Shown here piece after piece: positions 1 to 64,000 of a stretch of DNA of 64,000 bases; the stretch's first letter is position 1, and every line of letters begins with the position of its first letter. The notes beneath the pieces were generated by a model. That model did no database searches. It had not been told where the DNA came from and saw only the letters and a program-made list of their open reading frames with translations. The position numbers and the translations under genes are program-made. This DNA is from Candidatus Micrarchaeota archaeon (GTDB taxonomy: Archaea; Micrarchaeota; Micrarchaeia; Anstonellales; Anstonellaceae): assembly GCA_026413805.1 (NCBI GenBank), contig JAOAKE010000002.1:3599-67598 (forward strand), written 5' to 3'.

Positions 1-231
1 GTATTTGAGCACTCATCCTATTATTCGGAGTGGATGCAGCCGCTTATTTCAGGAGTGGTCGGGACATTCCATTCCCATCCAAATGGAGAGAAAACACCCT
101 CTAAGGCAGACAAGGAGCTTTTTTGGAAAAAAGGGGGAATAAACATGATAGCCGCTTATCCATATTCCTTGGATGATGTCGCCGCTTACCTCGGCGGCAG
201 AAAGATGGCCGAATTGAAGATAACAGATTGA
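1..231 (+). CDS. JAB/MPN (JAMM) metalloprotease domain protein, C-terminal fragment (5' end outside window)
   Basis: Frame 1 is open from base 1. The JAMM motif H-x-H-x7-S-x2-D is visible (FHSHPNGEKTPSKAD). Confidence 0.5.
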   Translation, partial: VFEHSSYYSEWMQPLISGVVGTFHSHPNGEKTPSKADKELFWKKGGINMIAAYPYSLDDVAAYLGGRKMAELKITD

Positions 232-286
232 ATTGCCTTTGTGTTTATTTAGTGGCAATAAATGGTCAAGAGGAAAAACGATCTAT

Positions 287-296
287 TTATAAATAT
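287..296 (+). promoter_or_regulatory. TATA-like box (TTTATAAATA) upstream of the 355 ORF, with a GGAGG-like SD at 344-351
   Basis: AT-rich archaeal promoter-like element about 60 nt upstream of the ATG. A purine-rich SD lies immediately before the start. Confidence 0.3.
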
Positions 297-354
297 TTGT
301 GGTAATAAAATAAAACAAGTGGTATAACTATAATAGTGTCCAGGGAGGGGTATA

Positions 355-2703
355 ATGGAAAATGAAGAAACTGCCCCCGAGGGGCAGGAAAAACAGGAAT
401 TGGGAAAGAACATCTACGATTACATTACTGAAAAGGAGCTTCGCCAGTACAGGAGCATGAATGCAGAGGAGCTTTTAGCCAAGCGAAGGTACTTTGAAGA
501 GGAGATTGAAAGGCTAGTGAAAGCAAGGAAAGAAGAACCAAGATATTACCTTGACCGAGATCGCGCCCGCCTTATTGAAGATTTTAAGAATAAGATGCAG
601 ATAATTGATTCCCTGCTTGCCCAGGCAGAAGCAGCCGATGCCGAGGAGCTTGACGCTGCTATTGTAGAAACCATCCAGAAGCACATTTCTTTGATTACCG
701 ATAAAATGAAGCAGAATGCAAAGGAGATAGAAGCCTTGCAGCTCGAGATAGAGCAGGCTCCCCAAGCAGCTAAAATAAAAGAGCAAGAGGAGGCCATAAA
801 GAAAAGGCAGAATAGGCTTGAAGCATGGGAAAAGGGATGGAAAGCAAAGCGGGAAGCTCTGAACAATGAGAAGGAAGAGCTCGAGGCTAAGCTTGAGAAG
901 CACCTTGCGTTCATCGCAAGGCTTGGCAAAAGAAAAATGCTTAGCGAGGATGAACTAATCGTAAAGCAAAATATTGAGGAGGAAGCAGAGGAAATAAAGG
1001 TGCAAATCGCCAAAGTTACTGCCAAAATAATCAAATTTGAAAAGAAAATAGAAGAAAAAACTCTTTCTTTAAACGAAGAGATAAGCAAGCTTGAAGCAGC
1101 GTTGTCCGCAATTAAGAAAGAAATAGAGAGCGAAGTAGCCAAAAAGAAAGAAAGGCTTCTCCAGCTGGAAGCTTTGAACGAAGAGCTCAATCGCCATCTT
1201 GAAGCAAAGGTGAGATTTCTACAAAGCCACGGGGTTGAAGTTGAAGAAACAAGCAAAGATGGTGCTAAAACAAGCAAAGATGGTGCTAAATTAATCCTTC
1301 CTAAAGAAGTTCCAAAAGAAGTCGAACCTAACCAAAAGGAGCCTAAATTACTCCCTCCCAAAAGAGTCCCAGAAGAAATTACGCCTGACCAAAAGGAGCC
1401 AGGCGAAACTGTCCCGACCAATAGCGCGGACCCGACTAGGGTAATTAGCGACTATGTTGCATTGCTTCGAGCAAAGGAAAAGTGGCGAAATCGCTTTAAG
1501 GGCAATTTCATGCGCAGAATTCTCTTAGTACGGAAGGACGATGCAGTTCTTGCAAACGAAAACCAGATTCGCCAAGACTTCCGAGAGCTTGTGCGAGAGA
1601 CTCTCAATGCTTCCCCCCAAAGAAATGCTGCCCTTAAATCAATCTACGAGGACATAGGAAATAGGCTGAACCGGGGAGACAACGTCACTAGCTTAGAAAA
1701 GACACTAAGGTGGCTGCGAAAGCCGGCAGTGGCAATCGGAAGGGTTGCGATAGGTGCCGGTCTAGTCGCTCTTGGCTCACTATCAGGAGGGGCAGTAGGA
1801 GTGGCAGCGATTGCCACAGGCGGCGTGCTAGGCGGAATCGGCCGCTTTGTTGGCGTAGATGCTGCATGGGATCGCATTCGGCATGCTTGGACTGGAAGGG
1901 AAAAGAACAAGCACGGGCTGGAATACGCAGCTTCTGCCCAAGTTTTCTACAACAATGTTTCTGGAGCTAAGCTAGAAGAACGCGTAAATGCAATTGGCAC
2001 AGAAAATGTTGAAGGCACTGCAAACAATGTAGACAACGCCTTCATAAAATACGCTGAGAACACAGGAAAGAACAGGATGTGGAAGAGGCTGGCTGCATTG
2101 GCAGCTGCATTCATTCCTCCAATTGCTCTGAAATACTTAGCTGGAGGAGAGGCGCATCCACAGGCAGGCACAGGCAAGGCAATACAACCCAGTGAAACTA
2201 ACGCCTCACCCAAGCCAGCAGCAAGCGAAGTTCAGCCACAGGCAGGCACAGGCAAGGTCATCCCACCAGAAAAGGCTACTGCTCCGCCCAAGCCCGCCTC
2301 TGAAGGCTTCACTGTTCCTGACAAAGGTGGCATTTGGCATATCAGCGAGCAGATCGCACAGAAGTACATACCTGAATTCAAGCACCTCCCATCTGCCGAT
2401 AAGAATGTCGTAGTTGATGCGATCAAAGACTACATAATCCAAGAAAAGGATAGGCTGTTTGAGCCACACGAGGTTATCCCCAGGCCGATTGAAAATGGCG
2501 GGCCATGGCTGAAGAAGGGAGCCGACATGGCCTTCAACAGAGAGGATCTATTAAAAGCAATAGAGAATGGGGTGCCAAAGAGGATTCGCGATATATTAGG
2601 CACAGACCTTAAGGGAGGCATTCCAAGGCCAAAGAGCCTCAGCAGTGACATTATAGGCAAAGGACACATAAAGGCAGGAAGGGTAGCAGCCGGCAGGGTA
2701 TAA
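355..2703 (+). CDS. large coiled-coil protein (782 aa) with Gly-rich putative membrane segment and low-complexity repeats; function unknown
   Basis: The N-terminal ~300 aa are strongly E/K/L-rich heptad-like sequence. A tandem TSKDGAK repeat is present. The segment AIGRVAIGAGLVALGSLSGGAVGVAAIATGGVLGGIG looks like a glycine-zipper transmembrane helix. A duplicated PQAGTGK(A/V)I.P motif follows. No recognisable catalytic motif. Confidence 0.6.
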   Translation: MENEETAPEGQEKQELGKNIYDYITEKELRQYRSMNAEELLAKRRYFEEEIERLVKARKEEPRYYLDRDRARLIEDFKNKMQIIDSLLAQAEAADAEELDAAIVETIQKHISLITDKMKQNAKEIEALQLEIEQAPQAAKIKEQEEAIKKRQNRLEAWEKGWKAKREALNNEKEELEAKLEKHLAFIARLGKRKMLSEDELIVKQNIEEEAEEIKVQIAKVTAKIIKFEKKIEEKTLSLNEEISKLEAALSAIKKEIESEVAKKKERLLQLEALNEELNRHLEAKVRFLQSHGVEVEETSKDGAKTSKDGAKLILPKEVPKEVEPNQKEPKLLPPKRVPEEITPDQKEPGETVPTNSADPTRVISDYVALLRAKEKWRNRFKGNFMRRILLVRKDDAVLANENQIRQDFRELVRETLNASPQRNAALKSIYEDIGNRLNRGDNVTSLEKTLRWLRKPAVAIGRVAIGAGLVALGSLSGGAVGVAAIATGGVLGGIGRFVGVDAAWDRIRHAWTGREKNKHGLEYAASAQVFYNNVSGAKLEERVNAIGTENVEGTANNVDNAFIKYAENTGKNRMWKRLAALAAAFIPPIALKYLAGGEAHPQAGTGKAIQPSETNASPKPAASEVQPQAGTGKVIPPEKATAPPKPASEGFTVPDKGGIWHISEQIAQKYIPEFKHLPSADKNVVVDAIKDYIIQEKDRLFEPHEVIPRPIENGGPWLKKGADMAFNREDLLKAIENGVPKRIRDILGTDLKGGIPRPKSLSSDIIGKGHIKAGRVAAGRV

Positions 2704-2783
2704 GGCAAGCCTCTTGAACTAACAGGCTGCCTGCCCTTTAGCATTTTTGCTTCAAGTGCTTATTTCCCTCCCTTGATGTCAAT

Positions 2784-3086
2784 TTATGGGTGCAGTGCAT
2801 TTTTCATTTTGACAACAAAAATATTTGCTTCCATCTCATCTGTGATTTTTTCAATCCACGAGTCAAGATATCTGTAAGGTGTTGGAAAATCCCTTTTTAT
2901 TTTTTCTACTTCTTCCTTGAACGCCTTTAAGATTCTTTCCTTCCCTTCAACAGTTCTTGCAGAAAAAAACTTTTTTTGGAGGCCATTGACTCTTGCCTCA
3001 ATTTGCAAGTATGTTGGCGAAATCAGCACCGCATCACAGCGTTTCCGTGCCTCTTTTGCTTTCATATCACATCCCCCGCCTTTCAT
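2784..3086 (-). CDS. hypothetical small protein (100 aa), last gene of the minus-strand cluster
   Basis: ORF overlaps the 3' end of the 1389-aa gene by 20 nt. It is charged and lysine-rich. Confidence 0.4.
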   Translation of the reverse strand: MKGGGCDMKAKEARKRCDAVLISPTYLQIEARVNGLQKKFFSARTVEGKERILKAFKEEVEKIKRDFPTPYRYLDSWIEKITDEMEANIFVVKMKNALHP

Positions 3087-6000
3087 ACATTATCCTTTCT
3101 ATCTCTTTTATTAGATTATCTGGGTCAACCTCAAACTCCATCCTTCTTTCCTCTATTGCCTTTGTGATGTAGGCCAGGGCCTCACCTGGCTTTTCAAAAC
3201 TGCATGCCTTTTTGAAGAAGCCCTCTCCGAACACACCATCTACCTTGGCCTCCAAAAGAGCATAGTCTCCGCTGAAATACGCCTCTCTAAATTCCTTCTC
3301 AGCATTCGCAGCCTTAACCATCCATATAGCTGCCTCTGAACCTATTTGGTGTTGCGGCGGTTTTCCTTCTTCAACAAAAGCCTTGACGTCCATCATCACA
3401 TCCCCTATCCACTTTGTCGGAGCATCAGCTACTGCAAGAGGGACTCCCAAGACTCGGTCAACAGTCTGGCGGCTGTCCTTGTTATAGTAAGTCCGTTCAG
3501 TTGGCATTGCGCGGATTATTTCTGCCATGGTTTCAACAAAAGGATCATTGAAGCCTATCCTTGCTTCCCCTACTACGAACTTTTTGGTCAATGGCTTCGC
3601 CCACGGGACCTCTTCGGCATCCCTGGTCCCAAGACAATCACTGACGTAATAAGAAACCTCAAAGTGGGCTGCTCGCCTCAGTATGTTTATATTATATGTG
3701 AAAGAGTGGTCGCTGCCATTTATGTATAGATTCCCATTGTTTTCAGTTACGCAGAATGGGTGGTCCCCTCTAACTTTGCGCAGGTGGGGTATAAGCTCCT
3801 TGTATTCGGCACTCTGGACATTAGTGCAAACAACAGAGTTTCTCTCAACCTGTTTCTTCAAATCATATGCAAAGAGCATTTGCGGGAGCATAATATTCTG
3901 GATATTTGAAAGGAGATGGCCCATGTCTCCAGTCGTTTTTGCATTTTTGAGAACATTCTTTAAGATAATAGAGATAAGCGCAAGGTCGCCAGTTATTCTA
4001 CTTGGAGCAAGGAGGTCGGCAGCGAGCCCTGCGTATTCTTCTCTCAGGGGCGCCATGTTCTTTTCGCTTTTCGTTATTATTGAAGAAGCTTCAAGCAAGT
4101 CTCTTTCCATCTCATCAATTTTCTTCATCTTTTCTTCGGTCTCAAATTTGTTTAGGACTTTTCTCATGTAGCTGCAGATACTTTTTATATATCCATCCAT
4201 GGCCTCTTTGATGCTGGCAGGGTCGCTTTTCCCCATTGCCTCTTCCAATTTCTGCCTGGCAGAATTCATCTCCCAAGTCATCTCCTCCGAGAAGTAGTCT
4301 TTCTGCAGCTCTACAACAGGCCGAGTCTGGAACCTTTTAGAATACTGCGCTACTGACCGCATCAGCGAGAGCCTGGCAATGAGAGCTCCATCGTGTTTTT
4401 CTTTAGTTTGGCCAACCAATTCTTTTTCAATATTCTTTTCAATTAGCTTAATCGCCTCTTTTAGCTCGAGATAGGCCAATCCCTTTGCCTTGAGCCTTTC
4501 ATAAATTGTAAAGGGCACTTCTATGGGCAGCGCCTTATTCTTAAGAAATTCTGCTGCAAATGTTGTCCCATTATCCAGGTCAAATCTCGCTATCTCTTCT
4601 ATATATGGGTAATAGTAGTCAAGGGCCGTTCGCCTTTCTGCTATTTTTTTCGCAATTGCATTAGTTATCCATTCAACTGCGATTAGCTCTGGTCTTGATG
4701 TCAATATGAGCTCGTCCAACCTTTTTCCGCCATCCACATTGCACAGCCGCAGTATCAGCTTGTTTTTAGTTGGGAAAGTGGACCAAATTTCGTTTAGAGC
4801 ATCCTCCCCAATATTCGGGTTTTCCTTAGCAATGCTCAACTCCGTCTTGGCCACTTCCATCTTCAATCTCCACCCGACATCGCGCCCAGAGCGGATAGAG
4901 CGGATTTCCATCAAGTCAGATTGGGTAAATGGGTAGCCCCCCTCAGCAAGTTTCCTTATCAGCCTTAGCAGATGTGGCTCTTTTTTTGCCGCTTCAAAAA
5001 GCTTCTTTTTTAGCCCCACATCCACCCAATCTCTAACTTCATGGCCACTAAGAGTTAGCATCCCTTCCAATTCAAAATAAGTTTTCTTGTTTCCGCCCAT
5101 CCATTCATCAAGGAGGTTTAGGAATCGTTTGCGCTTGCCAGTCAACTCCAAAAGTTCATCAGGAGTCTTTGTGGAAATTTGGGGAAGGAACAGCACTAAT
5201 TCCTCAATCGTCATCTTGCCAAGGAGGTCTACGCTTCGTAGGCACCTTGACTTTATCTCTTCAAAAGGGGTGCTAGGGAAAGCTTTCAGATACAGCTGTA
5301 CAAGTTCTTTGGCGATCATTCCCGCTATGCTATTTGAGTGCTTAGAGAGGGCAGCAACAACCCCCTCGTTCCCAAGTATGTCTAGGATTTCAATTACCCG
5401 GCCATCTTCTAGGAAAGAGAAGCAGACTTCATCCACAAGGCTAACAAGGCTTAGGTTATTTTTGTTCTTTTCAAAAACGCCCTTTGCTAGTCTTGCTATC
5501 TCTTGGTTGCGCCCCAAGGCTATCCTTTCTACTGTTTCTGCAGCATACTCCCAGTCCTCTTTGATTCTGGGCCTGCTATCAGGTGCTTCAACGATTTCAG
5601 GGCGTCTTTCTTTTATTGGTTGTGCGCTTGAAATGATCGATTCGTAACCTCTTTTTATCATTTCGCTTTTTATATGGTCTAAAACTTGCGGGGAGGACTT
5701 CTCAAGGGCGGCATAGTAAAGCTCTCTTAGGAACTTCTCTCTGCTCTCTTTTGACATTTCCTCAGCACCCTTTATCAGTTTTCCTATTTCTTCTACTAAG
5801 GCCGGTTCCTCACCTCGCTTTGAAGACTCTTCTAGCCGATTCAAGAAGAAATCAAAAAACGATTTCATCATGACTTGTGCGCCTTTTTCATCCATCGCTT
5901 TGGCGTACTTTTCCTGCGCAGGAGAAAGCCTTGGCTTTCCAGTTACTTCGCCCGGCTTGATTTTTAGGCCGGTTACTCCCTTTGAAACAATCCGAGGCAG

Positions 6001-7236
6001 GCCCAAAAGGCCCCCACTTACAAGCAGGTTAGTGACATCATCAGGGCTCAATCCATATTTTTCAGCATTCAGTGATAGGTAAGTGCCGCTTGTCCCAACC
6101 TCAATCAGGAGGAACTTGCCAGCTAATGAACTGATGCCCATGCCTGCCTTTCCAACTGCAGCAAGAGCCGCGCCGCTAGATTCGATGGCAGACATGCCAG
6201 CGGTTTGCCCTATAAAACTAAGCATTCTGCCAGCAGCTTTGACATAAGCAAAAAATGGGGCTGCCATGGTAGCCGCCATAAGAGCCCCATGGACCTTGTC
6301 CTCCCAGCTGCTCTCTTTTTTGAAAGAGTCCATTACATCCTTTCCAAAATAAAGATAGCCTGCAAGCTGGGTTGGGGGGTAGGCTAATGCAGCCACTGCA
6401 AGCAGAGTCGGAGCCGCGGTCACAAGAGGCTCTGCAGCATGATATACCTTGTCGCCGATGCCTTTGGCTTCCCTTACTTTTTTTCGATATAGGAAGCTTG
6501 AAAGCTGTTTTTGCTCAAATTGCAAATAAGCATTGTTGAATCTTTCAAGTGATTTGCGGTAATTTGCAACCTCTTCGGCAAATCTTGCGTTGCTGCTCCA
6601 CCTAATTTGTGGAAGATTGGACGGGAGGAGGGAAGCATATTCTCTTTCAAGCTGCTTATTCGTGCTGCTGATGTACTCCATCTTGCCATTTATTTTATCT
6701 TGCATGCTGTAGAGGTTGAAGAGTTTTGAATACGCAAGGTAAGTGTTGGCATCTCTCAGGACGTTAAACCTGCTTTGGCAGTCAGGCATCTTGCCAAACT
6801 GGGCTCCCCACAATATGTAAGGAGTAAAGCGGCTGAGCAAATAGCTTGCAAGGGCATTGGCCGCCTTGGCAAATTCTTCAGGATCTTTGAGCGCTTTTGA
6901 TACTCTTTCCAATCTTTTTATGGTCAGCTCAACTTCGGAATATTGCTTTTCAAATGTTGACAACTGCAAGCTGTTCAATACTGCTTTGGCGTTGGCGTAG
7001 CCCATCCTCTCAAGCAAAGCAACCTGCTCTTCTGCGCTTTTCGCCTCATTTATAAGACCTATTAGCTCCCTTTCGCATTTTTTTGCAAGAAGCAGCTTGT
7101 CCCACGCCCCCTTGAATGTAGGGTCAAATAAATGCTCTTCTCTCACTTCTCTTTCTTCAGGGGGCTCTCTTCTGCCTACAACCTTGACCTCAACCTCCTT
7201 AGAGAATGACTGGAATAAAAGCACCATGGGGTGCAC
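3067..7236 (-). CDS. giant hypothetical protein (1389 aa), no recognisable domain
   Basis: Uninterrupted 4.17-kb ORF. There is an internal hydrophobic/Ala-Gly-rich stretch (PFFAYVKAAGRMLSFIGQTAGMSAIESSGAALAAVGKAGMGISSLAGKF). It sits immediately downstream of the beta-helix/vWA/MoxR genes with small intergenic gaps. Confidence 0.65.
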   Translation of the reverse strand: MHPMVLLFQSFSKEVEVKVVGRREPPEEREVREEHLFDPTFKGAWDKLLLAKKCERELIGLINEAKSAEEQVALLERMGYANAKAVLNSLQLSTFEKQYSEVELTIKRLERVSKALKDPEEFAKAANALASYLLSRFTPYILWGAQFGKMPDCQSRFNVLRDANTYLAYSKLFNLYSMQDKINGKMEYISSTNKQLEREYASLLPSNLPQIRWSSNARFAEEVANYRKSLERFNNAYLQFEQKQLSSFLYRKKVREAKGIGDKVYHAAEPLVTAAPTLLAVAALAYPPTQLAGYLYFGKDVMDSFKKESSWEDKVHGALMAATMAAPFFAYVKAAGRMLSFIGQTAGMSAIESSGAALAAVGKAGMGISSLAGKFLLIEVGTSGTYLSLNAEKYGLSPDDVTNLLVSGGLLGLPRIVSKGVTGLKIKPGEVTGKPRLSPAQEKYAKAMDEKGAQVMMKSFFDFFLNRLEESSKRGEEPALVEEIGKLIKGAEEMSKESREKFLRELYYAALEKSSPQVLDHIKSEMIKRGYESIISSAQPIKERRPEIVEAPDSRPRIKEDWEYAAETVERIALGRNQEIARLAKGVFEKNKNNLSLVSLVDEVCFSFLEDGRVIEILDILGNEGVVAALSKHSNSIAGMIAKELVQLYLKAFPSTPFEEIKSRCLRSVDLLGKMTIEELVLFLPQISTKTPDELLELTGKRKRFLNLLDEWMGGNKKTYFELEGMLTLSGHEVRDWVDVGLKKKLFEAAKKEPHLLRLIRKLAEGGYPFTQSDLMEIRSIRSGRDVGWRLKMEVAKTELSIAKENPNIGEDALNEIWSTFPTKNKLILRLCNVDGGKRLDELILTSRPELIAVEWITNAIAKKIAERRTALDYYYPYIEEIARFDLDNGTTFAAEFLKNKALPIEVPFTIYERLKAKGLAYLELKEAIKLIEKNIEKELVGQTKEKHDGALIARLSLMRSVAQYSKRFQTRPVVELQKDYFSEEMTWEMNSARQKLEEAMGKSDPASIKEAMDGYIKSICSYMRKVLNKFETEEKMKKIDEMERDLLEASSIITKSEKNMAPLREEYAGLAADLLAPSRITGDLALISIILKNVLKNAKTTGDMGHLLSNIQNIMLPQMLFAYDLKKQVERNSVVCTNVQSAEYKELIPHLRKVRGDHPFCVTENNGNLYINGSDHSFTYNINILRRAAHFEVSYYVSDCLGTRDAEEVPWAKPLTKKFVVGEARIGFNDPFVETMAEIIRAMPTERTYYNKDSRQTVDRVLGVPLAVADAPTKWIGDVMMDVKAFVEEGKPPQHQIGSEAAIWMVKAANAEKEFREAYFSGDYALLEAKVDGVFGEGFFKKACSFEKPGEALAYITKAIEERRMEFEVDPDNLIKEIERIMYERRGM

Positions 7237-7318
7237 CTAATACAGATAGTTAGCCCCCGCACATTATTATTTCTTCTTCTATTTCCCTGCGCACCTAAAA
7301 GGAGCATGCCGTTTTGGC

Positions 7319-8260
7319 TTACCTAAAGATTATCTCGCCGCTTAATTTTTTATATCCAGTATAATGGCGGCTTTTCCCTCCTAAAAATATCGTTGCTCCT
7401 TGCAGTTCAAAGCCAGTGTAGTCTCGCACATCCCCAAATACGTGGATTTTGCCTCCGCTTGCGCGATAGCCCGTATAGTCCATTGCGTTTTTCAGCACAA
7501 AGATTTCCCCTCCTTTCATTTCGCACCCTACCCAGTTCCTTGCGTTCCCAACGACATTTAGCACCCCGCCCTCCATTTTTTCACCGCCGAAGTCCAGCAC
7601 GTCTCCAATGACGCTCACTTGCCCGCCAACCATCTGCGAGCCAGTGAAATTCCCACAGCTTCCTTCAACTACGAACCTTCCACAGACCATGCCCTTTGCG
7701 CTGTAGTCTCCTAAGTTGCCTTTGACCACGACATCCTTTTTGTTCCGGCATCCAAGGTAATTTATCCTCACATCAAGATGCCTCAAGCTTATTATGAACT
7801 CGTCGTCTTTGCAAGCGTTGATTAAATCCGAAAGGAATAGGCCCGCCCTATCGCTAAAATTCTTTTCGTGCTGGTATTTCCTCAGCAGCAAGACAAACTC
7901 GGCTATGTCAGCAGCTCCATAACCAGTGCGCGCTATGCTCTCGAGCAGGAGTTGGGCATGGGTTTTTGGCATGTGGTCTTTGCGTGGCACAGCCGTATAG
8001 TGGAAAGTGGAAAACAGGTCAGCAAAAAAGTCAGATGCAAATCCTTTCATCGGGGATTCAGCAGGGGCATAGTAGTCTTTCAGCTGCATTACTTTCAAGA
8101 ACGCCCTTTCCATCTCCCCTGCCTTTAAGCTATTTGTAGAAATGCCTTTGGCTTCTTCTAAGATTGGCGGCTGTGGGACAAACTTTCCAAGGAGCAAGCG
8201 CCCATTCCCATCTGGCAATAATTGCATTCTCCCATTCAAGTTCTTCTTAAATGACTGCAC
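7319..8260 (-). CDS. GXGXG-motif beta-helix protein (glutamate synthase C-terminal domain / FwdC-like fold) with unique N-terminal domain
   Basis: The C-terminal 150 aa show repeated G-x-G-x-x-G/V turns (GDYSAKGMVCGRFVVEGSCGNFTGSQMVGGQVSVIGDVLDFGGEKMEGGVLNVVGNARNWVGCEMKGGEIFV...). This is characteristic of the GXGXG right-handed beta-helix. Confidence 0.6.
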   Translation of the reverse strand: MQSFKKNLNGRMQLLPDGNGRLLLGKFVPQPPILEEAKGISTNSLKAGEMERAFLKVMQLKDYYAPAESPMKGFASDFFADLFSTFHYTAVPRKDHMPKTHAQLLLESIARTGYGAADIAEFVLLLRKYQHEKNFSDRAGLFLSDLINACKDDEFIISLRHLDVRINYLGCRNKKDVVVKGNLGDYSAKGMVCGRFVVEGSCGNFTGSQMVGGQVSVIGDVLDFGGEKMEGGVLNVVGNARNWVGCEMKGGEIFVLKNAMDYTGYRASGGKIHVFGDVRDYTGFELQGATIFLGGKSRHYTGYKKLSGEIIFR

Positions 8261-8269
8261 TTTCTCATC

Positions 8270-10174
8270 CTACCGTTTCCCCTTTGCAAGCTGCTGCCTC
8301 ATCCCTTTTTCTGCCTCTTGAATGATTATCCTTGCGCCTTCTGAAATGTCCTTGACAGAGTGATAGACCGTCAGCTTTCCAGAAGTTTCAATCCCCACCT
8401 CCCATGCAGGGGCGCTTGTTATGACCGCTACGCTGTTGGCTTCCTTTAGCTCTTCAAGCAGCTCAAGCATCTTGCGCTTGTTGTGAATTTTCATGTCGCT
8501 TACCAAATACACATGCAGGTCCTTCTCAGAGAAGTTTTCTGAAAGCCCGTTGCCTATTGCAGCCTCTTGCGCATGCTTTTTTGCAAACACCACATTCTCC
8601 AAAAGGCTTTGCAAATTGCCGCTGTTAAATGGGGCCTCTAATCGGGCCTGCATCCCAGAATTCTTTTTGAGCATCAGCCGCCCCATTGCAGTGTCTATCA
8701 AAGTGCCACCGCCCTGATACGCCAATATTGCGGCGCAGGCAAGGCGAAGGTCACAGGTGTATGGCAGGCAGTATGTTTTAGAGCCGAAGTTGATTACTCC
8801 TACTTTGCCGCCAAGCTGGATGGTCGTTTTGGCAATTCCAACCGCAATTGCAGCAAGCACAGAAGTTGACTTCTCAGGGTCGCCCATAGTCAGGCTGGCA
8901 TCCTGTATTATCAGGGAATTTTCAGGGGCATAATCAGTCTTGCGGAAAACCCTTGGGGCCTCGCCAACCATCATGGTGATGCCGGGCAAAACCTTTCCGC
9001 CAGAAGTCTCTGGCAAGGCCCTTTCCATCGGGTTGCCAAGGAAGAACCTATCAGTTCCGCTCATTCTTTTTTGCTCCGCGAGAATCTCTTTGGCGGGCTT
9101 GCCAGCCACTGCAGGATAGTTTTCAATAAGCTTCAAGTAATATTCAACAGTCTGCCTCTTTACCCAAAGCCCACCGCCAGAAGTCCCTGCGCCAAGGAAA
9201 GGGTTCATGAGCTCGCCTTTGCCTTCTCCCCCTTCAATTTCAATCCCTGCCCTTTTTGTTATCCTTTCAAGTTCCTCTTTTGAGGCAAAAGGCGCAATTT
9301 TTGAGAGGGCAATGTCAATGTCTGCGCGCCTGGCCTTTCGTATCATCTCGGTTGCGTCGCTGTCAATAGGTTCCATCTTTCCTTCATAGGCCTCTCCCAA
9401 GGAAAATCTGCCCTTGCCGATTCCAAATGACCTTGAAAAGTAACGCTCTCCCCAGAAGTTTCGCATCACCTCTAAGAACACCACTGCTGCATTTTCAAGT
9501 GCCCTAGGCTCAAACGGGGCATTCTTAAAGTCAATGCAAAATAGCCTTTCCAAGAAAGGCGCATGCTCTTTTTCAGAGGCTCCAGTTTCCCCCGCTTGCT
9601 TTTCAAGATAAGCAAGAATGAGGCTTGCAAACTCATCCTTGCTTGCTATTGCCTCTGCTTTGCGGAGGCATAAGACAAACCTGCTTCTTTGAGGGCAAAT
9701 GGCATTGTTTGCATCGTTTATCAAGCGCGAGAGCTTGCGGAAGGCAGCCTCTGCAAAGGCGATGCCATGCGAGTCCCCAGCATTCTCGTGTATATAGTGC
9801 TGCAAAAGCATGATATTTTGGTAGTTCCTTGGAAAGTTCATATACGATCCAATCACCCCTGTCATCATGCCAGCAAGCACTAAGTCAAGGTCAATGCCGC
9901 TGTTTTGGGAGAGGCGGAATGCAAATGCAGGGTCAATATATGGCCTGCCCGAGGCAAAGTCAAAGTGCATCCCACTGAAAGGAAAAGGGGGCTTTTCAAG
10001 CGCAGGATCTTTTATGACTGGAAGGTGGAATGTTGCCCTGCATTCCTCCCAAATCTTCAATGCCTTTTCCTTTGGGACAAGGGTTGCTTGCTCCAGCAGG
10101 GGTTCACTTTCAGTCTTGCCAGCCTTTCTATTTGTTTTGGAATATTGGGCAAGGAGGCTCCTGTTGCGCAGCAT
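8270..10174 (-). CDS. von Willebrand factor A (vWA) domain protein with long N-terminal region
   Basis: The C-terminal ~200 aa carry a MIDAS-like DxSxT motif (IQDASLTMGD). The hydrophobic core is typical of vWA (VLAAIAVGIA...VGVINFGSKTY...YQGGGT). It lies 11 nt downstream of the MoxR ATPase gene. Confidence 0.65.
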   Translation of the reverse strand: MLRNRSLLAQYSKTNRKAGKTESEPLLEQATLVPKEKALKIWEECRATFHLPVIKDPALEKPPFPFSGMHFDFASGRPYIDPAFAFRLSQNSGIDLDLVLAGMMTGVIGSYMNFPRNYQNIMLLQHYIHENAGDSHGIAFAEAAFRKLSRLINDANNAICPQRSRFVLCLRKAEAIASKDEFASLILAYLEKQAGETGASEKEHAPFLERLFCIDFKNAPFEPRALENAAVVFLEVMRNFWGERYFSRSFGIGKGRFSLGEAYEGKMEPIDSDATEMIRKARRADIDIALSKIAPFASKEELERITKRAGIEIEGGEGKGELMNPFLGAGTSGGGLWVKRQTVEYYLKLIENYPAVAGKPAKEILAEQKRMSGTDRFFLGNPMERALPETSGGKVLPGITMMVGEAPRVFRKTDYAPENSLIIQDASLTMGDPEKSTSVLAAIAVGIAKTTIQLGGKVGVINFGSKTYCLPYTCDLRLACAAILAYQGGGTLIDTAMGRLMLKKNSGMQARLEAPFNSGNLQSLLENVVFAKKHAQEAAIGNGLSENFSEKDLHVYLVSDMKIHNKRKMLELLEELKEANSVAVITSAPAWEVGIETSGKLTVYHSVKDISEGARIIIQEAEKGMRQQLAKGKR

Positions 10175-10185
10175 CTCATCTACCC

Positions 10186-11658
10186 TTACATTGGCAGGCT
10201 GTCCTCCATTATCTTCCCGTAGAATTCAGCTATTTTGACCTCGTTTTGAACCCTTCGTATTATTGCCTTGGCGGCAGGATGGTCGTAGTCTGACTCTCTC
10301 AGCGACTTTATCCTTTCTATGTCCCCACTTTCTTCAGCCTCCGATATTGCTGCAAGCAGCTTCTTGAGGGACGGAGCGGCCTTGTGGTAGTTTTCAAATA
10401 GCCTGTCTGCAAGCCTTTCTGCAAGATAAATGGGTAATGCATCTTTTCTCGCGTCGTTAATGTGCTTTTGCTTGAATTCCTCGGAAAATTCCATCTTATG
10501 CGCGAGGGCGTGCGGCAAAATATTGCGGATGTCCTTTGTATCTACATGGTCTCTGCCAGCAAGCCACGCCAGGCCTTTTGCATAGAAAACAACGTCATGA
10601 GAGCGGACGCTGAAGTTGTCCTTTACAAGAATGCCAACGTAGTTTCGGTCATGGGCGTCAGTGCTTATCCCATCCTCTGCCCTTTTCACCCCATATTTTT
10701 CAGACCAGTTTATTTCAGCCTCAAGGGCAGATATTATCAGCTGCGGGTCGTTTATTGCAATCTTCCCGTTATTCCCTTCTTTTACATATGCAAGGGGGAT
10801 GGCCTCGATTTCCCTAACAGCTTCTCTTCGCTCATCATCAGTCAGGGGCTCTACTGATTTTAGCAGGTTTGCCCTGTCGGAAATAAATCGCTTGAACTCC
10901 CCTACTGGGTCCTGCCTTGAATCATCAACCAATATCTGAAGCGCCTTTTCTGAAATTTGTGGATTGGAAAGGCGCATTGCAACAAGCTTCTCAGCGTTTT
11001 CGTAGCTCAAGCAGGCGATTGAGTTGTCCATTCCCGAGTATTTGGCTTCAAGCACAAGGGAGAAGCGGTCTTTCAGCTCCCTGGTCAGGGCAAGGGACCC
11101 ATCTTCCCCAAAATTCGCAGTTGCATTAGTCGGCCTGTTTCCAATGTGTTTGCTATAGAATGAGTATTCAGCCACTCCATACTCTATCATCTTGTAAAAG
11201 AGCACTTGGTCTTCTTTTGGCAGCTGTGCTATTTCATCTATGTTCAGCACAGGCACTGCGATTGCGCCTCCCCACACTACCCTCTCCTTCCCATCTTTGT
11301 TCATGCTGCCAAAGTGCAGCCTTGCAAACATTGTCTCTGGCCGCTGGTGGGGATGCCCATTAATCATGGTCGCTTCAAAAATCTCTATCGGTATCCCGGT
11401 GTATAGCGAAGAAAAAACGAGCATCTCACGGGTTTTCCCAGTTCCCCTTCCGCCAACAGAGATTATCGCATCCCCCCTTAGGAAGCTCAGGGCTCTAAGA
11501 GAGGAGTTTAGCGGAAGCGGGATTTTTTCATCAATCTTGTCAGTCAGCGGCTCTGCGGGATGCAGGGCCATGCCATGCACTATCTTTCGGATTACCTTCT
11601 CCCTTACCTTGCTATTTTGTGTATTTTGTGTTTGCTGTGGCTTTTCGGCGCATTGCAT
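10186..11658 (-). CDS. MoxR-family AAA+ ATPase (CbbQ/NorQ/GvpN-like)
   Basis: Walker A GGRGTGKT, Walker B-like VLNIDEI and an arginine-rich sensor region are present. The layout is the classic MoxR-vWA gene pair. Confidence 0.7.
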   Translation of the reverse strand: MQCAEKPQQTQNTQNSKVREKVIRKIVHGMALHPAEPLTDKIDEKIPLPLNSSLRALSFLRGDAIISVGGRGTGKTREMLVFSSLYTGIPIEIFEATMINGHPHQRPETMFARLHFGSMNKDGKERVVWGGAIAVPVLNIDEIAQLPKEDQVLFYKMIEYGVAEYSFYSKHIGNRPTNATANFGEDGSLALTRELKDRFSLVLEAKYSGMDNSIACLSYENAEKLVAMRLSNPQISEKALQILVDDSRQDPVGEFKRFISDRANLLKSVEPLTDDERREAVREIEAIPLAYVKEGNNGKIAINDPQLIISALEAEINWSEKYGVKRAEDGISTDAHDRNYVGILVKDNFSVRSHDVVFYAKGLAWLAGRDHVDTKDIRNILPHALAHKMEFSEEFKQKHINDARKDALPIYLAERLADRLFENYHKAAPSLKKLLAAISEAEESGDIERIKSLRESDYDHPAAKAIIRRVQNEVKIAEFYGKIMEDSLPM

Positions 11659-11717
11659 ACGACCTATCCCCCACCTTAGTTTTCACTAAGCGCTAATCAT
11701 CTTGCGCCCCTTGCAGC

Positions 11718-12437
11718 TTACTCTTTCTCTTGCCCTTTTCCTTCTGATGGCTGTTTTCCAAGGACTGCATTGACAGCGTGCTTTACTTCAAGGACTGCCC
11801 ACTTAACCGCGGCATTTCCAAAGGCAGCCACGCTTGCAAGTGATGCCCCTACTGCCAAGGGAGCTGCGGGCGAGCCCGAAACAATGGTCGCTACTGCTGC
11901 TGTGCCAGTGGCAACCACCGCGGCCCCGGACAGGGGCAGCACCTTCTTTTTCATAGAGCCTATGGCATTCCTGCTTTCATCGTTTAGTTTCCCCACAACA
12001 GCGGCGATGGGCGCAGCTTCAAATTTTTCTCCCAAGACGTCCTTTGCCATCCAAACCGCGTCTGATGCTTTCAGCAAATTATCTGTTTTTTTAAGCGGGC
12101 CCGAACCCCCTGCCCTGTTAACGACAAAATCGGCGCTTTCAATGAGTGCCAGTCCAAACTCCTTGCGCACCCTTTCAAACCTCTCCATTTCGTGGCGCAT
12201 CATCTTGTTTTGCTCATGCCCTTGCGAGGCAGGGAGCCCACCCATCACCATAAGGGATACGTCCCTCTCTTTTTTGTATTTAGCCCATTTTATAGCCACG
12301 TCTTTTTCCATCTGTGCTGGAAGATTCAGGCTGGCTAAAAACCTCTTCATCTCCTTGTCCTTCATCATTGCTGGATTTGGCTTGGCATTTGCTAACCTCA
12401 TATTATCTAACCTCCCTGGTGCCTTTTTTCTTTTCAT
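11718..12437 (-). CDS. hypothetical protein with Ala/Gly-rich C-terminal segment, first gene of the minus-strand cluster
   Basis: 239-aa ORF 59 nt upstream of the MoxR gene. The C-terminus LSGAAVVATGTAAVATIVSGSPAAPLAVGASLASVAAFG is a possible membrane or fibrous segment. Confidence 0.45.
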   Translation of the reverse strand: MKRKKAPGRLDNMRLANAKPNPAMMKDKEMKRFLASLNLPAQMEKDVAIKWAKYKKERDVSLMVMGGLPASQGHEQNKMMRHEMERFERVRKEFGLALIESADFVVNRAGGSGPLKKTDNLLKASDAVWMAKDVLGEKFEAAPIAAVVGKLNDESRNAIGSMKKKVLPLSGAAVVATGTAAVATIVSGSPAAPLAVGASLASVAAFGNAAVKWAVLEVKHAVNAVLGKQPSEGKGQEKE

Positions 12438-12513
12438 GCGGCTGTTTATTCCCGAGTAGAAATGCTTTTAAAACAAACGCGAGTCGCAGCTATGCTTTGG
12501 CAGGTTGGGCACA

Positions 12514-12528
12514 ATCTTTTATAAACTT
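12514..12528 (+). promoter_or_regulatory. TATA box (TTTTATAAA) of the rpoH-rpoB-rpoA operon in a divergent intergenic region
   Basis: AT-rich box about 45 nt upstream of the rpoH start. The intergenic region is shared with the oppositely oriented cluster. Confidence 0.3.
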
Positions 12529-12569
12529 TTTCTTGCTAATAACCCCCTACTGTCCCGATTAAGTTAGGT

Positions 12570-12800
12570 GTGGCTTTGCCCGAGCGTCAACCCCCATCAC
12601 ATGAATTGATACCTCAGCATAGGCTATTGAAAAAAGAAGAAGCCGAGAAAGTTTTGGCAGAGTTTAAAGTTTCAGCCCTGCAGATTCCAAAAATAAAGGC
12701 AAAAGACGCGGCTCTTATAGGCACCGGGGCAAAGGCGGGGCAGATAGTTGAGATTACAAGAAGCGATGGCTCGCGAAACTACAGGCTAGTAGTTGATTAG
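12570..12800 (+). CDS. rpoH: DNA-directed RNA polymerase subunit H (Rpb5 homolog)
   Basis: HELIPQHRLL..EEAEKVL...LPKIKAKD.ALIGTGAKAGQIVEITR.S...NYRLVV matches the RpoH family. It likely uses a GTG start. Confidence 0.85.
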   Translation: MALPERQPPSHELIPQHRLLKKEEAEKVLAEFKVSALQIPKIKAKDAALIGTGAKAGQIVEITRSDGSRNYRLVVD

Positions 12801-12808
12801 CCCAGCCC

Positions 12809-14302
12809 TTGCAAGGAAGTGATGTTTCAATGCGCGGAGAGCTCCTCACAGCATATTTCAAGGAAAACAGCCTGGTAAAGCAGCACCTCGACTCTTACAA
12901 CAAGTTCGTAGAACACGGCTTGCAAAGCATAGTAAATAGGGTGGGCGTGATCCAGCCATCGGTTGAGGGCTTTGAGCTGCGATTCGGGCAGATACGGCTT
13001 GAAAAGCCAAAGATAATAGAGGCTGACGGCTCGCAGCGGCCGATTTACCCCTCTGAGGCAAGGCTTCGCAACCTCACTTATGCTGCCCCTATTTTTCTTG
13101 AAATAATCCCTGTTTTTAACGGAGTTGAAAAGACAATCTTTTCAGAAGTCTTCATAGGCGAGCTTCCAGTAATGGTCAAGTCCAAGCTGTGCTACCTTGA
13201 CAACATGAGCGAAGAGGAGCTAATTGAGGCAGGCGAAGACCCCGCAGACCCTGGCGGCTATTTTATAATAAATGGCTCTGAGCGAGTCCTAACTTCAATA
13301 GAAGACCTTGCCCCAAACAGGATAATGTGCACGCGCGAAAAAGAAAACATGCTCGTCACTGCCAAGGTATTCTCCACACGCTTTGGGTTTCGCGCGAGGT
13401 GCGTTGTGGAGCGAACCAATGAAGGCTTCATGAGGGTGGTTTTCCCGGCTTCTCCAAAGGACCTGCCCCTGACAACAACCCTCCGCGCCTTGGGGCTTGA
13501 AAAGAAAGAGCAAATCCTCTCTGCCTTTTCACAAGAGAAGCACATACGAAATGACATTTTGCTCAATCTTGAGCTGGACACCACCAACAACAAGGAAAGC
13601 GCAATGGAATTCCTGGGCAAAAAGGCCGCCCCTGGCCAGGCGCAGGATTACCGCGAAAAGCGGGCTGAAATTCTTCTTGACACCTACCTTCTTCCACACA
13701 TAGGCACCACCCCTGAGGACAGGCTCAAAAAGGCGCATTACCTTTGCAAAATGGCAGAGCACGCAATAAGGGTGGCACACAGGGAGATACCCCAAGATGA
13801 CAAGGACCACTATGCAAACAAGAGAATCAAGCTGGCAGGGGACTTAATGGAAGACCTTTTCCGCTATGCCTTCCAGTTTTTGGTGAAAGACGTTGCATAC
13901 CAAGCAGGGAGGGCAGATGCCCGCGGAAGGCACTTGGCAGTGCAGACTCTTGTCCGCCCAGACGCGCTTTCCGACAGGATACGCTACTCAATGGCAACAG
14001 GAAACTGGATAGCCGGGCAGACAGGCGTTTCGCAGCTTCTTGACCGAACCAGCTTCCTTTCTTCTACCTCGCATCTTCGCCGCATCATTTCTCCCCTTTC
14101 AAGAAAGCACCCGCACTTCAAGGCACGCGACCTGCATGGCACTCACTGGGGGAAGCTCTGCCCAAATGAGTCGCCCGAAGGGCCATCGTGCGCCCTTGTA
14201 AAGAACATGTCGCTGCTTTGCGAGATTTCCATTGGCGAAGACGAACGCACCATAGAAGAGATGGTCAACAAGCTTGGGGTAAAGATGAGCCCAATAAGGT
14301 AA
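12809..14302 (+). CDS. rpoB2: RNA polymerase subunit B'' (N-terminal half of split RpoB)
   Basis: The N-terminal conserved RpoB regions and its position between rpoH and rpoB' support the call. The stop lies 6 nt before the rpoB' ATG. Confidence 0.9.
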   Translation: MQGSDVSMRGELLTAYFKENSLVKQHLDSYNKFVEHGLQSIVNRVGVIQPSVEGFELRFGQIRLEKPKIIEADGSQRPIYPSEARLRNLTYAAPIFLEIIPVFNGVEKTIFSEVFIGELPVMVKSKLCYLDNMSEEELIEAGEDPADPGGYFIINGSERVLTSIEDLAPNRIMCTREKENMLVTAKVFSTRFGFRARCVVERTNEGFMRVVFPASPKDLPLTTTLRALGLEKKEQILSAFSQEKHIRNDILLNLELDTTNNKESAMEFLGKKAAPGQAQDYREKRAEILLDTYLLPHIGTTPEDRLKKAHYLCKMAEHAIRVAHREIPQDDKDHYANKRIKLAGDLMEDLFRYAFQFLVKDVAYQAGRADARGRHLAVQTLVRPDALSDRIRYSMATGNWIAGQTGVSQLLDRTSFLSSTSHLRRIISPLSRKHPHFKARDLHGTHWGKLCPNESPEGPSCALVKNMSLLCEISIGEDERTIEEMVNKLGVKMSPIR

Positions 14303-14307
14303 TTCTT

Positions 14308-16182
14308 ATGCGCCGCAAAATAAAGAGAAAGAAAAAGAAGAAAATTTCACATCTTGGCGAGGCCATTTCATTTGCCCACACCAGTGTCTATGTCAATGGC
14401 AGGCTGGTTGGCTACCATGAAAATGGCGAAGTCCTTCTCGCCGAGCTTAAAAACAGGCGCAGGCAAGGGGCAATCTCGCAGCAAGTTAATTTCCACTACA
14501 GAAAAAGCACAGATGAGCTTTTCATCAACACAGACTCAGGCAGGGCAAGGCGCCCCTACATAGTAGTAGAAAATGGGCAGTCTCGCCTCACCCCTGCCCT
14601 CCTTGAGCAGCTCAAAAGAGGCGAAATATCCTGGAGCAGCCTAATCAAGCTCGGGGTAATTGAGTACCTGGACGCAGAAGAGGAGGAGGGAGCCTATGTC
14701 GCACTTCGCGAGGAAGACCTCACGCCAGAGCACACCCACCTTGAGCTTGACCCCGTCTCAATCTTCGGAGTCACTGTATCCATCCTTCCTTACCCAGAAT
14801 ACAACTCTTCTCCGAGGATTACCATGGCATGCGCCATGGCAAAGCAATCGCTTGGCACCTACCTTGTAAATTTCAACATGCGCAACGACTCGCGCGCCCA
14901 CATACTTTACTACCCCCAGCAGCCCCTTGTCCAGACACAGCCCTATCGCCTGCTTGGCTTTGCAGAGAGGGCAGCAGGCCAAAACTTTGTGGTGGCAATT
15001 ACCTCTTCTTACGGATACAATATCGGCGATGCAGTAGTAATGAACAAAAATGCAATTGACCGAGGGCTTGGCAGGAGCGTTTTTTACAAGTCTTATGAAA
15101 CAGAGGAGAGGCGCTATCCAGGCGGGCAGCGGGACACATTTGAAATACCGCCTCCAACTACTACCGGCTACCGAGAAGAAAGAGTATACCGCTTTTTGGG
15201 GGAAGATGGCATAATCTCCCCAGAATGCGAGGTGCAGGGCAAGGATGTGCTTGTTGGAAAGACCTCTCCGCCTCGCTTCTTGGAGGAAATAACAGTGTTC
15301 GGGGTTATTGAGGAAAAGAAGCGCGAGTCTTCCCTGGTATTAAAGTCAGGGGAAGAGGGCGTGGTAGATTCGGTAATGCTTACTGACTCTCTTGCAGGCA
15401 CCAAGCTGGTAAAAGTGCGCGTGCGCTCAATAAAGATACCTGAAGTTGGCGACAAGTTCGCATCTCGGCACGGCCAAAAAGGAGTCATCGGGCTGCTTCG
15501 CCCGCAGGAGGACATGCCATTTACTGCAGACGGCATAGTGCCTGACTTAATAATTAACCCACATGCAATTCCCTCCCGTATGACAATTGGGCACCTTCTT
15601 GAAATGCTGGGCGGCAAGGCAGCCTGCTTTAAGGGCAATTTTGTAGACGCCACGTCCTTCACAGGAGACAGGGAAGAAGAAATCCGCAAGATAATGAAGG
15701 AGTATGGGCTGGACGAATATGGCGAAGAGGTGCTCTATGATGGCATCACAGGAAAGCCCTGCAAGGCAAAAATCTTCATAGGAGTGATATATTACCAAAA
15801 GCTTCACCATCTTGTTTCAAACAAGATGCACGTGCGCTCGCGAGGGCCGGTCCAGCTGCTCACCCACCAGCCAACCGAAGGGCGCTCGCGGGAGGGCGGC
15901 TTGAGGTTCGGGGAAATGGAGCGCGACTGCCTCATCGGTTATGGCGCCTCCATGCTGCTCAAAGAGAGGCTGCTTGACGAGTCTGACAAAACTACCCTGC
16001 TAGTCTGTGAAAAATGCGGCTCAATCGGGTACCATGATTTTGTCAAGAATCGCGACCGCTGCCCCCTCTGTGACGATTCAAGGCTGGAGCCAATAGAAAT
16101 GAGCTATGCCTTCAAGCTCCTGCTTGACGAGATAGAGTCGCTTGGGATTTTCCCGCGGCTCATATTGAGGGATAAAGCATAG
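14308..16182 (+). CDS. rpoB1: RNA polymerase subunit B' (C-terminal half of split RpoB)
   Basis: Conserved RpoB C-terminal regions are present, including the Zn-ribbon CEKCGSIGYHDFVKNRDRCPLCDDS. The true start is the ATG at 14308. The listed ORF from 14188 is an upstream in-frame extension overlapping rpoB''. Confidence 0.9.
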   Translation: MRRKIKRKKKKKISHLGEAISFAHTSVYVNGRLVGYHENGEVLLAELKNRRRQGAISQQVNFHYRKSTDELFINTDSGRARRPYIVVENGQSRLTPALLEQLKRGEISWSSLIKLGVIEYLDAEEEEGAYVALREEDLTPEHTHLELDPVSIFGVTVSILPYPEYNSSPRITMACAMAKQSLGTYLVNFNMRNDSRAHILYYPQQPLVQTQPYRLLGFAERAAGQNFVVAITSSYGYNIGDAVVMNKNAIDRGLGRSVFYKSYETEERRYPGGQRDTFEIPPPTTTGYREERVYRFLGEDGIISPECEVQGKDVLVGKTSPPRFLEEITVFGVIEEKKRESSLVLKSGEEGVVDSVMLTDSLAGTKLVKVRVRSIKIPEVGDKFASRHGQKGVIGLLRPQEDMPFTADGIVPDLIINPHAIPSRMTIGHLLEMLGGKAACFKGNFVDATSFTGDREEEIRKIMKEYGLDEYGEEVLYDGITGKPCKAKIFIGVIYYQKLHHLVSNKMHVRSRGPVQLLTHQPTEGRSREGGLRFGEMERDCLIGYGASMLLKERLLDESDKTTLLVCEKCGSIGYHDFVKNRDRCPLCDDSRLEPIEMSYAFKLLLDEIESLGIFPRLILRDKA

Positions 16183-16196
16183 TTTGCGCTGATGGT

Positions 16197-18752
16197 GTGC
16201 ATATGATTGTAACAAAGATGATTGACCGAATAAAATTCTCCCTCTTCTCGCCAGAGATGATACGCAAAATGTCCAGCGCAAAAATCACGGTGCCAGACAC
16301 CTACAACGACGACTCCTACCCAATTGACGGAGGGCTGATGGACCTTCGCATGGGAGTAATTGACCCAGGGCTCAAATGCAAAGTCTGTGGCGGGACCATT
16401 CGCAGCTGCCCAGGCCACTACGGGCATATTGAGTTGGTCCGCCCAGTAATCCACCCTGAATTTGCAAAGACCATCCTTTTCATACTAAAATCTACCTGCC
16501 ATTCCTGCAAGCGGGTTTTGATACACCAAGAAGAAGCAGAGGAACTTGCGCAAAAGATTGAAAGAGACATAGAGGACGAGATGAAGAGCAAGACAAAGAA
16601 GAGGTCGCACTGCCCGCACTGCAAGACGAAAATACCGGAGATAAAGCTCCTGCGCCCGACTTCCTTCTTCAAAGACAACCAATCCATGCTCCCAACTGAA
16701 ATACGCGACTGGCTTGCAGCCATTTCAGACAGGGACTTGCGCGTGCTTGGGATTGACCCGCAATACGCGCGGCCTGAGTGGATGGTCCTTACCGCCCTGA
16801 TAGTCCCTTCAGTCTCAGTCCGCCCTTCAATAACCCTTGAAACAGGCGACCGCTCAGAAGACGACCTAACGCACAAGCTAGTGGACATAATGAGGATAAA
16901 CCAGCGGCTTGAGGCAAACATAAATGCCGGGGCTCCGCAGCTTATAATTGAAGACTTATGGGAGCTTGTCCAGTACCACGTTACAACCTACTTCAACAAC
17001 GAGACCTCCAACATCCCCCCTGCCCGCCACCGCTCAGGCAGGCCGCTCAAGACGCTGAGCCAGAGGCTAAAAGGAAAGGAGGGAAGGTTCAGGTACAACC
17101 TCTCAGGCAAAAGGGTCAATTTCTCGGCAAGGACAGTAATTTCTCCTGACCCCAATATCTCAATTTCAGAAGTCGGGGTTCCACAGCAAGTGGCAGAAGA
17201 AATGACAGTCCCAATCAGGGTGACCAGCTGGAACATAGAAGACTGCAAAAAGTTCATTTTGTCTGACAACTACCCGCGCGCCGAGTATGTCATAAGGCCA
17301 GATGGCAAAAGAATCCGAGTCACCCCCTCTGCGCGCGAGGAGATACTTGCCACCTTTGGCGCAGGCTATGTTGTGGAGCGCCAGCTCATGGACGGCGACA
17401 TTGTTCTTTTCAACAGGCAGCCGTCATTGCACAGGATATCTATAATGTGCCACACTGTAAAGGTGCTGCCTGGAAAGACCTTTAGGCTCAACCCAGTGGT
17501 TTGCCCACCATACAACGCCGACTTTGACGGCGACGAAATGAACCTGCACGTGATACAAAATGAGGAGGCAAGGGTAGAAGCAGAGATACTCATGAAAGTG
17601 CACCACCAGATAATTTCGCCTCGGCATGGGCATGCCATAATCAAGCCGCAGGAAGACTATGTTTCAGGGGCATACTTTTTCACCAAGCAGACAACTGAAT
17701 TTACAAAGAGCGAGGCATGCCAGCTTCTTGCTATGGCAGGGATTTCACGCCTGCCCAAGCCTGACCGAGGCGACAAATACTCCGGCAAGCTCATTTTTTC
17801 CATGCTCCTTCCAAAAGAGCTTAACATAAAGGTAAAAAGCAAGATGCAAAAGTCAAAGGACCCAGCCGAAGACCCAGATTCACTGATAGTCATCAAAAAT
17901 GGGATACTTGTCTCAGGCGCCCTTGAAAGCCGCTCTTATGAAAACGAAATACTTGAGCAGATATTCCACACAAGAGGGCCAGATGAGGCCAGGCGCTTCA
18001 TAGATACCTCTACCCACATGCTTCTTGAGGTCATTTCACAGCACGGGCTTTCAGTCTCCCTCAAAAACTACTCAATTGACCTAGAAAGCGCAAAGAAGCT
18101 TGCCGAGCTGCAGGATGACATGAAAAGAGAGATCGAGGCAGCCATCGTGCAATACAAAAACAAGACACTTGAGCGCTCGCCTGGCCTGTCGCTGCGCGAG
18201 TCGCTTGAGGAAAGGATAATGCAAATAACTTCCCGTGCAAGGGAGGCAGCGGGGGTGCTTGTGGAAAAATCCCTTGGCTTTGATAATACTGCTATCATTA
18301 TGGCAAAGATAGGGGCGCGAGGCTCCCTTCTCAATGCAATCCAGATGGCTGCCATGCTTGGCCAGCAAGCAGTGCGAAGCAAGAGGCTAACGCGCGGATA
18401 CCGGGGGCGCACCCTCATACACTTTAAGAAAAACGACCTTGGGGCTGCCTCGCGGGGCTTTATCTTCGGTTCATTCAAGACAGGGCTCTCCCCTACAGAA
18501 TTTTTCCACCACTCAATGGGCGGCCGCGAATCACTTGTCAATACTGCCATCAGGACTGCCCGCTCAGGCTACATGCAGCGCAGGTTGATAAACGCATTGC
18601 AGGACATGGTGGTTGCACAGGACTTGTCGGTGCGCGACTCGCGAGGCGTAATAGTCCAGTTCAAATATGGCGGTGACGGGTATGACCCGATAAAAGCAAA
18701 TGTCAAGACCGAGGCTCCAGAAGAAATCAGAAGGGAGGAGCACGAGGCATAA
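16197..18752 (+). CDS. rpoA1: RNA polymerase subunit A' (N-terminal part of split RpoA)
   Basis: The Zn-binding CKVCGG...CPGHYGHIEL motif and the NADFDGDEMN catalytic loop are present. Confidence 0.92.
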   Translation: MHMIVTKMIDRIKFSLFSPEMIRKMSSAKITVPDTYNDDSYPIDGGLMDLRMGVIDPGLKCKVCGGTIRSCPGHYGHIELVRPVIHPEFAKTILFILKSTCHSCKRVLIHQEEAEELAQKIERDIEDEMKSKTKKRSHCPHCKTKIPEIKLLRPTSFFKDNQSMLPTEIRDWLAAISDRDLRVLGIDPQYARPEWMVLTALIVPSVSVRPSITLETGDRSEDDLTHKLVDIMRINQRLEANINAGAPQLIIEDLWELVQYHVTTYFNNETSNIPPARHRSGRPLKTLSQRLKGKEGRFRYNLSGKRVNFSARTVISPDPNISISEVGVPQQVAEEMTVPIRVTSWNIEDCKKFILSDNYPRAEYVIRPDGKRIRVTPSAREEILATFGAGYVVERQLMDGDIVLFNRQPSLHRISIMCHTVKVLPGKTFRLNPVVCPPYNADFDGDEMNLHVIQNEEARVEAEILMKVHHQIISPRHGHAIIKPQEDYVSGAYFFTKQTTEFTKSEACQLLAMAGISRLPKPDRGDKYSGKLIFSMLLPKELNIKVKSKMQKSKDPAEDPDSLIVIKNGILVSGALESRSYENEILEQIFHTRGPDEARRFIDTSTHMLLEVISQHGLSVSLKNYSIDLESAKKLAELQDDMKREIEAAIVQYKNKTLERSPGLSLRESLEERIMQITSRAREAAGVLVEKSLGFDNTAIIMAKIGARGSLLNAIQMAAMLGQQAVRSKRLTRGYRGRTLIHFKKNDLGAASRGFIFGSFKTGLSPTEFFHHSMGGRESLVNTAIRTARSGYMQRRLINALQDMVVAQDLSVRDSRGVIVQFKYGGDGYDPIKANVKTEAPEEIRREEHEA

Positions 18753-18764
18753 GGAGGTTATGGC

Positions 18765-20107
<1,343 letters not shown>

Positions 20108-20168
20108 GGTGCTTCTTTTTATTGCTTATGTTTCATATTTGGAGGCTTTGTTGCCTTGGGTTGTTTTG

Positions 20169-20504
20169 ATGGCAAGAAAAAAATCAGCTTCATCGGAGAC
20201 GCGCGGGAGTGGTCTTGCGCGAGCCATCCGCCAGTGCGTAGATTCAGGAAGGGTGGAGTTTGGCGCCAATTCCAGCTTAAAAAGGGCTCTTATTGGGGCT
20301 GCCAAGCTCTTTGTATTGGCTTCAAACTGCCCAAGGGAAGTGGCACAGGACATCCAGAGATTTGCAAAGCTTTCAGGAGTCCCTGTGATAGTCTTCGAGG
20401 GCAGCGCAGTGGAGCTTGGGACCATCGCCGGAAGGCCCCATCCAGTAGCAGTGCTATCTGTCTTGGATGCTGGCACCTCTGAAATTATGGCATTTGCAAA
20501 ATAA
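20169..20504 (+). CDS. rpl30e: ribosomal protein L30e
   Basis: L30e/L7Ae-fold sequence in the canonical position after rpoA''. Start at the internal ATG (MARKKSAS...). Confidence 0.8.
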   Translation: MARKKSASSETRGSGLARAIRQCVDSGRVEFGANSSLKRALIGAAKLFVLASNCPREVAQDIQRFAKLSGVPVIVFEGSAVELGTIAGRPHPVAVLSVLDAGTSEIMAFAK

Positions 20505-20514
20505 AGTGAAATTG

Positions 20515-20937
20515 ATGGTTGAGCTTTCCAATGATGAAATGAAGTGCATTGCCTCGTTTGAGTCGGTCACAGGCGCAACAGTAAAAGACTGCCTGATAAC
20601 AGACGAGGCAGTTGCATTCATCGTAAAGGAGGGGGATTTGGGGAGGGCAATAGGCAGAAAGGGGGCAAACATCACCCGCGTGCGGCAGATGTTCGCGCGG
20701 CAGGTGCTTGTGTTTGAGGACTCTGAGAACATAGAGCAATTCATAAGAAACCTTTTCGGCAGCGTGCCGGTGAAGAATATAAACATTCATGAGAAAATGG
20801 AATCAAAGGTGGCATATGTATTGGTTGATGGGGCAGACAGGGGCGCAGCAATAGGAAAAGACGGCAACCGCATAAAGCTTGGCAGGGCCATCTTGCAGCG
20901 CCGGTTTGGCTGCGACCTTCGCCTGGTGTCAAAGTAA
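20515..20937 (+). CDS. nusA: transcription elongation factor NusA-like (archaeal, two KH domains)
   Basis: The KH GxxG motifs [11 protein letters not shown] and [11 protein letters not shown] are present. The L30e-NusA-S12-S7 order is conserved. Confidence 0.85.
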
Positions 20938-20948
20938 GAGTGGTTTTT

Positions 20949-21377
20949 ATGGGAAGAGGGGAGCTTTCAGGAAGGGCAATATACATGAAGCGCAAGCGCC
21001 AGCGGTGGCTTAAGAAAACCTGGAAGCGCAGGGCGCTGAGGCTCAAGGAAAAGCACGACCCGTTAGAAGGCGCGCCGATGGCAAAGGGCATTGTGATTGA
21101 AAAGAAGGCACTTGAGCAAAAGCAGCCGCATTCTGGGCTTATAAAATGCGTCAAGATACAGCTTGTGAAAAACGGAAAGTTCATTACTGCATTTGCGCCG
21201 CGCACAGGGGCAATCAACTACATAGACGAGCACGATGAGGTCACTGTTGATGGGCTTGGAGGCTCGCAGCGTGGGCAGATGGGCTCTATTCCCGGCGTGC
21301 GCTACAAGGTGATAAAAGTCAATGGCGTAGACCTTCAAATGCTGGTGCAAAAAAGAAAGGAGAAGCCGCGCAGGTAA
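20949..21377 (+). CDS. rps12: ribosomal protein S12
   Basis: Archaeal S12/S23e family (…[17 protein letters not shown]…[11 protein letters not shown]…). Confidence 0.88.
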
Positions 21378-21390
21378 GAGGTAATTTTGC

Positions 21391-22008
21391 ATGTCATCCC
21401 ATTCAGTTAAGCTATTTGGCAAATACGATTTAAGCGAAGTTAAGGTCTCAGACCCGTCCTTTTCCAACTACATAAGCCTATCGCCCGTCATTCTCCCCCA
21501 CTCACATGGCAGGCACGCAAAGAAGCAATTTGGCAAGAAATCAGTCAATCTGGTAGAGAGGCTTGCCAACAAGCTAATGCGCGGCGGGACTGGTGAAAAA
21601 ACATCTGGCAAAGTCATCAGGACAGACGGCAGAATGCAAGGAAAGAAGACAAAGGCCCTTGCAATAGTTGAAGAGGCATTTTCCATAATCGAAGGGCGGA
21701 CAAAGAAAAATCCAGTCCAGCTTCTTGTAGATGCTGCCCAGAATGCTGCCCCGCGCGAAGACTTCACTCGCGTTTCAATGGGCGGGGTTTCTTACCAGGT
21801 GGCAGTTGACATCTCTGCCTCGCGCAGGCTGGACATGGCGCTGCGCAACCTTGCACTTGCAGCTGTCATGGGCTCATTTGACAAGAAAAAGACGCTTGCA
21901 GAGGCACTGGCAGACGAGATAGAGTTCGCTGCAAAGGGAGACCCCAACTCCTCCTATGCCATCAAAAAGCGCGACGAAACCGAAAGGATGGCCCGCTCTG
22001 CAAGATAA
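21391..22008 (+). CDS. rps7: ribosomal protein S7
   Basis: S7/S5e family and its position. Confidence 0.88.
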   Translation: MSSHSVKLFGKYDLSEVKVSDPSFSNYISLSPVILPHSHGRHAKKQFGKKSVNLVERLANKLMRGGTGEKTSGKVIRTDGRMQGKKTKALAIVEEAFSIIEGRTKKNPVQLLVDAAQNAAPREDFTRVSMGGVSYQVAVDISASRRLDMALRNLALAAVMGSFDKKKTLAEALADEIEFAAKGDPNSSYAIKKRDETERMARSAR

Positions 22009-22030
22009 AGGCTTATTGCCCATTGTTGCC

Positions 22031-22060
22031 ACAGGGCAACAGCTTGAAAACTTTTATTAG
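22031..22060 (+). terminator. hairpin GTTGCC-ACAG-GGCAAC followed by a T-rich tract downstream of rps7
   Basis: Perfect 6-bp inverted repeat directly followed by CTTGAAAACTTTTATT. Confidence 0.35.
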
Positions 22061-22134
22061 CTTTCTTGGGATTAGGTGGGTGTATTTAGGTCTTGGGCAA
22101 CAGATATGGCCGCACCTCACCGATATTGCAAACT

Positions 22135-22860
22135 CTAATTTGGTTCGCAACACCTACTGTCACATCCACAACTAATGTTACAGACTTGATAGCTACAGCA
22201 AACATGGGTGTCAGGGAGGTAAATTGTCTCATTGTTACAGCACGCATAAGGAGGATAATATGTTTTCTCCCCACAGTTCCCGCGGGGCAGGCACCATTCC
22301 CCAAAGCACGGCATTTCTTGAATGCATTCTCCCACCAGCTTCACCGTGCCTGTCTGGTTTTCTTCAGGTCCAAAATAAATAGGATAAGAAGAGGCGCGAT
22401 AACTAAAAGCCAAGTCAAGCTGGTATCTTGATCCTTCTAAAAACACCTCTCCTGACTTGCAGGGATGTTTCTGAAGAGAGCTTAGATTTATGGAAATTAT
22501 CTTTACTGTGTTTGGATAAAAGTACAGAGAGCGAGCGGGAGCACCCTTATCCCATGAGAATCGAGTAGCCTCATGGACTCTAAACATTGAAAAATTTTGC
22601 CCATTGACATAAACTTTGGTTAGCGTAATTGCCTGCGGCTCCTCGTTTTTAATCTCCAGCAAAAGGTAATTTGGGCTTACGAAATTTGATTTTACTGCAA
22701 TTGGCCTTGCAGAAGACCAGTATTTGTCCGACCTCTCCTTTTCAACAGAGCTTGCAAAGCCAGGCCAAATCATCGCAAGCACTATTGCAATTATAACAAT
22801 GAGGAGGGCAACAGCATAAATCATCATGCTTTCAGATGCTGCCTGGCCGCGCAAAGCCAT
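22135..22860 (-). CDS. type IV pilin-like (class III signal peptide) secreted Cys-rich protein
   Basis: The N-terminus MALRGQAASESMMIYAVALLIVIIAIVLAMIW has the [KR]G-Q/A prepilin-peptidase-like site with Glu at +5 and a hydrophobic helix. The C-terminal 60 aa contain about 14 Cys (YACCNNE...VCCSYQVCNISCGCDSRCCEPN). It is encoded antisense between rps7 and EF-2. Confidence 0.55.
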   Translation of the reverse strand: MALRGQAASESMMIYAVALLIVIIAIVLAMIWPGFASSVEKERSDKYWSSARPIAVKSNFVSPNYLLLEIKNEEPQAITLTKVYVNGQNFSMFRVHEATRFSWDKGAPARSLYFYPNTVKIISINLSSLQKHPCKSGEVFLEGSRYQLDLAFSYRASSYPIYFGPEENQTGTVKLVGECIQEMPCFGEWCLPRGNCGEKTYYPPYACCNNETIYLPDTHVCCSYQVCNISCGCDSRCCEPN

Positions 22861-22979
22861 ATGCTCGCCTATTTGCCCATCTGCTTTCCGCCAATTATAA
22901 AAACGTTATGCATTATAAGGCTTCGCTGCTTGATGCCAGCTTTAGCTCAAGTAAGTTAGCAATTGCCAGGGGTTTTCAT

Positions 22980-25172
22980 ATGGTGCGAAAGGAATACGTT
23001 GTTGAAGAAGTAGTCAAAATGATGAACAAGGTTGAGAACATACGCAACATCGCCATAGTCGCGCATGTTGACCATGGAAAAACCACCATGACAGATTCTC
23101 TTGTCGCCAGGGCTGGGCTTATCTCAAAAGAGCTTGCAGGCGAGCAGCGCGTCATGGACTTTGATGAGCAAGAACAGGCGCGGGGGATTACCATCAAGGC
23201 AGCCAACATATCATTGGGCTTCCAATACAACAACGAAGACTACCTGATCAACCTGATTGACACTCCAGGCCATGTTGATTTTGGCGGCCATGTCACCCGC
23301 GCCATGAGGGCAGTAGACGGCGTGGTGCTGGTGGTAGATTCAGTAGAAGGAATAATGCCACAGACAGAGACCGTGCTTCGGCAGGCCCTAAAAGAAAAGG
23401 CAAAGCCCACTGTTTTTATTAATAAGATAGACAGGCTGATCAACGAGCTTCAGCTGGATGCAAATGCCATGCAAGCCAGGCTAATCAAGATAATTACGGG
23501 CTTGAACAAGATAATTGAGCAATATGCGCCCCCTGACAAGCGCGAGGAGTGGCAAATCGGCGTGGCAAAGGGCAATGTGGCTTTTGGCTCAGCATACCAC
23601 AAATGGGCAGTTTCAATAAAGAGCATGACCCGATTTAACATCAAGTTTCCTGAAATTTACCAGCATTGCAAGGCAGGTGACCACAAGACTTTGGTGGAAA
23701 AGTCTCCCCTTGATGATGTCTTGCTCCAGATGGTGATTGACCATCTGCCCAATCCAAAGGTGGCACAGCAATACCGAATCCCTGTGATTTGGAAGGGCGA
23801 GCTTGACTCCCCAGAGGGCAAATCCATGCTTGCCTGCGACCCAAGCGGCAAAACAATCGGAGTCTGCTTTGGGGTGGTAAATGACGAGCACGCCGGCGAG
23901 GTGGCAGTTGTTCGGCTCTTTTCAGGCACAGTGAAAAAAGGAGACGTGCTTTATCTTGCCTCCCGGCTTGCAAGCGAAAAGGTCCAGCAGGTGGCAATTT
24001 ACATGGGGCCTGACAGAGTAATGGTGGACAGCGTTCTTGCAGGAAACATCGTTGGGCTGGTGGGCTTGCGCGATGTTTATGTGGGCGAAACAGTCTCAGA
24101 CGGCCCAATAACCCCATTTGAGCAGATAAAGCACTACTCTGAGCCAGTTGTCACCAAGAGCATAGAGGCAAAGGATTCCAAGGACCTCTCCAAGCTCATC
24201 TTGGTGCTTCGCCAAATTGGAAAAGAAGACCCGACCTTGAAGGTGGAAATCAACCATGAAACAGGCGAGCACCTAATCTCTGGGATGGGCGAGCTCCACC
24301 TTGAAATAATAGAATACAAGATAACCAAGGAGCGTGGAATACCAATAGTAACCTCCCCGCCAATCGTGGTCTACCGTGAAACTATTCTTGGCAAGGCAGG
24401 GCCAGTTGAGGGCAAGTCCCCAAACAAGCACACCAAGCTCAAGTTCGTAGTTGAGCCCCTTGAAAAGTCTGTTTATGAAGCGATGGTTGAAGGCAGGATT
24501 CCAGAAGGAAGGCCAAAAGGAAAGTCGCTTGTTGAAACTCTGGTGGAGTGCGGCTTGCCACGCGAGGAGGCAAAGAGCGTGCTGGACATCCACAACCGCA
24601 ACATTTTCATAAACGACACGAGGGGAATCCAATACCTCAACGAGATTATGGAGCTGCTTATACAAGGTTTTGAGGAGGCCATGGACCTTGGCCCGCTTGC
24701 AAAGGAAAAGGTTGTAGGGGTAAAGGTCCGAATAGTAGATGCCCTGATTCACGAAGACCCAGTCCACCGAGGGCCTGCCCAGATAATACCTGCAACAAAA
24801 AGGCCAATATACGCAGCGATGATAATGGCGGGCGTAACCCTGCACGAGCCAAAGCAAAAGGTCACCATCCTCTGCCCGCAGGAATACATGGGCAATGTAA
24901 TTACGCTGATTCAAGGAAGGCGAGGCCAGCTTCTTGACATGCAGCAAGAAGGTGAGACCTCAACAATAATAGTAAAGCTGCCAGTTGCCGAGATGTTCGG
25001 CTTTGGGAACGACTTGCGCTCAGCCACGCAAGGAAGAGGGATTCCTTACCAAGAATATGCTGGCTATGAGCCTCTTCCAAAAGAGCTTCTTGCAAAGGTG
25101 GTTCGGCAAATCCGAGAGAGAAAAGGCGACAAGCCCGAGCCTCCAACAGCCCAAGATTTCTTGGACTTGTAA
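22980..25172 (+). CDS. fusA: elongation factor 2 (aEF-2)
   Basis: G-domain AHVDHGKTT, DTPGHVDF and NKIDR motifs. The listed ORF starts 144 nt earlier, but the conserved N-terminus begins at MVRKEYVVEEVVK. Confidence 0.92.
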   Translation: MVRKEYVVEEVVKMMNKVENIRNIAIVAHVDHGKTTMTDSLVARAGLISKELAGEQRVMDFDEQEQARGITIKAANISLGFQYNNEDYLINLIDTPGHVDFGGHVTRAMRAVDGVVLVVDSVEGIMPQTETVLRQALKEKAKPTVFINKIDRLINELQLDANAMQARLIKIITGLNKIIEQYAPPDKREEWQIGVAKGNVAFGSAYHKWAVSIKSMTRFNIKFPEIYQHCKAGDHKTLVEKSPLDDVLLQMVIDHLPNPKVAQQYRIPVIWKGELDSPEGKSMLACDPSGKTIGVCFGVVNDEHAGEVAVVRLFSGTVKKGDVLYLASRLASEKVQQVAIYMGPDRVMVDSVLAGNIVGLVGLRDVYVGETVSDGPITPFEQIKHYSEPVVTKSIEAKDSKDLSKLILVLRQIGKEDPTLKVEINHETGEHLISGMGELHLEIIEYKITKERGIPIVTSPPIVVYRETILGKAGPVEGKSPNKHTKLKFVVEPLEKSVYEAMVEGRIPEGRPKGKSLVETLVECGLPREEAKSVLDIHNRNIFINDTRGIQYLNEIMELLIQGFEEAMDLGPLAKEKVVGVKVRIVDALIHEDPVHRGPAQIIPATKRPIYAAMIMAGVTLHEPKQKVTILCPQEYMGNVITLIQGRRGQLLDMQQEGETSTIIVKLPVAEMFGFGNDLRSATQGRGIPYQEYAGYEPLPKELLAKVVRQIRERKGDKPEPPTAQDFLDL

Positions 25173-25227
25173 AAGGAGGAACCCCCAGCTCCTGCCAGTG
25201 GGTTGCAAGCACAGGCAGGCTCACAAG

Positions 25228-25737
25228 CTATCTGCCTATCTTTGCCTTTTTTACAAAGTAAAGGGAGTCAGCAGTCAATGGGGCGGATGCAAGTTTTTTG
25301 TTTTCTTTTTTTATCTTTTCGTCAGCCCCCGAAATGGCATAGATTCTTTTTATCATCTCAATTTTAATCGCAGAGAGCAAATTTTTGGCCTCGAGCCTTA
25401 TCCCTCCTCTGTCAATTTCCTGCATTATGCCACTTTCCCCATTTGAAATTTTTTCTGCTGCCTCGTCACTCACATGTATTATTACATTTGGCTTTTCTAC
25501 AGGGTGCATTTCAAATGAGTAGAGCCTTCCGTTTTTGACTTCCACCCCAATGACCTTCCCCCCTACATATACATTCATTTTTTCATTTCCAATAAGCATC
25601 TTGGCAGAAGAAGGTATCTTGTCTTCAATGTGAGAAAAGTAATAATCAAGCATCTCTTCCCTGCTTTGCTTTATCTCAAAAGAAAAAGCCAAGGTAAAAA
25701 GTGCCAGCAGCATAATGCCAACGGCAGCCGCCCTCAT
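25228..25737 (-). CDS. hypothetical secreted/membrane-anchored protein (169 aa)
   Basis: The N-terminal hydrophobic signal MRAAAVGIMLLALFTLAFSF is present. It is divergent from the GH5 gene. Confidence 0.45.
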   Translation of the reverse strand: MRAAAVGIMLLALFTLAFSFEIKQSREEMLDYYFSHIEDKIPSSAKMLIGNEKMNVYVGGKVIGVEVKNGRLYSFEMHPVEKPNVIIHVSDEAAEKISNGESGIMQEIDRGGIRLEAKNLLSAIKIEMIKRIYAISGADEKIKKENKKLASAPLTADSLYFVKKAKIGR

Positions 25738-25846
25738 TAAAAGACCGACTAATAATAAGCATACAAACTTATTTAAACTATAACTGGAAGAAATTTAATT
25801 TGTGCTGTTGGCAGCACAAATAGGAGAAATATACGGGGTTGGTGCT

Positions 25847-28765
25847 ATGGATAGGCGAATCATTTATGTCTTTTTGTTTGCTTTGTTTTCTGGGGCAATT
25901 TTTGCGTCAGACCCTTCTTTTGTAAGTGTTCAATCAGGCAGGTTTATGCTCAATAACCAACCGTTCTATTTCTCAGGCACCAACGCCTATTATCTAGTGA
26001 CTTATGAGAAACTTGACCCCGCATACGTCACCAACACACTTAATCTCTTTGCGAATAACAACGTGACTGTTGTAAGGATGTGGGGCTTCTTTGACGGCTA
26101 TCCAAAATCAAAGTGCAGTAACTATAGTGGCGCGTCCGACCCCTCGCTTCAGCCACTTCCCGGAGTTTATAATGAATCCGCCCTCCGCTTGATGGACTCA
26201 GTCGTAAAAAAGGCAAAAGACCGCAACATCAAACTTATAATCTCATTTGTGAATTTCTGGGGAGACTTGGGAGGAATCTGCCAATATAACCAATGGGCAA
26301 ATTATTCCGGCAGCTACCAACCCACCCATGATGAAGCAGTTTTCTTCTTTACCAACCCGACTACCAAGCAGTGGTATAAGAACTATGTTTCCATGATTTT
26401 AAACAGGGTGAATACCCAAACAGGAGTGGCATACAAAGATGAGCCTACTATAATGGCATGGGAGCTGATAAATGAAGGAAGGATTCCCCAAGAAAGTGAC
26501 ATCACAATCATTCGTAATTGGTATCAAGAGATGGCGCAGCACATAAAATCAATTGACAACAAGCACCTTGTTACTACTGGTGAAGAAGGATTTGAAAATG
26601 CCATGGACTACTCCGGCTCGCCATACAGCCGCAATCTTTCCAATACCTATGTCCTTCGTGCAGGGCAGGGCACAAGTTACATTGCCAACATACAAATCCC
26701 AGAAATTGACTTTGGGCAAATACACGTCTATCCCGATGCATTCGGCTTTTCCACGGCCAACAATTATTCTGCATGGTTCCCTGACTCGGTCACCTACATC
26801 AATGACCATGCAAGAATTACCCAGCAATACGGAAAACCCATGCTTATTGGAGAATACGGCTCAAGCTATGTTGAAGGGTGGGTCGAAGATTCATTATTCA
26901 AAAGGAATTTCTACTCTTATATCTGGGCCAACAACGAACAAAATCCAAATGTGGCAGGAGACCTGCACTGGCAATTTGTTATCGGTCCCAAGTGCACTGA
27001 ATACGGAGGCAACATATGTGCTACCCGCGACCCCATTCTTACCTCGATGTTCAACCAGCATGGCTACAACATGAAGATGAAGTCAGGAGGAACAACTCCA
27101 TCAGACACCACCCCGCCAACAGTTTCAATTACCCATTCACCTGCCAACCCAACCTCCACTCAAAATATCACCCTCACAGCAACTGCTTCTGATGCATCAG
27201 GAATAAAGCAAATCCAGATTTACCTAGATGGGGCGCTTGCCAAGACATGCACCTCAGCTACCTCCTGCACCCATATTGCAGGCCCATTTGCAGCAAACAC
27301 TGTGCACACCTACTATGCAACAGCCACTGATAACTCTGCCAATGCCAACACTGGCAGAGACCCAGCCTCTGGAACAAAGAACTTCACAATATCCCAAGCA
27401 GCCCAGCAAGACACCACCCCGCCAACAGTTTCAATTACCTCCCCAGCAAATGGCAGCACAGTAAATGGCACCATTACAATAACTGCAACTGCCTCTGACA
27501 ATGTAGCAGTTGCAGGGGTGCAGTTCAAGGTGGATGGGGCCAACCTTGGCTCAGAGGACACCACTGCGCCTTACTCAGTTGTGTGGAATTCCTCTTCAGT
27601 TTCACCAGGCCAGCACACAATATCAGCAGTGGCAAGGGACACCAGCAACAACACTGCCACTGCCACAATAGTGGTTAATGTAGCAGCAGAGGTCCCACCG
27701 GCAGACACCACCCCGCCAACAGTTTCAGTTTCCCACTCGCCTGCCAACCCAACAAGCCTAGACAGGGTTACTGTTACTGCAGAAGCCTATGATGCAAGCG
27801 GCATAGCTTACATCACCATAATGGTCGATAACAAGACCGCGGCAAACTGCACCACAAGCCCATGCAAGACAACCGCTGCTCGCTATGCGATAGGCACTCA
27901 CACCTACTCTGCAATTGCAGTTGATAAATCCAGCAATGCCAACAAAGGCTATTCTGCAGTCAAATCATTTGTCGTTGTTAAGAAGGGCACCAAGCCCACC
28001 ACTACTATACAAAGCACAGCTGCACTTGACGCAGCCAGCTCAATTACCTATACACGCGAGGTTTCAGGAGACGAGGAGACCACTACCGTGGCTCTCAGTG
28101 TAACCAACCCAACGGACACTGAGATGAAAAATGTCCTGCTAAAGGAAAAGATTCCCGCTGCCTTTGCCACAGACCCAACCAAGATATCCTTCAGCCAGAA
28201 GCCTTCCTACTTCGAGTCAGGCTCGATAGTCGCAGTTTGGGAGTTTGCAAAAATCAAGCCAAAGGAAAAAATCAGCATCACTTACAGCGTGGCGCGCGAG
28301 GCTTCGGTTAAGGCAAGCGACTTCAAGCTCTCAGCAGCATTTAAGGCGCCACCTGAGCCTGGCAAGGAAGCGGCCCTTTCTGTGCCCGCATCAGTTTCAG
28401 CCCCTGAAAAAGTCGTAATCGGAAAGGAAGTCTCAGTGCAGCTGACAGATGCAGCTGGCAAGCCCCTCAAGAACGTGCTGGTGTCAATAAAAGGACCTGA
28501 GGGAGAAACAGTCGATTACATGACTGACCAGCAAGGCACCCTGCGGTTCACTCCAGAGGTAAGTGGCAAATATTATTACCTCTCCAAGGAAGCGAAGCTT
28601 TCAGCCCCAGCAGCTACCGAGGTCCTTGTAGAGCCAGAAGAGAAAAAGCCAGCCGCCATTCTCTCCAAGGAGACATCTGACAACATAGGGCTGCTGATAG
28701 CTCTCTTCCTTGTGGTTATTGCGGGCGCGGTACTCTACCTCTCCACTCGCAAGAAAGGGAATTGA
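25847..28765 (+). CDS. cell-surface glycoside hydrolase family 5 (endo-beta-mannanase-like) with three Ig-like (Big-type) repeats and a C-terminal TM anchor
   Basis: Signal peptide MDRRIIYVFLFALFSGAIFA. GH5 hallmarks VVRMWGFFDG and WELINEGR (the NEP-like acid/base region) are present. Three ~100-aa repeats each begin TTPPTVS(I/V)(T/S)HSPANPTS. The C-terminal anchor is IGLLIALFLVVIAGAVLYLSTRKKGN. Confidence 0.7.
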   Translation: MDRRIIYVFLFALFSGAIFASDPSFVSVQSGRFMLNNQPFYFSGTNAYYLVTYEKLDPAYVTNTLNLFANNNVTVVRMWGFFDGYPKSKCSNYSGASDPSLQPLPGVYNESALRLMDSVVKKAKDRNIKLIISFVNFWGDLGGICQYNQWANYSGSYQPTHDEAVFFFTNPTTKQWYKNYVSMILNRVNTQTGVAYKDEPTIMAWELINEGRIPQESDITIIRNWYQEMAQHIKSIDNKHLVTTGEEGFENAMDYSGSPYSRNLSNTYVLRAGQGTSYIANIQIPEIDFGQIHVYPDAFGFSTANNYSAWFPDSVTYINDHARITQQYGKPMLIGEYGSSYVEGWVEDSLFKRNFYSYIWANNEQNPNVAGDLHWQFVIGPKCTEYGGNICATRDPILTSMFNQHGYNMKMKSGGTTPSDTTPPTVSITHSPANPTSTQNITLTATASDASGIKQIQIYLDGALAKTCTSATSCTHIAGPFAANTVHTYYATATDNSANANTGRDPASGTKNFTISQAAQQDTTPPTVSITSPANGSTVNGTITITATASDNVAVAGVQFKVDGANLGSEDTTAPYSVVWNSSSVSPGQHTISAVARDTSNNTATATIVVNVAAEVPPADTTPPTVSVSHSPANPTSLDRVTVTAEAYDASGIAYITIMVDNKTAANCTTSPCKTTAARYAIGTHTYSAIAVDKSSNANKGYSAVKSFVVVKKGTKPTTTIQSTAALDAASSITYTREVSGDEETTTVALSVTNPTDTEMKNVLLKEKIPAAFATDPTKISFSQKPSYFESGSIVAVWEFAKIKPKEKISITYSVAREASVKASDFKLSAAFKAPPEPGKEAALSVPASVSAPEKVVIGKEVSVQLTDAAGKPLKNVLVSIKGPEGETVDYMTDQQGTLRFTPEVSGKYYYLSKEAKLSAPAATEVLVEPEEKKPAAILSKETSDNIGLLIALFLVVIAGAVLYLSTRKKGN

Positions 28766-28832
28766 AAGCCTTCACGGGGCTTTTAATCCCCCTCTTTTTC
28801 TTTTTCATGCTCCCCTCCAAGCAGTGGTTGGC

Positions 28833-29276
28833 ATGCGCCTGTGGTCAATTCACCCCAAATACCTTGACACCAAAGGCCTTTTGGCAGTGTGGAGAGAGGC
28901 CTTGCTGGCAAAGAAGGTTTTAGAGAACAAAACAAAAGGCTACAAACACCACCCACAGCTTGCTAGATTTAGAGAATGCAGAAATCCGTTGGCTGCTATA
29001 AACTCCTACCTTTTCTGGATTTATAAAGAAGCAAAAAAGCGAGGCTACAATTTCAGCGCAAAAAAATTCCGCCACTGCAAAGGCAGGGGAATAATTCAAG
29101 TTTCAGAGGGGCAGCTGGAATTTGAGCGCAAGCACCTTGCAGCCAAGCTCAAAGAGAGGGACAAAGAGAGCCATCTGCGGCTTAAAAGCTCAAAAAGGGC
29201 TTGCCCACACCCAATTTTCAAGGTAGTGAGAGGGAAGGTTGAAGGCTGGGAAAAAGGGATTAGAAAACGTTTTTAA
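28833..29276 (+). CDS. pyrimidine-dimer DNA glycosylase (T4 endonuclease V / Pyr_excise family)
   Basis: The N-terminus MRLWSIHPKYLDTKGLLAVWREALLAKKVL is a near-canonical Pyr_excise signature. The listed ORF from 28710 is an upstream extension. Confidence 0.7.
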   Translation: MRLWSIHPKYLDTKGLLAVWREALLAKKVLENKTKGYKHHPQLARFRECRNPLAAINSYLFWIYKEAKKRGYNFSAKKFRHCKGRGIIQVSEGQLEFERKHLAAKLKERDKESHLRLKSSKRACPHPIFKVVRGKVEGWEKGIRKRF

Positions 29277-29286
29277 ATCCTTGTCT

Positions 29287-29296
29287 CAATATAAAG
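29287..29296 (+). promoter_or_regulatory. TATA-like box (CAATATAAAG) upstream of the rpl3 operon, followed by a ~90-nt structured leader
   Basis: AT-rich box lies ~120 nt upstream of the rpl3 ATG. The leader contains hairpin CCCTCGG...GAGGG and the palindrome GGTGA-A-TCACC. Confidence 0.3.
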
Positions 29297-29414
29297 CCTG
29301 CTTCTTACTTAAAGGTAAGATGACACTCACCGACACCCCTCGGCTTGATGCAAGAGGGCAGAAGCGCGGTGAATCACCTGCGGTTGCGTTCCACTGCAGA
29401 GGTTAGGTAATAAT

Positions 29415-30362
29415 ATGGGCAAGCGCTCTGGCTCAAAAAAAGGCTCCATGGCTTTCAGGCCGCGCAAGCGGGCAGATTCCCAAATGCCTACTGTCAAGTT
29501 TTGGCCATCGGTTGCTGAAAAAAGGCTATGCGGCTTTGCCTGCTACAAGGCAGGAATGACGCATATCGGCTATATTGATGACACCGAATCCCCCTCAAAG
29601 GGAAACGAGGTTTTTGCTTCTGCCACCGTGCTTGAATGCCCTCCAATGACTGTTTTCGGGGTGCGAGGCTACAAGGGCGGGAGATGTGTTGGGGAGATTT
29701 GGTGCCAGGATGAAAAAATCCTAAAAGAGCTTTCTATGAAGAAGAAAAAAGACTCAAAATTTTCTGCTTCTGATGTTGATGATGTATTTGCCTTGTGTTT
29801 TGCCCGCCCTGGCTTGGCTGGTTTTGGAAAGAAAACCCCTGAGAGGATGGAGATAGCTGTTGGGGGCAAGGACATAAATGAAAAATACGAATATGCAATG
29901 TCGCTTCTTGGAAAGGAAGTAAAAATTTCCGAAGTTTTCAAGCCAGGCGAGTTTGTGGATGCCATCATGATAACAACAGGCAAAGGCTGGCAGGGGACAG
30001 TCAAGCGTTTTGGGACTGCTGTCCAGAGGCGCAAGGCAACTGGAAAGCGCAGGCACATCGGGACTCTTGGGGCATGGCACCCTGGCTACGTCCAATACAC
30101 AGTGCCCATGCCAGGCCAGATGGGATACCACAAAAGGACCGAGCTCAACAAGAGAATAATGAAGATAGGCCAGCCAAATGAAATAAACCCAAAAGGAGGC
30201 TTTCCGCATTACGGGGTTGTCAAAAACGAATTCCTCCTATTGAAAGGCTCGGTTGGCGGCCCTGTCAAAAGGCTCATCCGCTTAAGAAAGGCTGTACGAA
30301 AGGCGCATTCAGCCCCAAAGGCGCCCGAAATAAAATATGTTTCACTTGAGTCAAAGCAATAA
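29415..30362 (+). CDS. rpl3: ribosomal protein L3
   Basis: L3 family. First gene of the conserved L3-L4-L23-L2-S19-L22-S3-L29 block. Confidence 0.92.
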   Translation: MGKRSGSKKGSMAFRPRKRADSQMPTVKFWPSVAEKRLCGFACYKAGMTHIGYIDDTESPSKGNEVFASATVLECPPMTVFGVRGYKGGRCVGEIWCQDEKILKELSMKKKKDSKFSASDVDDVFALCFARPGLAGFGKKTPERMEIAVGGKDINEKYEYAMSLLGKEVKISEVFKPGEFVDAIMITTGKGWQGTVKRFGTAVQRRKATGKRRHIGTLGAWHPGYVQYTVPMPGQMGYHKRTELNKRIMKIGQPNEINPKGGFPHYGVVKNEFLLLKGSVGGPVKRLIRLRKAVRKAHSAPKAPEIKYVSLESKQ

Positions 30363-30371
30363 GTGGTTTTG

Positions 30372-31151
30372 ATGAAAGCAACAGTCTATTCCATTGATGG
30401 AAAAGCGCTGCGCGAAGTGCAGCTTCCTCCCCAGTTCGAGTGTGAGGTGCGCTATGACTTAATCTCTCGCGCGGCAATTTCAGACCAGACCAAGCACTAC
30501 CAGCCAAAGGGCAACTACCCTCTGGCAGGGATGGAGACCTCTGCAAGATACCGGGGCAGGAAGGGCGATTTTGGCTCAGGCAAAAACAGGGGAATGGCAA
30601 TTCGCCCAAGAGAGGTGCTCCCAAAGGGAAGGCTTGGCCGGGTAAAAAGGATTCCCTCTGCAGTAAAAGGAAGGAGGGCGCACCCGCCACATGTAAATGA
30701 GAAAATACTCGAAAAAGTCAACAAAAAAGAATATCGCGCAGCCCTTCTCTCAGCCATCGCAGCAACTGCCAGCAGCGAGGCAGTGAAGAAGCGAGGCCAC
30801 AGAATCTCCAAGCAGCTTCCGATAGTTGTTGAAAATGCATTTGAGTCCCTCGCAAAGGCAAAGGAGGCATTTCGCGCCCTCTCCAGCTTAATAGCTGAGG
30901 ATTTGTCCCGCACAAGGAAGGGCAAGGCAAGAAGCGGAGTGGGCTGCAGGAGAGGCGGCAAGCGCTACCCAAAATCCGCGCTGGTGGTGGTCTCTTCCGA
31001 TGCCCCTGTTTTGAAGGCAGCGCGAAACATTCCAGGAATCGATGTCGTAAAGGCGAGCTCACTTTCAGTTGAGCTTCTTGCGCCTGGAGCAAAGGCAGGC
31101 AGGCTTGCCTTATACAGCGAGGCAGCCTTGGCAGAAATAGCAAAGCTATAA
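30372..31151 (+). CDS. rpl4: ribosomal protein L4
   Basis: L4/L1e family. ATG at 30372 (the listed ORF starts at an upstream GTG). Confidence 0.9.
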   Translation: MKATVYSIDGKALREVQLPPQFECEVRYDLISRAAISDQTKHYQPKGNYPLAGMETSARYRGRKGDFGSGKNRGMAIRPREVLPKGRLGRVKRIPSAVKGRRAHPPHVNEKILEKVNKKEYRAALLSAIAATASSEAVKKRGHRISKQLPIVVENAFESLAKAKEAFRALSSLIAEDLSRTRKGKARSGVGCRRGGKRYPKSALVVVSSDAPVLKAARNIPGIDVVKASSLSVELLAPGAKAGRLALYSEAALAEIAKL

Positions 31152-31160
31152 GTGGTATTT

Positions 31161-31412
31161 ATGGCGCCAATACTTTACCCTGTGACAAATGAGAAGGCAA
31201 TCGGGCTTATTGAGTCGCAGAACACCTTAACTTTCGTAGTTGAAAAAAATGCAACCAAGCCACAAATAAAAAAGGAAGTTGAAGAGCTCTTTGAAGTGAA
31301 GGTAGCTTCAGTGAACACCCTTATAACTCCCTCGGGGAAAAAACGTGCCTATGTTAAGCTCAAAGAGGGCTTCAAGGCAGATGATGTGGCAGCAAAACTA
31401 AAGATAGTATAG
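31161..31412 (+). CDS. rpl23: ribosomal protein L23
   Basis: L23 family. ATG at 31161. Confidence 0.9.
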   Translation: MAPILYPVTNEKAIGLIESQNTLTFVVEKNATKPQIKKEVEELFEVKVASVNTLITPSGKKRAYVKLKEGFKADDVAAKLKIV

Positions 31413-31440
31413 TGGTGACAGATACAAATTAGGTGCGAAA

Positions 31441-32202
31441 ATGGGGAAATTACTGCGGCAGCAAAGGAGAGGGAAAGGCTCGGTGGCATATCGCGCGCCA
31501 TCTCACCGCTACAAGGCAGACTTGGCTTTCAGGAAGCTTGATGAAATTGAGAGAAATGGCGCAGTGCGAGGGGAGGTTCTCTCTTTTGTAGATGACCCAG
31601 CCCGAGGCGCCATCCTGATGGACGTCCTTTTTGAAGACGGGCAAAAGCTCCACTTGCTTGCCCCAGAAGGAATTGCAGTGGGCCAGGAGGTTTGGAGCGG
31701 CGCACAGGCAAAGCTTTCGCTTGGAAGCTGCCTGCCGCTTTCAAAGATTCCCGAAGGCTCAATGATTTACAATATAGAAATGGTTCCAGGAGATGGAGGC
31801 AAGCTGGTCAGGGCGCCAGGCTCTTATGCCACTTTGGTCTCAAAAGAAAAGGACTTGGTTTTTGTCAAGCTTCCTTCAAGGCAGACGCTTACACTCTCAG
31901 GAGCATGCCGCGCCCAAATAGGCGTTGTCTGTGGTGGCGGAAGGCTGGAAAAGCCTCTTTTGAAGGCAGGGGCAAACTTTTACAAGAAGCATGCACAAAA
32001 CCGAAGATGGCCTGTCAACCGAGGCGTGCACATGTCTGCCTATAACCATCCCTTTGGTGGAAAGCAGCACCACAAGGGGCGCGGCAGCATGACAAGCAGG
32101 AATGCGCCGCCTGGAAGGAAAGTCGGCCACATCGCTGCCAGGAGCGTTGGCAGGAAGAAAGCGAAAGTTGAAGAGCAGAAAATGAATGAAACAACCCTAT
32201 AG
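31441..32202 (+). CDS. rpl2: ribosomal protein L2
   Basis: L2 signature (…GGGRLEKPLLKAGANFYK…HPFGGKQHHKGRGS…). Confidence 0.93.
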   Translation: MGKLLRQQRRGKGSVAYRAPSHRYKADLAFRKLDEIERNGAVRGEVLSFVDDPARGAILMDVLFEDGQKLHLLAPEGIAVGQEVWSGAQAKLSLGSCLPLSKIPEGSMIYNIEMVPGDGGKLVRAPGSYATLVSKEKDLVFVKLPSRQTLTLSGACRAQIGVVCGGGRLEKPLLKAGANFYKKHAQNRRWPVNRGVHMSAYNHPFGGKQHHKGRGSMTSRNAPPGRKVGHIAARSVGRKKAKVEEQKMNETTL

Positions 32203-32213
32203 GAGCTGTATTT

Positions 32214-32615
32214 ATGCCACGTGTTGACAAATACCGCGGAAAAACAAAGGAGGAATGTGCCAAGATGGGCATAGAGGAATTCATGCCGCTTCTTACCTCT
32301 CGGGCAAGGCGGGCGCTAAAGCGCGCCACTTCAAGGGCAAGCGAGGTAAAAAAGCTCATCAAAAAGGCAGCGAGAGTAAAGGCGACAAACCCATCTAAGG
32401 TAATCCGCACCCACCTGCGCGAGGCAGTCATAATCCCAGACTGGCTTGGTCTTACCTTTGCAGTGCATAACGGAAAGGAATGGAAGAATGTCCAGATAAC
32501 AATAGACAAGCTGGGCTATCGTTTGGGTGATTTCTCCCACAGCACGGGGAGGGTCATTCACTCTGGCCCAGGGGTTGGGGCAACAAGGGGCTCCAAGTTC
32601 ATCCCGCTTAAGTAG
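32214..32615 (+). CDS. rps19: ribosomal protein S19
   Basis: S19 family (…HNGKEWKNVQIT…GHRLGDFSHST…). Confidence 0.92.
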   Translation: MPRVDKYRGKTKEECAKMGIEEFMPLLTSRARRALKRATSRASEVKKLIKKAARVKATNPSKVIRTHLREAVIIPDWLGLTFAVHNGKEWKNVQITIDKLGYRLGDFSHSTGRVIHSGPGVGATRGSKFIPLK

Positions 32616-32623
32616 TGGTTTTT

Positions 32624-33109
32624 ATGAAGTATGCATACACTGAAAAAGAGGGCGTCCGAACGGCGCGTGCTCGCTTGGCTAGTGTAAATGCCTCATACAA
32701 AGACCTCTCCCAAGTATGCCGCAATGTTCGCGGCATGCCAACTGAAATGGCAATAAAGTTCCTTGAAGAGGCAGCTGAGAAAAAAAGGGCAGTCAGGTTT
32801 TTCACTCACAACGCAGGGATGGGCCATCGCCGCGAGCTTGGCGGGAAAAAAGGAGGTTACCCAATAAAAGCAGCCAGGCTGGTGCTCGGCTTGGTCAAAA
32901 GTGCGGAGGCAAACGCTGCAAAGCTTGGGCTTGGAGAAACAAAAATTGCGCACATAATGGCAAACAAGCAGGACATATTTCCTCGCCTCTCCCCAAAGGG
33001 AAGGCGCATCAGGCACGACTACGAGACAGCATTTGTAGAAGTGGTGCTTGAAGAGATGCAGCAGAAAGCTGAAAAGCAAGAAAAAAAGAAAAAAGGGGAG
33101 AAAAAGTAG
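32624..33109 (+). CDS. rpl22: ribosomal protein L22
   Basis: L22 family. ATG at 32624. Confidence 0.9.
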   Translation: MKYAYTEKEGVRTARARLASVNASYKDLSQVCRNVRGMPTEMAIKFLEEAAEKKRAVRFFTHNAGMGHRRELGGKKGGYPIKAARLVLGLVKSAEANAAKLGLGETKIAHIMANKQDIFPRLSPKGRRIRHDYETAFVEVVLEEMQQKAEKQEKKKKGEKK

Positions 33110-33118
33110 GTAGTTCCT

Positions 33119-33844
33119 ATGCCTGACAAGATGAAAGTTGAAGAAAAGTTCATAGAAGATGCAATCACTCGCTACAGGGTGTCCAAGTTCCTGGAGCGAG
33201 AGCTGGACAGGGCGGGCTTTTCACGGGTAGGGATACAGCGCACCCCCATGGTCACCAGGATAGCAGTTGAGGTGACCAACCCCGGAAGGGTAATTGGAAA
33301 GAAGGGCAAGTCAATACAGGACTTGACAGAGGCGATACAAAAAGAGTTCAAGATTGAAAACCCGCAGATTTCAGTGGTTGAAGCATCAAACCAGAACCTC
33401 GAGCCAAGGCTGGTGGCAAAGAAGATATGCCGCTACATTGAGATGGGGAAGAAAGTGCGGGCAATACTCCATGCCAGCCTTCGTGACATAATACGCGCAG
33501 GCGCCCTGGGTGCTGAGATAGTTGCCTCTGGAAAAATTGCCGCAAAGGGCGGGCGAAGCAAGTCCTGCCGCGTGATGTCAGGCTACATACCAAAAGCCGG
33601 CGAGCCAGCACGGCAAGTGGTTGAGGCGCACGTTACCGCCTATCCCAAGTCAGGCGCAATCGGCGTCCTGGTCAGAATTGTGCTTCCAGGCACAAAGTTC
33701 CCAGACAAGGTTGAGGGTGCAAAGATAGAAATTCCAAAAGTGATATCCGCAGCCGAAGATGTCACTGCCGCAACTCCGATGGAAGTTGCGCCGAAGGAGG
33801 AGCCAGCGCCAAAGCGAAAAAGGCCTCCGCACAGGAGGAAATAG
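33119..33844 (+). CDS. rps3: ribosomal protein S3
   Basis: KH domain GRVIGKKGKSIQDL and an S3 C-domain are present. Confidence 0.92.
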   Translation: MPDKMKVEEKFIEDAITRYRVSKFLERELDRAGFSRVGIQRTPMVTRIAVEVTNPGRVIGKKGKSIQDLTEAIQKEFKIENPQISVVEASNQNLEPRLVAKKICRYIEMGKKVRAILHASLRDIIRAGALGAEIVASGKIAAKGGRSKSCRVMSGYIPKAGEPARQVVEAHVTAYPKSGAIGVLVRIVLPGTKFPDKVEGAKIEIPKVISAAEDVTAATPMEVAPKEEPAPKRKRPPHRRK

Positions 33845-33853
33845 GAGGGAAAG

Positions 33854-34114
33854 ATGGCAATCTTAAAGCCGAGCAGGGCACGGGAGCTTTCTGATGCCGA
33901 GCTTCAGACCAAGCTCTTTGAATACCAAAAGGAGCTAAATTCCGAGCGAGGTCTGTTGGCAGCAGGAGGAAGGACTAGCAACCCCGGCAAGCTTCGCGAG
34001 CTTCGCAAGGCAATCGCGCGCATAATGACGATAATTCATGAAAGGAAGCTTGGGCTTTTGCGAGGCGCAAAAACCAAGGCGCAAGAGCAGCAGCCCAAAG
34101 AGGAGAAAAAATGA
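33854..34114 (+). CDS. rpl29: ribosomal protein L29
   Basis: L29 family (LSDAELQTKLFEYQKEL). Confidence 0.88.
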   Translation: MAILKPSRARELSDAELQTKLFEYQKELNSERGLLAAGGRTSNPGKLRELRKAIARIMTIIHERKLGLLRGAKTKAQEQQPKEEKK

Positions 34115-34152
34115 TGAAATATTTCCACAATTTGTGGAGGAGGTAAAGGCAA

Positions 34153-34470
34153 TTGGCTGATATCTGTCCGAAATGCGGTCTGATAATGGAGATTTGCTCC
34201 TGCGACATCCTCGAAAAAGAGGAAACGCAGAAGATCCGCGTCTACGCGACAAAGGAAAAGTTCCGCAAGCTGGTGACAATTGTTGAGGGAATCGACGAGT
34301 CAAAGCTCGAGCAGACCAGCAGCGAACTTAAGCACAAGCTCGCGTGCGGAGGGACAGCCAAGAACGGAGTGATTGTGTTGCAGGGAGACCAGCGCAAGAA
34401 CATAAAGAAGTTTTTGGTGCAGTTTGGCTTTCCCGAATCATCAATCACCGTGCTTGACGCAATCCAGTGA
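34153..34470 (+). CDS. sui1: translation initiation factor SUI1 (aIF1)
   Basis: SUI1 family, with an N-terminal Zn-ribbon-like CPKCGL...CSC. It sits in the conserved position after L29. Confidence 0.85.
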   Translation: MADICPKCGLIMEICSCDILEKEETQKIRVYATKEKFRKLVTIVEGIDESKLEQTSSELKHKLACGGTAKNGVIVLQGDQRKNIKKFLVQFGFPESSITVLDAIQ

Positions 34471-34475
34471 ATCCC

Positions 34476-34748
34476 ATGATAACGCCGCAGAACATAAAAT
34501 TGCATGAGCTCATCGGCCTTCAGGTGCGGGTGGTGGAAAGCCTCTCGCTTCCATACAGGAAGATAGAAGGCCGCATAGTTGACGAGACAAAAAACACCTT
34601 TGTAATTGAAGGGCAGGACGGAATTGAAAGGCGCGTGCCAAAGCGCGGCTGCGTCTTTGAGTTTGTCCTGCCAAGCAAAAGAAGGGTGAGGCTGGACGGA
34701 GAAACAATTGCATTTCGGCCTTATGACAGGCCAAAGAAGTTGCGCTGA
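34476..34748 (+). CDS. rnp1: RNase P protein component Rpp29 (Pop4)
   Basis: Rpp29 family (LIGLQVRVVES...GRIVDETKNTFVIE). In the conserved position before rps17. Confidence 0.8.
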   Translation: MITPQNIKLHELIGLQVRVVESLSLPYRKIEGRIVDETKNTFVIEGQDGIERRVPKRGCVFEFVLPSKRRVRLDGETIAFRPYDRPKKLR

Positions 34749-34762
34749 AAGAGGTAGCATTT

Positions 34763-35176
34763 ATGGAAGAAAAAAAACCAACTGCCATTTCCTTGCCAAG
34801 AAACAGGAAAGGCCCGCTCGTCCCTCGCGGAAGAGTGCTTCGGGGAATAGTAGTTTCCGACAGGTCAAAGAAGACAGTAATTGTCCAGCGCGAGGTGCTG
34901 GAGAGGTTTCCAAAATATCGGCGCTTTGCCCGTGCTCACTCCCGCATTCCAGCGCACAACCCTGAGGAGATAGGGGCAAAGACCGGGGATTTGGTGGAAA
35001 TTTCAGAGTGCAGAAAGATTTCAAAGACAAAGGCGTGGATGGTAACAAAGATAATAAAGCGCGCAGAAGGCGCCGTTGTCCTTGAGCAAAAAGGAGGCAG
35101 GGCGCTTGAGGAAGAGGCAGAGCGGCTCAAAAAATCAGAGGTGAAGCGCGCGGAGATTCCTGCCAAGAAAGAATAG
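34763..35176 (+). CDS. rps17: ribosomal protein S17
   Basis: S17 family (GRVLRGIVVSDRSKKTVIVQRE). Confidence 0.9.
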   Translation: MEEKKPTAISLPRNRKGPLVPRGRVLRGIVVSDRSKKTVIVQREVLERFPKYRRFARAHSRIPAHNPEEIGAKTGDLVEISECRKISKTKAWMVTKIIKRAEGAVVLEQKGGRALEEEAERLKKSEVKRAEIPAKKE

Positions 35177-35191
35177 CAAGGGGTAGTCTTC

Positions 35192-35590
35192 ATGAAAGGG
35201 CTTGGTGGCCACATCACAAAGGGCTTGCAGACTGGCTCGCTTCTGGTCTGCAACGACAACTCTGGCGCAAAGGTAGTTGCCATAATAGGGGTGGCTGGAG
35301 CAAAGGCAAGAAGGGGCAGGTACCCAAAAGTAGGGGTTGGCGATGTGGTAACCGTTGCAGTCAAGAAAGGGACAGCAGCGCAGAAGAAAAAGGTCCTCAA
35401 AGCCGTGATAATCCGCCAAAAGCAGCCGTTCAGGAGGCCAAATGGAATGAGGATTTCCTTCGAGGACAACGCCTGCGTGATAATTGACGAGCAGGGGCTG
35501 CCTGTTGGAAGCGAAATAAAGGGAGTCATTGCCCGCGAGGTAGCGGCAAGGTTTCCAAAAGTTGCCGCAATAGCTGCGGCTGTCATATAG
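35192..35590 (+). CDS. rpl14: ribosomal protein L14
   Basis: L14 family (LLVCNDNSGAK). Confidence 0.92.
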   Translation: MKGLGGHITKGLQTGSLLVCNDNSGAKVVAIIGVAGAKARRGRYPKVGVGDVVTVAVKKGTAAQKKKVLKAVIIRQKQPFRRPNGMRISFEDNACVIIDEQGLPVGSEIKGVIAREVAARFPKVAAIAAAVI

Positions 35591-35598
35591 TGGTTTTT

Positions 35599-35973
35599 AT
35601 GGTTTCAGCAAAGCCAAGGAAGCAAAGGAAGCTGCGCTACAGCGCGCCTATGCACATTCGCAAGAAGATGGTAAGCGCACACCTCTCGCCCGAGCTTCGC
35701 GCAAAGCTTGGGACAAAGAAGCGCAGCATTCCTCTGAGAAAGGGAGACACTGTCAAAATCATGCGCGGCGATAAGAAGGGCCATAAGGGCAAGGTAATGG
35801 AGGTTTCGCTCAATGACTTGAAAGCTTATGTTGAAGGGGTTGTATCCCGCACTGCGAAGGGAGTGGAGAAGCTCATTCCAATTGACCCTTCAAACCTTCT
35901 GATAATTGATGGGGACTTTTCCAAAGACAGGCTGAGAATTCTTGAAAGGTCAAAAGGAGGCAATAAGGGTTGA
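35599..35973 (+). CDS. rpl24: ribosomal protein L24
   Basis: L24/KOW family (KGDTVKIMRGDKKGHKGKV). Confidence 0.9.
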   Translation: MVSAKPRKQRKLRYSAPMHIRKKMVSAHLSPELRAKLGTKKRSIPLRKGDTVKIMRGDKKGHKGKVMEVSLNDLKAYVEGVVSRTAKGVEKLIPIDPSNLLIIDGDFSKDRLRILERSKGGNKG

Positions 35974-36677
35974 TGCTTATGGCGAAAAAAGGCGGCTCGC
36001 ACCACATGGTAAGGCTGGTTGCAAAGAAAAGGACAGGGGCAGTTGCAAGAAAAAAGCTCAAGTGGCTGCTTGTGCCTTCCCCTGGGCCGCACCCCAAGGC
36101 AGACAGCATCCCAGTCGGAGTGCTCATTCGCGACACTTTCAAGTGGGCTCGCAACCTTGCAGAGGCAAAACGAATACTCAAAAGCGGCGCGCTGCTGATA
36201 GATGGGCGAAAGGTCTCTGACCCCCACTTTCCAGTTGGACTCATGGACATCGTCTCAAGCCCTGCCCAAAACAAGTTCTACCGCATTTCCCTGAAAGGCC
36301 CAAGCCTCTTCCCCAAGGAAATCAAGCCAGAAGAAGCCAAGTCCAAGTACCTCAAAGTAATCCGCAAGCACACCATAAAAGGAGGAAAAATCAACCTTAC
36401 CTTCCACGATGGAAGGAATTACGTTTCAGACGCCCACATAAATACAGGGGACACATGCATCCTTTCAGTCCCAGAGTTTAAGCTGCAGTCCCACATAAGG
36501 CTTGCCCCCGGCGCCCAATGCTTGGTGGTGGAAGGCAAGCACCGAGGCGAGAAGGCAAGGCTCGAAAAAATAATTGAGAGGCCTGGTTCGCATGAAAGCG
36601 AAGCCTTATTGTCTGGCCCTGAAGGGGAATTCATTACAGTGCTGAAATACCTCTTCCCGATTGACGAAAATTATTGA
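35973..36677 (+). CDS. rps4e: ribosomal protein S4e
   Basis: S4e family. The ATG overlaps the rpl24 stop (TGATG). Confidence 0.9.
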   Translation: MLMAKKGGSHHMVRLVAKKRTGAVARKKLKWLLVPSPGPHPKADSIPVGVLIRDTFKWARNLAEAKRILKSGALLIDGRKVSDPHFPVGLMDIVSSPAQNKFYRISLKGPSLFPKEIKPEEAKSKYLKVIRKHTIKGGKINLTFHDGRNYVSDAHINTGDTCILSVPEFKLQSHIRLAPGAQCLVVEGKHRGEKARLEKIIERPGSHESEALLSGPEGEFITVLKYLFPIDENY

Positions 36678-36692
36678 TAATGGTGCAATAAA

Positions 36693-37268
36693 ATGAGCAG
36701 TGAAAGCGAAAGCAAAATTGGGCAATCCCTTCCAACCGAAGAGAGCGCAAGCAAGGCAAAGGAAAACAGGATGCTTGAGGTCATTGTTGATAAGGTAACC
36801 CTGAACATAGGAGTTGGCAGGGGCGGCCAGGAGCTTGAAAATGCCCGCACCCTGCTTGAAAGGCTTGCAGGGGCGAAGGCAGTGCCAACCCGCGCCAAGG
36901 TCCGCAACCCAGTCTTTCGCATCAAGAAAGGCGACATAATCGGGACAAAGACCACCCTCCGCGGGCCCGCTGCTGTAGATTTTGTAAGAAAAGCCCTCAA
37001 GGCAAAGAACTTCACCCTGCCTTCCCGTTCCTTTGACAAGGAAGGCAACTTTTCATTTGGGGTGCCAGAATACATTGAGTTTCCAGGGGCAAAATATGAC
37101 CCGCAAATTGGGATGCTTGGCTTTGATGTTTGCGTCACCCTCCGCAGGCGCGGATTTAGGGTCGGGAAAAGAAGGCGCGCCAAGGCAAAGATAGGGCGAG
37201 CGCACCGATTGACCAAAAAAGATGGAATAGAATTTGCAAAGAGGGTTTTTCAGATAAACGTAGTGTAG
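36693..37268 (+). CDS. rpl5: ribosomal protein L5
   Basis: L5 family. Confidence 0.9.
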   Translation: MSSESESKIGQSLPTEESASKAKENRMLEVIVDKVTLNIGVGRGGQELENARTLLERLAGAKAVPTRAKVRNPVFRIKKGDIIGTKTTLRGPAAVDFVRKALKAKNFTLPSRSFDKEGNFSFGVPEYIEFPGAKYDPQIGMLGFDVCVTLRRRGFRVGKRRRAKAKIGRAHRLTKKDGIEFAKRVFQINVV

Positions 37269-37277
37269 GGGTATTGC

Positions 37278-37457
37278 ATGGCTGAAAAAGAAAACAAAAA
37301 GCGCGGGATACCTCCGCAGCACCGCTGGCAGGGGAAAGGGGCGCGCAAGTGCCGTTTTTGTGGCTCGGCGCGTGCGCTTATCCGCTCCTACGGCCTTCGG
37401 ATATGCAGGAGATGTTTCCGGGAAGTTGCAGAGGAAATAGGCTTTCGCAAGTATTAG
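37278..37457 (+). CDS. rps14: ribosomal protein S14 (Zn-binding type), 59 aa, missed by the ≥60-aa ORF track
   Basis: Own translation: [59 protein letters not shown]. It has the C-x2-C...C-x2-C Zn-ribbon and sits in the canonical L5-S14-S8 position. Confidence 0.85.
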
Positions 37458-37468
37458 GATGTGATGTT

Positions 37469-37855
37469 ATGGCTAACGATCCACTGGCAGACGCTCTCAA
37501 TACCATAAAGACCCATGAGAGGTTCGCCAAGCCAAGCTGCAGCATAAAGCCCTCAAAGCTTATCCGCGAAACCCTGAAAATATTGCAAAGAAAGGGATAC
37601 ATAGGCGATTTTGAGTTCGTAGATGACGGGCTGAGCGGTTATTTCAAGGTGCAGCTTCTTGGAAGGATAAATGAGTGCGGTGCAGTTAAGCCAAGGTTTG
37701 CAGTCAAAAAATCCGAGTGGGGAGAATGGGAGAGCAAATACCTGCCAGGGATAGGGTTTGGGATTTTCATAGTTTCAACCCCGCAAGGCCTGATGACCAA
37801 CGAAGAAGCAAAAGAAAAGGGGCTTGGCGGAAGGCTTATAGCCTACATATATTGA
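37469..37855 (+). CDS. rps8: ribosomal protein S8
   Basis: S8 family. ATG at 37469 (the listed ORF from 37349 overlaps rps14). Confidence 0.9.
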
Positions 37856-37867
37856 CGCGGTGAAATA

Positions 37868-38353
37868 ATGAAATTGCCAGAAGGAGTCAAGGCATCGGTT
37901 GAAGGCAGGCGCCTCACCATTAGCGGGCCAAAGGGCACAGTGTCCAAGGTTTTCAACCATCCCGATGCCCGAATCAGCATCCAAAACGGGGAGGTTGAAA
38001 TCGGCGGCGGGAAAAAGATAGAGGCGACAATAGAGGCGCATATAAGAAACATGGCAATAGGTGTAACTGAAGGCTACACCAAAAAGCTAAAGGCAGTTTA
38101 CTCTCACTTTCCAATTTCTGTGGAGGTGAAAGGAAAGGAGCTCCTGATAAAAAACTTTCTTGGCGAAAAGCAGCCAAGAAGGGCGCGGATAGCTGGCGAA
38201 ACCAAGGTGGAAGCCAAGGGGCAGGAGCTTACGGTTTCAGGCCCATCAAAAGAGGATGTTGGGCAGACCATTGCAAATATTCGCTCTGCCACAAAGATAA
38301 GGAACCGCGATTCGCGGGTTTTCCAAGATGGCTTTTACATAGTTGAACAATGA
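37868..38353 (+). CDS. rpl6: ribosomal protein L6
   Basis: L6 family. Confidence 0.9.
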   Translation: MKLPEGVKASVEGRRLTISGPKGTVSKVFNHPDARISIQNGEVEIGGGKKIEATIEAHIRNMAIGVTEGYTKKLKAVYSHFPISVEVKGKELLIKNFLGEKQPRRARIAGETKVEAKGQELTVSGPSKEDVGQTIANIRSATKIRNRDSRVFQDGFYIVEQ

Positions 38354-38370
38354 TATGGCGCGGTGTGCTT

Positions 38371-38835
38371 ATGGTCAAAAAAAGAAAACACCCCAAATTC
38401 CTTCGGCCTAACTTCGGGCGCTCCAGCAGGAAGAGGGTAAAGCGCTCGTGGAGGAGCCAGCGAGGGATTGACAATAAAAAGAGGCTGAAGATAAAGTATA
38501 TGGGCGCCTCGCCATCAATCGGGTACGGCCAGCCTGCTCAATTGAGGCACAAGCACCCAATTGGCCTGCCAGAAGTCCTTGTTGACTCTGCCTCAAAGCT
38601 TGAGGGGCTAAAGGAAGTGGCAGTCCGCATAGCAGGAGGGGTAGGCAGAAAGAAGCGGGAAGAAATAGTCAAAAAGGCAGAAGCGCTCGGGCTTGCAGTC
38701 CTAAATAAGGCAAAAAAATATTCCGCACCTGAAAAGAAAAAGCCCGAGGAAAAAAAGGCAGAAGCACCCGCCTTAAAGCAAGAAGAAAAGCCCCAAGGGC
38801 AAAAGCCTGATGAGACTAAAGAGAGCAAAAGCTAA
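38371..38835 (+). CDS. rpl32e: ribosomal protein L32e with Lys/Glu-rich C-terminal extension
   Basis: L32e family. The start could also be the ATG at 38350 overlapping the rpl6 stop. Confidence 0.85.
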   Translation: MVKKRKHPKFLRPNFGRSSRKRVKRSWRSQRGIDNKKRLKIKYMGASPSIGYGQPAQLRHKHPIGLPEVLVDSASKLEGLKEVAVRIAGGVGRKKREEIVKKAEALGLAVLNKAKKYSAPEKKKPEEKKAEAPALKQEEKPQGQKPDETKESKS

Positions 38836-38838
38836 GTG

Positions 38839-39339
38839 ATGCTTATGGCAATGGCAACTGTAAAAAGGATTGCATCAGAGCTGCTGGGAGTTGGAAAGTC
38901 CCAGATACGCTTTAAGCCAGACTCACTGCAGAAGATTGAAGAGGCGCTTACCAGGGAGGACGTCCGCAGCCTCATAAAAGAAGGGGCAGTATATGCCCTC
39001 AGCCCAAGAGGGGCATGCCGCCTTCGCAGAAAGAAAAAGGCAGGGCAGCTCAGAAAGGGGAGAAGAAGCGGAACTGGGACGCGCAAGGGCTCTGCTGGCG
39101 CAAGGATGGGAAATAAAAAATTTTGGATTGCGCGCGTCCGTGCGCAGCGCAAGTATCTGCGGATTCTTGTCTCTGAAAATAGGCTGCCTCCAAAAGAAGC
39201 GCGAAGGATGTATTGGATGATAAAAGGCAATGCCTTCAGGGGAGTGCGCGCCCTTGAGACATTCTTGCATGAGAACAAGCTCTTGCAAGAGGAAAGGAAA
39301 AAGGCAAGTGAATCTAACAGGCATCAAGTGGAGAAGTGA
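38839..39339 (+). CDS. rpl19e: ribosomal protein L19e
   Basis: L19e family (TVKRIASELLGVGKSQIRF). Confidence 0.88.
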   Translation: MLMAMATVKRIASELLGVGKSQIRFKPDSLQKIEEALTREDVRSLIKEGAVYALSPRGACRLRRKKKAGQLRKGRRSGTGTRKGSAGARMGNKKFWIARVRAQRKYLRILVSENRLPPKEARRMYWMIKGNAFRGVRALETFLHENKLLQEERKKASESNRHQVEK

Positions 39340-39929
39340 TTGAAGTGCCAAAGGCAACAAGTGCGATTTACAAGGTGGCGTTTCGCCGAAGGAGGCTCAA
39401 CCTTACAAATTATTCCAAGAGGCTTTCGCTAGTGAAGGGCGCGCTTCCAAGAATGGTAGTGCGCAAGTCTTCTCGCGGAGTCTTGGTGCAGTTTATCTCG
39501 TTTTCTCCAAAGGGGGACCAGGTATTGGCCTGTGCAGCCTCTGGCAGCCTAAAAGAATATGGATGGGTCCCGCACTGCAATTCCCCGACAGCTTACCTCT
39601 GCGGGCTGCTTGCCGGAAAAAATGCGGCAGCAAAGGGGCTCAAAGAGTTCAACCTTGACATTGGGATGCACACCCCCTCCAAAGGCTCCTTGGTTTTTGC
39701 GGCACTAAAAGGGGCGCTTGATGCTGGGCTAAAAACAAATTACTCTGAGGAAATGATTAGCGAAGATAGGATTCAGGGGGCTCAAATTGCGCAGTTTGCC
39801 AAGAAGCTGCGCTCCGAAGACGAGTCGAGATACAAAAGGGTGTTTTCATCTTACTTAAAAGAGAACTTTGCCCCTGAAAACATTGTGGAGCAGTTCAATT
39901 TAGTTAAGGAAAAGATACAGCGATCGTGA
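39336..39929 (+). CDS. rpl18: ribosomal protein L18 (L5e)
   Basis: L18/L5e family. GTG start overlapping the rpl19e stop. Confidence 0.88.
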   Translation: MIEVPKATSAIYKVAFRRRRLNLTNYSKRLSLVKGALPRMVVRKSSRGVLVQFISFSPKGDQVLACAASGSLKEYGWVPHCNSPTAYLCGLLAGKNAAAKGLKEFNLDIGMHTPSKGSLVFAALKGALDAGLKTNYSEEMISEDRIQGAQIAQFAKKLRSEDESRYKRVFSSYLKENFAPENIVEQFNLVKEKIQRS

Positions 39930-39941
39930 CGGTGAAGCAAT

Positions 39942-40631
39942 ATGGCAAGGGTTAGTAACGAAGTTGGCGGGCAGCAGGAAGATGAAAAGCCAGAGTGGAT
40001 TCCAAAGACCGAGATAGGCAGGATGGTAAAATCAGGCCAGATAACCTCTGTAGAAGAGATATTCTTCATGGGCAAAAAGATACTTGAGCACGAAATCGTT
40101 GATTACCTTTACCCCAATTTAATTGAAGAAACCCTAGAAGTTTCAAGCACCCAGAGGATGACTGACAATGGCAGAAAGGCGCAGTTTAGGGCAGTTGTCC
40201 TTGTTGGCGACAAAAATGGGCATGTGGGCGTGGGCGTAGGAAAATCCGAGGAAGTAAAGCCTGCCATTGAATCTGCGATTAAAAATGCAAAGAGAAACAT
40301 CATCTCAGTTCCGCTTGGAAAGACTGGCAAGTACAAGCACACCTTGCCAATAAAGGTGGTTGGAAAGTCAGGGAGCGTAGAAGTGACCCTTAAGCCTGCC
40401 CCGCTTGGAATTGGGCTGGTGGCAAACGAAGTAGTCAAAAAGGTGCTGGCAGCTGCTGGAGTAAAGGACATCTGGAGCTTCTCACGTGGGCATACTCGCA
40501 ACGTGTATAACACCGCCATGGCAGTAATTGACGCTATTGAGAAGCTAAACACCATGAGGCTAAAAGAGGGCTGGGAATCCATTGTAGAGGTGCAGGCTAA
40601 ATTAAAGTCTGGTGAAAAGGTGCATTCATGA
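39942..40631 (+). CDS. rps5: ribosomal protein S5
   Basis: S5 dsRBD plus C-domain. Confidence 0.92.
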   Translation: MARVSNEVGGQQEDEKPEWIPKTEIGRMVKSGQITSVEEIFFMGKKILEHEIVDYLYPNLIEETLEVSSTQRMTDNGRKAQFRAVVLVGDKNGHVGVGVGKSEEVKPAIESAIKNAKRNIISVPLGKTGKYKHTLPIKVVGKSGSVEVTLKPAPLGIGLVANEVVKKVLAAAGVKDIWSFSRGHTRNVYNTAMAVIDAIEKLNTMRLKEGWESIVEVQAKLKSGEKVHS

Positions 40632-41062
40632 AGCTCGCAGTAATAAGGCTAAAAGGAAGGTTTTCACTTTCCCCAAAGGTAGAAGACACTCTTTGCAGGC
40701 TGAGGCTGCAAAAGACCTACTCTTGCACCCTTGTGGAGGAAAAAGAGGTCGGCATGCTCCGAGCCTGCAAAGATGCAATATCCTTTGGGCAGCTGGACGC
40801 AGACACCCTCGCCTTGCTACTTGCAAAGCGAGGCAAAACAACTGATGGGAAAAGGCTGTCCGAAGAAAAAAAGCCAGACCAGATACACAAAATAGCCGAA
40901 GAGATTATTTCATCTTCCAAGGGGCTTGAGGAGCACGGAGTCTTCCCAGTTTTCTTTCTCTCTCCCCCAAAAGGCGGGTTTGGAAGCAAGAAGGCCCATG
41001 CGCCGCGCGGGCCAGTGGGCAACAACCCAGAAATAGCCAAGCTTATAAAAAAGATGGTTTGA
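40628..41062 (+). CDS. rpl30: ribosomal protein L30
   Basis: L30/L7e family. ATGA overlap with rps5. Confidence 0.88.
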   Translation: MKLAVIRLKGRFSLSPKVEDTLCRLRLQKTYSCTLVEEKEVGMLRACKDAISFGQLDADTLALLLAKRGKTTDGKRLSEEKKPDQIHKIAEEIISSSKGLEEHGVFPVFFLSPPKGGFGSKKAHAPRGPVGNNPEIAKLIKKMV

Positions 41063-41509
41063 ATGGCAAGACTAAAAAAGCGAAACCGGAAGTTTTTAGG
41101 AAGCCGAAGCCACGGCAAAGGCAACGCCAAAAACAGGCGTGGAAAGGGCAATAAGGGCGGCTGGGGCAGGGCAGGGATGCACAAGCACCGCTATTCCTAC
41201 ATTACTGCCTATGAGCCTGATTTCTTCGGAGTCCATGGGTTTGTCCCTCCTAAAAAGCAAAAGCCAAAATGCATCAACTTGTGGCAAATTGACAGATATG
41301 CCGCCTTGGGCAAGCTACAAAAAAAGGACGGCAAGGATTACTTTGAGTTTAGCGGGAAAGTGCTTGGGACAGGAAGCATAAACCACCCAGTTATAATAAA
41401 AGCACTTTCTTTCTCAAGGGGGGCAGAAGAGAAAATAAGGGCAGCTGGAGGAAGGGCAGAGAAGCTTTCTTCCAGCGAGAAAGGCCTCAACACAATGGAA
41501 AAGAATTAA
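41063..41509 (+). CDS. rpl15: ribosomal protein L15
   Basis: L15 family (Gly/Arg-rich N-terminus). Confidence 0.9.
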   Translation: MARLKKRNRKFLGSRSHGKGNAKNRRGKGNKGGWGRAGMHKHRYSYITAYEPDFFGVHGFVPPKKQKPKCINLWQIDRYAALGKLQKKDGKDYFEFSGKVLGTGSINHPVIIKALSFSRGAEEKIRAAGGRAEKLSSSEKGLNTMEKN

Positions 41510-41517
41510 AATTTATG

Positions 41518-41527
41518 CTATAAAATA
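41518..41527 (+). promoter_or_regulatory. TATA-like box (CTATAAAATA) immediately upstream of the small membrane-protein gene
   Basis: An AT-rich box lies ~21 nt before the ATG. AAGGTGGT lies directly before the ATG. Confidence 0.3.
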
Positions 41528-41547
41528 TTTGTAAAAGGTGGTAATAA

Positions 41548-41907
41548 ATGCTAAATAGAAAAATAGCCATTTTGTCAGTTGCACTGCTGATGCTGGTTGC
41601 ATTGGCAAGTGCCCAGCGCAGCGGGCTTTCTGCGCTGGAGAACGCCATCAGGACATTATGCAGCAGCCTAAATGCCCTGCTTCCAGTAGTGGCAATGCTG
41701 ATGGTCTTGGTGGCAGGAGTAATATATGCTGCTGGGCAGATAATGGGTGCTGAAACCCGTGCAAGGGCAAATGTCTGGGCAACTGCTGCCCTGACAGGCG
41801 CACTAATAGCCCTTCTTATCTACTCTATCGCCCCGCAGATACTCTTCCAGCTTTATAACACAGGCAGTGCCACCAGCACAGACTGGATAAACCAATACTG
41901 CAGATAA
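41548..41907 (+). CDS. small secreted double-TM protein (119 aa), VirB2/TrbC-pilin-like architecture
   Basis: Signal peptide MLNRKIAILSVALLMLVALASA. Two hydrophobic helices (LLPVVAMLMVLVAGVIYAAG and AALTGALIALLIYSIAPQILF) are separated by a short polar loop. It is inserted between rpl15 and secY. Confidence 0.45.
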   Translation: MLNRKIAILSVALLMLVALASAQRSGLSALENAIRTLCSSLNALLPVVAMLMVLVAGVIYAAGQIMGAETRARANVWATAALTGALIALLIYSIAPQILFQLYNTGSATSTDWINQYCR

Positions 41908-41995
41908 ACCAATACTGCACTGCAACCGTTCCATAAAGCCTTCTTTTTTTGTTTTTCTTTTTCAGGCTTGCCTTATTTGAGTTCCCCAAAGCTAA

Positions 41996-42009
41996 TTATA
42001 TATAAATAT
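41996..42009 (+). promoter_or_regulatory. TATA-like element (TTATATATAAATAT) upstream of secY
   Basis: AT-rich box about 40 nt before the secY ATG. Confidence 0.3.
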
Positions 42010-42046
42010 TTTCACCATAAGCAGTGCGAGTTTAACTGCTGATTTT

Positions 42047-43555
42047 ATGGGCTCGCTTGATTTCATCCAGCCTGTTATGCGCTTTTTGCCAGAGGTTGCA
42101 CCGCCTTCTAGACCACCTACCCTTTCAGAAAAGCTGATGTGGACTTCTCTGGCGCTTGGAATATTTTTTGTCATGTACAATGTAGTGGCTGTCGGGGTGG
42201 AGCAGCACGCTGCAGGAATGGACTTTTTGCAGGTGGTGACTGCCAGCCGCATAGGCTCTCTGATTACTGTTGGAATCGGTCCAATTGTGCTTGCAAGCAT
42301 TTTCTTGCAGCTTTTTGCTGGAGCGAAGATAATTAACGTGGACATGTCCAATCCAGAAGAAAAGCGCAAGTTCCAAGCTACGCAGAAGCTTCTTGCCATA
42401 CTGCTTTGCTTTTTAGAGGCCACAATATTTGTGGTATTTGCGAGGGTGGCACTGATGCCCCTTTTCCCCGGAGAGGGCTATACCACAAACCTAGACGGTT
42501 CGCAAAGCCTTCATGCCCCACTTACCATGGCTATAGTGATATTCCAAATAGCCCTTGGCTCGCTCATTCTTCTTTATCTTGACGAAGTGGTTTCAAAGCA
42601 CGGAATAGGCAGCGGCATTTCCCTTTTCATCGCTGCCGGTGTCTCCATGGCAATAGTTGGAGGCACAATTGCGCTTTTTACAGGCCCTGGCGGGGTAATC
42701 GAAGCCCTTTCCTCTGGAAGCTCAGAGGCTCTTCCAAATGCCATTCTTGCCCTTCTCCCACTTTTCTTTACAATTGCAGTCTTCTTGGTAGTTTCGTATG
42801 CAGAAGGAATAAAAGTGGAAATACCTCTTGCATTTGACCGAGCGCGCGGGTTTGGAAGCCGGTTTCCAATAAAGCTTTTGTATGTCTCAAACATCCCAGT
42901 CATACTTGCCTCTGCCCTTCTTATGAACCTTCATCTTTTTGCAGTTGGCCTGCAAGACAAGCACCTCTGCATTACAGGGGAGTTTGACCCTACAAGCCAG
43001 GAGCTTAACAAGTGCAAAGGAGGAATAGACTTAGTGCAGCTGATAGCATTTGTTGATTCCAGCCATCAGATAAGGGATGGAGCGCTTTATTTGATATCGC
43101 CCATCTATCGCCCGCTGCAAGGAAACTACGGCGCTTACTTTAACCACATAATTTCAGGCCAAACCCCGGTATATGGCTTGCCAGAGTGGCTTCACGTAAT
43201 CGTGTATATTCTCTTCATGATGGGGCTTTGCATTCTTTTTGGCCAGTTCTGGATTGAGACCACGGGAATGAACGCGCAGGAAGTGGCAAAGCAGCTGGAC
43301 AAGTCTGGGCTTCAAATTCCAGGATTTCGCCGCGACCCGAGAGTAGTAGAAAAAAAGCTCAACGACTATATACCTTACATTACAGTAATCGGCAGCGCAT
43401 TTGTCGGCCTGCTTGCAGCACTTGCAGACATGTCAGGGGCGCTTGGCAGCGGGACAGGAATACTCCTGACAGTGGGCATCCTTTATAGGATGTACCAAGA
43501 CCTCGAGAACCAGCGGCTCTTTGAATCATATTCCCTCCTGAGCAAATTTGCATGA
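42047..43555 (+). CDS. secY: preprotein translocase subunit SecY
   Basis: 10-TM SecY family, in the conserved position after rpl15. Confidence 0.92.
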   Translation: MGSLDFIQPVMRFLPEVAPPSRPPTLSEKLMWTSLALGIFFVMYNVVAVGVEQHAAGMDFLQVVTASRIGSLITVGIGPIVLASIFLQLFAGAKIINVDMSNPEEKRKFQATQKLLAILLCFLEATIFVVFARVALMPLFPGEGYTTNLDGSQSLHAPLTMAIVIFQIALGSLILLYLDEVVSKHGIGSGISLFIAAGVSMAIVGGTIALFTGPGGVIEALSSGSSEALPNAILALLPLFFTIAVFLVVSYAEGIKVEIPLAFDRARGFGSRFPIKLLYVSNIPVILASALLMNLHLFAVGLQDKHLCITGEFDPTSQELNKCKGGIDLVQLIAFVDSSHQIRDGALYLISPIYRPLQGNYGAYFNHIISGQTPVYGLPEWLHVIVYILFMMGLCILFGQFWIETTGMNAQEVAKQLDKSGLQIPGFRRDPRVVEKKLNDYIPYITVIGSAFVGLLAALADMSGALGSGTGILLTVGILYRMYQDLENQRLFESYSLLSKFA

Positions 43556-43571
43556 GGCTGAGGTGTTGAGG

Positions 43572-44123
43572 ATGGCGATTACCATTGTTATGGGCGTCCC
43601 AGGCGCAGGAAAATCCACTGTCCTTGAAGCCATCAAAAGCAACCCCAAATGCAGGCTCGTAAATTATGGAGACCTGATGTTTGAAATAGCCGCAAAAGAA
43701 AAGTTGGCTTCTCATCGCGATGAGCTTAGGAGGCTTTCCCCTGGCAAGCAGCTTGAGCTGCAATCAAAAGTTGCTTCAGCCCTTTCTAAAATGGGCGGGA
43801 AGGTCGTCCTTGACACCCACTGCTCAATCGCCACTCCAAAAGGCTACCTCCCCGGCCTGCCATTTCATGTCATATCGCAGCTGAAAGTGGAACAGCTCAT
43901 TCTGATTGTAGCCCCAGTTGAAGAGATAATCGCAAGGCGCAAGAATGACACCTCGCGCCAGAGAGACTATGACAGCATCTCCTCTCTTAAGGCCCATGAA
44001 GAGTGGAACAAATTCCTGCTTGCCACTTATTCAGCCCTCTGCGGGGCACCTGCAAAAATAATTGTAAATTCAAACGGCAAGCTCAAAGAGGCGCAAGAAG
44101 AGCTCCTTTCCACTCTTGGTTAG
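43572..44123 (+). CDS. adkA: adenylate kinase, archaeal type
   Basis: P-loop GVPGAGKST. Conserved secY-adk order. Start chosen at MAITIVMG... Confidence 0.82.
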   Translation: MAITIVMGVPGAGKSTVLEAIKSNPKCRLVNYGDLMFEIAAKEKLASHRDELRRLSPGKQLELQSKVASALSKMGGKVVLDTHCSIATPKGYLPGLPFHVISQLKVEQLILIVAPVEEIIARRKNDTSRQRDYDSISSLKAHEEWNKFLLATYSALCGAPAKIIVNSNGKLKEAQEELLSTLG

Positions 44124-44133
44124 CGGTGCAGAA

Positions 44134-45213
44134 ATGATTTTTGATTTGTCAAATTTCTGGATATTTGTCCTAATCGTTGCTTCGCTTTATTTGCTAATCT
44201 TGAATTTTGTGCAGGATAGGCTTGGCTGGAAGTCTCGCCTCCAATCTCTTCAAAAAGAGATGGCTGAAAACCAAAAAAAGATGATTGAGGCTGCAAAGGC
44301 CAGGCGGGATGAAGAATACCAGCAGTGCACTGAGAAATACAACAAGCAAACGATTGAACTTATGAAGCTTCAGCTTAAGCTGACTGCCCTTTTCCTTGCC
44401 CTTTACTATCCTATAACTGCCATTATCTTTCCGGCATTTGAGCCAGGGTTTGGCGACGATGTTCACCTAAGGCTTTATGATGATGGGCTCGGGGCGCACT
44501 GCGACTTAGCGGCAGGAGACGGCATTTTTTCAGTATGCTATTCCCTGCCGCAGCAAGCAACGAAAGGAGCATGGGTAATAGACGGCTACCTAAACAGCAG
44601 CAGCGATTTTCTTGCAAGAGAAGGGACAGCAATCTATGTTGAGGAGGGCAAAAAAGAGGACGTTTGGCTCCAGTCGCTATCTGCAAAAGGCCCTTTGGAC
44701 TTTGCATTTGGAAAGGAGGCATATTCACTTTACATCTCAACAGACAAGGAGAAATATGCGGCAGGCGAGCAGGTCCAGATAGTTGCAATCCCGCAAAAAC
44801 AGGTTGCCTCGTGCGGCAAGACTCTCAGCGAAATAGTGCGCGCTTTCAGGCAAAAGGGGGCTGAACTTTCTGAAAAGGAAATAGGCGAAGTTGCAAACTT
44901 CACCCTCTCTTCGTCTGATTGGAAGCCTCTTTCAATAGGCAACAAAAGCTATTTTCTAAAAAGGCACCCCACTTTATTCGGAGAAGAGGCCCTAATTTTT
45001 GAGCCAGCGCTTCCTTCCAACCCCGCGGTTGAAGCAGTCCTCAACTCCGGCACCTTTTTCCACATTGACCTTCCCTTTGCGCTACCTTTATTAAACATCC
45101 GCCGCATAATCGGCTCTACCGGCGTATTCATATTCTTTGTCTTCGTGATAGGGCTGGGGTATAGCATTGCAAGCTCAGCCTACAAAAAATTCATGAAGAG
45201 CAGGGGTGCATAA
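44134..45213 (+). CDS. DUF106/EMC3/Oxa1-superfamily membrane insertase-like protein with a ~200-aa inserted extracytoplasmic domain and extra C-terminal TM
   Basis: TM1, then the coiled-coil LQSLQKEMAENQKKMIEAAKARRDEEYQQ...ELMKLQLK, then TM2 (LTALFLALYYPITAIIFPAF). This matches archaeal DUF106, which conventionally follows adk. The protein is 365 aa versus the usual ~200. Confidence 0.5.
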   Translation: MIFDLSNFWIFVLIVASLYLLILNFVQDRLGWKSRLQSLQKEMAENQKKMIEAAKARRDEEYQQCTEKYNKQTIELMKLQLKLTALFLALYYPITAIIFPAFEPGFGDDVHLRLYDDGLGAHCDLAAGDGIFSVCYSLPQQATKGAWVIDGYLNSSSDFLAREGTAIYVEEGKKEDVWLQSLSAKGPLDFAFGKEAYSLYISTDKEKYAAGEQVQIVAIPQKQVASCGKTLSEIVRAFRQKGAELSEKEIGEVANFTLSSSDWKPLSIGNKSYFLKRHPTLFGEEALIFEPALPSNPAVEAVLNSGTFFHIDLPFALPLLNIRRIIGSTGVFIFFVFVIGLGYSIASSAYKKFMKSRGA

Positions 45214-45544
45214 TGTGACTCTCCCAAAAAATCGTTCAAATTCGGTGCGCAAGGTAAAAAGGCGCGCTCCATCAGGCGAAGTGCACACGCTTTACAGAAG
45301 GAGGCAGAAGGGAAAGAGGCATACCTGCCCAATAAGCGGAAAGCCGCTTCAGGCAGTGAGCTCCTTGGAAGGCAACCTTTCAAGGCGCAGGCCTAACCGA
45401 AAATTCGGCGGGCAGCTTTCATCTGGCGCAGCCTCACGCATAATAGTCCTTGCCACGCGCGTCAAGGAAGGAGTCATGAAACTTCAAGACATAGACATCA
45501 AGCTTCTTCCTTATGTCAAGCGCTACCTTGCAAGAAAGAAGTAA
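45206..45544 (+). CDS. rpl34e: ribosomal protein L34e
   Basis: L34e family (RRRQKGKRHTCPISGKPLQAV). GTG start. Confidence 0.75.
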   Translation: MHNVTLPKNRSNSVRKVKRRAPSGEVHTLYRRRQKGKRHTCPISGKPLQAVSSLEGNLSRRRPNRKFGGQLSSGAASRIIVLATRVKEGVMKLQDIDIKLLPYVKRYLARKK

Positions 45545-45560
45545 GCAAAAGGAGGAGCAG

Positions 45561-46151
45561 ATGATAATAACAATCTCTGGCTTGTCAGGAAGCGGCAAAA
45601 ATACAATCGGCAGCATAGTTGCAAAAAGGCTGAAGCTTAGGCATGTCAACCCCACATTCAAGAAGCTGGCAGAAGAGCGCCGCATGGACCTGCTGGAATT
45701 CCAAAAAAAGGCAGAGGCAGAGCCCAGGATTGACAAGGAATTTGACGCAGCTTTGATAAAAGAAGTTGAGAAAGGCCCATGCGTTGTGACGACCTGGCTT
45801 GGCCCATGGATGATACTAAATGCAGACCTGCGTGTCTGGATAGATGCCTCGCAACAGACACGGGCCCAGAGAATTGCAAAAAGAGACGGCATGACTTTGG
45901 AAAAGGCGCTTGAGCACATAAGCGCACGCGACTCCTCAAACCGCTCAAGGTACCTCTCAATATACAATATAGACATCTGCGACCATTCGGGCTTTGACTT
46001 GGTGATAAATTCAGAGAAGTTCAAGCCAGAGCAATCTGCCCAGGTAATCATTAATGCTGCCTTGTTAAAGGCTGGAAAGCCAAAAAAAGGAAGGCCCGCT
46101 TTGCAGAAAAAGGTCCAAAGGAAGGCGGGCAAGAAAGTGAAAGGAAAATAA
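45561..46151 (+). CDS. cmk: cytidylate kinase (archaeal)
   Basis: P-loop GLSGSGKNT. Conserved L34e-cmk-L14e order. Confidence 0.82.
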   Translation: MIITISGLSGSGKNTIGSIVAKRLKLRHVNPTFKKLAEERRMDLLEFQKKAEAEPRIDKEFDAALIKEVEKGPCVVTTWLGPWMILNADLRVWIDASQQTRAQRIAKRDGMTLEKALEHISARDSSNRSRYLSIYNIDICDHSGFDLVINSEKFKPEQSAQVIINAALLKAGKPKKGRPALQKKVQRKAGKKVKGK

Positions 46152-46178
46152 GCAGTTTTTTGCAACGGAGGAATTTTT

Positions 46179-46367
46179 ATGGCGGCTATATCTGTTGGGC
46201 GCGTGTGCGTAAAGTTAAAGGGGCGAGACGCAGGCGAAAAGGTAGTCATAACAAAGATAATAGACAAGAATTTCGTCATGGTTCGCTCGGCTGCGAGGAA
46301 GAAAAACCCTGAGAGGCGCTGTGCCATTGTCCATCTTGAGCCAACCGAAACAGTAGTTAGCGCCTGA
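46179..46367 (+). CDS. rpl14e: ribosomal protein L14e
   Basis: KOW-type L14e (ISVGRVCVKLKGRDAGEKVVI). Confidence 0.85.
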   Translation: MAAISVGRVCVKLKGRDAGEKVVITKIIDKNFVMVRSAARKKNPERRCAIVHLEPTETVVSA

Positions 46368-46401
46368 TTTTTCAAAGCGCCTGCCGGCAAGGGTATTATA
46401 G

Positions 46402-47295
46402 ATGGCGCACCCAGAACTTGGCGAGCTTTTAAAATGCTCCTTTTTAATAGTTGACAAGCCCATCGGCCCTTCTTCTCACGAGGTCACTTCCTTTGTGCGC
46501 AAGATGCTTGGCGTTAAAAAGGCAGGGCATTCTGGCACCCTTGACCCGCAGGTTTCAGGCGTGCTTCCTGTCGGGGTTGGAAAAGCTACCCGCCTGCTTC
46601 AATACCTTGCGGCCAAGGACAAAAAATATGTCTGCCTGATGAAGACAGGGAGGAAGATGGGCAAAGAAGAGATAGAGCAGCTGTTTGAGTCATTCACAGG
46701 AACCATCGTGCAGACTCCCCCAAAAGAGAGCGCGGTCAGCAAAAAGCCCCGCCAACGCAAGGTTTTTTATATCCATCTCCTCCAATTACAGTCCACGAAG
46801 GTGCTTTTCGAGGTGCACTGCGAGGCTGGGACCTATATTCGTGTCCTGGTCTCGGATTTTGCTCCGCATTGCGGCGGTGCAAAGATGCTTGAGTTGAGGC
46901 GGATATCAGTTGGCCCGATAACTGAATCCTCTGCTCACACTTTGCAAGAGATATCTGACGCGATGTGGCTTGCACAAGAAAAGCGCGACGAGTCGGCAAT
47001 AAGAAAAATGCTTTTGCCGGCGTCTGAGGCGCTCTCCCTTCCGAAGATGGTGCTGCAGGACTCCGCTGTGGAGTCGGTCTGCGCAGGCTCAGGGCTTTAT
47101 CGCCCAGGGCTTCTTGGCTTTGACCAAGGCATCAATGAGGGGGAAGAGGTCGCCCTCATGACGAGGAAGGGGGAGCTGGTTGGCGTTGGGCGCGCAACAG
47201 CTTCTTCTTCGGAAATCACGAAAATGAAAAGCGGCTGTGTTGCATCGCCGCTTACAATAGTAATGGAGCGCGGAACTTACCCGCGAAAATGGTAA
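46402..47295 (+). CDS. cbf5: tRNA/rRNA pseudouridine synthase Cbf5 (TruB family, with PUA domain)
   Basis: The catalytic motif HSGTLDPQVSGVLPVGV and a C-terminal PUA domain are present. Confidence 0.88.
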   Translation: MAHPELGELLKCSFLIVDKPIGPSSHEVTSFVRKMLGVKKAGHSGTLDPQVSGVLPVGVGKATRLLQYLAAKDKKYVCLMKTGRKMGKEEIEQLFESFTGTIVQTPPKESAVSKKPRQRKVFYIHLLQLQSTKVLFEVHCEAGTYIRVLVSDFAPHCGGAKMLELRRISVGPITESSAHTLQEISDAMWLAQEKRDESAIRKMLLPASEALSLPKMVLQDSAVESVCAGSGLYRPGLLGFDQGINEGEEVALMTRKGELVGVGRATASSSEITKMKSGCVASPLTIVMERGTYPRKW

Positions 47296-47500
47296 TGGGA
47301 GGCGAGTGAGCCGGGATCGCATAACCTGGTAGTGCGCATGCCTGGAGTGTTTTTCCCGATAGCATGTGGTCGCAAGGCCGTATGGGTTCCGGCAGGTGCC
47401 CCTGAGTTTGTTGTTCTTGGGGCGTGTGCCGCCCAAAAAAGCTCAGGCGGGGAAAACGCCTGCCACAGGGCTGAAAGTCCCATTCCCGGCGCTTCCCTTT
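47296..47500 (+). ncRNA. candidate structured ncRNA (~200 nt) between cbf5 and rps13; possibly a reduced RNase P RNA (alternatively SRP RNA)
   Basis: The terminal helix GGGAGGCG(47297-304)/CGCUUCCC(47490-97) extends to CCGGGA(47311-16)/UCCCGG(47484-89). GNRA-like hairpin CAGGCG-GGGAAAA-CGCCUG. GCAAGGCCGUAUGGGUUCC resembles the RNase P J11/12 motif AGCAAGGCCAAAUAGGGGUUC. CCGGGAUCGCAUA is reminiscent of CR-I (GUCCGGGCUCCAUA). ACAG precedes the 3' strand. It is GC-rich and has no ORF. Confidence 0.35.
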
Positions 47501-47555
47501 ACTAAAGGAGCAATCATGGCAGAGGCTCGGAATTGCCAAGAATTAAGGTGAAAAA

Positions 47556-48239
47556 ATGCCTGAAGACTTCAAGAAAGCAGAGAAATATGAAGAGAAGAAA
47601 AAGGACAGGTCAGCTCCTGCGCAGCGCAAGCCGCCGCAGCAGGCAGGAAAGCCGATCATTTCCCCTTCGGGAAAAGAAGTGCGGGGAGTGGTTCGGCTTG
47701 CAGGAAAAGACCTCCGCGGAACTCTTCCAATCAACCGCGCCATCGTTGCTGTAAAGGGGGTTGGGATTAACCTTGGCACAGTCCTCTCTTCAATTGCAAT
47801 TGAGAAGCTGCAAGTGAATGACAAAACCCTCCTTGGCGAGCTTTCAGAGGAGCAGATTCACCAGCTAGAGCACATACTGGCGCATCCCAAAGAATACGGA
47901 GTTCCCTCGTGGATGCTAAACAGGCAAAAGGACTTGCTCTCTGGGGAAGACCTGCACCTGATAGGCTCTGATTTAACGTTTGCCGTAAAGCAGGACATTG
48001 AGCATGAAAAGGAAATTAACAGCTGGAGAGGGTTCCGCCACGCCTACGGGCAAAAGGTGCGCGGCCAGCACACCCGCAGCACCGGCAGGACAGGCATGAC
48101 CGTAGGAGTTCTTAGGAAATCTGTGCTTGCAAAGGCAGGTGCAGCCGCCCAGGCAACTGGGGCAAAGGCACAGCAGGCTTCTGCAGCTGCGGCAAAGCCC
48201 TCTGCTGCACCGCAAAAGAAAGAGGAGGCTAAAAAGTGA
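47556..48239 (+). CDS. rps13: ribosomal protein S13 with ~70-aa N-terminal low-complexity extension
   Basis: S13 core (GKDLRGTLPINRAIVAVKGVGINLG...). Ala/Gln-rich C-terminal tail. Confidence 0.88.
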   Translation: MPEDFKKAEKYEEKKKDRSAPAQRKPPQQAGKPIISPSGKEVRGVVRLAGKDLRGTLPINRAIVAVKGVGINLGTVLSSIAIEKLQVNDKTLLGELSEEQIHQLEHILAHPKEYGVPSWMLNRQKDLLSGEDLHLIGSDLTFAVKQDIEHEKEINSWRGFRHAYGQKVRGQHTRSTGRTGMTVGVLRKSVLAKAGAAAQATGAKAQQASAAAAKPSAAPQKKEEAKK

Positions 48240-48265
48240 GCAAATGATTGCTAAGAGGTTTTTCA

Positions 48266-48805
48266 ATGGGTGACCCACGAAGGATAAAAAACAAATATGA
48301 AACCCCGCGCAAGGTCTGGGATGCAGAAAGGATAAAGACTGAAAAGAAGCTTGCCAGCACCTATGGGCTGAAAAACACCCGCGAGGTTTGGATTGCCCTG
48401 CAGCATCTTAAAAAGGCAAGGCGCAATGCCATTCGCCTGATTGCCTTGGGAAAAGAGGGCATGGAAAAGGGAAAGCCGCTCCTTTCGCGCCTGGCAAAGC
48501 TTGGCTTGCTTTCAGAAAATGCCACCTTGGAAGACGTGCTTTCCATCACTGTTGAAAACTTCCTGGACAGGCGCCTTCAAACTCGGGTTGTGAAAAAGGG
48601 GCTTGCAAGAACGATGGCACAGGCACGCCAGCTAATAACCCATGGCTTCATTGCCATAAGAGGAAGGCGCGTCACCGTTCCATCCTACCTTGTCAATGCT
48701 GAAGAGGACGCCTACATTTCCTATTATCGCCCAATTGACATCTCTCCACAAGAGGCGAAGCCTGAGAGGTCTGCCGCACAGGCAGGGGCTCAAAGAGAAT
48801 CTTAA
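48266..48805 (+). CDS. rps4: ribosomal protein S4
   Basis: S4 family ([18 protein letters not shown]...). Confidence 0.88.
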
Positions 48806-49341
48806 TGGTGGTTTTTGTGGTTGACAAAAAAGAAGCAGCTCAAAGCGAGGCAAAAACCGAGGCACCAAAAGCCGCAAAAGAGGCTCCAGAGGCAGTTGCT
48901 TCCCCCCCTCCGCAGCAGCCTGCTGCCCAAGAACATGCTGAGGCACCAAAGCCGCGCGTGCAGAGGTGGGCAGTAGCGCATGTTTACTCTTCCAAGAATG
49001 ACACGATAATAACCGTTACTGACCTGTCTGGCGCAGAGACGATAGCAAAGGCTTCAGGAGGAATGATTGTAAAGGCAGACCGAGAAGAAGGAAAGCCATA
49101 TGCTGCCATGCAGGCTGCCATGCGCGTGGCAAACGAGGTAAAAAACAAGGGGATTACTGGCCTGCACATCCGAATTCGCGCACCCGGAGGCAATGGGGCA
49201 AAAACGCCTGGGGCAGGGGCGCAGGCAGTAGTCCGCTCGCTTGCAAGGATGGGGCTGAAAATAGGCAAAATAGAAGACGTTACCCCCATTCCAACTGATA
49301 CTACCAAAAGGCCAGGCGGCAGAAGGGGACGAAGGGTTTGA
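48805..49341 (+). CDS. rps11: ribosomal protein S11 with ~50-aa Ala/Pro/Glu-rich N-terminal extension
   Basis: S11 core ([20 protein letters not shown]...). Confidence 0.88.
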
Positions 49342-49353
49342 GCCGGTGATAGC

Positions 49354-49929
49354 ATGGATATTGAGATATTGCGCGAAAAGGAGAACAGGCTGGAGTTTTT
49401 GCTTAAAGGAACCTCTGTTCCGTTCTCCAACTTGGTAAGAAGGTATGTTTTAGGGCAGCTTCCAACCTTTGCAATTGACCGAGTGACCTTTTATGAGAAT
49501 TCCTCCGCGCTCTTTGACGAATACATTGCCCACAGGCTTGGGCAAATCCCAATTGTTTCAGACGTTGCCCGCCCAACAGATGAAATCACCTTCATGCTTG
49601 ACGCAGAGGGGCCAGCCACAGTTTATTCCAAGCACCTCAAAAGCAGTGACCCGAAAATAAAAGTGGCTTATGAGAACATCCCTATCCTGCGCCTGCTTGA
49701 AGGGCAAAACATACGCCTTGAGGCAAAGGCTCGGCAGGGGATAGGGCGAGCCCATGCAAAGTTCCAACCAGGCTTAATCTCCTATGAGATGCTCTCTGAA
49801 AGCGAGTTTCGTTTCAAGCTTGAAAGCTTCATGCAAATTCCGCCTCGCAAGATGCTTATGCAAACAGCGGATATCATAATTGAAAAATGCGAGGAGCTTG
49901 AACGCAAGCTTTCGGAGTTAAAAGAATAA
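49354..49929 (+). CDS. rpoD: RNA polymerase subunit D (Rpb3 homolog), short form (191 aa) lacking the Cys-rich Fe-S domain
   Basis: Rpb3 dimerisation-domain sequence. Conserved S11-rpoD order. No cysteine cluster. Confidence 0.82.
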   Translation: MDIEILREKENRLEFLLKGTSVPFSNLVRRYVLGQLPTFAIDRVTFYENSSALFDEYIAHRLGQIPIVSDVARPTDEITFMLDAEGPATVYSKHLKSSDPKIKVAYENIPILRLLEGQNIRLEAKARQGIGRAHAKFQPGLISYEMLSESEFRFKLESFMQIPPRKMLMQTADIIIEKCEELERKLSELKE

Positions 49930-49996
49930 CTAGCTAAAAATTGCATGCGCAAAAGAAATAAAAAGGGGGCGATGTAGCAAGTTGAAATTAGAGGTT

Positions 49997-50120
49997 GTGG
50001 GGGTGGCAGAGCCAGGTCAAATGCGCCAGCTTGAGGGGCTGGTGCCTTAGGGCTTCGAGGGTTCAAAAAAAATCCGCCCTTGTCTGGTGCGGGTTTGGAG
50101 AACAAATCCCTTCCCCCACA
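49997..50120 (+). tRNA. tRNA-Leu(GAG) with a ~39-nt non-canonical intron in the T-loop (between positions 56/57)
   Basis: Acceptor GTGGGGG/CCCCCAC, then discriminator A. D-arm GCA-GAGCCAGGTCAAA-TGC. Anticodon arm CCAGC-TTGAGGG-GCTGG. Long variable arm. The T-stem GAGGG-TTC is interrupted by AAAAAAAATCCGCCCTTGTCTGGTGCGGGTTTGGAGAAC before AAAT-CCCTT. Confidence 0.75.
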
Positions 50121-50141
50121 CTTAACCGCTCGGTGTTGTTT

Positions 50142-50495
50142 ATGAGGAAAGCAAAATTCTCTGAGAAAAACTTAAAGATATCCGCGGGCCTTCCGCCAGA
50201 GGCAAGGAAGACGCCATTTTGGAAAAGGGTCCTTGGGCTTCTTTCAGCCCCATCCAGGAAAAAGCCAGGAGTAAACGTAAGCAAGATTGCAAAGTTTGCA
50301 GGAAACGGCCAGCTGGTGGTTGTCCCTGACAAGGTGCTCGGCGCAGGAAGGCTGACCTCAGCAGTCAACGTTGCAGCAGTTTCATTCTCGCAGTCTGCCA
50401 AGTCCATGATAGAAGCCGCAGGCGGAAAGGCAATCTCAATAGTTGAGGCAGCTAAAAAAAGCCCAACTGGCAAGGGCCTAATAATCATAAAATAA
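50142..50495 (+). CDS. rpl18e: ribosomal protein L18e
   Basis: L18e family. Start at the ATG at 50142 (the listed ORF from 49995 overlaps the tRNA). Confidence 0.85.
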   Translation: MRKAKFSEKNLKISAGLPPEARKTPFWKRVLGLLSAPSRKKPGVNVSKIAKFAGNGQLVVVPDKVLGAGRLTSAVNVAAVSFSQSAKSMIEAAGGKAISIVEAAKKSPTGKGLIIIK

Positions 50496-50508
50496 ATTGG
50501 GTGAAGGA

Positions 50509-50925
50509 ATGGTAGTGATTGATGCCAACGGAGCGGTTGTTGGAAGGCTGGGGGCAAGGGTGGCGAAGCTTTTGCTCTCTGGGCAGGAAGTTCAAATAAT
50601 AAACGCTGACAAGGCAATCATGGTGGGCTCCCTTTCTGCTGCTCGCGACAAGTATTTTTCCCGCAGGCAGCAGAAAAACAAGCGCCAGCCTGAAAACTCG
50701 CCCCGCTGGCCTCGTGTCCCACACCTCCTCTTGCGCAGGATAATCAGGGGCATGCTGCCCTGGAAGAGCCAGCGCGGAAGAGAAGCGTATCGGAGGCTGA
50801 AAGTATTTTCAGGTGAAGCCGGCGAAGGCAAGAAGCTCTCCATACCCGAGGCCTCAGGGAGCGGAAAGCACAGGGCATTTACCCTTTCGCAGCTTTGCTT
50901 GGCGCTTGGCGGCAAGCCAAATTAG
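50509..50925 (+). CDS. rpl13: ribosomal protein L13
   Basis: L13 family (VVIDANGAVVGRLGARVAK). Confidence 0.9.
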   Translation: MVVIDANGAVVGRLGARVAKLLLSGQEVQIINADKAIMVGSLSAARDKYFSRRQQKNKRQPENSPRWPRVPHLLLRRIIRGMLPWKSQRGREAYRRLKVFSGEAGEGKKLSIPEASGSGKHRAFTLSQLCLALGGKPN

Positions 50926-50943
50926 AGGAATAAGGTGCATATT

Positions 50944-51381
50944 ATGGCAACTCCAAAAAAGAAGGCAAAACCAAAACAAAAAAAGGAGGCAAATGTATTC
51001 CGCGGAAAAAGAAAAGAGAGCGTGGCCCGTGCCACAATCAAAAAAGGCAAGGGAGTTGTAAGGATAAACAGCGTCCTTCTGCAAGCCATTGACAACAAGT
51101 ATGTGCGCGAGACAATTGCCGAGCCGCTTCATCTCGCCCCAGAAATTGCTTCGCAAGTTGACATATCCGTAAATGTCTATGGCGGAGGGGCGATGGGGCA
51201 GGCGCAGGCAAGCCGCCTGGCAATTGCCAGGGCATTAATTGGCTTTTCAAATGACCCTGCCCTCAAGCAAAAGTTCTTGTCATACGACCGCTCAATGGTC
51301 GCTGAGGACTCAAGGCGCATTGAGCCGAAGAAGTACAAAGGGCCAAAGGCTCGCGCAAGATTCCAAAAGTCATACAGGTAA
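50944..51381 (+). CDS. rps9: ribosomal protein S9
   Basis: S9 family, with the C-terminal ...[11 protein letters not shown]. Confidence 0.9.
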
Positions 51382-51412
51382 ATAGGATATTGGGTTGGCA
51401 AGGGGTGTGCGT

Positions 51413-51610
51413 ATGTTCTTTCCAATAAGATGCTTCACATGCGGGGCAGTGATAGGGCACCAGTGGGAAGAATACCAAAAGCAGGTTAAAGAGGGCAAAA
51501 GCCCTGCAGAGGTGCTGGATTCATTGGAGATTGAGCGTTACTGCTGCCGCAGGATGTTTCTTTCGCACGTAGAAGTGATGGACAAGGTGATGCGCTACAG
51601 GAAATTTTAG
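51413..51610 (+). CDS. rpoN: RNA polymerase subunit N (Rpb10 homolog)
   Basis: Zn-binding motif PIRCFTCG...CCRRM. Confidence 0.85.
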   Translation: MFFPIRCFTCGAVIGHQWEEYQKQVKEGKSPAEVLDSLEIERYCCRRMFLSHVEVMDKVMRYRKF

Positions 51611-51632
51611 GAGGATATTGGCTTGCGGTATT

Positions 51633-51770
51633 GGGGCCATGGGGTAACCTGGCTATCCTTCCGGCTTGGGGTGCCGGCGATCCGAGTGAGGTTGAAGTGG
51701 CCTTCGGGAATTCAACTCTTTGCAAGGTGGCAAGAATCCACCTGCAAAAGGACAAATCTCGGTGGCCCCA
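51633..51770 (+). tRNA. tRNA-Pro(GGG)-like gene with a ~65-nt insertion in the T-arm and no canonical TTC half (intron-containing tRNA or pseudogene)
   Basis: Acceptor GGGGCCA/TGGCCCC plus A, then a T-rich tract. D-arm GGGT-AACCTGGCT-ATCC. Anticodon arm CCGGC-TTGGGGT-GCCGG (GGG, G37). T-stem CCGAG...CTCGG flanks TGAGGTTGAAGTGGCCTTCGGGAATTCAACTCTTTGCAAGGTGGCAAGAATCCACCTGCAAAAGGAC before AAAT. The region between rpoN and rps2 often carries tRNA-Pro in archaea. Confidence 0.4.
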
Positions 51771-51845
51771 TTTTATTTTAACGAAAGGGAAATTTCGAGA
51801 GTGGCGTCAACAAGTGCCTGCGAAATCCCGGACAGAGGTTGTATC

Positions 51846-52604
51846 ATGAGCGAGAGTTTCTTGATAAAGCAGGAGGCATACCTTGAAGCAGGGGTGCATA
51901 TCGGCACAAAGCTCAAAGTAATTGACATGAGCCAATTCATCTACCGAATGCGAAATGACGGCCTGTATATACTTGACCTGCGCAAGATAGATGAGCGGAT
52001 AAGGCTTGCAGGAAAGCTTCTTTCTCAATATGCCCCAAACGAAATCCTCGTTGTTGCCTCGCGCACCTACTCTGGCAATGCCGCTTCGGTTTTTTCCCAG
52101 CAGACAGGCATCAAGATTTTTCAGGGGAGGTTTATCCCAGGCATTTTCACAAACGTCTCACGCTCAGATTTCATGGAGCCCAAGCTGCTTCTAATCTGCG
52201 ACCCAAAAGGCGAGCGGCAGGCCGCCATTGAAGCAGGAAAAATGGGCATCCCCACAATAGGGCTTTGCGACACCGACAACTCAACTTCATTTATAGACTG
52301 GGTAGTGCCCTGCAACAACAAAGGGAGGCGCTCACTTGCCCTTATTTTCTACCTTCTAACCCGCGAGTATCTAATGGGAAGGGGCAGGATTTCTTCATAT
52401 GACGAGTTTAGCGTGCCTCTTTCTGCATTTGAGGCAGAGCCGCAGATGCAGGAAAGCCCTGCGCAGGAAAAAGAGGGAGCTGCCGAAGAAGGCGCCCCTG
52501 CGCAGCAGCCAAGCGTTCCTCAACAGGAAGACCTACCAGATAAAGCAGCAGAACAGGAGGCTGGCACTAAAAAGGAGAAAAAGGGCCGAAAAAAAGAAGA
52601 ATAG
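51846..52604 (+). CDS. rps2: ribosomal protein S2 with acidic/Lys-rich C-terminal extension
   Basis: S2 family (LEAGVHIGTKLKV...). Start at MSESFLIK (the listed ORF extends upstream over the RNA element). Confidence 0.88.
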   Translation: MSESFLIKQEAYLEAGVHIGTKLKVIDMSQFIYRMRNDGLYILDLRKIDERIRLAGKLLSQYAPNEILVVASRTYSGNAASVFSQQTGIKIFQGRFIPGIFTNVSRSDFMEPKLLLICDPKGERQAAIEAGKMGIPTIGLCDTDNSTSFIDWVVPCNNKGRRSLALIFYLLTREYLMGRGRISSYDEFSVPLSAFEAEPQMQESPAQEKEGAAEEGAPAQQPSVPQQEDLPDKAAEQEAGTKKEKKGRKKEE

Positions 52605-52605
52605 T

Positions 52606-53811
52606 CTAATCAGGGAACGCCGCATAGCAGTTCCTTGCGTCATCACTGGCTTGGCTTATAAATTTGCAAATCTCCTTGTCATAAGCCACTATGGCTGCCC
52701 GGTAATAGCACTTGTCTTTCCAAGCAGTGTCCGACACCTTTCCGCAGTCGTCTGCAACAGGCCCTTCTTCTACATGCAGGATGCTGTTTGCATAGCACTC
52801 CGTCCTTTGCGAGCCTGTCTCAAGCCCGTTGCAAAGAGAAGGCATCCTGTTAGCCATTGCAGCAGCGTAGTAGCATCCTGCCTTGAGAAGGCTGATTTTT
52901 ATCTTGGTGCAAACTGAAACATCTGCTGTCTCTTTTGCAAACTCTGAGTAACACCAGTTCCTGTCTGTGCCGCTTCCCACAGCCATCTCGGGTTCTACCT
53001 TTTCGCAGAACCTTTCATCCTTTCTTTCAGCTGCAAAATGCAAGTAACACCTGTTTCGGTAGTCGCTGCCAGCAGTGGCAAGGTCGCAGCCTGATGGGTC
53101 GCCCAGCCTCTTTGAGGCAAGCTCCAAGCAATAGTCTTGCACAGCCGCAAAGCTTGCAAGCTTGCACTCCAAAAAGTCCCTTTTCACCACTGCCCTGCAC
53201 GCATGCCTTTCAGCAGGCGTGCTTATTTTCTCACAGGCACTTGTGTCGCTTTTGTTTTTTGCATATTCATAATAGCACCAGTCGCTTGAGCAATACGAGT
53301 AATCCTCCTTTTCCAATGCGATGCACAAGCCCCTTTTTTCCAAGTCAAGCAAAAGCATGCACTCTGGCAGCACGTTCTTGAGGCAGACCAGCCTTTTGTC
53401 ATAGTCTGCAATGAGGTTGCATATCTCTTCTGACTTTTCCCTTCTTGCATTTTCAGTCAGGCATTCTACCCTTAATTCAGGGTTGCTTATCTTCCTGCAC
53501 ACCTCCAGGCTTTTGTTTGCAAAAAGCGAATAGCACCAGTCAATCTTCTCCACCGAATAGATATTTTTGCACAGTTCAACGTCCCCCCTTTCGCGCGCAA
53601 GGTTGTAGAAGCACTCATCGCGCTGGAGAACGTTGCCTTCTTTGCACGGGGAAAGAGCAGTCTCGTTCTTTTCAGAGCCATTCCTGCTAGCATTTTCTGC
53701 AACCTCTTCCCCCACAATAGGAGCCGGTTTTTTTTCCGTGCAGCCTGCAATAAGGATTAACAGGAAAACTGCTGCTGCCATTGCAAAGGCTAGCCATCGT
53801 GCCGTGCCCAT
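52606..53811 (-). CDS. secreted Cys-rich repeat lipoprotein (putative), ~400 aa
   Basis: Signal plus lipobox-like MGTARWLAFAMAAAVFLLILIAGC. At least 6 copies of a ~35-aa module [DN]xCY..[FY]A....D..C.KI are present. The longer start at 54036 would overlap a tRNA on the other strand. Confidence 0.5.
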   Translation of the reverse strand: MGTARWLAFAMAAAVFLLILIAGCTEKKPAPIVGEEVAENASRNGSEKNETALSPCKEGNVLQRDECFYNLARERGDVELCKNIYSVEKIDWCYSLFANKSLEVCRKISNPELRVECLTENARREKSEEICNLIADYDKRLVCLKNVLPECMLLLDLEKRGLCIALEKEDYSYCSSDWCYYEYAKNKSDTSACEKISTPAERHACRAVVKRDFLECKLASFAAVQDYCLELASKRLGDPSGCDLATAGSDYRNRCYLHFAAERKDERFCEKVEPEMAVGSGTDRNWCYSEFAKETADVSVCTKIKISLLKAGCYYAAAMANRMPSLCNGLETGSQRTECYANSILHVEEGPVADDCGKVSDTAWKDKCYYRAAIVAYDKEICKFISQASDDARNCYAAFPD

Positions 53812-53874
53812 TTTATGCACCACTGCCCTTTCGAATGCAGCATTTTTAATGATATTCGCCAAAACTATCCTTTT

Positions 53875-53995
53875 GCGGAGATGGCAGAGCCTGGTCAAAT
53901 GCGCGAGGCTTAGGACCTCGTGCCTTAGCGGCTGCGGGGGTTCTGGCTTTTTTGGCATAGCCCAAAATTGCCGCCTATAAATCCTCCTCTCCGCA
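53875..53995 (+). tRNA. tRNA-Leu(UAG) with a 35-nt intron in the T-loop (56/57)
   Basis: Acceptor GCGGAGA/TCTCCGC plus A, then a T-tract. D-arm GCA-GAGCCTGGTCAAA-TGC. Anticodon arm CGAGG-CTTAGGA-CCTCG. Long variable arm. GGGGG-TTC, then TGGCTTTTTTGGCATAGCCCAAAATTGCCGCCTAT, then AAAT-CCTCC. Confidence 0.72.
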
Positions 53996-54019
53996 CCTTT
54001 TTTATTAACAAGCTTCGAT

Positions 54020-55090
54020 ATGATGGGCATGCTCATTTTTCAATCATATGCACAAAAGCAAGAAAGCTCCCACGAGGAAGACGAACGCCGCTTCGGAATA
54101 AGGATGCGAAAGCCATTTTATGAAATATCAAGTGTGTTTAGCGAAGAAATCCAGACTGCTCTGCCCGAGATAGAAAAAATATTCCAAAAGAAGGGCCTGT
54201 CCGAGTTTATTTCTACCCTGACGCCTGGCACCCAAAATGCAATATACGCGGCATCATTTGCGTGGGGCTATGAAAATGCGGTGCGCTATGTCAAAAGCGC
54301 CATGAAGCTTGAGGAGGTGAAGAACGCCGCTGATTCTGAGGAGCGAAGCAAGGCAGTGATGGAAAGCATCTGCTCGCAGGCGCAAAGCGAAAAGCCCGCG
54401 GAATACAAGGAAAGCGCCAGCTTTGTTTGGGGCTTCTACAACGAAGACTTGAAAGAAACGCAGGCCCAAAAGGCAAAGACCGAGCGCATTCTAAAAAGCA
54501 GTGAAAAGACGAAGGAAGAAATTGAGCTGCCCTCTAGCTCTCAAGCAGCCGTTTCTCTTTCCATAGAGCACGACTCCACCACCCCCTCCCTCCTATATTG
54601 CGCTTCATCGCTGCAAGCAGAGGAAGAACAAAAGGAGCAGCAGGCAATCGCACAAAAGAGAGAGGAGCTTGCGCGCTTGATTGAAGCCCCGCAGGCCAAA
54701 CTCATCATCCAAGAAGCAAAAAAAGAAGGAAGCGCTGAAAAAGAAGAGGAGATGGAAAAGGCAAGGCAGATAGCCCTCCAAAGAAAAGAAGAGCTAATTG
54801 AAGAGTACCAGCGGACAGAAAAGAAAATAGCAGAGGCCATAAAAGTCCTTGACAAGCTTGAAAGCGACAAAAAAGAAGAGCTGCAGCGAATTGCGTCCAT
54901 GCTCCCCAGGGAGCTGGAAGCAGTTGTGCTGCGCCGCGGCCATCTTCTTGCAAGCCGCAAAGCCCTAAAAGCGCAGCTTGTAAAGTGGCTGGCGTTTTCC
55001 TCTGCAACTCGCTATGCCCTCAAAAACATGCCTCCAGAAAGGCTATTTAAGCTCATCTCCCTTTCCTCTCTTTTCAGGTTTGGAAGGTAG
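54020..55090 (+). CDS. hypothetical coiled-coil protein (356 aa)
   Basis: Long ORF, E/K/A-rich, no motif recognised. Confidence 0.45.
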   Translation: MMGMLIFQSYAQKQESSHEEDERRFGIRMRKPFYEISSVFSEEIQTALPEIEKIFQKKGLSEFISTLTPGTQNAIYAASFAWGYENAVRYVKSAMKLEEVKNAADSEERSKAVMESICSQAQSEKPAEYKESASFVWGFYNEDLKETQAQKAKTERILKSSEKTKEEIELPSSSQAAVSLSIEHDSTTPSLLYCASSLQAEEEQKEQQAIAQKREELARLIEAPQAKLIIQEAKKEGSAEKEEEMEKARQIALQRKEELIEEYQRTEKKIAEAIKVLDKLESDKKEELQRIASMLPRELEAVVLRRGHLLASRKALKAQLVKWLAFSSATRYALKNMPPERLFKLISLSSLFRFGR

Positions 55091-55108
55091 TTAGCTAAAG
55101 GTGTTTTA

Positions 55109-56824
55109 GTGCATGATGGTAGCAGCGCAGTGGTGCAGTTTTCCTTTTTCATAATATTTGCCCTTCTTGGCACCCTCCTTTCAATGAAGCTTCGCCAGCC
55201 ATATGTAGTGGGGCTGCTACTGCTTGGAATGATTGCTGGTCCAAATGCCTTGGGAATAATCTCAGACACAGGGCTTATCGCCACCCTTTCAGACCTTGGG
55301 GCCATCTTGCTCCTTTTCACAGTGGGGATTGAGTTTTCAATAGCCAGGATACTAAAGTCAAGCTTCCGCGCACTATTTATCACAGCGTTCAAAATGTCCC
55401 TTCTTTTCATATTTGGCTACGAAGCCGCTCTTTATTTCGGGCTTGACCTGACCTCTGCGCTATTTGTTGGCGCAATGCTTTCAATCACCAGCACTGCCCT
55501 GCTTTTCAAGATAGTTGAGCAAAAAAACATGCACAAGAACCGCGTCCTGCCCCTCCTCTTCTCCATGCTCATATTTGAAGACATTGCCGCAGTGGCTGCG
55601 CTTACCTTCTTTTCAAGCTTGGGCAGTGGCGCCCCAACTTATGAGGACAAGGTCTATTCCATCTTGGTTTCGCTGGGGTTGCTTGGCGCCTTCTATATAC
55701 TTGTGCGCAAGGCAGCAGCAGACATGATAACTCGGCTCACCTCCACCTTTTCACAGGAGGTCATGATCTTTGTCTCATTTTCCCTCTGCCTTGCACTCTC
55801 AATGGTCTCTTCATTCCTTGGCCTTTCGCCAGCAATAGGGGCTTTCTTGGCAGGCAGCATTGTAGCCTCATTGAAAAATTCCCGCCAGATTGAGCGAGAG
55901 ATAAAGCCCCTCCTTTTGACATTTGCATCGCTTTTCTTCCTCTCCCTTGGAATGCAGATAAGCCCAGCGGTGATACTTGCCAACTTTCCCTTCGCCTTCA
56001 CAATCACAGCGCTATTCGTCCTCATCTGCTTTTCTTCAGTCTATTTCTTCCTTTATACTACTGGGGCAAGCTCACGGACCGCACTTTTCGGAGCCTCGGC
56101 GATGGTGGTGCTTGGAGAGTTCTCACTCCTCATTGCCTCGCTTGCCAGAGGTGAATTTGGCTCTCTTCTAATATCCACAGCCTCTTTTGGAGTAGTGGCC
56201 ACCTCCATCCTCTCTTCTTTCCTTCTTGACAACCAAGAGCGCCTTTTCGGGGTGGGGCAGAGGCTCATGCCAAGGATGTTGCGCCGCTCAGCCCATTCAC
56301 TTTCTTGGTATTTCAGCGGGCTGATGCGCGATTTTTCTCCGACAGGCAGCTTCTGGAAAATCTCCATTGTATGCTGGCAGTGCATCAGAAATGAACTTGG
56401 CAAAATTGCCCTGCTGGGCATCATCCTGGTATTTTTGCGCTTCGCTATCCGAGCAGCAGGGCTTTCTCCTCAGGCTGCTGCCCAGCTCATGGCTGCCCTT
56501 TTTGTTCTTGCAGCCGTCCCATTTCTATTGATACTACGGCGCATAATACAAGAGCTGCACCCAATATTAGATGCCCTTTCAAAGTCAATAGTCCGCCACC
56601 GCAGAACTGCAAAGAGCCGCTCTATAATTTTGCGAGATATGGCTTCTGCCCTCATCCTAATATTAACATCAATCATCCTTCCAGAGGTTATTTCCTTTTT
56701 GAGGCTGCCACCACTATTCCTCTGGGCAGACGAGCTTCTAATCCTCCTTGCCCTCGTATTCCTATGGGACGTCTACCGCCATTCGCGCCAGCTATCGCTG
56801 CCCCCAGCAAAAAGATCAACCTGA
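55109..56824 (+). CDS. monovalent cation:proton antiporter (CPA2 / Kef-type Na+/H+ exchanger family)
   Basis: About 12 TM helices, with typical CPA2 N-terminal segments (GLLLLGMIAGPNALGII...LFTVGIEFS...). Confidence 0.75.
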   Translation: MHDGSSAVVQFSFFIIFALLGTLLSMKLRQPYVVGLLLLGMIAGPNALGIISDTGLIATLSDLGAILLLFTVGIEFSIARILKSSFRALFITAFKMSLLFIFGYEAALYFGLDLTSALFVGAMLSITSTALLFKIVEQKNMHKNRVLPLLFSMLIFEDIAAVAALTFFSSLGSGAPTYEDKVYSILVSLGLLGAFYILVRKAAADMITRLTSTFSQEVMIFVSFSLCLALSMVSSFLGLSPAIGAFLAGSIVASLKNSRQIEREIKPLLLTFASLFFLSLGMQISPAVILANFPFAFTITALFVLICFSSVYFFLYTTGASSRTALFGASAMVVLGEFSLLIASLARGEFGSLLISTASFGVVATSILSSFLLDNQERLFGVGQRLMPRMLRRSAHSLSWYFSGLMRDFSPTGSFWKISIVCWQCIRNELGKIALLGIILVFLRFAIRAAGLSPQAAAQLMAALFVLAAVPFLLILRRIIQELHPILDALSKSIVRHRRTAKSRSIILRDMASALILILTSIILPEVISFLRLPPLFLWADELLILLALVFLWDVYRHSRQLSLPPAKRST

Positions 56825-56841
56825 CTAGGGCATTCTTCTGT

Positions 56842-57714
56842 TCAGAACCCCAAAAGGTAAATTTCACTCCCGTCAGGGAGGAGGATGCTTGAAGGCCATT
56901 TGAACAGCTCTTCTTTTTTTCCATCACTCTTCTTTGCATTCTCAGCAGTGCATTTTTCTTTTTGCATGGCGAATATCTCCATTTTAGAATTCCTAATCGC
57001 AGAGTTAATGTCCCTGATTAAGCCTTCGCAAAAGCTAGCCAGCCTTTCAAGATTTGCCTCTGACAGGCGAGCCATCCTGTCTATGAATAAATAGCCTGTC
57101 TTCTTTTTGCCAGTTGCCACTTCTATATTCCACCTGCTCCAGCGGTAAGTGGAGTATAGCGAATGTGCCAAGAATGCCGATGCCGCCCCAAGCCCTATTG
57201 CAGTGATTGGGGAGGGAAAAGCTGCAAAAAATGCTCCTGCTATCGCCATTGTCCAGAAAGCCGCAGAATCTTTTAGCAAGTATTCTCCTTCTTTTGAAGG
57301 TGGCAGCTCAAGAAAAGTGCCAAAAGCAATCTTGGCATATCTTTCGGCATTTCTTGCAAGCAGCCTTTTTTCGGCATTGCCTCTGATCTCTTCTATCTTT
57401 TGCTCAACGCGACCATTTTTTATAGACATTGCAATCTCTTGCACCAGCCTGAGGGTTTTGGCAGAATACTCCAAGTATCTTATTTTCTCTTCTATTTCCT
57501 CTTTTGTCTTTTCCTTTTCCAAAAGAGGCATTCTACGGCGTATAGCTACATTGTTTTCATCCACTACCCATTCCTTTGTTGCCAGGTTTCTTACTGTCCT
57601 GAGGCATCCCAAAAAAGAGTAGCTCTCAACCCTTCTGAAAAATTTCTCGCGCCTGCCTTCTTTTCCTGCGACAGGGCTTGCGCTGGACTTTGAATCCCTA
57701 AGAAGGAGCTCCAT
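56842..57714 (-). CDS. hypothetical membrane protein (290 aa)
   Basis: ORF with a central hydrophobic segment (FWTMAIAGAFFAAFPSPITAIGLGAASAFLAHSLY). Confidence 0.4.
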   Translation of the reverse strand: MELLLRDSKSSASPVAGKEGRREKFFRRVESYSFLGCLRTVRNLATKEWVVDENNVAIRRRMPLLEKEKTKEEIEEKIRYLEYSAKTLRLVQEIAMSIKNGRVEQKIEEIRGNAEKRLLARNAERYAKIAFGTFLELPPSKEGEYLLKDSAAFWTMAIAGAFFAAFPSPITAIGLGAASAFLAHSLYSTYRWSRWNIEVATGKKKTGYLFIDRMARLSEANLERLASFCEGLIRDINSAIRNSKMEIFAMQKEKCTAENAKKSDGKKEELFKWPSSILLPDGSEIYLLGF

Positions 57715-57867
57715 CCCATCACCCGGGCGTGTGCACTACGCCCATTTATAAAATTCGCCCGGCAAACCTTATACAGCTTTCCCCTCTCTTTTCACGCCAG
57801 TTGCCAGCAGGACACAGAAGCAAACCTTTAAATAATGCTGTTATAATAAGTATAAATAGGTGTATTT

Positions 57868-58500
57868 ATGTCTTGGTTTAAAAAGAACCCCAAGGGGACG
57901 AATGGCGAGGTTTACCAAGCCCTCAGAGAAGGGCTTGATAAGATGAAAAGGCTGCAAATTGAGCGCATTCCTTTAATGGTAGAGGAAGCAGGCCCATCAG
58001 GGGAATCAAAAAAGGCGGTGGGCTGGTCGCCAATAAACAGGCTCAATCTCGGCTATTATCCGTATGCAACTCTGCACGAAATAGAAAAGGAGAAGATAGA
58101 CGAAAATAAGCACTACATAGTGGCATCCCTTTTTTATAGGAAAGGGGTTGGGGGCGAACCAGACATAGAAAGAGTAGAGGTCGTGCACCGGACACGCATC
58201 TTTCCGCTATTTCCAGCTTCCGGCAAGCATTACTATTCTGTCGCTTATCATTACGACGGCGACAGCATAAAAATTTTCGCAGACGACAACCAAAAGATAG
58301 AAGGCTGGAAGGGCGCAGAGGTTGAAGAAGCTATTAACAAAGGCATCCGCGAATATCTTGCAATAACAAAAGAACTGATGGAAAAGGCAGGAGTATTCAA
58401 GGCACTTGAAAAAATCGCAAACCGGGCAGTTTCTCCCTTTGATCAGATTTTGTCCGATATGCGCAATAGCATTGAGAAGGCAAAAAAACACCCCCTATAA
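57868..58500 (+). CDS. hypothetical protein (210 aa)
   Basis: ORF with good coding appearance, no motif recognised. Confidence 0.4.
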   Translation: MSWFKKNPKGTNGEVYQALREGLDKMKRLQIERIPLMVEEAGPSGESKKAVGWSPINRLNLGYYPYATLHEIEKEKIDENKHYIVASLFYRKGVGGEPDIERVEVVHRTRIFPLFPASGKHYYSVAYHYDGDSIKIFADDNQKIEGWKGAEVEEAINKGIREYLAITKELMEKAGVFKALEKIANRAVSPFDQILSDMRNSIEKAKKHPL

Positions 58501-58513
58501 ATATGGTGGTTTT

Positions 58514-59467
58514 ATGCAGGGAACCCAAGCAGCCATGCGCCCCACCCTCCAAGAGGCTCTAGGCAGTGTTAATTCCGAAGTTAAAAACCGCATAAGAGGT
58601 GCACAGGTACTCATTAAGCCCAATTTTGTGGATCCACAAATACCAAGGGCGTGTTCAACACCAGCAGCAATAGGCACGGTTGCACGCTGGGCTTTTTTTC
58701 ACGGTGCGGACCGTGTCCTTGTAGGAGACGATGGATGCCTGCATTCCCAGGAAAAAATGCTTGGGAGTGGGATAAAAACCTTCTCAAGCCGAGCCGGTGA
58801 TCTTTTAGGAGTTACAGATGAACTGCGAAAAGTCGTGGCTGAAACTGGAAAAAAGGCTGGCTATATCGAGATGGCTTCTTTGCGCACAGTAGAGTTTGAA
58901 GGAATTCTGCTCAGGGACACTTCGGAGTTTATGGTGGTCAATCTCACTCTTCCAAAAGTGCATGGCGAATATGAGTTCAGCGGAGTTTGCAAAAACCTCA
59001 TCGGGCTAATACCTCCTGAAAAAAGGTCGGAAACAGTACACCCATCAAGCGGTAGAGAGATAGGCTTGGAGTTGAAATATGCTGTATCCTCCGACACCAG
59101 CATCAAGCCTTTGTGCTCCCCGCAGATTGTGTATGTGGATGAAAGCAACCGCCAAAAGCAATTTGACGTTATGCAAAAGCTGATAAATTACGCAAGGACT
59201 GCCGGAAACTTCCTGCTCCATGTGATAGATGGAAGCATGGGCCTGATTCTCCACGAACATTTTGGGCCCAGAGTCAAGCTGGGCTTCGCAGCGGCAGGCA
59301 CCGACCCCGTCCAAGTTGATAGCATATGCTACAAGTACCTTAACATACCTTCAGTCTTTTACCTTCCAGGCGGCCAAGTTGGCAAAATGGCAGGTAAGCA
59401 AGTTCTGATATACGACAGCGATAGCCAAGGTCTTTGGACCGGGCTTGAATTATCTAATAAAAAATAA
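58514..59467 (+). CDS. DUF362-domain protein
   Basis: GAQVLIKPNFVDPQIP...AAIGTVARW is a DUF362-like signature. Start at the ATG at 58514, preceded by the GTGGTTTTATG junction motif. Confidence 0.5.
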   Translation: MQGTQAAMRPTLQEALGSVNSEVKNRIRGAQVLIKPNFVDPQIPRACSTPAAIGTVARWAFFHGADRVLVGDDGCLHSQEKMLGSGIKTFSSRAGDLLGVTDELRKVVAETGKKAGYIEMASLRTVEFEGILLRDTSEFMVVNLTLPKVHGEYEFSGVCKNLIGLIPPEKRSETVHPSSGREIGLELKYAVSSDTSIKPLCSPQIVYVDESNRQKQFDVMQKLINYARTAGNFLLHVIDGSMGLILHEHFGPRVKLGFAAAGTDPVQVDSICYKYLNIPSVFYLPGGQVGKMAGKQVLIYDSDSQGLWTGLELSNKK

Positions 59468-59472
59468 GTTCA

Positions 59473-59697
59473 AGCCCCCGGCGAGGATCGAACTCGCTAC
59501 CTGTTGTTTTCTTGTTGTTACTTCTCAGGCTTCCCTTGGGAAGTAACGTAGAAACCCGCCCGCAGTTTCGCAAGGGGGTTTCTCGCCCAGTTCCGCTCTG
59601 TTTGGTGTTCGGGAGGAAGTAACGTAGAAACCCGCCCGCAGTTTCGCAAGGGGGTTTCTCGTACAAGACAACCGCTCTACCAATGAGCTACGGGGGC
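59473..59697 (-). tRNA. tRNA-Thr(UGU) with a 153-nt canonical-position (37/38) intron containing a tandem 46-nt direct repeat
   Basis: Minus-strand exon 1 (59697-59662): GCCCCCG-TA-GCTC-ATTGGTA-GAGC-G-GTTGT-CTTGTA. Exon 2 (59508-59473): A-ACAAC-AGGTA-GCGAG-TTCGATC-CTCGC-CGGGGGC-T. The acceptor, D, anticodon and T stems all pair perfectly. The intron is 59509-59661. Confidence 0.8.
59540..59661. repeat. two copies of a 46-nt direct repeat (GAAGTAACGTAGAAACCCGCCCGCAGTTTCGCAAGGGGGTTTCTCG) at 59540-59585 and 59616-59661, inside the tRNA-Thr intron
   Basis: The copies are exactly identical and start 76 nt apart (30-nt spacer). Each contains an internal inverted repeat GAAACCC...GGGTTTC. Confidence 0.85.
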
Positions 59698-59768
59698 CCA
59701 CAGAAAACTTAGCACATATCATTTTAAAGGTTGGTCGGAAGAAAACCAAGCTAACAAGGGTGCAGTCT

Positions 59769-59921
59769 ATGGGCAAATTTCCAGAAGCAGACGCATACAT
59801 CTCAAATATTTTTATCTGCCGCAAGTGCAAGGCACGTAACAAGCGAGGGGCAGAGAAGTGCCGAAAATGCGGTTCTCCTTATATGCGCCCCAAGCGCAAG
59901 GACATCAGGGTCAAGAAGTGA
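59769..59921 (+). CDS. rpl40e: ribosomal protein L40e (50 aa), missed by the ORF track
   Basis: Own translation: MGKFPEADAYISNIFICRKCKARNKRGAEKCRKCGSPYMRPKRKDIRVKK. It has the C4 zinc-ribbon pattern of L40e. Confidence 0.75.
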   Translation: MGKFPEADAYISNIFICRKCKARNKRGAEKCRKCGSPYMRPKRKDIRVKK

Positions 59922-59939
59922 AGGTGGAGGCAGAGGGCC

Positions 59940-60386
59940 ATGGCAGAGGGCGAAGTAGTTTTCACCGCACGCTACAAGGACTGGGTGGTAATAAAGAAGA
60001 TGTCTATTGACTCTTCTACCACCCCGCAGGAAGTGGCAGCGATACTAGCATCAATAGAAGCCACTCTCTCCCGCAAGAGCTATGAATTTGCAGGCATAAA
60101 CCAGCAGAAAATAGACGAAATCGCAGAAAGGATGGTAAAAGGTAAGCGCAAGAGCTACTCCTCTTTGGCAGAGGCGATTTCGTCAATCAAGCCAAGCGAG
60201 CTTCGCCAAGAGCTGCTTGCAGCCTGCCCCACTGAAAAACACCTGCCAATCGCAGAAAATTACCTTCTAAAAATGGTGCTTGATAAGCTCGGGTTTCGCA
60301 CTAACCTAGATACCGAGACGCTTCAAGAGGTATACCCTGAAATAAAGGTGGCAAAGCCACGCGGCAACTTCGGCAAAAAGAAGTAG
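59940..60386 (+). CDS. hypothetical protein (148 aa) upstream of tuf
   Basis: ORF with coding appearance, no motif recognised. Confidence 0.4.
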   Translation: MAEGEVVFTARYKDWVVIKKMSIDSSTTPQEVAAILASIEATLSRKSYEFAGINQQKIDEIAERMVKGKRKSYSSLAEAISSIKPSELRQELLAACPTEKHLPIAENYLLKMVLDKLGFRTNLDTETLQEVYPEIKVAKPRGNFGKKK

Positions 60387-60513
60387 CATGCCAATTGGCG
60401 CAATTCGGAAAGCTTTATAAAATCAATCTCTAATATATTGCCGCTTCGACTTAATGAACGACGTAGGATTTCGTTCAGTCAGGCGTAATTTTGCACTATG
60501 GAGGTGTGTTTGA

Positions 60514-61782
60514 ATGGCAGAAAAGGAGCACATTAACCTGATATTCATAGGCCACGTGGACCATGGCAAGTCCACGACAGTAGGGCGGATACTTTACGAG
60601 ACAGGTGCACTCACAGAGCAGCAGCTTAGAAAGCTCAAGGAAGAGGCAGAAAAGGTTGGCAAGGCCACCTTTGAATTTGCCTTTACCATGGACACCTTGA
60701 AAGAAGAGAGGGAGCGAGGAGTGACAATTGACCTCTCCCACAAGGAATTCCAAACCCAAAAATACTACTTCACCATAATAGACGCCCCTGGCCACAGGGA
60801 CTTTGTAAAAAACATGATTACCGGAGCATCGCAGGCAGATGCCGCTGTCTTGGTCTGCTCTGCAAAAGAAGGGGTGCAGGCACAGACAAAGGAACACGCC
60901 TTCCTTGCAAAAGTGCTGGGGGTAAACCAGCTTATAGTTGCAATAAACAAGATGGATGCAGTCAATTATGACCATGTCAAGTTTGACGAAACCAAGATGG
61001 CACTTCAAAATCTGCTCAAGAACATCGGATACAAAGTAGACACAATACCATTCATCCCAATTTCAGGCTATGCCGGGGCAAACATAAAGACCAAGTCGCC
61101 TGAAACTCCTTGGTACGCAGGTCCAACTCTTATTGAGGCATTTGACAAGCTCACTCCTCCTGCCAAGCCAATTGACAAGCCCCTTAGGCTTCCAATCCAA
61201 GATGTATTTACAATTACAGGCCATGGCACTGTGCCAGTAGGCAGGGTAGAAACAGGCGTAATGAAAGTCAATGACAGCGTGGTATTCATGCCTTCTGGGG
61301 CAAAGGGAGAGGTAAAAAGCATTGAGATGCACCACCAACCCCTGCAGCAAGCAGTGCCTGGCGACAACATCGGCTTCAACGTGAAGAACGTTGACAAGAA
61401 AGACATCAAGCGAGGCGAGGTAGTGGGCCCAGCCAACAACCCGCCAAAGGTAGCTTCAGAATTCACTGCCCAGATTGTTGTGCTTGAGCACCCAACTGCA
61501 ATTGGAAAGGGCTATACTCCTGTCTTCCACATTCACACTGCCCAGGTAGCATGCACAATAACTGAGATAATGGAAAAGAAAGACCCCAAGACCGGGCAAG
61601 TGCTCCAAAAGAACCCTGACTTTATAAAATCAGGAGATGTGGCAGTGGTAAAGGTCAAGCCCCTCAAGCCAGTGGTCGTTGAAAAGTTCCAAGAATTCCC
61701 TCCACTTGGCAGGTTTGCCATTAGGGACATGGGGCAGACAGTCGCGGCAGGAGTGGTGCTTGACGTTGTGCCGAAAGCATAA
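60514..61782 (+). CDS. tuf: elongation factor 1-alpha (aEF-1α)
   Basis: [17 protein letters not shown] and NKMD motifs. Confidence 0.95.
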
Positions 61783-61861
61783 ATTCTCTTTTGTTTTTAT
61801 GAAAATTTATGGCGAGCGAAGTATCCGGTCCGCAAGAATCGGAACAAAACAGGTGCATTGA

Positions 61862-62167
61862 TTGGGTAAGGCAAGGATTAAGCTGATCGGCAAAAGCCCA
61901 GAGGACTTGGAAGAAGTTTGCAAGCAAATCCTTGAAATCACAAAAATGACCGGAGTTGAAGTAAAAGGGCCAATTCCCCTGCCTACCCGCCGCCTTGTTG
62001 TTACCACCCGCCGCTCTCCGTGTGGAGACGGCTCGGACACCTACGAGCACTGGGAAATGCGCATCCACAAGCGAATCATTGATGTTGCAGGCGACGAGCG
62101 CACCCTGAGGCAAATCATGCGCGTGCGCGTTCCTGAAAATGTGCAGGTAAAAATATCGCTTGAATAA
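61862..62167 (+). CDS. rps10: ribosomal protein S10
   Basis: S10 family, following tuf as is usual in archaea. Confidence 0.92.
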   Translation: MGKARIKLIGKSPEDLEEVCKQILEITKMTGVEVKGPIPLPTRRLVVTTRRSPCGDGSDTYEHWEMRIHKRIIDVAGDERTLRQIMRVRVPENVQVKISLE

Positions 62168-62229
62168 CCTATCTTTTAGAAATCCTGCAAATCTCCTGCG
62201 CAAAATTCAAAACTAACGCCGCCACTGAA

Positions 62230-62420
62230 GAATAAAACGCCGAGGAGGAGATCTTGCGCGAAAGCGCGAGAGATTTGGAGCGGAAACGCCGCTCCAAACC
62301 GACGAGGGCATTTTAAAAATAAAGCGCCGAGGAGGAGATTTGTTCATGCGCCCTCCATGTTCTGTTTGGGAGGAAGCAGGGAAACCCTCTTTCAGAAAAG
62401 CAGAGGGGTTTTCCTATTGA
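62230..62420 (+). other. structured intergenic region with a duplicated AATAAA(A/G)CGCCGAGGAGGAGAT cassette, GNRA hairpins and two possible SD-led mini-ORFs (21 and 26 codons)
   Basis: Cassette copies at ~62231-62251 and ~62319-62339. Hairpins GCGC-GAAA-GCGC and GGAGCGG-AAACG-CCGCTCC. An imperfect inverted repeat GGGAAACCCTCT...AGAGGGGTTTTCC. GGGA-GGAAGCAG is reminiscent of the SRP RNA helix-8 motif. Confidence 0.3.
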
Positions 62421-62539
62421 ACTCCTAAGCCCCGAAGGGCACCAGATTGCCTTCCCATATAGAGGCTCAAGTCTGGCGCATTACCAGGTTCTGCCACCTC
62501 GGCATGTTAAAGAAATAGCCTGAATAGAATTTAAAGCAA

Positions 62540-62827
62540 TCAGGGGTTTTCAATTTCCACTTCGCCTTTCAATACCTTGCACTGGCAAGCCAGCCTCTGG
62601 TTTGGCTTTGCCCCAAACCCTTCCAACGTAGCCTTCTCATTCTCCGTTTTTTCGCTTAAATTCTCCATCCCCTTATTTACGTTTACAAGGCACGAAAGGC
62701 AAACCCCTGCCTTGCACGAAAATGATATTGATGCGCCGTTGTCTTCAGCAACCTGCACCAGGTCTGAGCCATCAGGCACCTCAACTGTTTTGTTGTCTGA
62801 CTTGAAAATTACTTTTGCCATCGCCAT
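62540..62827 (-). CDS. 2Fe-2S ferredoxin (plant-type fold)
   Basis: Cys pattern C-x4-C-x2-C...C (SCKAGVCLSCLV...ACQC). Confidence 0.7.
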   Translation of the reverse strand: MAMAKVIFKSDNKTVEVPDGSDLVQVAEDNGASISFSCKAGVCLSCLVNVNKGMENLSEKTENEKATLEGFGAKPNQRLACQCKVLKGEVEIENP

Positions 62828-62944
62828 CGCCTCGCATCTAATTGCCGCAAAAAGTTTATATTTGCTAACCGAAGTTTATCCGTCAATTTGCGAAGGGGCG
62901 CATAAATTAAAAACAAGCTCGTCGCATCTTTTGTTGGTGATAAT

Positions 62945-63562
62945 ATGCCCTCCAATCTTCCATCAAGTTTTTCCCATTCCTCCCATGGCGCTGCCCAAAA
63001 GCAGCAGCCTTCCCATGAAGAAGAAAAGCCCAAAGTGACGCAGGCAGACTCTACCCCGGCAATAATAATCAGCATATTGGCGCTCATGATTTCCATTGCC
63101 AGCTTCTATGTTGCCTTCTTTATGGAAAAGCCGCTTACCCAATCGCAAAAAGAATCCCTCAAAGAAATAGCCCAGCAACTTCGGGAATTGCAAAACAAAG
63201 ACATAATGCTTGGCGCACCTGTTGAAACGCGCCTATATTTGGACCAAGTATACCCTGCCAAAGACATGTTCCCTGAAACCTTCAACGTTACAATTGACTT
63301 TGCCATTCCTATTGAGGGCCAGCTTGTTGGGCTTGGCACGACAGGCCAGCCAGTCTATATCAAAGTCAAAGACGAGCTTCCTGTAAAATCAACAATACCT
63401 CTTTCCAACAAGGTCTTTGGGAACACCACAATAAGAATAGCAAAAGAATTTCCAGTTGAGGCGAGGTTTTCCTCAGTGGTCAAGGTCCGCTCGGCATATG
63501 GAAAAGAGCTAAACGCCATAATAGACAAGCTGGAAGCGCTGGCAGCAGATTCACCCTCTTGA
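62945..63562 (+). CDS. hypothetical N-terminally membrane-anchored protein (205 aa)
   Basis: TM helix AIIISILALMISIASFYVAFF after a polar N-terminus. Confidence 0.4.
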   Translation: MPSNLPSSFSHSSHGAAQKQQPSHEEEKPKVTQADSTPAIIISILALMISIASFYVAFFMEKPLTQSQKESLKEIAQQLRELQNKDIMLGAPVETRLYLDQVYPAKDMFPETFNVTIDFAIPIEGQLVGLGTTGQPVYIKVKDELPVKSTIPLSNKVFGNTTIRIAKEFPVEARFSSVVKVRSAYGKELNAIIDKLEALAADSPS

Positions 63563-64000
63563 AAGCGAGGCTATCTCTGCCACTCCCCTTGCCCCATCCC
63601 ACCTTTTTTTCCAGCCATTTATTTTCAATGCCTTCTTAAAGAAAGGGGCGTCAGCAACAAAGGTCTCCCCTTCTCCTCCCTCAAGGTTCAAGCTTACCTT
63701 GTGCTTCAGCCCAGCCAAATGCCGCACAAAGCCTCGGTCAAACCTCCTGCCAAGCATGTTTTCTGCCAATCCCTCTGCCGACACAGCAACAACATAGGTC
63801 TCCAAATATTCCAGCTGCTCTTCCAAAAGCTTCTTTTTGCACCTCCAAAGAGGGGCGAAGCTTCTTATTCCAAGTTCCCCTGCCAGCACATCTATCCTCT
63901 CCTTTTGATACTCAGACTCAATGGCGCCTGATACCACCCCATCCACTTTCATTTTTTTCAAAGCCTCTCCAATCTCATTCAGCTCGTCCCTTTCGCTTTT
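63551..64000 (-). CDS. diphthine-ammonia ligase-like PP-loop ATPase (DUF71/Dph6 family), partial (N-terminus beyond window end)
   Basis: VDGVVSGAIESEYQKERIDVLAGELGIRSFAPLW...GEGGEGETFVADAPFF matches the central part of the MJ0570/Dph6 family. The reading frame is open to position 64000. Confidence 0.6.
   Translation of the reverse strand, partial: KSERDELNEIGEALKKMKVDGVVSGAIESEYQKERIDVLAGELGIRSFAPLWRCKKKLLEEQLEYLETYVVAVSAEGLAENMLGRRFDRGFVRHLAGLKHKVSLNLEGGEGETFVADAPFFKKALKINGWKKRWDGARGVAEIASLSRG

Follow-up and report, generated by a model that had tools for sequence, protein, structure and literature searches.

A tRNA-Thr(UGU) gene of Micrarchaeota with a 153-nt intron that contains a perfect 47-nt repeat: a predicted protein-spliced member of a lineage-specific intron family, probably enlarged by a recent local duplication

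The DNA analysed, a stretch of 64,000 nucleotides referred to here as the window, carries on its minus strand a tRNA-Thr(UGU) gene at 59473-59697 that is split at position 37/38 by an intron of 153 nt. When run with its intron search, ARAGORN returned one gene, c[59472,59698], with a 153-nt intron and the label Ser(tga), a label that arises because the program places the intron 2 nt off. Joining 59697-59662 to 59508-59473 gave a 72-nt tRNA-Thr(tgt) with discriminator U73 in which every stem is Watson-Crick paired, and the variable region of this spliced product is 5 nt long, which excludes Ser identity. Excision of 59509-59661 yields a canonical tRNA, and orthologues with introns of 0-107 nt carry the same exons, as is the case for a tRNA intron. 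By ARAGORN without intron search and by Rfam at the gathering threshold, no RNA gene was found in the 64-kb window. A sequence-only reading of the locus had described two 36-nt exons that fold into a flawless tRNA-Thr(UGU) around a canonical 37/38 intron of 153 nt, and the perfect stems of the 72-nt product bear this description out. The features of the gene are as follows.

59473-59697, minus strand: tRNA-Thr(UGU) gene including its intron (ARAGORN with intron search; spliced 72-nt tRNA-Thr(tgt)).
59662-59697, minus strand: 5' exon, 36 nt, tRNA positions 1-37 (34/36 identity to orthologues).
59473-59508, minus strand: 3' exon, 36 nt, tRNA positions 38-73 (read from the sequence and the spliced product).
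59664-59667, minus strand: anticodon-loop C32-G35 (CUUG), 5' strand of the predicted 4-bp central helix of the bulge-helix-bulge (BHB) motif (probability of pairing with CAAG, 0.71).
59509-59661, minus strand: intron, 153 nt, canonical 37/38 position (spliced product and orthologues; fold z = -4.4).
59615-59661, minus strand: repeat copy R1, in which hairpin H1 (intron nt 1-39) is joined by a linker to the 5' arm of a second hairpin, H2, GUUACUUCC (E = 2.8e-8 against a profile of foreign introns).
59586-59614, minus strand: unique segment S, 29 nt, ancestral H2 loop and top of the H2 stem (UCCC...GGG), which aligns with the intron tail TCCAGAAC...CTGGG of the relative L047.
59539-59585, minus strand: repeat copy R2, which matches R1 at 47/47 positions and lies within a 59-nt insertion (E = 4.4e-8 against the foreign-intron profile).
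59527-59538, minus strand: 12 nt, CAAGGGAAGCCU, following R2 and inside the 59-nt gap relative to L047; in the minimum free energy fold they pair with CUUCC of R2 to give a small extra hairpin.
59509-59526, minus strand: intron 3' tail, GAGAAGUAAC-AA-CAAG-AA, comprising the H2 3' arm, CAAG (59511-59514) and 2 nt of the 3' bulge (folds and alignment).
59721-59728, minus strand: TATA-box-like element TTTAAAAT, ~27 nt upstream of tRNA position 1 (read from the sequence; putative promoter).
59456-59467, minus strand: T-rich run TTATTTTTTATT just past the tRNA, a likely archaeal terminator (read from the sequence).

The tRNA-Thr gene is flanked by genes for L40e, DUF2666, EF-1alpha and S10, and the window also codes for RNA polymerase subunits, a large ribosomal-protein cluster, SecY, Cbf5 and S2, a gene content that identifies it as core chromosome and not a mobile element. 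Judged by its sequence, the tRNA-Thr(UGU) gene is genuine and lies in this core region, and its expression is predicted. On the plus strand, a DUF362 gene (58406-59467) converges on the minus-strand tRNA-Thr and its stop codon comes within 6 nt of the tRNA 3' end, so that the T-rich terminator overlaps the end of the convergent gene (region 59456-59473). Sizeable open reading frames devoid of a Pfam match are interspersed in the core region at 52606-54036 (minus), 54020-55090 (plus), 45434-46390 (minus), 56842-57714 (minus) and 57868-58500 (plus). The DUF2666 protein encoded next to the tRNA matches at 100% identity a protein from a Candidatus Micrarchaeota archaeon MAG. The organism is represented by a single assembly in the collections searched, and for this protein identity falls to 79% in the next closest relative.

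Within the intron, two 47-nt units that are 100% identical occupy 59539-59585 and 59615-59661 (plus-strand coordinates), with a start-to-start distance of 76 nt. The sequence-only reading had reported two identical units 76 nt apart; identity and spacing stand, and the unit length is 47 nt in place of the 46 nt given. In tRNA orientation, the first unit begins precisely at intron nucleotide 1, in keeping with the earlier remark that a hairpin module abuts the exon-intron junction. Each unit forms a GAGAAACCC...GGGUUUCUAC hairpin of -19.9 kcal/mol (z = -4.0), the same GAAACCC…GGGTTTC hairpin that had been recognised by eye. The window contains no third copy of the unit within 3 mismatches, and 0 of 100 shuffles gave any match. 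The junction between S and R2 reads CTGGG|CGAGAAACC (CTGGG|CGAG) and that between R2 and the tail reads ACTTCC|CAAGGG; the intron ends in CAAGAA, and a head-to-tail circle of the whole 153-nt intron would join CAAGAA-CGAGAAAC. The length of the intron is outside the 0-107 nt observed in the roughly 30 orthologous tRNA-Thr genes retrieved and above the "less than 100 nt" given for archaeal tRNA introns in a review (PMC4033280), which agrees with its having been called unusually long.

Orthologous tRNA-Thr genes in 14 related contigs contain introns of this family that are single-copy and 27-107 nt in length. The family module consists of H1 (GRRAARCCC, 16-19 variable nt, GGGTTTCY), which begins 1-2 nt after the 5' splice site, followed by a short linker, usually an H2 with the 5' arm CTTCC(TCC), and a CARG-NN end, the CARG strand of which pairs with anticodon-loop CUUG. 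A scan of species-representative genomes using a DUF2666 alignment returned 45 Micrarchaeota loci, most of which have tRNA-Thr(UGU) at the same place, with a 37/38 intron of 0, 14, 16, 18, 20, 23, 43, 50, 62, 64 or 107 nt, which implies a fast turnover of introns at this position. Further members of the family came from metagenomes, scanned with the exon and the opening bases of the hairpin as anchor, and from two contigs reached via DUF2666 homologues. The members retrieved through DUF2666 share their gene neighbourhood with the window. Many other orthologous tRNA-Thr genes contain unrelated short introns or none.

Two sequence types were distinguished, namely type I, CGAGAAACCC...TACGTTACTTCC (CGAGAAACCC...GGGTTTCTACGTTACTTCC), found in the window and in L047, L048, L049 and L054, and type II, GGAAAACCC...CCTGCTTCC (GGAAAACCC...GGGTTTCCCTGCTTCC), to which a further copy in a tRNA-Ser gene of the window belongs. 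The H1 core AAACCC/GGGTTT was unchanged in all 12 members compared, and a stem without variation offers no countable covariation. Among type-I genes, identity was 93-100% over the basal 30 nt and 82-99% over the exons, as against 35-82% over the apical 17 nt. An apical motif, YUUYCAGAAGGY, is common to many family members and has been lost from both window copies, and the structure of the H1 apical extension did not exceed that of shuffled sequence (mean z, -0.49). The basal conservation goes beyond what the outer helix would need and hints at a sequence-specific role. On the sequences retrieved, the intron family is Micrarchaeota-specific and conserved in sequence.

Other rearrangements were seen in tRNA-Thr genes of related loci. 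One tRNA-Thr(UGU) gene (L012, ~2650-2760, minus strand) is uninterrupted in the anticodon loop and contains a T-loop intron of ~48 nt that is unrelated in sequence. In another contig (L002, ~2400-2670, minus strand), a tRNA-Thr has a 14-nt duplicated anticodon arm around an insert and is directly followed by a second tRNA-Thr 3' half whose T-arm differs and whose T-stem holds a two-hairpin insert. A tRNA-Thr 3' half is present in tandem repeats in a third (L024, 2323-2600).

Global alignment of the window intron with that of L047, the closest single-copy relative (84 nt), opened a single 59-nt gap at intron nt 77-135 (59585-59527). The inserted segment consists of R2 plus 12 nt, CAAGGGAAGCCT, and lies between CTGGG and GAGAAGTAAC in the H2 3' arm. 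Its deletion in silico restored a 13-bp H2, GUUACUUCCUCCC/GGGGAGAAGUAAC, as in L047. The duplicated unit corresponds to H1 plus the H2 5' arm, and the extra 12 nt give the copy of this arm a partner, so that the insert makes its own hairpin pair inside H2. R1 and R2 also share a window-specific apical loop that is unlike that of all relatives, which indicates that the copy is recent. A plain tandem duplication of a 76-nt unit was rejected, since S shows no alignment with the tail: the score was -10, and 1964 of 2000 shuffles scored as well. No microhomology was found at the insertion junctions. The left edge of the repeat coincides exactly with the 5' splice site, a position equally compatible with an RNA-derived copy and with the hairpin base as the boundary.

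Adjacent pairs of similar hairpins are present in two relatives, at 90% identity in L004 (Thr, 107 nt) and at 77% identity in L051 (Ser, ~135 nt), and the 107-nt intron of L004 is identical in an independent assembly, L050. These hairpin duplications are best read as older events of the same kind.

The BHB scan of the window pre-tRNA, a permissive procedure useful only for confirming the canonical site, recovered a 5-bp helix h, a 4-bp helix CUUG/CAAG and 3-nt bulges UAC and AAA, and this arrangement removes exactly 153 nt. A strict hBHBh' check gave the same 5-bp h, the CUUG/CAAG helix, a 3' bulge AAA and a 5' loop UAC, with H1 at a three-way junction in the position of h'. In place of a continuous outer duplex, H1 stands as a hairpin at the three-way junction, and the motif is therefore relaxed and not strict. 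Folding of the BHB motif, a check that the sequence-only reading had proposed, thereby returned the canonical site in relaxed form around CUUG/CAAG. Folds of the intron family share the central helix, the 3-nt 3' bulge, H1 at 1-2 nt past the 5' cut, and H2; in L052, L055 and L056 (27-31 nt), H1 is alone and the CARG strand follows a few nt later, so that H1 acts as the outer helix of a compact, near-strict BHB. Longer members show it opened out into the relaxed three-way junction. The pairing probability of the central helix in the window intron was 0.71 with the insert and 1.0 without it, and that of H1 was 0.92. In these models, the 59-nt insert is tolerated by the BHB fold and is not helpful to it.

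In the predicted precursor, the anticodon stem would be extended by a 4-bp helix between anticodon-loop CUUG and the CAAG near the 3' end of the intron. The 3' cut would fall inside a 3-nt bulge (AA|A38) and the 5' cut (A37|C) inside a 3-nt junction loop, with H1 directly next to it in place of the outer BHB helix and H2 between H1 and CAAG, a three-way-junction design. A splicing endonuclease would cut both sites and an RtcB-type ligase would seal the exons, the intron being discarded, probably as a circle. From the modelled structure we infer that the 153-nt intron is spliced at exactly these sites, by EndA cleavage and RtcB ligation; neither EndA nor RtcB was found among the 20 window ORFs scanned.

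A search of the window and related loci with the H1 motif revealed a second member of the family in the window, 2.7 kb from tRNA-Thr, inside a tRNA-Ser(UGA) gene.

62325-62503, minus strand: tRNA-Ser(UGA) gene with two introns, of 18 nt (62449-62466, adjoining the anticodon) and 77 nt (62340-62416, T-loop); the spliced 84-nt product is called as tRNA-Ser(tga).
62368-62415, minus strand: H1+H2 core of the tRNA-Ser T-loop intron (E = 2e-11 against the foreign profile, the best match in the window).

This gene was detected neither by ARAGORN, with or without intron search, nor by Rfam at 62325-62503. With nhmmer and a profile built from 10 foreign tRNA-Thr introns, the only matches in the window beyond the T-loop intron were the two Thr units. 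The T-loop intron is 74-78% identical to the Thr introns over its full length. Its 3' end, UGAAC, pairs with the T-arm exon sequence GUUCA, where the Thr members pair CAAG with CUUG; from these sequences, the exchange is the change expected if the BHB requirement is to be satisfied at the new site. In 10 orthologous tRNA-Ser genes the T-arm is uninterrupted and the T-loop intron absent, and the intron was therefore gained in the lineage of the window. Homologous introns thus occupy different tRNAs and different positions, as in a transposed family, and the occurrence of one family at tRNA-Thr 37/38 and in the tRNA-Ser T-loop means that the host site has changed at least once.

The tRNA-Ser genes of Micrarchaeota displayed further variation. 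The intron at the canonical position of tRNA-Ser(UGA) ranges from 0 to ~135 nt (L051, 2149-2367; L003, L050), and in the longest, that of L051, two similar hairpins (77% identical) are inserted into the loop of a CCCCTTTTCTT...AAGAAAAGGGG hairpin. At ~62228-62339 of the window (minus strand), as in the tRNA-Ser genes of L003, L023, L051 and L052 and the tRNA-Thr gene of L046, the last 12-18 nt of the tRNA recur 75-100 nt downstream. The recurring segment corresponds to the T-stem 3' strand plus the acceptor 3' strand and lies beyond two small hairpins, the first of which is always GGTTT-stem-loop-stem-AAATC; in three of four relatives (L003, L023, L052), a T-rich terminator occurs only after the second copy of the tRNA end. 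The recurring end may be used as an alternative 3' exon or mark a 3'-proximal intron; it may also be an integration scar or a degenerate tRNA-like element.

Taken together, these observations are consistent with the 153-nt intron being a normal endonuclease-spliced member of a conserved, occasionally transposing, lineage-specific family that was enlarged by a recent local duplication, a reading of the sequence data to which we assign a probability of roughly 0.6. The enlargement would have come about when 47-59 nt were inserted, locally and recently, in the H2 3' arm, as a perfect copy of intron nt 1-47 plus 12 nt, turning an intron of roughly 94 nt into one of 153 nt. Its most likely source is a copying error at the DNA level, in an intron that is rich in hairpins and evolves fast. 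The duplication would be tolerated because the splice-site structure survives, and it is probably without a function of its own.

Whether the repeat is itself mobile was addressed by searches for dispersed copies. The sequence-only reading had suggested a replicative or BHB-associated mobile element and had proposed looking for other copies of the unit in genomes and metagenomes. A degenerate 25-base pattern of the 47-nt unit gave 0 matches in genome, metagenome and viral collections, and a covariance model run over 390 kb (the window plus related loci) found copies in tRNA introns only. A looser H1-H2 pattern gave 4 matches in the viral collection, all unrelated terminator-type hairpins. The BHB-associated part of the suggestion survives at the level of the family, which occupies a second tRNA site, the Ser T-loop, that is empty in 10 orthologues. 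The replicative part is not supported: no feature of the 47-nt unit points to an autonomous element, no copies outside tRNA introns were found in the 390 kb or in the collections, and comparison with L047 shows a single local 59-nt insertion. A dispersed (MITE-like) mobile element or a CRISPR-like mini-array was likewise rejected, there being only two copies in the window, both within the intron.

The strongest competitor of local duplication, although an unlikely one, is RNA-mediated mobility, in which an excised BHB intron would have been re-inserted, by reverse splicing or ligation and then into DNA, both in the tRNA-Ser T-loop and in its own H2 arm, producing a nested intron. The presence of the family at two positions in two tRNAs of one genome, the Ser copy being absent from 10 orthologues, is what this process would leave behind. 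The duplicated unit moreover has its first base at intron nt 1, where the endonuclease would cut, and R2 is directly followed by CAAG plus 2 nt, ending as complete tRNA-Thr family introns do. Transposition of tRNA introns has been proposed for Thermoproteales (Fujishima 2010, as reported in PMC4033280 and PMC3239211). The insert is nevertheless an incomplete copy, lacking S and the 3' arm, and neither hand inspection nor the permissive, non-exhaustive scan revealed a convincing second BHB around it. The resident Thr intron is of type I and the Ser copy of type II, so that the Ser copy does not derive from the present Thr intron. Copy number is low, with no more copies in 390 kb or in public collections, and the diverged hairpin duplications of L004 and L051 look like ordinary local duplications. 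It also counts against re-insertion that, to our knowledge, no reverse transcriptase or other machinery for such a step has been described. If RNA-mediated mobility were true, an active RNA-derived transposing BHB intron would have been caught twice in one 64-kb window, and the Thr intron would be the first case of an archaeal tRNA intron nested through self-insertion, offering a direct view of a long-postulated mechanism of intron transposition.

Slightly less probable again is that the hairpin module is functional in itself and that its doubling provides a double dose of an endonuclease or RNA-binding-protein site, or of the core of a stable circular intron RNA. The invariance of the basal H1 stem in 12 of 12 members, the type-I basal 30 nt being conserved (93-100%) relative to the exons (82-99%), and the recurrence of YUUYCAGAAGGY in many members all point in this direction, and archaeal tRNA introns can hold functional RNAs, as in the C/D box intron of Haloferax tRNA-Trp (cited in PMC4090602). 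The shared apical motif, however, is the part missing from the window copies, and the apical region is as structured as shuffled sequence (mean z, -0.49). The invariant stem offers no covariation, the module matches no Rfam family and contains no C/D boxes, and the insert decreases the predicted stability of the BHB. Orthologous tRNA-Thr genes often contain unrelated short introns or none, from which it follows that the module is dispensable.

That the second 47-nt copy is an artefact of metagenome assembly is very improbable. The suspicion has some basis in the single assembly available for the organism in the collections searched, its best other relative being 79% identical in a neighbouring protein, but a collapsed strain bubble cannot make the S-to-R2 junction CTGGG|CGAG, which must be in the reads. 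The extra 12 nt supply the second copy with a matching stem, making the insert structurally coherent, and two independent assemblies, L004 and L050, agree exactly on the 107-nt relative whose hairpins are duplicated.

Several identities were rejected outright. A box C/D guide RNA is not indicated, since no C box (RUGAUGA) within 1 mismatch occurs on either strand of the intron and a single CUGA is present; the sequence-only reading had likewise seen no C/D boxes. Rfam at the gathering threshold gave no match over the whole window, and at E<=10 a scan of 59300-59900 gave only noise, including one snoRNA-model match on the opposite strand (17.1 bits against a gathering value of 39; E = 3). A group I or group II self-splicing intron was dismissed on the lack of an Rfam match at the gathering threshold or at E<=10 and on its length, 153 nt being too short.

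The proposed local enlargement of this family member bears on how archaeal tRNA introns arise, grow and move. One family at one site presents a graded size series, from 27-31 nt (H1 only) through 62-84 nt (H1+H2) and 107 nt to 153 nt, in which the last growth step appears recent enough for the copies to be 100% identical, and a neighbouring tRNA has newly acquired a sister copy at a non-canonical position. Standard tRNA finders miss DPANN genes of this sort: default ARAGORN and Rfam missed both tRNAs. The intron hairpin, which is as conserved in sequence as the tRNA, also provides a target for establishing what a broad-specificity endonuclease, or another factor, recognises.

The closest known system is that of Candidatus Micrarchaeum (ARMAN-2), in which a splicing endonuclease of the epsilon2 type with broad specificity has been found, over half of the tRNA genes of the lineage are disrupted, and relaxed motifs are cleaved (PMC3239211, PMC3488258). 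The 37/38 BHB introns of ARMAN-2 resemble that of the window in phylum and position, in a 4-bp central helix that uses anticodon-loop nucleotides, and in a 3-nt 3' bulge. They differ in length, the ARMAN-2 substrates tested being 13-25 nt and the window intron 153 nt, and the window intron is distinguished in addition by an outer helix that is a conserved hairpin at a three-way junction and by a perfect internal 47-nt duplication. For the Thermoproteales, tRNA intron transposition has been proposed (Fujishima et al. 2010, Mol Biol Evol 27:2233, as summarised in PMC4033280). As far as that summary extends, the two cases share closely similar introns in different tRNAs and positions, here Thr 37/38 and the Ser T-loop. 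Measured against the same summary, the present family belongs to DPANN and not to Crenarchaeota, has two host sites so far, has also been passed on at a single site through many species, and includes one member with a partial copy of itself.

Two further systems share single traits with the window intron. The pre-tRNA-Trp intron of Haloferax volcanii, ~105 nt in length and encoding a box C/D guide RNA according to its citation in PMC4090602, is, as cited there, similarly long for its kind, canonically placed and conserved in internal sequence; by contrast with what that citation reports, the window intron has no C box and no credible Rfam snoRNA match. Some archaeal tRNAs contain several introns that need ordered removal, and twintrons, or nested introns, are known (PMC8450103). 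The window intron is like a twintron in harbouring intron-family sequence within an intron of the same family and unlike one in that no second BHB was seen around the inner copy, which leaves stepwise splicing unsupported. Set beside these systems, the 153-nt intron, though genuine, stands at the extreme of a known kind, the protein-spliced archaeal tRNA intron.
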